Of a DNA stretch of 25,257 nt, positions 1 through 25,257 are shown in pieces. Positions within the stretch are counted from its first letter, which is position 1. Each line of letters starts with the position of its first letter. The DNA is from a virus (Duplodnaviria; Caudoviricetes). The notes beneath the pieces were generated by a model, which was not told the DNA's origin, did not search any database, and saw only the letters and a program-made list of their open reading frames with translations. The DNA is taken from IMG/VR virus record IMGVR_UViG_3300031953_000094, positions 1 through 25,257 of that record, one strand, 5' to 3'. The position numbers and the translations under genes were made by a program.

Positions 1-2
1 CG

Positions 3-911
3 ATCACCACGTCTACACTCACCTTCACATGGTCTTACTATGACGCGGAGGGCAGCGCACAGGCAGAGTGGCAAGCCGAACTCCTAGACGGTGCAGGCGC
101 GACCGTTGAGTTCGCATCCGACGCCAACGCGGAAACGACCTACACCTTCGGCAGCCCCGTAGCCGACGCATCCTCATACACCGTCAGGGTGCAGGTGCGC
201 GACGGCTCTGGCCTGTGGTCGGCATGGGACTCTTGGACGTTCAGTGTGTCCTACGCGCTGCCCGCAGATGTGGCACTCGCTGGTGTCTACGACTCGGGCG
301 TGATGGCTATCACCCTCACCCCGGACGCCACTGATCCTGGCGTGACGGTTGACCCCGCATCGGTTGCCGTGCAACGTCGCATCGACGGTGGCGTGTGGGT
401 CACGATTGCCGCAGAACTCGACCCTGCCGCCGTGTTCCTGGACACCAAGTGTGCAACGGTCGGCCTCAACGAGTACCGCGCCATTGTTACGTCAGCGCTT
501 CCATCATCCGTGACAATGAGCCCGGTATCCATCACCACGGCAGACACCCGCTGGTCCTACCTGTCATATGGTCCCGCATTCTCAATCATCTTGCGTTGCT
601 ACGGCAACCTTGAGTTCGGTCACGGTGACGGGCGCGATACCGTCCTGAACGCCTTCGAGAATCGCCCTAAGCCTGTTGCGGTGTTTGGTGCCAACACGTC
701 TTCAACCCTGTCGGTCAAGGCTGACCTGGACGATGACTCCACACCGTTGGTGGACTGGCGCACCGCAGCACGTGAAGCCGAGACCGCACTGGTCCGCATC
801 CCCACGGGCCGTCGTGACTTCGGCGCCATCAGCGGGTTCAGTGCCAGCGAGTCTGACCCGTTCGTGACCCCGATTTCGTTCACGTTCACGGTGGTGGATT
901 TCAGTGGCTAG
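3..911 (+). CDS. Minor tail protein with fibronectin type III-like repeats (5' partial)
   Basis: Frame is open from the window start (ITTSTLTFTWSYYDAEG...YTVRVQVRDGSGLWSAW, FN3-like beta strands). Lies upstream of other tail genes and the lysis cassette. Confidence 0.75.
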   Translation: MTTSTLTFTWSYYDAEGSAQAEWQAELLDGAGATVEFASDANAETTYTFGSPVADASSYTVRVQVRDGSGLWSAWDSWTFSVSYALPADVALAGVYDSGVMAITLTPDATDPGVTVDPASVAVQRRIDGGVWVTIAAELDPAAVFLDTKCATVGLNEYRAIVTSALPSSVTMSPVSITTADTRWSYLSYGPAFSIILRCYGNLEFGHGDGRDTVLNAFENRPKPVAVFGANTSSTLSVKADLDDDSTPLVDWRTAAREAETALVRIPTGRRDFGAISGFSASESDPFVTPISFTFTVVDFSG

Positions 912-2988
912 TCTCACTTTGCCCGCAGGCGTTCTGCCCGAGTTGACGGCGTATGAGTGGTTGCCGACGGGCGACGTTGTCACCAACCTGTTCACTAACC
1001 CGTCGTTTGAGACCGCTGACGGCACGGTCGAGGCGCGCCGGAACCATTGCCCGAATCCGGCGGTCAACGTCGACACGACGGGCTGGTATGGGAATGGCTC
1101 GGTGGTCACGAGGGTTGCCCAGGGTTCCGGTTGGGCGTTTCAGGTTGATGGGTCTGCTGCCTTTGTGGACTCTCCGATAGCGCACATCACGGTTGGTGAG
1201 TACTACTCGGGGTCTGCTGTCGTCTCGGGACCTGCTGGACGAACAGTCAGTGTACGCCTCAGTGGTTCTGTTGGAAGCACCGAAGATGTTGTCTTAACAG
1301 GCGCACCCCAAACAGTGGCCGTGGCTGCTGATGCGGCCACCTCTGACGGGGACCTTCGCCTATACGTGTGGCCCACCGCAGTTGGTGGCGCGTGGACCGC
1401 CGGTGAGTTGTTGACCGTCACCAGGGTGTTATTAGAAAAAGTGACCGGGACCGGCATCGCGGCAGGCGACTACTTCGACGGCACGACCTCACCCGACGCT
1501 GACCTCACGCCCGCGTGGACAGGTACAGCGAACGATTCCGACTCGATCCTGTCGTACGACAAAGTAACGGGCGTCACCACAACGCTCGGCTACCAGTCCG
1601 CACACTGGGCCACAGCAGGCACACACTCGCTCTACGTGCCCACGGGCGGTACCGCAACCATCGCACTCGCCGACGCGTCCACCGTCATTGCGACCGCCCG
1701 CAACTCAGGCCAAACCATCGCCGTCACAGGCGACAGCGCAACATCGACCACAACCGATGAGGCGCTGTCCGTCTACGGCACCACCACCGTCACGCTTGGC
1801 CCCGGATGGTGGGACATGTTGACCATCGTTGCGGGCGCATACATGGGCGCCCAATTCGACGGGTACACACCAAACACCCGCGCCGAGTTCACCGGATACG
1901 CCTACACGTGGACCGGCACCGGGGACGCCAGCACGTCCACACGCACCACCCTTGCCCGCGCGCTCATGGCACTCCCGTATGACGCACAGCTCACCGGCAA
2001 CCGCGCGCCGTACTACACGGTGGGCATCGTCGGTGGTGGCGACATCACCAGCATTGAGAGTGTCGACCTCACGTTCACGTCTAATGCCCGGATCAAGGGT
2101 TACGGCACGATCACGGTCGGCGACGTGGGGCAGGTTATCGACTGGGCAACGGTTCGTCTCGCACCCGTCTACCACCTCAACGCCACGACCTCATGGCCGC
2201 TGTCGCAGTATGTTGCCACATCCCCGCGCGAGTCCCGCAACGACGGTCACCGTTCATGGATTGTCGGCGTGCACGATCTCAGTTTCGCCCTGGACCGTCG
2301 CAAGATCACCACGACTTACGCGCTCGACACGGGCGCAGTTGTCACCGATGAAATCAAGGCGCTCCTGGTGCTGGCCGGCGAAACGAACACGGCGATCACG
2401 GACTCAACCAAGACGCTCCCGAGCCCGCGCGTGTGGCTACCCGGCACCGACTACCTGACCATTGCCAATGACTTGTGCGACGCCATCAATTATTCGTCGC
2501 TCACGGTCAACATGGACGGACAGTTTGAAGCTAAGCCAAGCATCCTGCCGTCCGACCGCCCGGAAACGTTCGCGTTCCTTGACGGCGAGAACTGTATCCA
2601 CTCGGGCAACTTTGACATTGAACGCGACCTGTCCAGCATCCCCGACCAGGTCATCGCCATTGCTCGCGGATCCGGTGACACCGAGGGCCTGGTGGGTTAC
2701 GCACCCGACGCTGGTTCCTATGCCTACTCGGAGACGGTCGAGACTGACGCCACCAGCCAGGCAGACATCGACGCCTTCGCCGCACGATCCCTCGCCGCCC
2801 GTAAAGGCTCCCCGCGCGTCGGCACCATCGAACACTTGCCGGTGCCGCTGACTCAAGGCCAGGTGGTGCGCTTCCGGTCAACGTCGTTTGAGCCGACCAT
2901 CGACGCCCTGTTCATCGTCACCCAAACAAAGATGCCGAAGAACTCTACTGGCAATGCCACATCAACGCTCAGAGAGGTGCTGTCTTGA
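904..2988 (+). CDS. Minor tail protein (carbohydrate-binding-like N-terminal region, baseplate/Tal-like C-terminal region)
   Basis: 694 aa, Thr/Gly/Ala-rich. NLFTNPSFE, NHCPNP and YFDG motifs are typical of actinophage minor tail proteins. Confidence 0.75.
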   Translation: MASLTLPAGVLPELTAYEWLPTGDVVTNLFTNPSFETADGTVEARRNHCPNPAVNVDTTGWYGNGSVVTRVAQGSGWAFQVDGSAAFVDSPIAHITVGEYYSGSAVVSGPAGRTVSVRLSGSVGSTEDVVLTGAPQTVAVAADAATSDGDLRLYVWPTAVGGAWTAGELLTVTRVLLEKVTGTGIAAGDYFDGTTSPDADLTPAWTGTANDSDSILSYDKVTGVTTTLGYQSAHWATAGTHSLYVPTGGTATIALADASTVIATARNSGQTIAVTGDSATSTTTDEALSVYGTTTVTLGPGWWDMLTIVAGAYMGAQFDGYTPNTRAEFTGYAYTWTGTGDASTSTRTTLARALMALPYDAQLTGNRAPYYTVGIVGGGDITSIESVDLTFTSNARIKGYGTITVGDVGQVIDWATVRLAPVYHLNATTSWPLSQYVATSPRESRNDGHRSWIVGVHDLSFALDRRKITTTYALDTGAVVTDEIKALLVLAGETNTAITDSTKTLPSPRVWLPGTDYLTIANDLCDAINYSSLTVNMDGQFEAKPSILPSDRPETFAFLDGENCIHSGNFDIERDLSSIPDQVIAIARGSGDTEGLVGYAPDAGSYAYSETVETDATSQADIDAFAARSLAARKGSPRVGTIEHLPVPLTQGQVVRFRSTSFEPTIDALFIVTQTKMPKNSTGNATSTLREVLS

Positions 2989-3509
2989 GCACACCCGAAA
3001 TTATCCGCGCGGTCGTCACCCAGGTGACCCCGCTCCGTGTTCGTATCGAAGGCCCCGACATGTCCGCCATGGGTGTCACGCCGGACAACTACGCCGGGAC
3101 GCTCGCCGTAGCAGACACCGTACTGGTGACGCGTTACCCACGTGGACAGATCGAAGTGCTGGCGCGTTTGGGTGGACCAGCCACAAGTGACACCGGCTGG
3201 CTTACCCCGGCTGGCTCCCCCGGCGGTTGGTATAGCAGCAACTCGGTACGCGTCAAGGACGGCTGGGCGACCATCAACATCTTCCTCACTGCGGCATCGA
3301 ACCGGGCGGGAGGAACCATCGTCGGCGTATTCCCCGCAGACTCGCGTTGGGCGCACACGGTCCCGGACGACATTTGGTTCGTCCTCGGTTCTAGTTCGAC
3401 GCCATTCCGTGGGCGGGTACTCAGTGATGGATCAATTAACGGTTATGGGGCTCCGGCAATGAACGCTGGCTCCACTATTACGGGCACCGTCACATACCCG
3501 GTCGGCTAA
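2985..3509 (+). CDS. Minor tail protein
   Basis: TTGA overlap with the previous gene. N-terminal VVTQVTPLRVRI OB-like segment and DTGW motif, as in tail-tip proteins. Confidence 0.65.
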   Translation: MSTPEIIRAVVTQVTPLRVRIEGPDMSAMGVTPDNYAGTLAVADTVLVTRYPRGQIEVLARLGGPATSDTGWLTPAGSPGGWYSSNSVRVKDGWATINIFLTAASNRAGGTIVGVFPADSRWAHTVPDDIWFVLGSSSTPFRGRVLSDGSINGYGAPAMNAGSTITGTVTYPVG

Positions 3510-3615
3510 CCGCGACCACCAACCACAACCGCGACGATGACGACCTCAAGTTTGGTGCGCCCTCACGACGGACAACGTAAGCCCCACCAACCCGCCACAC
3601 GAAAGGACACCCCCC

Positions 3616-4443
3616 ATGCGAGTCTTCCAACAGCTCGTCGCGCTTTGGCGTCGACTGACCCGCACCTACCGCGGTAAAAACAAGCTCGAGTGGATCACTG
3701 TCCACGAGACCGCCAACCCAAACGACGGTGCAGACGCCCAGGCGCACGCGAACCTACAGAGTAAGGGCAACGCCCGCCGCGCGTCATGGCATGAACAGGT
3801 TGACGACGGTGAAGCCATCCAGTCGTACCCAGACACGAACCGGTGCTGGCACGCAGGCGACGGCCGGGGCAACGGAAACCTGAACTCGTATGCCTTCGAG
3901 ATCTGCGTGAACCGTGACGGCGACTACATCAAAGCCGTCCACAACACTGCCGATCGTGTCCGCGCCAAGATGCGCGAGCGGAACATCCCAATCTCTCGCG
4001 TCGTCCAGCACAACCACTGGTCCGGCAAGAACTGCCCAACATTCCTGAGATCAGGATCTCAGGGCGTCGACTGGAACAACTTCCTCGCACTCGTCGCAGG
4101 CTCCCCCGTGTCCCTGCCTAAACCAGCACCAACCCCCACTACCCCAAGTTCTGGAAGGAAGGTCACCGTGAACGTCACGATGCGCCGTATCGACCTGTCT
4201 CACGCGGACGCCACCAGTGTCACCGGCGACGATGTCGGACAACTGCAAGGCCTCCTCATGGCCCACGGCTACGGACCCAAGGGTCTCGTCAACACGAAAA
4301 CGGGGCGTCCCGACAAGTTGGGCGGCACCCTCACCAAGGCGTGGTTCCGGCAGTTCCAGAAGGACCACCCCCACACCGGCACCAAGGGCAAGCCGGACGA
4401 CGTGTGCGGCCCCGCGTCGTGGACCGAACTGATCCAGAACTAG
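3616..4443 (+). CDS. Endolysin, N-acetylmuramoyl-L-alanine amidase (Amidase_2) with C-terminal peptidoglycan-binding domain
   Basis: Amidase motifs ITVHETAN, SWHEQVD, WHAGDG, FEIC and QHNHWSGKNCP. Pro/Thr linker. PG-binding motifs GDDVGQLQGLL...FRQFQ...DDVCGPASW. RBS GAAAGGA. Confidence 0.92.
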   Translation: MRVFQQLVALWRRLTRTYRGKNKLEWITVHETANPNDGADAQAHANLQSKGNARRASWHEQVDDGEAIQSYPDTNRCWHAGDGRGNGNLNSYAFEICVNRDGDYIKAVHNTADRVRAKMRERNIPISRVVQHNHWSGKNCPTFLRSGSQGVDWNNFLALVAGSPVSLPKPAPTPTTPSSGRKVTVNVTMRRIDLSHADATSVTGDDVGQLQGLLMAHGYGPKGLVNTKTGRPDKLGGTLTKAWFRQFQKDHPHTGTKGKPDDVCGPASWTELIQN

Positions 4444-4449
4444 GGCGCC

Positions 4450-4764
4450 ATGAGCGAGCCGACCTACACCGAAAACGTGACCGAGCTCAAGGGGGACATG
4501 CGCGAAGGCTTTGCCCAAATAAAGGGCACGATCAACGAACTCGCGGCAGAAGTTAGGTCATCCAACCAGGCCCGCAGTATCGAGGCCATCGAGTTGCGCC
4601 GCGATGTTGACCGAAATACCGCCGACATTCACGCCATTCAACTGAGGTTCGCCGCGATGGATGCCGCACCAGGGCTCACGTGGAAAACGGTCATCGGCGA
4701 CGTGAAGGTGTGGATCACGGTCGCCGCCATCGCATTCGGTATCTGGCAGGGACTCGGAAGCTAA
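4450..4764 (+). CDS. Lysis-cassette membrane protein (coiled coil plus C-terminal TM helix)
   Basis: C-terminal hydrophobic segment VWITVAAIAFGIW; lies between endolysin and holin. Confidence 0.7.
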   Translation: MSEPTYTENVTELKGDMREGFAQIKGTINELAAEVRSSNQARSIEAIELRRDVDRNTADIHAIQLRFAAMDAAPGLTWKTVIGDVKVWITVAAIAFGIWQGLGS

Positions 4765-4873
4765 TTCGGGCCGTGCCTGGTGCGCCGCGGCATGTCCATC
4801 CGAGCCCTCACGGGAAGCGCACCCACACAAACGACCGCACGCAATGGACGTGTGGCAGAACAGGAGACACACC

Positions 4874-5083
4874 ATGAATATCACCTGGCTCAAAGCCGCA
4901 GGAATGCGCGCACTCAAGACGTTTGCCCAGACCGCGGTCGCCCTCATCGGCACCGGGGCTGTCGGCCTGCTGGACGTGAGTTGGGTGGGCGTCGGCTCGG
5001 GCGCACTGCTCGCTGCCGTCCTGTCGATGCTCACCTCGATAGGCGGCATCCCCGAAGTGGAAGCGGCACCACCCCGCCCGTAA
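4874..5083 (+). CDS. Holin (phage r1t holin family)
   Basis: WLKAAGMRALKTFAQTAVALIG signature and two TM segments. RBS AGGAG before ATG 4874. Confidence 0.88.
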   Translation: MNITWLKAAGMRALKTFAQTAVALIGTGAVGLLDVSWVGVGSGALLAAVLSMLTSIGGIPEVEAAPPRP

Positions 5084-5133
5084 CCCCCTAGACGCGCGAC
5101 CCTCCACGCGCGCCACCTCCACTCGCGACGAAC

Positions 5134-5178
5134 GCCCCCCGCATCGGCCTCATATGGCTGGTGTGGGGGGCTACTTGT
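5134..5178 (+). terminator. Intrinsic terminator ending the late/lysis operon
   Basis: 16-bp stem GCCCCCCGCATCGGCC / GGCTGGTGTGGGGGGC with G-U pairs favouring the + strand, a 6-nt loop and a weak T tail. Confidence 0.7.
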
Positions 5179-5218
5179 CGTTGCTAGGGTGCGGGGGCGC
5201 TACCGTGGGCCCAACTAG

Positions 5219-5308
5219 CGTTTCCCCGCACTCGCGGGGATGATCCCAGTTTCGCTAGCACCGCGACGATCACGGCGTCGTACTCCCCGCATCTGCGGGG
5301 CTTTCGGG
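5219..5308 (+). CRISPR. Type I-E-like CRISPR mini-array: repeat, one spacer, degenerate repeat
   Basis: R1 5219-5247 CGTTTCCCCGCACTCGCGGGGATGATCCC. Spacer 5248-5279 (32 nt) AGTTTCGCTAGCACCGCGACGATCACGGCGTC. R2 5280-5308 GTACTCCCCGCATCTGCGGGGCTTTCGGG. The 61-nt period and CCCCGC-N4-GCGGGG hairpin are canonical for type I-E. Confidence 0.85.
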
Positions 5309-5851
5309 TCGCCAGGCGGCGATGGTGGAGCGCAGCCAGTACGGGGTGCGCTTATCAATGTGGCCGTCTGGCTCGGGGGCCTGGCCACGCGACACGTAGG
5401 AGCGGAAAGTCGTCGGCTGAACACCTGCGACACGTGCAGCCTGTGACGCGGTCAGCCGCTCACCGGCGAAAGTACCCAGCGTCGCAGCGCGGGCGATCAT
5501 CGCGGCTGCCATGACCTCGGGCGTATTTTCTGGCCCTAGTCCCGTGTACTCGCGGGGCTCGCGGTCATAGGCGAGGGTCCATGCCAGCGACCCGGCGCGC
5601 AACCTGTGGCCCGTCCTGTAGGACACACGGTAGGGCTCCGAGCCGGGGACGATGCGCCCAGGATTACCGCGATCCTCTCGCCCGGTCGTGATGACGAGAT
5701 CCGCAGTGTCGTCGCCGGTGGGCGTGTAGTCCCACAGGATGATCCAGGCGTCACGGTTGGCGTGGCTCGTGCCGTCCGCCAACTCGGCGAGTAGCGTCGC
5801 AGGGAAAGCGGTGCCCGGTGCGGTCCGGCGGATAGGTCCAGTGATTGTCAT
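5270..5851 (-). CDS. Protein with unknown N-terminal domain and C-terminal MerR/AlpA-like helix-turn-helix (Aca-like regulator candidate)
   Basis: C-terminal HTH LTASQAARVAGVQPTTFRSYVSRGQAPEPDGHIDKRTPYWLRSTIAAW. RBS AGGAGAG before ATG 5851. Confidence 0.8.
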   Translation of the reverse strand: MTITGPIRRTAPGTAFPATLLAELADGTSHANRDAWIILWDYTPTGDDTADLVITTGREDRGNPGRIVPGSEPYRVSYRTGHRLRAGSLAWTLAYDREPREYTGLGPENTPEVMAAAMIARAATLGTFAGERLTASQAARVAGVQPTTFRSYVSRGQAPEPDGHIDKRTPYWLRSTIAAWRPESPADAGSTTP

Positions 5852-5862
5852 GATGCTCTCTC

Positions 5863-6171
5863 CTAGAGGTAGGTGCCGACGTCGGCACTGCTGCTGTAGT
5901 GGCCGCATGAGTAGCAACGACCGTGGCAATCGTGGTCGTGGATGGTGCAGGGTCGCACGACGGTGGGGGTGGTGTCGCGACGGTCGAGGATATCGATAGC
6001 GGCACGCATGACCGCGTGGGACTGGGAGGCGATAGCCAGCGCCTCGGGTGAGTGGTAGCGACCCATGTCCGTGCCGAGGTAGTCGTGATTGTGTTTGATG
6101 AGTGCGCGAAGCTGCTCGCTGGTGGCTGCCTGCATCTTCTGTGCGAATTCCGTGGTGATCGTGGCGGTCAC
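5863..6171 (-). CDS. Small hypothetical protein with C-terminal Cys/His cluster (anti-defence candidate)
   Basis: GGAGG RBS 8 nt before GTG 6171. First gene behind a sigma70-type promoter. Contains CTIHDHDCHGRCYSCGH. Confidence 0.7.
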   Translation of the reverse strand: MTATITTEFAQKMQAATSEQLRALIKHNHDYLGTDMGRYHSPEALAIASQSHAVMRAAIDILDRRDTTPTVVRPCTIHDHDCHGRCYSCGHYSSSADVGTYL

Positions 6172-6201
6172 GGTGACCACCTCCTCTCTGTCTATGTCTC
6201 T

Positions 6202-6229
6202 ATCTTACATCGCTAGCGCTGTAATGCAA
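6202..6229 (-). promoter_or_regulatory. SigA-type promoter overlapped by a palindromic operator
   Basis: Minus strand TTGCAT-N16-TAAGAT. A 20-bp palindrome TTACATCGCTAGCGCTGTAA (6205-6224, one mismatched pair) spans the spacer. Confidence 0.7.
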
Positions 6230-6300
6230 GTCGAGATAGCCCCAACCAGGTCACAGTTTGGTAACGGGGCCGGTCGCACCACCGGCACGCGCGACACTAA

Positions 6301-6345
6301 CGCCCCCGCTCGCTGACTTCGGTCGGTGAGTGGGGGCGATTCTCT
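6301..6345 (+). terminator. Intrinsic terminator with a UUCG tetraloop
   Basis: 17-bp stem CGCCCCCGCTCGCTGAC-TTCG-GTCGGTGAGTGGGGGCG followed by ATTCTCT. Confidence 0.75.
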
Positions 6346-6352
6346 GAGGTCA

Positions 6353-6393
6353 ACACGTGACCGATAAGGTAGATAATCGTACACATGTCAAGT
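6353..6393. other. Putative tyrosine-recombinase core / dif-like site
   Basis: Imperfect inverted repeat ACACGTGACCGATAA-GGTAGA-TAATCGTACACATGT (11/15 matching, 6-bp spacer). Contains CCGATAA and ATGTCAAGT, resembling actinobacterial dif arms as recalled. Confidence 0.4.
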
Positions 6394-6439
6394 AGACTAG
6401 CACCTGTCAGGCAAAACGGCAATAGACAGGAATGGCGAC

Positions 6440-6865
6440 ATGACAAGCCAGCGGACGTGTTACTCATGCAAAGAGGTAAGGCCGCTCTCGATGTTCTACA
6501 TAGAGGCAGAGAAGCGGCGCGCCGCTACGTTGGGGCGCACGAGCATCCAACACATGTGCAGACTTTGCAGCAGAGAAGTTGCGGTTAAGCGCATGGCGCC
6601 ACGACGGGCAATCATTGACGAAGCGAGGGCCGTGGGCTGCGCAGATTGCGGCGTGGTGAACCTGGCGCACCCAGAGATATTCGACTTCGACCACTTGCCC
6701 GGACACGTCAAACTGGGAAGCGTCACGGCATTTCTGACCAAGGGTTCGATTGATGACCTGCGCGCCGAAATCGCCAAGTGCGAGGTGGTGTGCTCTAACT
6801 GCCACAGAATCCGCACCAAGTCACGCGAGGCCGCGACGTTCGGTGTTAGCAGGGTGGTGATCTAG
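6440..6865 (+). CDS. HNH endonuclease with N-terminal zinc finger
   Basis: CYSC...CRLC, GCADCG, FDFDH and KCEVVCSNCHRIRT motifs. Confidence 0.85.
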   Translation: MTSQRTCYSCKEVRPLSMFYIEAEKRRAATLGRTSIQHMCRLCSREVAVKRMAPRRAIIDEARAVGCADCGVVNLAHPEIFDFDHLPGHVKLGSVTAFLTKGSIDDLRAEIAKCEVVCSNCHRIRTKSREAATFGVSRVVI

Positions 6866-7653
6866 TGGCCGACCTTCTCACAGATGAGTACCTAGCGTGG
6901 TGCCGAAATCAGCGCATCACGCCGAACACAGTCACCAGCCGACGCCGCGTACTCAAGTCGCTCGGCAACGCCGGGGTTGCCACCCGCGAAGAGGTTGAAG
7001 CTTGGTGGAACGAGCGCGCCCACCTCACGGCTGGCACCAGATCCAATGACCTGGCGAACCTGCGCACGTTCTTCAAGTGGTGCAGGCGATGGGAACACCG
7101 CGACGACGACCCCACCCTGCGCCTCGACTCCCCCAAGGTCTCACGCGGACTCCCACGACCACTGAGCAAGCCCGACCTACTGCGACTACTCGACGTGCTT
7201 GGACCCGACCTGCGCCGCTCCGTATGCCTGGGCGCCTATGCCGGGCTGCGTGTATCCGAAGCGGCGGCACTGCGCTGGGACGACATCGACCTAGAGATCA
7301 ACACCATGCGCATCAACGACTCCAAGGGCGGCAAGTCCCGACTCGTCAAGGTGTCACCGCTGTTGATCGACGAACTACTACCACGGGCCGACGGGAACGT
7401 GGTCACCGCTGGCGAACGGCCATACAGTGCCGCGAACCTACAGCGCAAGATCAACCGGGCCATCAAGGCGGCAGGCGTGACTGCCACCTTCCACCAACTG
7501 CGCCACCGTTACGGCACCGTTGCCTACCAAGCCACGGGCGACCTGCTCGCGGTCGGTCGGCAGATGGGGCACTCGTCACCAGTCACCACGGCCATCTATG
7601 CACAAGCGTCTGATGACATCACGGCCAAGATCGCAGCGGCGGTGTTGCGCTAG
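6865..7653 (+). CDS. Tyrosine recombinase (XerC/D-like, no arm-binding domain); second recombinase
   Basis: Full catalytic set: AGLRVSE (R), SKGGK (K), HQLRH, MGHSS, TAIY (Y). 262 aa; TAGTG coupling to the HNH gene. Confidence 0.92.
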   Translation: MADLLTDEYLAWCRNQRITPNTVTSRRRVLKSLGNAGVATREEVEAWWNERAHLTAGTRSNDLANLRTFFKWCRRWEHRDDDPTLRLDSPKVSRGLPRPLSKPDLLRLLDVLGPDLRRSVCLGAYAGLRVSEAAALRWDDIDLEINTMRINDSKGGKSRLVKVSPLLIDELLPRADGNVVTAGERPYSAANLQRKINRAIKAAGVTATFHQLRHRYGTVAYQATGDLLAVGRQMGHSSPVTTAIYAQASDDITAKIAAAVLR

Positions 7654-8510
7654 GCGGCTGCCTGGACAACCGCACGTAGCGCGTCCACCGGTGTCTCGAC
7701 ATAGCGCATTGTCGTCTCAGGCTTCGAGTGCCCCAGCACCTTGCCGAGCGCCAGCACGTCGGGACTTGCGGCATAGGAGCGCGTCGCAAAGGCGTGGCGC
7801 AACTGGTGACCAGTCCAGTCGCCAGGCAGGGCGCGGGCCATGAGCTTGGAGACCCATTGCGCCGACACGTGACCGTCCAGCGAACCAGGGAACACGTAGC
7901 CGCGAGCGCCGGTGATTGCGTCCTGTAGTTCCGAGTTAAGGATTGGAACCAGGCGCATCTTGCCGCCCTTGCCGTCGACGTAGAGTATGTCGCCGATGAG
8001 ATCGGCTGTGCGCACGGCCGCTATCTCGCCGCAACGCAGGCCGGCGTATCGGGCGAGCATGAGCATCAGCCGCACTGGTCGAGATGTACCGAATACCGCT
8101 TCCTGGTAGACGCGTTCGGGAGTAGGGCGCGGCACGCCGGGCGGCACTGTGATGGGCATGAGGTCTACGGCCGGGGAGCGCTCCATCTCGTCGACAGAAA
8201 CGCACCAACGGTAGAACCCCACGGCGACCGTGCGCGCGGACTTGCGTGACTCGGGCCCCCAGTTGGCATTGGCGAGCCACGACTCGAGGTCGCGTCGGGC
8301 GACGGCCAGGGGGTCGGGTTGGGTGCGTGCCAGGAGTTGGAGGTAGTGACCATGCAGGCGGACAGTCTTGGGCCTACGGCCAGCACCGCGCATAGCGGTC
8401 AAATACCCATCCATTAATCGGATCCACATCGTTGTAGCCCCCCAGCCGTCAGCCTCACGGCTTTCATTGCCTATCGGGTGACTACCAGGGAACTTTAGGA
8501 TGTCGCCCAT
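7650..8510 (-). CDS. int: Phage integrase (tyrosine, arm-less type) with C-terminal ssrA-like degron
   Basis: AGLRCGE, GKGGK, HQLRH, LGHSK and TMRY motifs. Ends in QAAA. Co-oriented with the repressor that contains attP. Confidence 0.93.
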   Translation of the reverse strand: MGDILKFPGSHPIGNESREADGWGATTMWIRLMDGYLTAMRGAGRRPKTVRLHGHYLQLLARTQPDPLAVARRDLESWLANANWGPESRKSARTVAVGFYRWCVSVDEMERSPAVDLMPITVPPGVPRPTPERVYQEAVFGTSRPVRLMLMLARYAGLRCGEIAAVRTADLIGDILYVDGKGGKMRLVPILNSELQDAITGARGYVFPGSLDGHVSAQWVSKLMARALPGDWTGHQLRHAFATRSYAASPDVLALGKVLGHSKPETTMRYVETPVDALRAVVQAAA

Positions 8511-8512
8511 AA

Positions 8513-8806
8513 TTAGGCATCTAAAGTGTTGAGCACCACACGCCGCGTGCCCAGCGGGGCTTCAATGTGCGCGAGCGTCATGTCGGTAAGTTCGAGCGTT
8601 CTGGCCCGGAGTGCTGACGCGCGTGCCCGGCCGATGGTGATCGCCGCGACGGCGCCGAAACGCTCGGCCGTGTCGAGGATCTGTCTCGCACTGTAGTCCT
8701 CGATCGCGTTAACCGCGTAGTGCGTCGGCGCTCCGAGTGCGAGCTCGATCGCGTCGAGGCAGAGTCGCTTGAGCAGGGGGGCGGGGAGTTGATCGGCGAG
8801 GCTCAT
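8513..8806 (-). CDS. Hypothetical protein between repressor and integrase
   Basis: 97 aa. ATGA overlap with the repressor stop; its own stop is 2 nt from the int start. Confidence 0.7.
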   Translation of the reverse strand: MSLADQLPAPLLKRLCLDAIELALGAPTHYAVNAIEDYSARQILDTAERFGAVAAITIGRARASALRARTLELTDMTLAHIEAPLGTRRVVLNTLDA

Positions 8807-9195
8807 GCCGCATCCTTCGTTTGGTGGGTGGCGAGCGTGCGGATGCGTGCGACCGCGGTGACTCGCTCGCGCTTGTCCGCGAGGCTTGAGATGCCTCCAG
8901 ACCTATAACCGGCAGGTTGTTGGTTCGAGTCCAACAGAGGGAGCCCCTTGCCCGACGTCGCCAGTGCGGGCGGCATTGGCCCCGGCTCCCCTTGAAGCCA
9001 CCACACGGGCACGCCCGTGGTCATCGCCCACGCCATTAGCGTGCGGCGATCCGGCTCCGTGTGCCCGCGCTCGTAACTTGAGATCGTCTGGCGCGATAGG
9101 TCGAGCGCGTCCGCAAATCCACCTGCGTTTCGGTCGTACCCTGCTGCCTCGCGCGCGATGCGCAAACGTTGGGGAACTGTAAGTTCGGGAATCAT
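8803..9195 (-). CDS. Immunity repressor (XRE HTH) containing attP, with C-terminal degron
   Basis: XRE HTH RLRIAREAAG...FADALDLSRQTISSYERG. LPLLDSNQQPAG is the reverse translation of a tRNA 3' half. Ends in DAA. RBS spacing favours ATG 9195 (TTG 9204 is an alternative). Confidence 0.93.
   Translation of the reverse strand: MIPELTVPQRLRIAREAAGYDRNAGGFADALDLSRQTISSYERGHTEPDRRTLMAWAMTTGVPVWWLQGEPGPMPPALATSGKGLPLLDSNQQPAGYRSGGISSLADKRERVTAVARIRTLATHQTKDAA
8906..8944 (+). other. attP common core, equivalent to the 3' half of a host tRNA (most likely tRNA-Asn GTT)
   Basis: TAACCGGCAGGTTGTTGGTTCGAGTCCAACAGAGGGAGC: 3' side of the anticodon arm, T-arm GTTGG-TTCGAGT-CCAAC, acceptor strand ending GGA plus G discriminator. 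Confidence 0.88.
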
Positions 9196-9228
9196 CTTCA
9201 CCAACCTCTTTCTTCTTGTCGTATGTCC

Positions 9229-9257
9229 AAGTTAGGACATGTTGCGATGGTTGTCAA
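9229..9257 (-). promoter_or_regulatory. Leftward repressor promoter (Prep)
   Basis: Minus strand TTGACA-N17-TAACTT. The -10 box is bracketed by the inverted repeat ATGTCC/GGACAT (9223-9240). Confidence 0.7.
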
Positions 9258-9310
9258 GTCGACTTATTCCTGCTTGTCTAAACTGCGACACGCCCATTTT
9301 TGTGTCCTGG

Positions 9311-9339
9311 CTTGACATATGTCAAGGCGGGCGTACTGT
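9311..9339 (+). promoter_or_regulatory. Rightward early promoter (PR) with repressor operator; leaderless transcript
   Basis: TTGACA-N16-TACTGT with ATG 7 nt downstream. A perfect palindrome CTTGACATATGTCAAG (9311-9326) overlaps the -35 box. Confidence 0.8.
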
Positions 9340-9346
9340 TTCGGCT

Positions 9347-9541
9347 ATGACGAAGTTCCGACACGACAAGAGCACCGGCGAAGTGGCCGAGATGCTAGAC
9401 CTCACGCCCCGACAGGTCGCCAGGCTCGCTGCCTGCGGTGACATTCCCGCGTTCAAGCTTCCAGGGAAAACCGGCTCGTACTTGTTCAACGAAGCCGACG
9501 TTCGCTCCTACCACGCCGCACGACAGGCCGCGCGGTCATGA
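9347..9541 (+). CDS. Cro/excisionase-like HTH DNA-binding protein (HTH_17)
   Basis: STGEVAEMLDLTPRQVARLAACGDIPAFKLPG...YLFNEADV. Divergent from the repressor. Confidence 0.85.
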   Translation: MTKFRHDKSTGEVAEMLDLTPRQVARLAACGDIPAFKLPGKTGSYLFNEADVRSYHAARQAARS

Positions 9542-9816
9542 CCACCCCCACCTGGCCGGATTCCTGGCTGACGGCTGACGAGGCGCGCGCCGCTGTGCCT
9601 GCCACCCCTGAGCGCCGCGACCTAGACCGCGCTCACCCGGCCCGCGCACTCACCGTCACCGAACCCGATGGCCGCGTGTTCTGGGTCATCACTGGCGCCG
9701 TGGAGTACCTAGCCGACTCAGCCGCCCATCAGCGGCTCGTCATCAGCAACCACAACGCCAACCGCAACCTGTCCGCTGACGACCTCATATTCGAGCACTA
9801 CAGGAGCATCTCATGA
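9538..9816 (+). CDS. Hypothetical protein
   Basis: ATGA overlaps at both ends. Confidence 0.6.
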   Translation: MTTPTWPDSWLTADEARAAVPATPERRDLDRAHPARALTVTEPDGRVFWVITGAVEYLADSAAHQRLVISNHNANRNLSADDLIFEHYRSIS

Positions 9817-9971
9817 CCGCCGCACGCACCCTCGCCGTCATCGCCACCACGTTCGCCCTGTCCATGTTCGGCACGTTCACCGACCGTCCAGGAATCACGC
9901 TCGCTGGGATTGTCGCCATCGTCGGGGCGGTCGGGTTCGCCTGGACGCGCCGGGATGAGGTGACGCGATGA
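9813..9971 (+). CDS. Small membrane protein (two TM segments)
   Basis: MTAARTLAVIATTFALSMFGTFTDRPGITLAGIVAIVGAVGFAWTRRDEVTR. RBS AGGAG and ATGA overlaps; below the ORF-track cutoff. Confidence 0.65.
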   Translation: MTAARTLAVIATTFALSMFGTFTDRPGITLAGIVAIVGAVGFAWTRRDEVTR

Positions 9972-10321
9972 GCAAAAACTACGGCAAGTGCAAGGACTGC
10001 GGAGTTGACCTCCCCACGAAGGGCGACGCCCGCGAGCACATGAGCGCAACGTCCGCGCCCGCTTTCGACGCGGACTGGCCTAGCCTCACGGCGCGCAGTC
10101 ACACAATAAGCGTGCTCACTCTTCCCCGAGAGGACCTGGTGCGCCGCCGAATCCAAGGTGGCATTTTCGCAATTGCCGAAGAGTTCGCCGAGACCATGGC
10201 GCGTCAAGTCGAGGAAGGCGACTACACCAAGTCCGAGGTGAAGGACGCGCTCGCCGAGTACCCCGAATTCGAAGAGGCGTGGGAGTGCATCGAGTCCGAC
10301 GTGCATGAGGTGACCTCATGA
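9968..10321 (+). CDS. Hypothetical protein (CxxC)
   Basis: RBS GAGGTG; ATGA overlaps. Confidence 0.65.
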   Translation: MSKNYGKCKDCGVDLPTKGDAREHMSATSAPAFDADWPSLTARSHTISVLTLPREDLVRRRIQGGIFAIAEEFAETMARQVEEGDYTKSEVKDALAEYPEFEEAWECIESDVHEVTS

Positions 10322-10584
10322 CCGCGACCATCCCCGAGCAGGTTTTCGACCAAGCTCTCGAGGCCGCGTTCGACGTGCTGGCGAAGTGTGAGACGGGCGA
10401 CTGTCGCGCACCGGCCGTCGGGCGTGCCAACCACGGCTCGTGCTCCTGGCTGCTGTGCACCAGGCACACGGAGGCAATCATGCACAACCGCGCGAACGCC
10501 ATCGCGCATGTCGTGACGCTCTGCCATTCACCTTGCGGCACCGAACTTGTGCGCCCGCAAGACCTGCACATTCACAACGCGTAA
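10318..10584 (+). CDS. Hypothetical Cys/His-rich protein
   Basis: RBS GAGGTG; ATGA overlap. Confidence 0.6.
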   Translation: MTATIPEQVFDQALEAAFDVLAKCETGDCRAPAVGRANHGSCSWLLCTRHTEAIMHNRANAIAHVVTLCHSPCGTELVRPQDLHIHNA

Positions 10585-10605
10585 ACCAAAGGTTTGGAGG
10601 AACCA

Positions 10606-10944
10606 ATGACTACCACCACCGCCGAAAGATCACCCGCGAACCCGTTCGCCATCCTCGACGATATGAACGCCGATCCTGAGACTCGTGCCGCAGCCGAGCG
10701 CGAGGTCATCGTGACCGCCGTGGCGCTAGCGTCTGTACTCACCAAGCACGGCCAGTTCTCGTGTGCCGATGTCAGGCAGCTCATCATGCGCCCGGTTCGT
10801 CCCGCACGTATCGGTGCGGTCGTCAGTGGCCTCGTGAAGCAGGGCGCCATCGTCAAGGTGCCCGGCAAGTACGTCCCCAATGGTGGCGGCTCGCGCAATG
10901 GCTCCAAGCCGTCGCCCGTGTATGTGATGGGGGCCGCGTCATGA
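10606..10944 (+). CDS. Hypothetical protein, possible winged-helix DNA-binding protein
   Basis: GGAGG RBS; FSCADVR...RIGAVVSGLVKQGAI segment. Confidence 0.65.
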   Translation: MTTTTAERSPANPFAILDDMNADPETRAAAEREVIVTAVALASVLTKHGQFSCADVRQLIMRPVRPARIGAVVSGLVKQGAIVKVPGKYVPNGGGSRNGSKPSPVYVMGAAS

Positions 10945-11279
10945 CGGCGCCCGACCTGACCGCCATCATCGATGACGTTGAGAAAGCGATCTGGATCGCC
11001 AACCGCGAGCCTGGCGCAACGGGACGCGACATGGCACGATTCGCCGTCACCGCCACCCTGCTCGCCCTGACCCCGATGGTCGATAACTGGGTGGCACTCG
11101 CCAAAGACAACGCGAGCATCGGCGCACGGTTCGAGATGCGTGCCGACGATGCCGAGGCTGACCTCGACTACCTGACAGCAACCGCCAGATCGGCGGACGC
11201 CCGCGTTGCCTACACCGCTGGCAACACGCTCCTGTCCTGCGCGTCCACGTTGCGCTCACTGATCGAGGGTGCCAAGTGA
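10941..11279 (+). CDS. Hypothetical protein
   Basis: ATGA/GTGA overlaps within the operon. Confidence 0.6.
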   Translation: MTAPDLTAIIDDVEKAIWIANREPGATGRDMARFAVTATLLALTPMVDNWVALAKDNASIGARFEMRADDAEADLDYLTATARSADARVAYTAGNTLLSCASTLRSLIEGAK

Positions 11280-12127
11280 GCGCCGTGGTCGAGGGGATGG
11301 ACGAGGCTGAGTACTTCGCCGACGAGGCACTGAGCGCATCCGGCATGAAGAAACTGCTCCGGTCCCCGCTCCACTTCAAGCATGGTCTAGGCAAGTCCGA
11401 GATCAAGGCCGTGTTCGACTTCGGGCACGCCGTACATGCGGACGTTCTCGGCGTCGGCGCACCACTGGCCGAGATCCCCGACGACCTGCTGAGCGGCGAC
11501 AATCGCACGGTCTCATCCAAGGATGCGAAGGCGTGGGTTGCCGCAGCTCGCGAACGCGGCGAGGTGCCCCTCAAGGCGCACGAACTCGCCGCCGTGCGAC
11601 GCGCCGCAGATGCAGTGCGGGCACACCCAAAGGCCGCATGGCTCCTGGGACTCCCCGGCAAGTCTGAGGTGTCCCTGTTCGGCACCGACCCGCAAACTGA
11701 CGTGCCGTTGCGCGGTCGCATCGACCGGCTATCGGAACTTCCGGACGGACGGATGGTCAACATCGACTTGAAGACCATCCCCGACGTGAGCCGAGTGAAG
11801 GTCAAGCGCCAGATCGAGGACATGGGCTATGACGTCCAGAGCGAGGTCTACAAGCACCTCATCGCCCTCACGCACCCTGGCCTCGAAGTTGCACCGACGC
11901 ACCTGATTTTCGTGGAGGCCACCGAGCCGCACGAGGTGCGCGTAGTGCAACTGGCACATGAGGACTGGATCAACGGTGGACGGGCACGCATGCGGCGCGC
12001 CATCGCCATCTACAAAGCGTGCGTCGAGACCGGCAACTGGCCTGGCGACGACGACGACATGGGCGCTGCCGAGGCAATCGAGCCACGCCCCTACTACCTA
12101 TCAGATACCGCGTTGGAGGACGAATAA
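11276..12127 (+). CDS. RecE/exonuclease VIII-like PD-(D/E)XK nuclease
   Basis: EYFADEALSASGMKKLLRSP, FDFGHAVH, EVSLF, LRGRIDRL, IDLKT and GYDVQ motifs. Confidence 0.88.
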   Translation: MSAVVEGMDEAEYFADEALSASGMKKLLRSPLHFKHGLGKSEIKAVFDFGHAVHADVLGVGAPLAEIPDDLLSGDNRTVSSKDAKAWVAAARERGEVPLKAHELAAVRRAADAVRAHPKAAWLLGLPGKSEVSLFGTDPQTDVPLRGRIDRLSELPDGRMVNIDLKTIPDVSRVKVKRQIEDMGYDVQSEVYKHLIALTHPGLEVAPTHLIFVEATEPHEVRVVQLAHEDWINGGRARMRRAIAIYKACVETGNWPGDDDDMGAAEAIEPRPYYLSDTALEDE

Positions 12128-13206
12128 TGACCATCAAAACCAGAAAGCCAACAGGAAAAGCGCCGTGGCCCATGTTGCTCATCGCGGGCGTGGAAAAGTC
12201 CGGCAAGTCGTACTCGTGCGCACAGTTCAGCGCATCCGACATGGTGGGTCGCACGTTCTACATCGAGGTGGGTGAGGGCTCAGCGGACCAGTACGGCGCG
12301 CTCACCGGCGCACGCTACGAGATCGTCGAGCACGACGGGTCGTGGCAGGGAATCCTCGACGCGTGCAAGGCCGCAGTGGTGGAGCCGTCCGAGGTCGGCA
12401 AGCCCAACTGCATCGTGCTCGACTCCGCGTCTGAACTCTGGGCGCTGCTATGCGACGAACAGCAGTCGGTCGCATCAGGTCGCGGCAAGTCGATCATCAC
12501 GATGGACCAATGGAACGCAGCCAAGCGTCGCTGGCGCCAGGTGATTGACGCCCTGCGCTCTAGCAAGGGTCCGGTACTCATCACCGCCCGCTACGAGCAA
12601 GTGACCGTCATGAAGGACGGGAAGCCGACCACCGACAAAGAGTGGAAGGTCCGCGCTGAGAAGGATCTCGCGTTTGAGGTTGACGGAATCATCGCCATGA
12701 AGGAGCCGCGCAAGCCCGTGGTCGCAGGGATCCGCACGGTCGCATTCGAGGTTCCCGCGGGCGGCATCGTGCCCCGTGATCAGTCGGCATTCGAGATTGA
12801 GGGATTCCTCAGGAGCCTGAACATCGACGGCGGTGAGCGCGTCTATATCCCCCGTAAGGAAGATCCTGACGCCTACAACCCGGCGCCCGATGCCGTGACA
12901 CCAGAGTCTGACCCCGAGGTGGTTGAGGCCGAGGTGGTCGAGGATGATCCGGTCGACACGCCCGACGCCCCAGCCAAGGCCACCACAGCCCAGGTCGCGC
13001 AGATCAAGCGTGGCGTCACGGCTAACGACATCGGCAACGAAGCGGCTAAGGCAATGGTCCAGCGCGTGACCGGCCGCGCAGATGCGACCACCGCGAACCT
13101 GACCGGCGACGAGGCTACGGCGATCCTGGCCGAGCTCGCAGCGTTCGAGGGTCCAGCCGCCGCCTCAGCGGACACGGCACGCGCCGCGATTGGGGCGACA
13201 TCGTGA
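12127..13206 (+). CDS. AAA_24 / Sak4-like recombination ATPase
   Basis: Walker A GVEKSGKS and Walker B IVLDS. Follows the exonuclease with TAATG coupling. Confidence 0.82.
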   Translation: MTIKTRKPTGKAPWPMLLIAGVEKSGKSYSCAQFSASDMVGRTFYIEVGEGSADQYGALTGARYEIVEHDGSWQGILDACKAAVVEPSEVGKPNCIVLDSASELWALLCDEQQSVASGRGKSIITMDQWNAAKRRWRQVIDALRSSKGPVLITARYEQVTVMKDGKPTTDKEWKVRAEKDLAFEVDGIIAMKEPRKPVVAGIRTVAFEVPAGGIVPRDQSAFEIEGFLRSLNIDGGERVYIPRKEDPDAYNPAPDAVTPESDPEVVEAEVVEDDPVDTPDAPAKATTAQVAQIKRGVTANDIGNEAAKAMVQRVTGRADATTANLTGDEATAILAELAAFEGPAAASADTARAAIGATS

Positions 13207-13385
13207 CCCGCCCAACCTCACCCCATGACCACCACGTCCTAGGTGGCATCCGAGCGATCGACGACACGATCGCAGCCGAACCCGTGCCCGAGCCGCGTTG
13301 GTCCTGGCATCACGTCGCCGTCATAGGTGCGATCTTCTTCGTGCTGGGAACCATTTGCTACAACCTGGCAGGAGCCACATCATGA
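13203..13385 (+). CDS. Small membrane protein
   Basis: TM segment VAVIGAIFFVLGTICY; overlaps at both ends. Confidence 0.6.
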   Translation: MTRPTSPHDHHVLGGIRAIDDTIAAEPVPEPRWSWHHVAVIGAIFFVLGTICYNLAGATS

Positions 13386-13867
13386 GCACCAATAATTTCG
13401 ACGGCCTGTGCGGTGCGTGTCGCGCAAACAATCACATCGCCGATCACCTATTCACCGACGGGTGCCACTGCGCATGCCACACCGGCCGATGGGTTGAGGC
13501 CGAACGCGAGGGCTGGTACTGGACGAACCCTGACCACACCGAAGCCAGGGATGGGCGGTTCGTTGCCACCATCGCGGAAGAGGTGGGCGACCCCCATTGG
13601 TCGATGTCGCACGATGACTTCCCCGGTTGCGTAGTCCAGTACGGGACCGGCGGCACGGTTGGCGCGTGGGTTGAGCGTGCGCAGTGGCACTTTGACTCCT
13701 TCCTAACCTGGCTCACCGATCAGGGACAACCGAGTGAGCCGGAACCCACGTCCAAGCAGGACACGCAGGTCGCAACCGTCACAGTGAGGCTCGACCTCAC
13801 CGCCCTAGCTGACGACCTACAAGCCGCCGCCGACATTCTGCGCCCACGGATTGGTCGTGCACTGTGA
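13382..13867 (+). CDS. Hypothetical protein (N-terminal Cys/His cluster)
   Basis: AGGAG RBS; ATGA overlap. Confidence 0.6.
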   Translation: MSTNNFDGLCGACRANNHIADHLFTDGCHCACHTGRWVEAEREGWYWTNPDHTEARDGRFVATIAEEVGDPHWSMSHDDFPGCVVQYGTGGTVGAWVERAQWHFDSFLTWLTDQGQPSEPEPTSKQDTQVATVTVRLDLTALADDLQAAADILRPRIGRAL

Positions 13868-13965
13868 CCACCCCTCATCACGCAACCCGCACCCCGCGCA
13901 CCGCCCGTTGGATCATCATCGCCGTCGTGTTGGGGCTGACTGTCGGAATCGTGGTCGGCTCATGA
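13864..13965 (+). CDS. 33-aa single-TM peptide
   Basis: MTTPHHATRTPRTARWIIIAVVLGLTVGIVVGS; GTGA/ATGA overlaps. Confidence 0.5.
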   Translation: MTTPHHATRTPRTARWIIIAVVLGLTVGIVVGS

Positions 13966-14033
13966 GGGCGGCACTGATATTCCTGCTCGCCGTGTTCGTC
14001 TTCGTCGGCCTGCTTTGGTCGGTGCCGTCATGA
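13962..14033 (+). CDS. 23-aa hydrophobic peptide
   Basis: MRAALIFLLAVFVFVGLLWSVPS; ATGA overlaps at both ends. Confidence 0.45.
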   Translation: MRAALIFLLAVFVFVGLLWSVPS

Positions 14034-15022
14034 GCGGCGACATGAACGCGCTCATCGATGACCTGCATGTGGTTGAGGGCTACCTGGGCTTGAGCCACTA
14101 CCGAGACGAGCGTCTGACTGACGAGGAGATGGCGAACGGACACCGCGTGCTGGACGCCGCCCGTGCCGCCATCGCCGCGATGGACCTGCCGATCAAGCCC
14201 CGAGTGCGCCACCGTCCAACGGGCGTGTTCTCGGGCGATTACTACGCCATCACCTACGACGACTGCGAGTGCCAGGGGTGGGACATGGTGTTGGTCCACT
14301 CGTGCGACGGGGAGCCGCGAGAGGGCGGGCAAACGCTTGTGGCACGCCAGAACCACCTACGGGCCTGTCCCAAGTACCCGCACCCCACCCCCGATCCAGA
14401 CATGTGCGCCCTGTGCGGTCGCCCGACCAAGGGGCACGCCACATACCAGTCCAGCAACGGCCCCGAACTCCACCTATGCCACAGCGACGGACGCGACTGT
14501 TACCGCCGCTGGATACAGGGAGAGCGGCCCACGCCTGAGCCAGACGCTGCGGAGGTGGCACGGGAACTTGCGCGTCAAGTGGGCACACATCACCTCGACC
14601 GGTTCGAACATGGCGATAGTCAGTTGAGCGCTTGGTATATGCGCAAAGCGGAAGGCGTCATGGCCCTGTTCCCGTCCCAACCTGTCGGAAATCCCGACAC
14701 GTTGCCGACCGTAGAGGCCGTGGCGCGGGTGGCATACCGAGTCGGCTATGAGAATGGGATACCCGCATCGCTTGCGAACTTGCCCGCATACCGGGAGATC
14801 GCCGCCGCCATCGTGGCCCTGTTCCCGTCCGCCCTCTACCCGCACCCCACCCCCGAGCCTGACGCTGAGGTGACTCGTAGCGGCCTACTCGTCGCAATCG
14901 CAGATGCCGACGTTTCGCCGAGGCAGGATGGCTCTCGGGTGCTCAACCACGGCGAGGTTGTCGTGGTTGCAATGGCCGTGGGCTCGTACCTCAAGGCCGC
15001 CGGAATCAAGGTGCAACCATGA
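14030..15022 (+). CDS. Mosaic hypothetical protein with repeated PTPEPD linkers
   Basis: 330-aa ORF with internal DNA repeats; ATGA overlaps. Confidence 0.65.
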   Translation: MSGDMNALIDDLHVVEGYLGLSHYRDERLTDEEMANGHRVLDAARAAIAAMDLPIKPRVRHRPTGVFSGDYYAITYDDCECQGWDMVLVHSCDGEPREGGQTLVARQNHLRACPKYPHPTPDPDMCALCGRPTKGHATYQSSNGPELHLCHSDGRDCYRRWIQGERPTPEPDAAEVARELARQVGTHHLDRFEHGDSQLSAWYMRKAEGVMALFPSQPVGNPDTLPTVEAVARVAYRVGYENGIPASLANLPAYREIAAAIVALFPSALYPHPTPEPDAEVTRSGLLVAIADADVSPRQDGSRVLNHGEVVVVAMAVGSYLKAAGIKVQP

Positions 15023-15126
15023 CCCGCGCCCTGACCATCACCGTCGCGGCGACCGTCGCGCTGTCCATCGCCGCACTGTACGCCGCCCGATGCGTACTCG
15101 TGCACGGCATTGATTGGCGGGCGTGA
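15019..15126 (+). CDS. 35-aa single-TM peptide
   Basis: MTRALTITVAATVALSIAALYAARCVLVHGIDWRA; coupled at both ends. Confidence 0.5.
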   Translation: MTRALTITVAATVALSIAALYAARCVLVHGIDWRA

Positions 15127-15491
15127 TGAGTGACCTGCTCGACATGCTCGATGCCCTCTCTGCACGCGAGAACCCCACCACCGGCAACCCGGACGTGCGC
15201 GACACCAGCACGGGCGATGCGATTGACAAGCATGACCGCTGCCCCGATTGCGGCCACCTCGCGTGCGGTTCGTGCCACGCGCCGGGGATGGTGCGATCAG
15301 TGTTCCGCACTGTCGATGGCTGGCTCACGGTTGCGTCATGCAAGTGCGGGCGACTGCGATGGACCGCCCTAGAGCCACGCGAGGGCGACTTCTGGCTGCA
15401 CCATGCGCCCGACGTCTGGGGACCAATCGTCCCGCGCCCCGACGTGGACGCATGGATGGCTGGTGCCGATCGTGCCGAGGTGCTGGCATGA
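15126..15491 (+). CDS. Hypothetical zinc-binding protein
   Basis: CPDCGH, CGSCH and CKCG motifs; TGATG coupling. Confidence 0.6.
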   Translation: MSDLLDMLDALSARENPTTGNPDVRDTSTGDAIDKHDRCPDCGHLACGSCHAPGMVRSVFRTVDGWLTVASCKCGRLRWTALEPREGDFWLHHAPDVWGPIVPRPDVDAWMAGADRAEVLA

Positions 15492-15727
15492 GCGACTGGA
15501 CCGTCGACGCCCTGTGCGCACAGACCGATCCCGAACTGTTCTTCCCGGCCAAGGGCGAGAACCCCAACCCCGGCAAGTCAATCTGCGCGACGTGTCCCGT
15601 CATCGAGCCTTGCCGAGCCTACGCAATAGCCGACCCATCACTAACCGGCACATGGGGCGGGCTCACGCGACGGGACCGCCAGTACGCACGCCGAGCATTG
15701 GTAAACACCGAAAGGCAAGCATCATGA
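15488..15727 (+). CDS. whiB: WhiB family transcriptional regulator
   Basis: ALCAQTDPELFFP...ICATCPVIEPC...GTWGGLT: four Cys plus the GxWGG turn. Confidence 0.93.
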   Translation: MSDWTVDALCAQTDPELFFPAKGENPNPGKSICATCPVIEPCRAYAIADPSLTGTWGGLTRRDRQYARRALVNTERQAS

Positions 15728-15906
15728 ACCCACCATGCCCAACCTGCACCCACGTGCACGACCCGTCATGGGTCCGCGCTCAGGGACGCTTCCACGCAAC
15801 CGGAACCGTCGGCTACCGGGCCGCAACACCTGACGCACCGTTACGCGCCACCCATGCCGAGGCTGAGGCCGACGCGTGTGCCGCTATGGCTGGAGGTGCG
15901 GCGTGA
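15724..15906 (+). CDS. Hypothetical protein
   Basis: GAAAGG RBS; ATGA overlap. Confidence 0.55.
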   Translation: MNPPCPTCTHVHDPSWVRAQGRFHATGTVGYRAATPDAPLRATHAEAEADACAAMAGGAA

Positions 15907-16388
15907 AGTACTTGCCCCCGGTACTTGACCCCGCGTCTGCCGCCCGAATGATGTGGTTCGACAAGGCGGATCCACGCGCCATGTTCGGCGACATTCGCGA
16001 TGAGGGTGACCTAGTCGCATGCGACGGCCGCACTGTTCGCATTGTCCCCGACCAACTCATGGACTTCCGCGACCTGCCGTTCCCAGACGATTCATTCTGG
16101 CACGTGGTACTCGACCCGCCACACCTCAATCGGCTCGGTAAGGACTCGTTCATGGCGCAGAAGTACGGGCGACTCACTGCTACCTGGAAGGACGACCTCG
16201 AGGCCGGATTCGCCGAATGCTTCCGAGTACTCAGGCCCGGAGGCACCCTCATCTTCAAATGGAACGAAGCACAGATCCCGATCGCCGACGTGCTCGCACT
16301 GACACCCGAACTCCCCCTCTACGGACACCGGTCTGGACGGCTCTCAAAGACGCACTGGATCTCGTTCATTAAGGAGCCTGCCTTATGA
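15903..16388 (+). CDS. Class I SAM-dependent (probably DNA amino-) methyltransferase
   Basis: VLDPASAARMMWFDK, DFRDLPFPDDSF, LDPPH and ECFRVLRPGGTLIFKW motifs. Confidence 0.85.
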   Translation: MKYLPPVLDPASAARMMWFDKADPRAMFGDIRDEGDLVACDGRTVRIVPDQLMDFRDLPFPDDSFWHVVLDPPHLNRLGKDSFMAQKYGRLTATWKDDLEAGFAECFRVLRPGGTLIFKWNEAQIPIADVLALTPELPLYGHRSGRLSKTHWISFIKEPAL

Positions 16389-16540
16389 ACTACTGCGACG
16401 CTTGCTCATTCGGTGCCCACCGCGACTGCACCGACTACACCGAAGACGGCGACCGTTGCGCCTGCTCCCACGTTTGCACCGCTTGTGGCGAGTCTCCGTG
16501 CATCTGCGACAGGGCGTGGGAAGAGAGGGGCGAGGAATGA
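16385..16540 (+). CDS. Cys-rich small protein
   Basis: MNYCDACSFGAHRDC...CICDRAWEERGEE; AAGGAG RBS; ATGA overlaps. Confidence 0.6.
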   Translation: MNYCDACSFGAHRDCTDYTEDGDRCACSHVCTACGESPCICDRAWEERGEE

Positions 16541-16989
16541 CCCGCCGCGCAACCATCCAATCGTCACTGAACCCAGCCGCCCACCACAGCAGCCGAAGCC
16601 CATACGAACGCATCCGGACCATCGTCCAGGCAGCCGAGAGCGGTAAGACGTTCACCGAACCACGACCACCCAGGAGGAAGACCGTGAACATCGGGAGCAT
16701 CGAAAAGCGAACGCCCAAAGCGCGGGCCGTCACCCCTGTCACCCCTGTCACGCCGGGCGAACGCATCGCCAGCGCCCTCGTCAACTGTGACGACCCATTC
16801 GACTCGCAAGTACCCGCACGCGACTTCACCAAACGCGAACTCGCCACAGCACAACAGGCAGGCACCCGCTGGCTTAAGCGCACCGGCCGCGGCGACCTAC
16901 TGCTTTCATTCCGGCGCAACGATCAGGGCGCCGTGTGGACGCTGCGACAGAAACCCCACACGACTACCACCAAGGAGAACATCGCATGA
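16537..16989 (+). CDS. Hypothetical basic protein
   Basis: ATGA overlaps at both ends. Confidence 0.55.
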   Translation: MTRRATIQSSLNPAAHHSSRSPYERIRTIVQAAESGKTFTEPRPPRRKTVNIGSIEKRTPKARAVTPVTPVTPGERIASALVNCDDPFDSQVPARDFTKRELATAQQAGTRWLKRTGRGDLLLSFRRNDQGAVWTLRQKPHTTTTKENIA

Positions 16990-17075
16990 GCAACACGACC
17001 ACACAGTCACCCGCACCGGCCGCGAATGACCCGTGGGCATCGGCGCCGGTGCAGGACGAGGGTCCGTCATGGTGA
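16986..17075 (+). CDS. 29-aa peptide resembling the SSB C-terminal tail (deleted ssb or SSB-tail mimic)
   Basis: MSNTTTQSPAPAANDPWASAPVQDEGPSW; AAGGAG RBS; ATGA and GTGA coupling. Confidence 0.55.
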   Translation: MSNTTTQSPAPAANDPWASAPVQDEGPSW

Positions 17076-17503
17076 GCGACACAACCGAAGGCCTTGCGCT
17101 ACTGGCGGCGGCGACACGGGGGCCGTGGGAATGGGTAGGTGACTCGTTTGACGACGAGCCTCACGTCTGCCCACATGGCGAATCATGGTGCGACCACGGG
17201 CCAGATCTAGAGACGGTAGCCAAGTTGCCAGCGTGGGATGACGGATCGATAAGCCCAAAGGTGAATGTCCTGAGCGCCTTTGGTTATGACGCTTCCGGCG
17301 TCAACATCAAGTCAGCCGACGCCAACCTCATTGTGTACCTCGTGAACAACGCCCCGGCCATGTTCGACGCCCTCGACACGATCGAGCGGGCACGCCGGAT
17401 TCACTGGCATGACGGCGGAAGAGCGGTCTCTGGGTGTGATGCGGACGGCTGCGCATACCCCTGCCCGACCATCCGCGCCCTGGACGGTGACCGCGATGAC
17501 TGA
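17072..17503 (+). CDS. Ead/Ea22-like hypothetical protein
   Basis: AATRGPW...ADANLI...NAPA pattern; C-terminal YPCPTIRALDG. Confidence 0.6.
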   Translation: MSDTTEGLALLAAATRGPWEWVGDSFDDEPHVCPHGESWCDHGPDLETVAKLPAWDDGSISPKVNVLSAFGYDASGVNIKSADANLIVYLVNNAPAMFDALDTIERARRIHWHDGGRAVSGCDADGCAYPCPTIRALDGDRDD

Positions 17504-17747
17504 GACAACCTGCACGCCAAAGTGCTGGACGAGGGCACTGTGTCCAGTTCACGAGGATGAGATGTATCCCCGTGGACGAAGTGCGCCACTTGAGGTGTAT
17601 CACTGCTGTGACCGCGAGGATGACCCGGCTATCAACCCGCGCCACCTGTGGGATGAACACGACTCAACGCGTTACTACCACGACCCAGACGGATGGGCCG
17701 CGCACGAGGCGTCCTGTGCTCGATGCAGGGGGGATGAAGATGAGTGA
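17496..17747 (+). CDS. Hypothetical Cys/His-rich protein
   Basis: Overlapping ORF in the operon. Confidence 0.55.
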   Translation: MTETTCTPKCWTRALCPVHEDEMYPRGRSAPLEVYHCCDREDDPAINPRHLWDEHDSTRYYHDPDGWAAHEASCARCRGDEDE

Positions 17748-17898
17748 GACCACGCAAACCGGCATCCCCATCATCGACTGCGAAAAGTGCTCAACCCGGC
17801 ACCCGTCGCACACGCGGCACTGCATCACTTGTGGCAAGCCGACACGGTTCATTTACGACGGCGTATGCATCGGGTGCGACAGGTGGGAGGACGCATGA
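17740..17898 (+). CDS. Small zinc-ribbon protein
   Basis: CEKC, CITC and CIGC motifs. Confidence 0.55.
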   Translation: MSETTQTGIPIIDCEKCSTRHPSHTRHCITCGKPTRFIYDGVCIGCDRWEDA

Positions 17899-18293
17899 GC
17901 GCACAACAGACGTTCGCCCTGTGCATCGACTGCTGGGAGTTTCACTACGGCATCAGCGACTCCAACGGTGTCTACTCCCGCGATTCGGGGTCGTCAAACC
18001 ACTTTGACCACGCCGTCCACGTCTTTCGCGCCCCGGACCAATACGCCCCACCGATCAAGGGCGTGCTCATTTCGCTTCAACGCGGGGAGGCGATCAGTGA
18101 TGGGCGCCTTGACATGTTTTCGCTCGCCTGTGCGGTGACTGCAATACAGCCAAACAACGGACGCAAGGTCGATGAGGGTGACCAGGGCGCGGTGGAACTG
18201 CTCGTACAGAAGCGTCAACGCGACGAGTCTCGACCTCAACACTCATCGAATGAGAGCGGACAGACCGCACTCGACCTAGGGGAAATCGCATGA
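17895..18293 (+). CDS. Hypothetical protein
   Basis: GGAGG RBS; ATGA overlaps. Confidence 0.6.
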   Translation: MSAQQTFALCIDCWEFHYGISDSNGVYSRDSGSSNHFDHAVHVFRAPDQYAPPIKGVLISLQRGEAISDGRLDMFSLACAVTAIQPNNGRKVDEGDQGAVELLVQKRQRDESRPQHSSNESGQTALDLGEIA

Positions 18294-18592
18294 CCAACAC
18301 GACCATTCCCAACACCGACCGAGGCACCATCCTCGCCGACGCCAATGCCGCTATCAACGGACCCCGCGCACGTGACTACGGCGACGCACGGGACAACTTT
18401 GGACGCACCGCTCAGATGTGGAGCGCCTACAAGGGCATTGAGTTCACTGCGACTGACGTAGCGGCCCTACTCGCACTGCTCAAGGTGTCACGACTCGCCA
18501 ACACGCCCAACCATCAGGACTCGTGGGTCGACCTCGTTGGATACGCGGCACTGGGCGGCGAAGTAGCACAACTAGAGGCTCGCGATGAATAG
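18290..18592 (+). CDS. DUF6378-like phage protein
   Basis: INGPRARDYGDARDNF...W...DVA...LLKVSR...DSWVDLVGYAALG signature. Confidence 0.8.
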   Translation: MTNTTIPNTDRGTILADANAAINGPRARDYGDARDNFGRTAQMWSAYKGIEFTATDVAALLALLKVSRLANTPNHQDSWVDLVGYAALGGEVAQLEARDE

Positions 18593-18734
18593 CCCCACCC
18601 AATGCCCGCACTGCCACGCAACCATCGCGCCCAACGTGGACAAGCACACGTGCCCGAAACGACGGGACCTCAAGCGCGAACGGGAACGGGCCCAGAGGCT
18701 ATTCGGCATTGGGCCAGAGAGGGGGCGACCGTGA
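18585..18734 (+). CDS. Small zinc-finger protein
   Basis: MNSPTQCPHC...HTCPKRR; GAGG RBS; GTGA overlap with the next gene. Confidence 0.5.
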   Translation: MNSPTQCPHCHATIAPNVDKHTCPKRRDLKRERERAQRLFGIGPERGRP

Positions 18735-18964
18735 TTAATGACTGGGGATTGATCTACACCGTCGACGCGGACGGATGGTTCCCGCGAGCCAAAGTGCGCG
18801 CCGGGAAGATGCGGCGTGATGGCCGCCACTGGGTAGTCGAATACGACGGCGACCAATGCACCTGCTACACCCACGCCGCCGCCATCACCATCGCCACCGA
18901 CATGGCACGAGGGCAGGCATGGGACGGGCGACTCGCGTTCGCCGTGCAGAGGAGGGTGCGATGA
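18731..18964 (+). CDS. Hypothetical protein
   Basis: GTG start overlapping the upstream stop; ATGA overlap downstream. Confidence 0.5.
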   Translation: MINDWGLIYTVDADGWFPRAKVRAGKMRRDGRHWVVEYDGDQCTCYTHAAAITIATDMARGQAWDGRLAFAVQRRVR

Positions 18965-19353
18965 CCACACTAAAGTTCGCGATCCCCAACTCGAGTTGGC
19001 TCAGCTCTAACCAACGTTTGCATTGGGCCGCAAAGGCTAAGCGGGTCGCGGTGTTGCGGGAACTGGCCATGTGGCGGGGCCTCGAAATTGGCTTCAAAGG
19101 CACGCACCGCAAGCAGGTCCGCATCACCGCTCACATCGGATACGCCACCAACGGACGCGCAGATCCGGCGAATTCTCACCCGACCGTCAAAGCGCTTGTG
19201 GACGGCCTCGTGGACGCTGGCCTATTCGTAGACGACAGCCACGAATGGGTTATCGGCCCCGACTACCGACGCGACGAAACCAAGTCGCCGAGGGGTTTTC
19301 ACACCGTTCGATTAGAGATTGAGGAGGCGAACAATGCCCTGGTTCAAAGTTGA
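18961..19353 (+). CDS. RusA-like Holliday junction resolvase
   Basis: LSSNQRLHW...RADPANSHPTVKALVDGLVDAGLFVDDS motif. Confidence 0.8.
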   Translation: MTTLKFAIPNSSWLSSNQRLHWAAKAKRVAVLRELAMWRGLEIGFKGTHRKQVRITAHIGYATNGRADPANSHPTVKALVDGLVDAGLFVDDSHEWVIGPDYRRDETKSPRGFHTVRLEIEEANNALVQS

Positions 19354-20125
19354 CGACGTACTGCACTCGCACCCGAAAGCGAGGAGCGGCGGCACAGCGG
19401 CCATGGGGCTATGGGTTTTAGCGGGGTCTCACGCGGCCCAGTACTTGACCGATGGGTTCGTTCCAGAGTGGTACGTAAAGTCCTGGCCTAACGGGTCGAA
19501 GCTGGCCCGCCAACTTGTCGATGCAAGGCTATGGGATGCCGCCACCGATGACCACGGAAAGACGGGCTGGCAGTTCCGTGATTGGGCAGATTACCAGCCG
19601 TCACGCGAAGAAGTGGAGGCCGACCGCGAGGCCACAAGAGATCGCCAGCGCAAGTTCAGGCAAGCCCGCCGTGACCAGCGCCGAGCCTCGCAAAACGAGT
19701 CGACAGACAAGGCGATACGGGGAATGCGTAACGGTGTGACTAACGGCGTTACTAACGGCGTGAGTCACGACCCCCCGTACCCGTCCCGTCCCGAGCCCGA
19801 CCCGACCCGTCCCCTTAGTAGTTCTAATCACCTTGGTAATGGGGGGGGTAGTAAGCAACGCGAGGACGATGTAACGCCCCCCCAAATTCAAGCCTGCGGA
19901 AAAGCGCACGACGACGACAAGCCGTGCCGCCCATGTGGTGAGGCTCGCAAGCAATCCGAAGCCGACGCACTCAAGGCCAAGCGTGACCAGCGGTCAACCG
20001 AGGCCAAGAAGCGCGCACGGGTGGCCCACGCAGCAATCACGGCCTGCAACTTCTGCAATGCCAAGGGATACACGCCCGGCGGCAAACCATGCCACCACGA
20101 CCTAGACGACGGTGGCATCGCATGA
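19334..20125 (+). CDS. RepA-like replication initiator
   Basis: MPWFKVDD...HPK...AMGLWVLAGS...TDGFVP...WQFRDWADYQP...PDPTRP architecture; GAGGAGG RBS. Confidence 0.85.
   Translation: MPWFKVDDVLHSHPKARSGGTAAMGLWVLAGSHAAQYLTDGFVPEWYVKSWPNGSKLARQLVDARLWDAATDDHGKTGWQFRDWADYQPSREEVEADREATRDRQRKFRQARRDQRRASQNESTDKAIRGMRNGVTNGVTNGVSHDPPYPSRPEPDPTRPLSSSNHLGNGGGSKQREDDVTPPQIQACGKAHDDDKPCRPCGEARKQSEADALKAKRDQRSTEAKKRARVAHAAITACNFCNAKGYTPGGKPCHHDLDDGGIA
19729..19840 (+). repeat. Iteron-like repeats / putative replication origin inside the initiator gene
   Basis: Three 12-bp units TAACGGTGTGAC / TAACGGCGTTAC / TAACGGCGTGAG, then CCCGW 5-mers and an AT-richer tract. Confidence 0.6.
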
Positions 20126-20514
20126 GCCAAAGAAACCATCCAACGACAGAAGCGAGGAATGACATGGGCACCGAACGAATCGACCACGCAGCAGAGGCGC
20201 GACTTGCGCTCGAATGGGCCATCGAATGGGCCATGCGGGATGTCTCCGTGAACATGGCAACCGAGACGGGCGAGTACAAGTCCGACGTGATCGCCCAAGC
20301 CCAAGTCCACGCGACGCTCGCCCTCGTTGAGCAACAGCGGGTTGCGAACCTGATCGCGCTATCGAACGTGAGGCTGGAAATGCCAGGCGGCGGCACGGCG
20401 ACGTTCATCCATGCATTCGACTTCGACTGGGTCATGGTCGGCGACGTCAATGCGCCCAACTTCACCCTCAAGCCCGAGATCGCCAACGCACTCGGCATCG
20501 AGGTGACGAAGTGA
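20122..20514 (+). CDS. Hypothetical protein (alternative start 20164)
   Basis: AQAQVHATLALVEQQRVANLIAL motif, common in actinophage early genes. Confidence 0.6.
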   Translation: MSQRNHPTTEARNDMGTERIDHAAEARLALEWAIEWAMRDVSVNMATETGEYKSDVIAQAQVHATLALVEQQRVANLIALSNVRLEMPGGGTATFIHAFDFDWVMVGDVNAPNFTLKPEIANALGIEVTK

Positions 20515-20840
20515 GCGAGTACACGCCGCAGGCCTGGCGCATGAGGGGCTTCTACCCCGACCAGTACGCCATGTCGAGCGCCGCACTAGGCATCGGCATC
20601 GATTACCAGGACGACGACTACGACCGGTATGAGTCGGAGTTCCTCGCCGACCTAACCGCCCACGAAGACCGCATCCGTGCCGAGGCCAAGGTGGAGGCGT
20701 TGCGGGAGGCGGCTGACGATGGAGTGCGCGACTTCAAGGGGAGCACGGCCGGTGCCCAGTGGGCCGCTGGTCGCAACCTCGTCTCAGCGGACTTCCTGTA
20801 TGCCCGAGCAGACCGGATCGAACAGGAGGCAGGACTGTGA
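20511..20840 (+). CDS. Hypothetical protein
   Basis: GTGA overlaps; EALREAAD...LYARADRIE. Confidence 0.6.
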   Translation: MSEYTPQAWRMRGFYPDQYAMSSAALGIGIDYQDDDYDRYESEFLADLTAHEDRIRAEAKVEALREAADDGVRDFKGSTAGAQWAAGRNLVSADFLYARADRIEQEAGL

Positions 20841-21049
20841 GCGTCGATGGACACACCATGAGCGCCATCTTCGAGGGCTGGTGCGGGTCGTGCAAGTCCG
20901 CGATTCACGCTGGCGACTCAATCACTCAAGGCGATGGGAATTGGCGTCACACCGACTGCCGAGAATTACCCGACGACCCCCTAGAGGCAACCCACCCCGT
21001 CTGCCAGAAGTGCTGGCTGACCCACCCCGAAGGAGCGTGCGACAGATGA
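20837..21049 (+). CDS. Small zinc-binding protein
   Basis: CGSC...HTDC...CQKC; AGGAGG RBS. Confidence 0.6.
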   Translation: MSVDGHTMSAIFEGWCGSCKSAIHAGDSITQGDGNWRHTDCRELPDDPLEATHPVCQKCWLTHPEGACDR

Positions 21050-21300
21050 CTAACCCACTCACCACCGAGGCCAGGGAGTTGTCACCAGGTCGCATTCGGA
21101 TGCTCGACCACTTGCTAAGCCGGGGCATGACGTTGAGCGCTACCGACGTTGCCGACCTACGCAAAGCACTCGCGGCGGTTGAGGCCGGGGAGCGGGTGCG
21201 GGCGTTTCACGAAGCGCACGACGAGACGCATCGGTGCCTTGAGGACGACGAGACGCACCCATGCCGCACCATCCGCGCCCTGGACGGTGGTGAGTCATGA
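21046..21300 (+). CDS. Hypothetical protein
   Basis: AAGGAG RBS; C-terminal HPCRTIRALDG. Confidence 0.6.
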   Translation: MTNPLTTEARELSPGRIRMLDHLLSRGMTLSATDVADLRKALAAVEAGERVRAFHEAHDETHRCLEDDETHPCRTIRALDGGES

Positions 21301-21521
21301 GTGGCCGTCACGCACGCATGGCGATGAATGCCAAGTCACCACTGCGCCCCGACTTGCATCGCACGCAACTCCGGCTTGACGCCGCCGAGCAAGGTGCCGT
21401 CGAGATTGACCCGCAGGGCGCCGCATGGCAACACTCTCGCGGCTTCTGGTATCGCGCATACGACTCGGACACGTCACGCAGTTCATGGGAACTCGCCCAG
21501 ATGATCGGAGGCACAAAATGA
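21297..21521 (+). CDS. Hypothetical protein
   Basis: ATGA overlaps. Confidence 0.55.
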   Translation: MSGRHARMAMNAKSPLRPDLHRTQLRLDAAEQGAVEIDPQGAAWQHSRGFWYRAYDSDTSRSSWELAQMIGGTK

Positions 21522-21748
21522 ACAAGTGCCAAGGGTGCGACTCTTCGCTTCCAGACGATTTACCGTTCGCCCAGCAATGCGGCAACTGCCCCCCTAAGCG
21601 ATGCGCTGACTGCGGCGGCATGGACTCAATGAATTCTCCATGCAAGTGCTGGGTTTCAGTGTCCGAAATACCAATGGCCGACCTTAAAGGTCTCTTCGCC
21701 AGAGACGGCCTGAGCCTTACCCTCCCCCGAGAGGACCGGGACTCATGA
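21518..21748 (+). CDS. Cys-rich hypothetical protein
   Basis: GGAGG RBS; three CxxC motifs. Confidence 0.55.
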   Translation: MNKCQGCDSSLPDDLPFAQQCGNCPPKRCADCGGMDSMNSPCKCWVSVSEIPMADLKGLFARDGLSLTLPREDRDS

Positions 21749-22242
21749 ACACCAAGGCACACGTCACATTCAGGGGCGACGCAATCTGTGGGGCTGACCT
21801 CACTGGGAAAAGCCCCGATGGCCTGCCGTCATGCCAAGACTGCCTGGGCGTCCTGTTCGACTGGATCGTCGCGCACGACGTCGATACTGCGCACGCCGTC
21901 GCCTTGGAGCGGGCCGCGATTGCTAAGTACCTATTCGACCGTGCATGTCGCATAGCGGATAACCGGCAACACATGGTTCTCAGGGACGCCGCCAGCGCAA
22001 TCGCATCCGGTGCCCATGACGGGGGGTCGAGCAATAACCGGTCAACCGAAGCGGACTCCCTCGATGCCAAAAAAGCCGTTCACGACATTATCGTTTGGCT
22101 CGATGCGGAGATTGAGTCCGGCGAGAGGTGCAAGGTCAACAAACAATGGCCGCGACGATACCGGCGTGAACAAGAGATACGCGCCAAGTCTGCGCTAGAC
22201 ATGAGATTCATGATTACAGCGCTTCACGGGGGTGCGACGTGA
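21745..22242 (+). CDS. Hypothetical protein
   Basis: ATGA/GTGA overlaps. Confidence 0.55.
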   Translation: MNTKAHVTFRGDAICGADLTGKSPDGLPSCQDCLGVLFDWIVAHDVDTAHAVALERAAIAKYLFDRACRIADNRQHMVLRDAASAIASGAHDGGSSNNRSTEADSLDAKKAVHDIIVWLDAEIESGERCKVNKQWPRRYRREQEIRAKSALDMRFMITALHGGAT

Positions 22243-22409
22243 GCACCGACACCATACACACATTGCCAGTCAACGACCTCATTGAACACGAGGACACCGG
22301 TGACGATTGCCCGTGCGGCCCCGAGATCGTACCACTCAAGCGCGACGACGGGTCAATGGGATGGCTCATCATCCACCACAGCCTCGACGGACGGGAGGCA
22401 AGGGAATGA
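22239..22409 (+). CDS. Conserved small actinophage protein
   Basis: MSTDTIHTLPVNDLIEHEDTGDDCPCGP...IHHSLDGREARE; coupled at both ends. Confidence 0.65.
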   Translation: MSTDTIHTLPVNDLIEHEDTGDDCPCGPEIVPLKRDDGSMGWLIIHHSLDGREARE

Positions 22410-22495
22410 CCACCAACGCCGCGACCGGACTGGCCGTGTGGCTCACCGACGAGTTGCGAGGGATGCACGACGACGAGGAGGACGAAGACGAATGA
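22406..22495 (+). CDS. 29-aa acidic peptide
   Basis: MTTNAATGLAVWLTDELRGMHDDEEDEDE; GGAGG RBS; ATGA overlaps. Confidence 0.45.
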   Translation: MTTNAATGLAVWLTDELRGMHDDEEDEDE

Positions 22496-22641
22496 GCCAG
22501 CAACGACCGGGCGCGCTGCCTCACATGCCCCAAAAGCGAGCAAGAGCGGGGCTAGGACGCGATAACAGCCCGTCAAGCCCGTGTGACCTATCTCACACCA
22601 CCAACGGCGCTCAGACGCCAGAAAACGAGAGGGACGCATGA
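22492..22641 (+). CDS. Hypothetical peptide
   Basis: ATGA overlaps at both ends. Confidence 0.4.
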   Translation: MSQQRPGALPHMPQKRARAGLGRDNSPSSPCDLSHTTNGAQTPENERDA

Positions 22642-23519
22642 GCACGTCACGCCAGGACACAGCGACCAGTCACGGCCCAACACGCGTGGAAGACCAGCGT
22701 CACTACGCCAAGGGCGGCGTCTGCACCGCCTGCCACCAGCCAGCACCATGCCTCACGATCGCAGAGCGCGCGGCCGATGAGTGGCGCCAGATCGCCGGGG
22801 CATTCGATGCACTCCACGCCTACCTTGTGCCCAGTGGCGGCAACGGTGATGGCGTGCGAACCGCCCCGGCATCCAAGCCGCCCATCTCGCTCATCGCATC
22901 CGACCTCATTCAAGAGATCGAAGACTGGGCATGGTTCTACGCATCGGCACTCATGGACGAAAGCAACGACTACGTTGCCAGCACCACCACCGCCCAACGA
23001 CTGCGCGACATTGCCAAGCGCCACGGACACTTCACCACCGACCCAAACGAGCGATGGGTTGCCAACCGCAAGCGCTCCGAGGGAATGCCAGCCGGTCACT
23101 GGCAACGAGTCGCGCTGGACTACTGCGACAACGCTCACGAGTTGCGGCGCAAGGCTGTCGGGCTCATCGTCCAGCCACCACCACCGCGGTTCATGGGGCC
23201 ATGCATGGAGGTCGAATGCTCGGGTGACGTGTACCTCAAGGCTGGCGATAGCGTGGCCCGGTGCGTCGAGTGCGACCAAGGGCACGACGCCAGGCAAATG
23301 CGCGACCAACTATGGCGAGCCCTTGACTCGCGACTGATTCGCCGTGACGAACTGCGGGTGGCGCTGAACACGTTGAGGCGTCCCGGAACGAAGCGCATCG
23401 CCGTGGCAACCGTGCGCCAGTGGATTCACCGAGGACGACTGGTGCCTGTGATTCGCGAGCCCGAGATGTTCCGACTGGCTGACGCTATCGACCTTGCTGG
23501 AATCGAGGTCGCGGCATGA
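22638..23519 (+). CDS. Zinc-ribbon/HTH protein, probable late transcription regulator
   Basis: GPCMEVECSG...CVEC followed by ATVRQWIHRGRL...FRLAD HTH. Last early gene before a promoter/terminator. Confidence 0.7.
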   Translation: MSTSRQDTATSHGPTRVEDQRHYAKGGVCTACHQPAPCLTIAERAADEWRQIAGAFDALHAYLVPSGGNGDGVRTAPASKPPISLIASDLIQEIEDWAWFYASALMDESNDYVASTTTAQRLRDIAKRHGHFTTDPNERWVANRKRSEGMPAGHWQRVALDYCDNAHELRRKAVGLIVQPPPPRFMGPCMEVECSGDVYLKAGDSVARCVECDQGHDARQMRDQLWRALDSRLIRRDELRVALNTLRRPGTKRIAVATVRQWIHRGRLVPVIREPEMFRLADAIDLAGIEVAA

Positions 23520-23530
23520 CGGCGTGTCGC

Positions 23531-23560
23531 TTGACGTGGACGGGTTGCCCGTGTCACGAT
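23531..23560 (+). promoter_or_regulatory. Putative late promoter
   Basis: TTGACG-N18-CACGAT directly after the regulator gene. Confidence 0.5.
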
Positions 23561-23590
23561 GAAGTCCTAACGAAAAAAGTGACCCCACGC

Positions 23591-23626
23591 AAGCCCGCCA
23601 GCCAAGTGCTAGGCGGGTTTCGTGTT
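23591..23626 (+). terminator. Intrinsic terminator / attenuator
   Basis: AAGCCCGCC...GGCGGGTTT stem followed by CGTGTT. Confidence 0.6.
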
Positions 23627-23895
23627 CCCCAGACCTGCTCACCTCGCCGCCAGGGAATGCCCAGACGGAGCGCACGAGGCAGCGGCACGACCTAGGCACG
23701 TCGCACAAACTGCCCCACCAACGCTCATGTGGCCTGCGACCGGGGCCACCGCTGATACGAGGCCGTTGAAATCGGCTCACCGGCGCGACTGGCCGAACGA
23801 CATAGGGCCACTACTTCCCGCACCCACAACCCCTGCACCAAGGATACGAACCCGGCAGGTGAGCGCGTGGGCGGGGACTAACCAAGGGAGCCGCC

Positions 23896-24009
23896 ATGTG
23901 CGAACGATGTGAGGACGGCGACTGCACCACCTGCACCTGTAAGCCCGGTGAATGCGTGCTGGTCAGCGAGCATGATGCTTGGGTAGCACGACAGGGCGAG
24001 AGCGACTGA
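23896..24009 (+). CDS. Cys-rich 37-aa peptide
   Basis: AAGGGAG RBS; MCERCEDGDCTTCTCKPGEC... Confidence 0.5.
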   Translation: MCERCEDGDCTTCTCKPGECVLVSEHDAWVARQGESD

Positions 24010-24072
24010 TGGCACGAGCTGACACCTATATCGCGGCGGCGACAACGGCAGGGCATCCCTATAGTGGGAAGC

Positions 24073-24315
24073 ATGAAAACAAAAACACTCATTATGGCCA
24101 CACTGGCGGCACTAGCACTCACAGCGTGCGGCGACACGGCAACAGGCCCCGACTGGGCCAACGTTCCCAACGGCGACACTCTCAAGCAATTCATCGACGA
24201 GGACGCAGCCGCAGCAGACTGCGCGGCACTCCAAGAGACGTTCGATGTGCAGCAAGATGCCGCAGTGCTCACATACATCGACAACGCCATGAAGGATGCG
24301 GGCTGCTACGAGTAG
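24073..24315 (+). CDS. Lipoprotein
   Basis: Signal peptide MKTKTLIMATLAALALTAC with LTAC lipobox. TATAGT -10 box 7 nt upstream (leaderless). Confidence 0.8.
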   Translation: MKTKTLIMATLAALALTACGDTATGPDWANVPNGDTLKQFIDEDAAAADCAALQETFDVQQDAAVLTYIDNAMKDAGCYE

Positions 24316-24330
24316 CCCCAAGGGGGTGCC

Positions 24331-24627
24331 ATGGCTACGAGCCGGACAGGCACCGCGTCACACAAGAGATTCCGCAAGCAAGTCCTGAGTCAGGCACGGG
24401 CCGACGGCGTAACCCACTGCCCGCTATGCCGTGTCGCGCTCGACTACAGCGCGGGGCTCAAACCGAACTCTGCCGAACCCGACCACATCATCCCCGTTGC
24501 GCGTGGTGGCACCAACGACGCCGACAATGGGCGCGCGATCTGCCGCGAATGCAACCAGCGTCGAGGCAAAGGGCGGGCCATGCCGGTAGCGCAATCTAGG
24601 CCGGTTGTCGCTTCCGACATCTGGTAG
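24331..24627 (+). CDS. HNH endonuclease (terminase/cos-associated type)
   Basis: CPLC...EPDHIIPVARGGTNDADNGRAICRECNQRRG; located near the genome end. Confidence 0.92.
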   Translation: MATSRTGTASHKRFRKQVLSQARADGVTHCPLCRVALDYSAGLKPNSAEPDHIIPVARGGTNDADNGRAICRECNQRRGKGRAMPVAQSRPVVASDIW

Positions 24628-24630
24628 CCA

Positions 24631-25137
24631 TCACACCCTGACCCGCTCGAAGGTCATGCGGATGAACCTCCCCCACGTGTAGCGCTCAACGTTGCCGCGC
24701 TTCCACCCTCGGGACTCGGGGGCCCTCACGAACACGTGGGCACCATTTCCTGACATTGACCGCTCGACGTAAAGCACGGGCTCCTTGACGGTCGCGACAA
24801 ATGCGCGCACCTCAGCGGGCATCACATTGTCTAGGTCGTAGCACCCAAGACCACCCCCAAGCATGACCCCCACCCCGTCACCGCGCCCCGCCAGCACGGC
24901 GCCGTATAGCGCCCACGTGTTCGCATCTGTGGATGACGCCGGGGAGCCGTCCGGCATGATCGGGCGCTTACCCACAGCACGAACCCAGCGGGCTTCGGAT
25001 TCCATCACGTAAGGCAGTGCACGGCGCCGACGGTAGGCCGCTTGCCTGCACGGGCCCGAGCAGAACGTAGGGGGACGGCCACGGCCAGGCGCAACAGTGC
25101 GCAGGACGCCACAGTGCGCGCAACGGATCGAAGCCAT
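24631..25137 (-). CDS. Primase-polymerase (AEP)-like protein with N-terminal zinc finger
   Basis: CAHC...FCSGPCRQAAYR; GVGVMLGGGLGCYDLD (DxD); YVERSMSGNGAHVF (SxxGxH); VERYTWGRF. Confidence 0.78.
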   Translation of the reverse strand: MASIRCAHCGVLRTVAPGRGRPPTFCSGPCRQAAYRRRRALPYVMESEARWVRAVGKRPIMPDGSPASSTDANTWALYGAVLAGRGDGVGVMLGGGLGCYDLDNVMPAEVRAFVATVKEPVLYVERSMSGNGAHVFVRAPESRGWKRGNVERYTWGRFIRMTFERVRV

Positions 25138-25143
25138 AAGCCA

Positions 25144-25173
25144 ATTCTAGCGCCTAAGCGTTACGAAATACAA
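25144..25173 (-). promoter_or_regulatory. SigA-type promoter for a leaderless primase-polymerase transcript
   Basis: Minus strand TTGTAT-N18-TAGAAT; ATG 6 nt after the -10 box. Confidence 0.65.
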
Positions 25174-25219
25174 GGGCCAAGATGCGCCCCCCGTGACGCG
25201 TCGTGCCTGGTAAGTATAA

Positions 25220-25257
25220 GGGTGGGGGCACCCCCCTCCCCCTCCCCCCGAGTCGCC
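25220..25257. other. Probable cos-proximal right genome end
   Basis: G-run/C-run tract GGGTGGGGGCACCCCCCTCCCCCTCCCCCCG downstream of the HNH gene, at the window end. Confidence 0.45.

Follow-up and report, generated by a model that had tools for sequence, protein, structure and literature searches.

Faure 2019 and Medvedeva 2019 (PMC6858448) are said to have described virus-borne CRISPR mini-arrays acting in inter-virus competition.

According to later sources, most viral mini-array spacers target related viruses, chiefly in temperate ones (PMC11656645; PMC7099407; 10.1101/2023.03.03.530964), and the repeats of antiviral mini-arrays have the same sequence as the host's (PMC11656645; PMC7099407). 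Shmakov et al. report 835 two-repeat viral mini-arrays and, for regulatory phage arrays, a conservation of the repeats next to the spacer (10.1101/2023.03.03.530964). For type I-E, Cas-repressing RNAs (Cracrs) have been validated and are also predicted in Actinomycetota, and the guides tested carry spacers of 21–24 nt (Liu et al. 10.1101/2024.10.29.618823). Racrs are solitary repeats (Camara-Wilpert 2023, PMC10651486), and competition for Cas proteins has been shown for related RNAs (10.1101/2024.10.29.618823; PMC10651486). Phage mini-arrays, Cas-repressing phage RNAs (type I-E included) and Racrs are all already published.

The locus compared here lies in a temperate actinophage. Besides the array, the window, that is the whole stretch of DNA analysed (25,257 nucleotides), contains tail and replication genes together with the genes of an amidase, a holin, an HTH protein, an HNH protein, two integrases and a repressor (Table 1). 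Positions 5219–5308 form a 90-base CRISPR unit in which two type I-E repeats (R1 and R2) enclose a single 32-nt spacer at a period of 61 nt, which places it among the virus-borne mini-arrays, in which CRISPR repeats of a viral genome enclose one or two spacers. Cas6e cuts at the base of the repeat hairpin and leaves an RNA of 8 + 32 + 21 nt. The sequence supports a type I-E unit, cas-less as far as the ORFs scanned show, that is shaped to give one such 61-nt crRNA, as the first-pass annotation had proposed: the ends that would form the mature RNA match actinobacterial I-E repeats at up to 27/28 positions, and the anatomy of the unit recurs in other phages.

Table 1 Features of the window and the related mini-array of P. 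freudenreichii phages.
Feature	Coordinates	Strand	Remark
Lysis cassette (amidase, small ORF, r1t-type holin)	3616..5083	+	
Accessory module, 1168 bp (hairpin, mini-array, HTH gene, orphan ORF)	5131..6298	.	missing from related phage
Strong hairpin after holin	5134..5171	.	-37.1 kcal/mol, z -6.7; weak U-tract on +
TACCGT, possible -10	5201..5206	+	seen in sequence; where window diverges from array-less phage L007
R1 (repeat 1)	5219..5247	+	5' end drifted, hairpin intact, canonical 8-nt handle
Predicted mature 61-nt crRNA (8-nt handle, 32-nt guide, 21-nt hairpin)	5240..5300	+	inferred from Cas6e geometry
Spacer, single, 32-nt, codon-like	5248..5279	+	target searches negative
HTH gene, 193 aa	5270..5851	-	beta-rich N-terminal domain + MerR/excisionase-like winged HTH
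R2 (repeat 2)	5280..5308	+	first 21 nt host-like; tail past predicted cut site lost
Orphan ORF, small, upstream of HTH gene	5863..6180	-	homology search found only itself
Two convergent tyrosine integrases	6865..8510	.	
Repressor	8803-9204		after integrases; marks temperate phage
Twin mini-array	L318:4000-4089 (NC_041890.1, about 20681-20770)	-	overlapped by annotated hypothetical gp26

Hairpins of the form CCCCGC-N4-GCGGGG occur in R1 and R2 only, across the 25,257-base window. A pair of them 55–70 nt apart arose in 0 of 300 dinucleotide shuffles (single hairpins at 0.017 per shuffle), and each repeat, folded separately, gives the expected hairpin. The reading of two hairpin repeats 61 nt apart around a 32-nt spacer is thereby confirmed, coordinates included. 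R1 and R2 mismatch at 0 of the 12 stem positions and at 14 of the 17 others (Fisher p=1e-5). Fixed stems combined with drift elsewhere imply selection for processing. The 14 differences over 29 positions also mean that both repeats cannot equal one host repeat, and the identity to host repeats that marks the antiviral class is absent from R1 and R2.

The spacer is codon-like in the phage's own codon use, its best-frame score being beaten by 1.25% of 2000 shuffles (p=0.0125), as expected from a captured viral gene. The mini-array is identical in an IMG/VR locus (L001) and shows no variants in the four brine runs compared, two of which are flagged as possible sources. The data sets found to contain the sequence are brine metagenomes, none of them from RNA. 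No separate piece with the spacer was found in contigs from 8 brine or sediment runs, and the number of Rfam matches was 0.

The array belongs to an accessory module, since a related phage skips 5131–6298 (the joint 5130–6299 is seen in 3 of 4 other runs) and L007, an IMG/VR record of the related phage, keeps the same layout after the holin with the array absent. No Cas family was detected in the ORFs scanned (44/179); the earlier statement that there are no cas genes holds for these, but the window is a partial genome that lacks head genes, and the twin record is rated 23% complete. The array does follow a strong hairpin, which is likely a two-way terminator and had been described as the lysis terminator, although its U-tract is weak and the terminator scan gave no call. 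Likewise, the -10-like hexamer TACCGT is present where it had been read, but a promoter at this place is unproven, given that the promoter scan did not call it and no convincing -35 was seen. Positions 5175–5200 represent terminator tail rather than a CRISPR leader, since they are shared by the array-less L007; a search for sister arrays through this stretch recovered L007 alone, with the array absent. Most of the 42 host leaders compared have AGT or ACT at their end, in many cases preceded by CAGGTC. As the sequence upstream of the array differs from these, the array probably cannot acquire new spacers.

Elsewhere in the module and next to it, several minor features were observed. On the minus strand, 6202–6229 carries a promoter-like pair by eye (TTGCAT, 16 nt, TAAGAT), on which the scan made no call. 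It is overlapped by a 20-bp near-perfect palindrome (6205–6224), a possible operator for the HTH protein; an 8-nt overlap of the spacer with this palindrome is attributed to chance, as the seed positions mismatch. The integrases are short, lack arm-binding domains and adjoin the HNH gene, and the genome G557 has a related stretch over both.

The final 12 codons of the HTH gene overlap R2 together with 10 nt at the 3' end of the spacer, a position of R2 within a gene tail that the first-pass annotation overlooked. Full-length homologues are conserved to about residue 181 only, so that these 12 codons are non-conserved and coding constraint does not explain the hairpin stems. One homologue (P0098) ends in WRPTE where the HTH protein continues from WRPES and, with R2 inside the ORF, the 8 nt past the R2 cut site may belong to the coding sequence of this gene instead of reflecting drift. 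Transcription of the HTH gene would run antisense to the pre-crRNA, across the whole unit. The protein model (mean pLDDT 83) resembles the excisionase RdfS in its C-terminal part, with no Foldseek match reaching E 0.001. A beta-rich domain, predicted with confidence, spans its N-terminal 130 residues; 6 full-length relatives and no fold match were found for it, and the identical phage was the only relative found with DNA context. A role of the protein as an anti-CRISPR is unsupported by the Atlas, by PADLOC families and by Foldseek against solved Acr folds.

The repeats are compatible with a host system at the level of actinobacterial I-E repeats. The first 21 nt of R2 joined to the R1 handle reach 27/28, the same 21 nt alone reach 20/21 against Bifidobacterium consensus repeats, and R1 matches its closest host consensus repeats at 22–26/28. 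The comparison with actinobacterial I-E arrays that had been suggested as a route to the host thus gave close repeats and stopped short of a host assignment. A scan of GTDB contigs for the repeat type returned 105 loci, mostly in Streptomyces, Bifidobacterium, Nocardia, Microbacterium and Brevibacterium, and a 61-nt period with a 32-nt spacer is modal in bacterial arrays with the same repeat. Solitary I-E repeats followed by a near-identical stretch were observed in several Nocardia species (L014, L017, L040, L080), a possible conserved regulatory unit. Among 301 genomes from the order to which Microbacterium halotolerans belongs, 35 contain relatives of the integrases, and the named homologues are actinobacterial. 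The stretch most closely related to the integrase pair (identity 67% at the DNA level over 1.09 kb) lies in G557, which also carries a four-repeat I-E-type array at 23/29 to R1; Cas6e was found in 3 of the 5 genomes tested from its group, but not in G557 itself. None of the 2208 + 426 host spacers matches the window beyond 21 nt.

Comparable units occur in other phages. Our search of IMG/VR gave 31 loci with the repeat core, 11 of them (our own phage included) with 2–3 repeats at a 61–62-nt period. The remainder, by our reading, comprises 8 loci at a 49–50-nt period (20–21-nt spacers), 2 intermediate, 3 long arrays and 7 that are single, cut or irregular. Many of the 31 repeat, in layout only, the drifted first 5' end, the decayed last tail and the terminator thereafter. 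Repeat 1 alone led by BLAST to phages of Propionibacterium freudenreichii, a species with sequenced I-E systems according to PMC5644110. An unannotated I-E mini-array occurs in Anatole, B3, E1, B22 and Doucette; its single 32-nt spacer is the same in all five phages, which belong to two genera, while phages E6, G4 and PFR1 are without it. This twin shares with our array the slot between lysis genes and integrase, the 32-nt spacer, an R2 that decays past the hairpin and, in 4 of the 5 phages, an R1 that starts GTTTCCCC. It differs in facing the lysis genes instead of following them and in a promoter-like pair that is clearer by eye.

The two spacers are identical at 15/32 positions, with 9/10 at positions 4–13, values that are equalled by 38 and 2 of 1393 host spacers, respectively; this likeness is suggestive at most, the statistic being post hoc with some 30 viral spacers in view. 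The motif common to both spacers was absent from 1.63 Mb of I-E loci (0 occurrences, against 4 in the control), and a class-level search with the Propionibacterium handle gave 0/151. No paper on a CRISPR mini-array in Propionibacterium phages was found in our literature search; Table S10 of Shmakov et al. may list the P. freudenreichii element.

The search for a spacer target that had been recommended was run and was negative throughout. INPHARED phages, plasmids, IMG/VR (three patterns) and GTDB contigs (exact 25-base pattern) all failed to yield a protospacer. Among 154 metagenomic loci scored, the best besides the element itself reached 27/32, in a 56%-GC contig, and the matches in 401 Actinomycetales genomes at 3 mismatches were at the control level. 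The co-occurring related phage gave 21/32 at best. Self-targeting, or a recoded gene of the phage itself, was rejected at 21/32 without a seed match, within the partial genome covered by the window. The viruses of the brine habitat are thinly sampled in the collections searched for a PAM-flanked protospacer. For the twin spacer, too, no viral target was found, and the 32-nt viral spacers of L142 and L130 gave no phage match.

Host regulatory targets gave a similar picture. The spacer seed was met in 7 of 401 genomes at 3 mismatches, five times in long arrays and twice without a repeat hairpin, hence in no host mini-array, and AAN followed by the seed was found in none of 81 genomes near G557. 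Across 92 kb of intergenic DNA from I-E loci, seed matches reached 7 nt at best, which is the null mode; this test has low power, since short-spacer viral arrays also gave at most 6–10 nt there. The stretch of at least 9 PAM-proximal nt that Cracrs have in common with a host CreR/CreA or cas promoter had no match in the loci searched.

One further lead concerns integrases. At L472:4907–4941 (G216:C6), a seed-perfect 13-nt match of the spacer, preceded by GAG and with 22/32 overall, lies over the start codon of a phage-type integrase. The 401 genomes contain two matches at ≤2 mismatches, of which this is one; a rough estimate predicts about as many by chance. At 25 homologous integrase starts (4 of 30 loci dropped for having no start, G216 excluded), the mean spacer match beats 99% of 1816 null spacers, in a set that was picked through the G216 match itself. 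For the 12 upstream nt, the match stays at the null level (p=0.24), and this upstream half is unconserved in the 25 homologues; the spacer carries ACC at the position of the family's start codon, and its reading frame resembles the N-termini of the G216 integrase family. A full-length I-E guide that would silence the integrase start of rival integrative elements by partial pairing, and so block the integration of competitors, is a highly improbable reading of these matches.

Our preferred explanation, tentative at a probability of roughly 0.45, is a virus-borne I-E mini-array that supplies a guide for host Cascade against a rival phage or mobile element. Transcription would start at TACCGT or read through the weak lysis terminator, host Cas6e would cut the transcript into one 61-nt guide, this guide would enter host Cascade/Cas3, and the loaded complex would act against a rival phage or another mobile element absent from the collections searched. 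The parts of this account that were observed are the anatomy of the unit, its match to the I-E repeats of actinobacteria, its place in an accessory module and the presence of I-E systems in genomes with related integrases. With the described competition mini-arrays (Iranzo 2020 PMC7099407; review PMC11656645), it shares one full-length spacer, two repeats, no host-type leader and a temperate virus, and no Cas family in the ORFs scanned. The full spacer length, the coding-like content and the published trends favour an antiviral guide: 32 nt is the canonical length, compared with 21–24 nt in the tested I-E Cas-repressing guides, and spacers of 20–21 nt form a separate class in 8 of the 31 IMG/VR loci. 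Against it, no protospacer was found and the repeats are strongly diverged from each other, unlike the host-identical ones of published antiviral arrays; the fixed spacer of the twin, in five phages without a viral target, would also better suit a fixed host target. A Cas-repressing RNA and a decoy stay under consideration because the repeats diverge, the twin spacer is fixed and no target was found.

A Cas-repressing RNA (Cracr/crlRNA), whose guide would part-pair with a host cas promoter or that of a CRISPR-guarded toxin, turn Cascade into a repressor and compete with host crRNAs, is a rather unlikely account. It would fit repeats kept only beside the spacer and in the stems, the degenerate last repeat, the prophage location and the I-E type, as in regulatory phage mini-arrays (Shmakov 2023, 10.1101/2023.03.03.530964; Liu et al., CracrIE1, 10.1101/2024.10.29.618823), as well as the validated and predicted I-E Cracrs of the latter source and the invariant twin spacer; a small ORF with an HTH gene nearby also loosely resembles the acr-aca layout. 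The spacer has 32 nt instead of a shortened length, however, and neither a CreR twin nor a cas-promoter match was found in the seed searches above, the low-powered promoter test included. The HTH protein has no PADLOC family or solved Acr fold match. A target-less decoy, in which the processed RNA would fill Cascade with a useless guide and lower host immunity by Racr-like titration, is improbable: it would account for stem selection together with an absent target, would bind host Cas6 as a phage repeat mimic with no Cas family in the ORFs scanned, and has a precedent in the Cas-protein competition of related RNAs, but Racrs are solitary repeats (PMC10651486), whereas here two repeats stand in exact crRNA register. 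A decoy needs neither that 32-nt register nor a second intact hairpin, and the twin spacer fixed in five phages suggests that its sequence matters. Somewhat less improbable, yet still unlikely, is a relic, either part of a host array that was captured or a once-useful guide, in both cases idle by now and overwritten in part by the tail of the HTH gene. The scan called no clear promoter, the convergent HTH transcript would be antisense over the entire unit, the R2 tail is possibly HTH codons, and host terminal repeats also decay past the hairpin (mean 0.62 tail mismatches compared with 0.08 in internal repeats). Neutral decay, however, would strike the stems too (0/12 against 14/17), and the non-conserved protein tail cannot account for them by coding constraint. 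Drift of the R1 type at the 5' end is rare in host arrays, with at least 2 changes there in 0.5% of 1402 internal repeats, and the anatomy recurs in unrelated phages. The three roles named at the outset (a guide against a competing phage, a repressor of a host promoter such as that of the cas operon, a Racr-type decoy) stay proposals, no target having been found; the core common to the readings, an RNA that host Cas6e processes and Cascade takes up, is very probable.

Taken alone, the locus adds a further phage mini-array, found in a little-sampled actinophage of brine. Its practical value lies in the near twin to which it pointed: five cultured P. freudenreichii phages carry this twin, and I-E systems have been sequenced in their host species. 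The twin makes it directly testable whether I-E mini-arrays with a full-length spacer and degenerate repeats cleave rivals, silence cas genes or serve as decoys.

Further observations were made on the IMG/VR loci. The eight I-E mini-arrays with 20–21-nt spacers at a 49–50-nt period (L114, L117, L120, L125, L126, L133, L134 and L141) are Cracr-like, and several of them are preceded by a -10-like hexamer and followed by a terminator. A GTTTCA core is common to L117, L126 and L141, and the spacers of L125 and L134 begin with TAG(T/A)A. L128 and L130, on phage contigs of 44–47% GC, are two-repeat mini-arrays with 32-nt spacers that have common flanks and differing spacers.

What the first reader, a model, noticed from the sequence alone, without database searches (positions are those of the whole stretch)
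5270..6229. Probably autoregulated two-gene HTH operon converging on the mini-array: candidate new acr-aca locus
Seen: a leftward promoter (TTGCAT-N16-TAAGAT) whose spacer is filled by a 20-bp palindrome. It drives a 102-aa unknown protein and a 193-aa protein with an unknown ~130-aa N-terminal domain fused to a C-terminal HTH. The operon runs against the surrounding genes. Established: anti-CRISPR operons are small genes behind a strong promoter, repressed by an HTH Aca protein binding inverted repeats, and CRISPR-repeat-like RNAs occur next to them. Inference: the 102-aa protein and/or the N-terminal domain modulates type I-E Cascade or Cas3. Blocking Cas3 could turn the phage guide into a repression or decoy tool, giving a combined protein plus RNA CRISPR-hijacking module.
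Basis: partly seen in the sequence, partly recalled or inferred. Interest (0 to 1): 0.72.

Follow-up and report, generated by a model that had tools for sequence, protein, structure and literature searches.

The report
Self-repressing phage cassette beside mini-CRISPR
A temperate phage, likely of an actinobacterium, carries a two-gene cassette whose DNA-binding protein likely shuts off its own promoter, and the only other relative whose surroundings could be read also sits directly against a small CRISPR repeat array, so the cassette is a candidate, untested, counter-CRISPR module.

Summary
Both ORFs are real, as are the TTGCAT-16-TAAGAT promoter, the palindrome at 6205-6224 and a type I-E repeat-spacer-repeat. 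The 193-aa gene's stop codon lies inside the spacer.

Autoregulation is well supported, though untested at the bench. The C-terminal domain is a MerR/Xis-like winged HTH (phrog_597). The same palindrome sits between promoter boxes in 10 of 24 clusters of this HTH family, against 2 of 240 shuffles.

The CRISPR link rests on one independent case. An otherwise unrelated phage (L044) has a full-length homolog (36% identity), the same operator and a different, very acidic first gene. A four-repeat I-E-like array with 21-nt spacers starts 12 nt behind the gene. None of the 22 clusters lacking the N-terminal domain has such repeats within the DNA fetched.

Against: the array orientation differs between the two phages, no spacer target or Acr homolog was found, and 11 other viral I-E repeat loci lack the cassette.

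Verdict: an Aca-like autoregulated cassette from a large phage family, whose domain-fused branch plausibly works with mini-arrays, like acrIF24 with Cracr RNAs. The Cas3-blocking mechanism is unsupported.

The parts
6202..6229 (-). Promoter, TTGCAT-N16-TAAGAT
   Evidence: Sequence; same layout with the same operator in L044, REQ2, Finkle and other family loci. Function inferred.
6205..6224 (.). Palindromic operator (family consensus TACAGCG-N2-4-CGCTGTA), likely bound by the 193-aa protein
   Evidence: 9 of 10 pairs; only such site in the window; conserved with the HTH family. Binding not tested.
5863..6171 (-). 102-aa orphan in the variable first slot (Cys/His-rich C-terminus, pI 6.5)
   Evidence: No homolog; partial variant in another study; replaced by an unrelated acidic 136-aa gene in L044.
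5270..5851 (-). 193-aa protein: about 125-aa beta-barrel-plus-helix domain of a small unnamed family, fused to a MerR/Xis-like winged HTH
5219..5247 (+). Type I-E CRISPR repeat 1 with intact 8-nt handle
   Evidence: 31.6 bits vs shuffle maximum 11.1; hairpin.
5248..5279 (+). 32-nt spacer, target unknown; holds the stop codon of the 193-aa gene in antisense
   Evidence: no significant target.
5280..5308 (+). Repeat 2, degenerate 3' end, inside the coding 3' end of the 193-aa gene
   Evidence: 61-nt period, hairpin kept; 3.4 bits alone.
5134..5171 (.). Hairpin, likely terminator between the lysis genes and the cassette
   Evidence: I5; no T-run, not listed; function inferred.
6301..6338 (.). Hairpin, likely terminator insulating the cassette promoter
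   Evidence: I2; function inferred.

Best explanation
The cassette is a self-contained phage accessory unit in which the 193-aa protein likely binds the promoter palindrome through its winged HTH and represses its own two-gene operon, while its N-terminal domain and/or the exchangeable first gene likely act against the host's type I-E CRISPR-Cas system alongside guide RNA predicted to come from the adjacent mini-array. Shown: the genes, promoter-like site, operator, array, family-wide conservation of operator with HTH, and a second, unrelated phage with the same fused protein directly against an I-E-like array. Inferred: DNA binding and repression (about 0.85 alone); a burst of expression on entry before repressor builds up (by analogy with acr-aca operons); processing of the array by host Cas6 and loading into host Cascade; any effect of either protein on Cas proteins. 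Which Cas subunit would be hit cannot be said.
For: (1) Operator with at most 4 mismatches between TTG and TAnnnT boxes in 10 of 24 HTH clusters (8 of 22 after removing the window and the REQ2-like cluster used to define it), against 2 of 240 shuffles. It was also found in 2 of 21 non-family loci, both fetched by the operator pattern itself. Operator-only scans led back to the HTH in 3 of 5 and 5 of 6 hits, the window's own phage included each time. One site per genome in the window and in G001. (2) L044: full-length homolog, 36% identity, E 1.5e-25; same operator; four repeats at a 50-nt period with three 21-nt spacers, starting 12 nt after the stop codon on the operon's strand. The two phages share only 3 of 46 window ORFs. 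(3) I-E repeat scores above the shuffle maximum occur in 2 of 24 clusters, exactly the two with the N-terminal domain, and in 0 of 11 further loci. Counting only L044 as a test, 1 of 1 against 0 of 22 gives p of about 0.04 (my arithmetic). (4) L044's first gene is very acidic (pI 4.05, 30 D/E vs 8 K/R), a trait common in Acrs (recalled). (5) No Cas match among 94 of 99 called ORFs of the two phages scanned with PADLOC (that PADLOC holds Cas models is recalled), so the arrays would need host Cas proteins. (6) Precedent: acrIF24 is tightly linked to Cas-repressing mini-arrays (10.1101/2024.10.29.618823, section 9); L044's 21-nt spacer length equals one of the two spacers (24 and 21 nt) of the tested I-E Cracr array (section 8).
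Against: Genomic context could be read for only 2 of 10 family members. The array is antisense to the operon in the window (one 32-nt spacer) but co-oriented in L044 (three 21-nt spacers), and the main repeats share only 18-20 of 29 bases, so a single conserved mechanism is not evident. 22 of 24 clusters of the regulator have no I-E repeat within up to 3 kb, and in REQ2 and Finkle the cargo is small membrane proteins. 11 other viral I-E repeat loci hold neither domain. 3 of those 11 lie beside lysis genes, so the slot itself may attract arrays. No spacer target. No Acr match by sequence in Pfam, PHROGs, NCBIfam, PADLOC or PDB. The 102-aa protein is not acidic (pI 6.45).
Confidence: 0.45

Rival explanations
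1. Ordinary autoregulated accessory cassette; the mini-array is an independent neighbour that landed in the same insertion slot behind the lysis genes and works alone (for example against rival phages).
For: The regulator-operator pair is widespread with varied cargo and no arrays in 22 of 24 clusters. Arrays differ in orientation, repeat and spacer length between the two cases. The array overlaps the gene's 3' end in antisense, as a later insertion might. 3 of 11 other viral I-E repeat loci lie beside lysis genes.
Against: Both readable members with the N-terminal domain touch an array (overlap; 12 nt), in otherwise unrelated phages, while none without the domain does. I-E repeats are rare in the viral collection: my pattern hit 25 stretches on 13 contigs (the pattern was narrow and missed L044).
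Confidence: 0.33
2. An anti-defence island: the proteins counter other defences (restriction, BREX or similar, for example by DNA mimicry in the first slot) and cluster with an anti-CRISPR RNA without acting on Cas themselves.
For: Acidic first gene in L044 with a homolog leading another HTH operon in Gordonia phage Finkle. Aca-regulated operons are predicted to hold other anti-defence genes (PMC13551039, abstract).
Against: No match to any known anti-defence protein in the libraries scanned; it does not explain why arrays track the N-terminal domain specifically.
Confidence: 0.14
3. A prophage defence or addiction module: the N-terminal domain is a MazF/ToxN-like RNase held in check by autoregulation and repeat RNA, with the guide aimed at rival phages.
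For: The modelled N-terminal domain aligns weakly over 88-103 residues to MazF-family and ToxN structures (7bye Z 4.5 rmsd 4.5; 6kys Z 4.4 rmsd 3.8; 4rmo Z 4.0 rmsd 4.6).
Against: All Z below 5, tied with mitoribosomal, BAH and Tudor barrels, 6-9% identity; no sequence match to toxin families.
Confidence: 0.08

Closest known systems
acrIF24 with I-F Cracr mini-arrays (10.1101/2024.10.29.618823, sections 7-9 and 14 read; 10.1101/2023.03.03.530964, passages)
   Same: A phage gene tightly linked to a host-type mini-array with no cas genes; short spacers in L044 like described Cracrs; AcrIF24 also carries a C-terminal autoregulatory HTH (recalled).
   Different: Type I-E repeats; no sequence or fold match to AcrIF24 in the PDB searches; MerR/Xis-like HTH; no cas-promoter target identified; the window's spacer is full length (32 nt) and antisense to the operon.
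acr-aca operons (Aca1-Aca14; PMC13551039, abstract and outline only)
   Same: Small genes behind a promoter with an inverted repeat, a co-encoded HTH, a variable cargo slot, position in a phage accessory region.
   Different: No known acr in the operon, which is what defines an Aca; regulator fused to an extra domain; winged HTH of the MerR/Xis class.
phrog_597 HTH cassettes of actinophages (REQ2 orf31, Finkle gp37, R. equi-type prophage loci L038/L040)
   Same: Same HTH subfamily, same operator between the promoter boxes, same leftward slot between lysis or tail genes and integrase.
   Different: Those HTH proteins are stand-alone (70-95 aa), often carry small membrane-protein cargo and have no I-E repeats nearby.
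Virus-borne mini-arrays for inter-virus conflict (PMC6858448, search listing only) and Racrs (PMC10651486, passages)
   Same: Repeat-spacer-repeat without cas genes; a canonical 32-nt spacer could guide cleavage of a rival phage or simply titrate Cascade.
   Different: No protospacer found; Racrs are solitary repeats, this unit has two.

Membership tests
acr-aca operon | Co-encoded HTH or RHH regulator | tested here: met
   phrog_597 E 6e-12; winged-HTH fold.
acr-aca operon | Inverted repeat in the promoter, conserved with the regulator | tested here: met
acr-aca operon | Regulator binds the repeat and represses | not testable with these tools
   Needs EMSA and reporter.
acr-aca operon | A known or proven acr gene in the operon | tested here: inconclusive
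   No match in Pfam, PHROGs, NCBIfam, PADLOC, PDB sequence or fold searches; no dedicated Acr library was available and new Acrs usually lack homologs (recalled).
acr-aca operon | Homology to a described Aca family | not tested
   No Aca profile set on hand; AcaFinder (PMC9765179) seen only as a search listing.
Type I-E mini-array | 29-nt I-E repeat with hairpin and 8-nt handle, canonical period | tested here: met
   R1 31.6 bits vs shuffle maximum 11.1; 61-nt period. R2 degenerate.
Type I-E mini-array | No cas genes on the element | tested here: inconclusive
   No Cas match in 94 ORFs scanned, but the window is a fragment: an identical protein is on record on a 34.6-kb contig.
Cracr (Cas/CreT-repressing RNA) | Spacer seed matches a PAM-flanked host cas or creT promoter | not testable with these tools
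Cracr (Cas/CreT-repressing RNA) | Often shortened spacer | tested here: inconclusive
   32 nt in the window, 21 nt in L044.
MazF/PemK/ToxN RNase | Fold and catalytic residues | tested here: inconclusive
   Z 4.0-4.5 only; no sequence match.

The most novel reading that the evidence does not exclude
The N-terminal domain defines a new family of self-regulating anti-CRISPR proteins against actinobacterial type I-E systems. It is the type I-E counterpart of AcrIF24: an inhibitor fused to its own repressor (with at least two interchangeable HTH types) and paired with phage guide RNAs that redirect host Cascade. The conserved operator and HTH would then serve as a new Aca-type marker for anti-defence genes across actinophages.
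Probability: 0.25. Interest if true: 0.8.

Novelty: new variant of a known kind. Interest (0 to 1): 0.55.

Why it matters
My two literature searches on anti-CRISPR in actinobacterial type I-E systems (5 papers each, listings only) showed no description of this module, though the library is incomplete. If the link holds, it gives a concrete protein-plus-RNA candidate and a simple DNA marker (the operator) for finding more. Even if the CRISPR link fails, the work predicts a binding site for a very common 'hypothetical HTH' family of actinophages, which one gel shift can test.

Tried and rejected
Spacer target: no exact match of a 24-nt part outside the phage itself in viral contigs. Only chance-level BLAST hits in phages and plasmids (best E 0.7-0.9). 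No seed match in the window or G001 for any of the four spacers. The 8-nt overlap between the spacer and the operator core lies outside the seed on both strands, so guide-based repression of the cassette's own promoter was rejected.

Reading the window's array on the - strand was rejected (scores -5 to -8 vs 31.6).

L005 is a hit in a shadow frame of another gene; rejected. Repeats at L060/L061 are an inverted-repeat structure, not CRISPR. L041, L042 and L117 match the operator pattern without the HTH and are treated as chance.

Three of nine hits of the representative search (P0011, P0013, P0014) were dropped as multi-stretch short matches; only P0013 was read (a repetitive protein).

Rfam: nothing. 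ESM Atlas: no usable hit for either protein. Fold searches with the first, poorer model: nothing at E 0.001 or Z 5. No known fold was assigned to the N-terminal domain; it was not modelled or searched alone. tblastn of P0001, the 102-aa protein, P0010 and P0015 in annotated collections: no match. No RNA holder was listed for the locus. A homodimer prediction did not run, so there is no verdict. The 102-aa protein was not folded. Supplements of the bioRxiv Cracr paper (Tables S2, S3) were not seen and might already list the L044 array.

Full report
Setting. The window is a 25-kb virus record of a temperate phage. Tail genes, an amidase endolysin (3616-4443) and a holin (to 5083) precede the cassette; an HNH gene, two tyrosine recombinases, a repressor and early genes follow it. 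An actinobacterial host is inferred from about 63% GC and from the HTH's relatives; it was not identified. Loci L001-L004, L014, L039, L043 and L119 are the same phage (one search shows 100% identity for L001; the others lie on that contig or on one of the window's length) and give no independent support.

Observation. The promoter is only a 7-of-12 consensus match and was missed by the generic scan. The array lies on the + strand. Repeat 1 is an unambiguous type I-E repeat (31.6 bits, shuffle maximum 11.1 in 100 shuffles); repeat 2 is degenerate (3.4 bits) but at the 61-nt period with the hairpin intact. The 193-aa gene runs through repeat 2 and stops inside the spacer. A contig from a different study shows 7 of 9 silent changes in codons 6-19 of this gene.

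The regulator. The C-terminal 60 residues belong to phrog_597 and model as a winged HTH like RdfS, Xis, TipAL and BldC (Z 4.7-5.7, modest). Stand-alone relatives are common in actinophages: 87 records matched at a loose E of 10. In 5 of the 7 annotated records opened, they sit in short leftward operons between lysis or tail genes and the integrase. REQ2 and Finkle carry almost the same promoter and palindrome as the window. Over 70 viral loci in 24 clusters, 10 clusters have the operator with at most 4 mismatches between promoter boxes (8 of 22 without the two used to define it), against 2 of 240 shuffles. Several more show a recognisable palindrome with shifted spacing that my scan scored poorly; these are not counted. 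Scans for the operator alone led to the HTH gene in 3 of 5 and 5 of 6 hits, self included. The site occurs once per genome. A palindrome covering both promoter boxes points to repression by occlusion (inferred; binding untested). Because 70-80-aa relatives go with the same operator, the N-terminal domain is likely not needed for this job and is free to be cargo.

The N-terminal domain. It forms a small family: P0003 and P0004, the L044 protein and six of the nine hits of an exhaustive profile search (three dropped as repeats). All nine relatives are 181-248 aa with a C-terminal extension. Six carry the phrog_597-type HTH; P0009 has a resolvase-like HTH (weak, E 5e-4); P0012 and P0015 look HTH-like by eye only. 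No stand-alone copy appeared in that search. The model is a beta barrel plus one helix; the best matches are MazF, ToxN, ribosomal and Tudor-type barrels at Z 4.5 or less, too weak to name.

The CRISPR link. Context was readable for 2 of 10 members. L044 lies in a 55-kb phage estimated complete that shares only 3 of 46 window ORFs. It has the same slot behind the lysis genes, promoter TTGATA-17-TATAGT with the same operator, a 136-aa first gene of pI 4.05 unrelated to the 102-aa protein, and the 192-aa homolog. Four repeats at an exact 50-nt period follow 12 nt later, with three 21-nt spacers. The two middle repeats score 14.3 and 12.1 bits; the outer two are degenerate and negative. L044 was found through its HTH, not through repeats, so it is a fair test. 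None of the other 22 clusters or 11 extra loci reached the shuffle maximum (best 3.2 bits), although many loci are cut short of 3 kb per side. In the other direction, 11 unrelated viral loci with I-E repeats (from 25 stretches, 13 of them on one 437-kb contig and 1 self) hold neither domain: 70 of their 107 called ORFs were scanned with PHROGs and all six frames with my profiles. So the array tracks the fused subfamily in both readable cases, but neither the regulator family nor viral I-E arrays need each other in general.

Differences between the two cases matter. In L044 the array could be co-transcribed under the operator, and its short spacers suit a guide that represses without cutting, as described for I-E Cracrs (10.1101/2024.10.29.618823, sections 7, 8 and 14). 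In the window the array faces the operon, would need its own promoter (a TAnnnT box lies at 5201-5206; inferred, weak) and has a full 32-nt spacer, which could guide cutting of a rival phage. No target was found for any spacer, and host genomes could not be searched.

Mechanism committed to (0.45): an Aca-like burst-and-shut-off cassette whose cargo domain and/or first gene counter host type I-E immunity together with phage-encoded guides. Rivals: an unrelated neighbour in a shared insertion slot (0.33), an anti-defence island aimed elsewhere (0.14), a toxin-type module (0.08). It works like an acr-aca operon in its control, but it cannot be filed as one, because no acr is shown.

Literature seen: 10.1101/2024.10.29.618823 abstract and sections 7, 8, 9, 14 (supplements not seen); 10.1101/2023.03.03.530964 and PMC10651486, passages; PMC13551039, abstract and outline; others as search listings only. 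Earlier scan notes on similar cassettes in other genomes are unchecked leads and are not counted as support.

Noticed in passing
window 6865-7653(+) and 7650-8510(-): Two tyrosine recombinase genes converge and overlap at their stops (Pfam Phage_integrase).
   Followed up: no
window 5106-5139 and 6299-6338: A co-occurring element joins the left flank of the first hairpin to the start of the second hairpin in 4 of the 4 brine runs laid; in run X7 it then continues with sequence like 5174-5200. The matched sides are only 25-40 nt, so this is a hint that the cassette lies between interchangeable terminators.
   Followed up: partly
L044 2162-2572 and L034 5697-6080 (Finkle gp31): The acidic first gene of L044 has a homolog (36%, E 9e-5) that leads a different HTH operon in Gordonia phage Finkle; a candidate anti-defence protein.
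   Followed up: partly
L006 about 2950-3130; L015 about 2950-3140: Viral I-E arrays with 20-21-nt, near-identical spacers directly beside lysis genes; they look like Cracr arrays.
   Followed up: no
L009, L016: Further viral I-E mini-arrays with spacers of about 21 nt among unknown small genes.
   Followed up: no
L114 and L046, L047, L058, L083, L095, L100, L107: The operator-like palindrome also appears near HTH genes on a Cryobacterium plasmid and, in some phage loci, at promoters facing away from or following the HTH gene, suggesting control of neighbouring operons.
   Followed up: no
window 15903-16388(+): Short DNA methyltransferase-like gene (PADLOC MTase_II, E 4e-60).
   Followed up: no
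window 5863-5960(-): The 102-aa protein ends in a Cys/His cluster that may bind metal (seen in the sequence).
   Followed up: no
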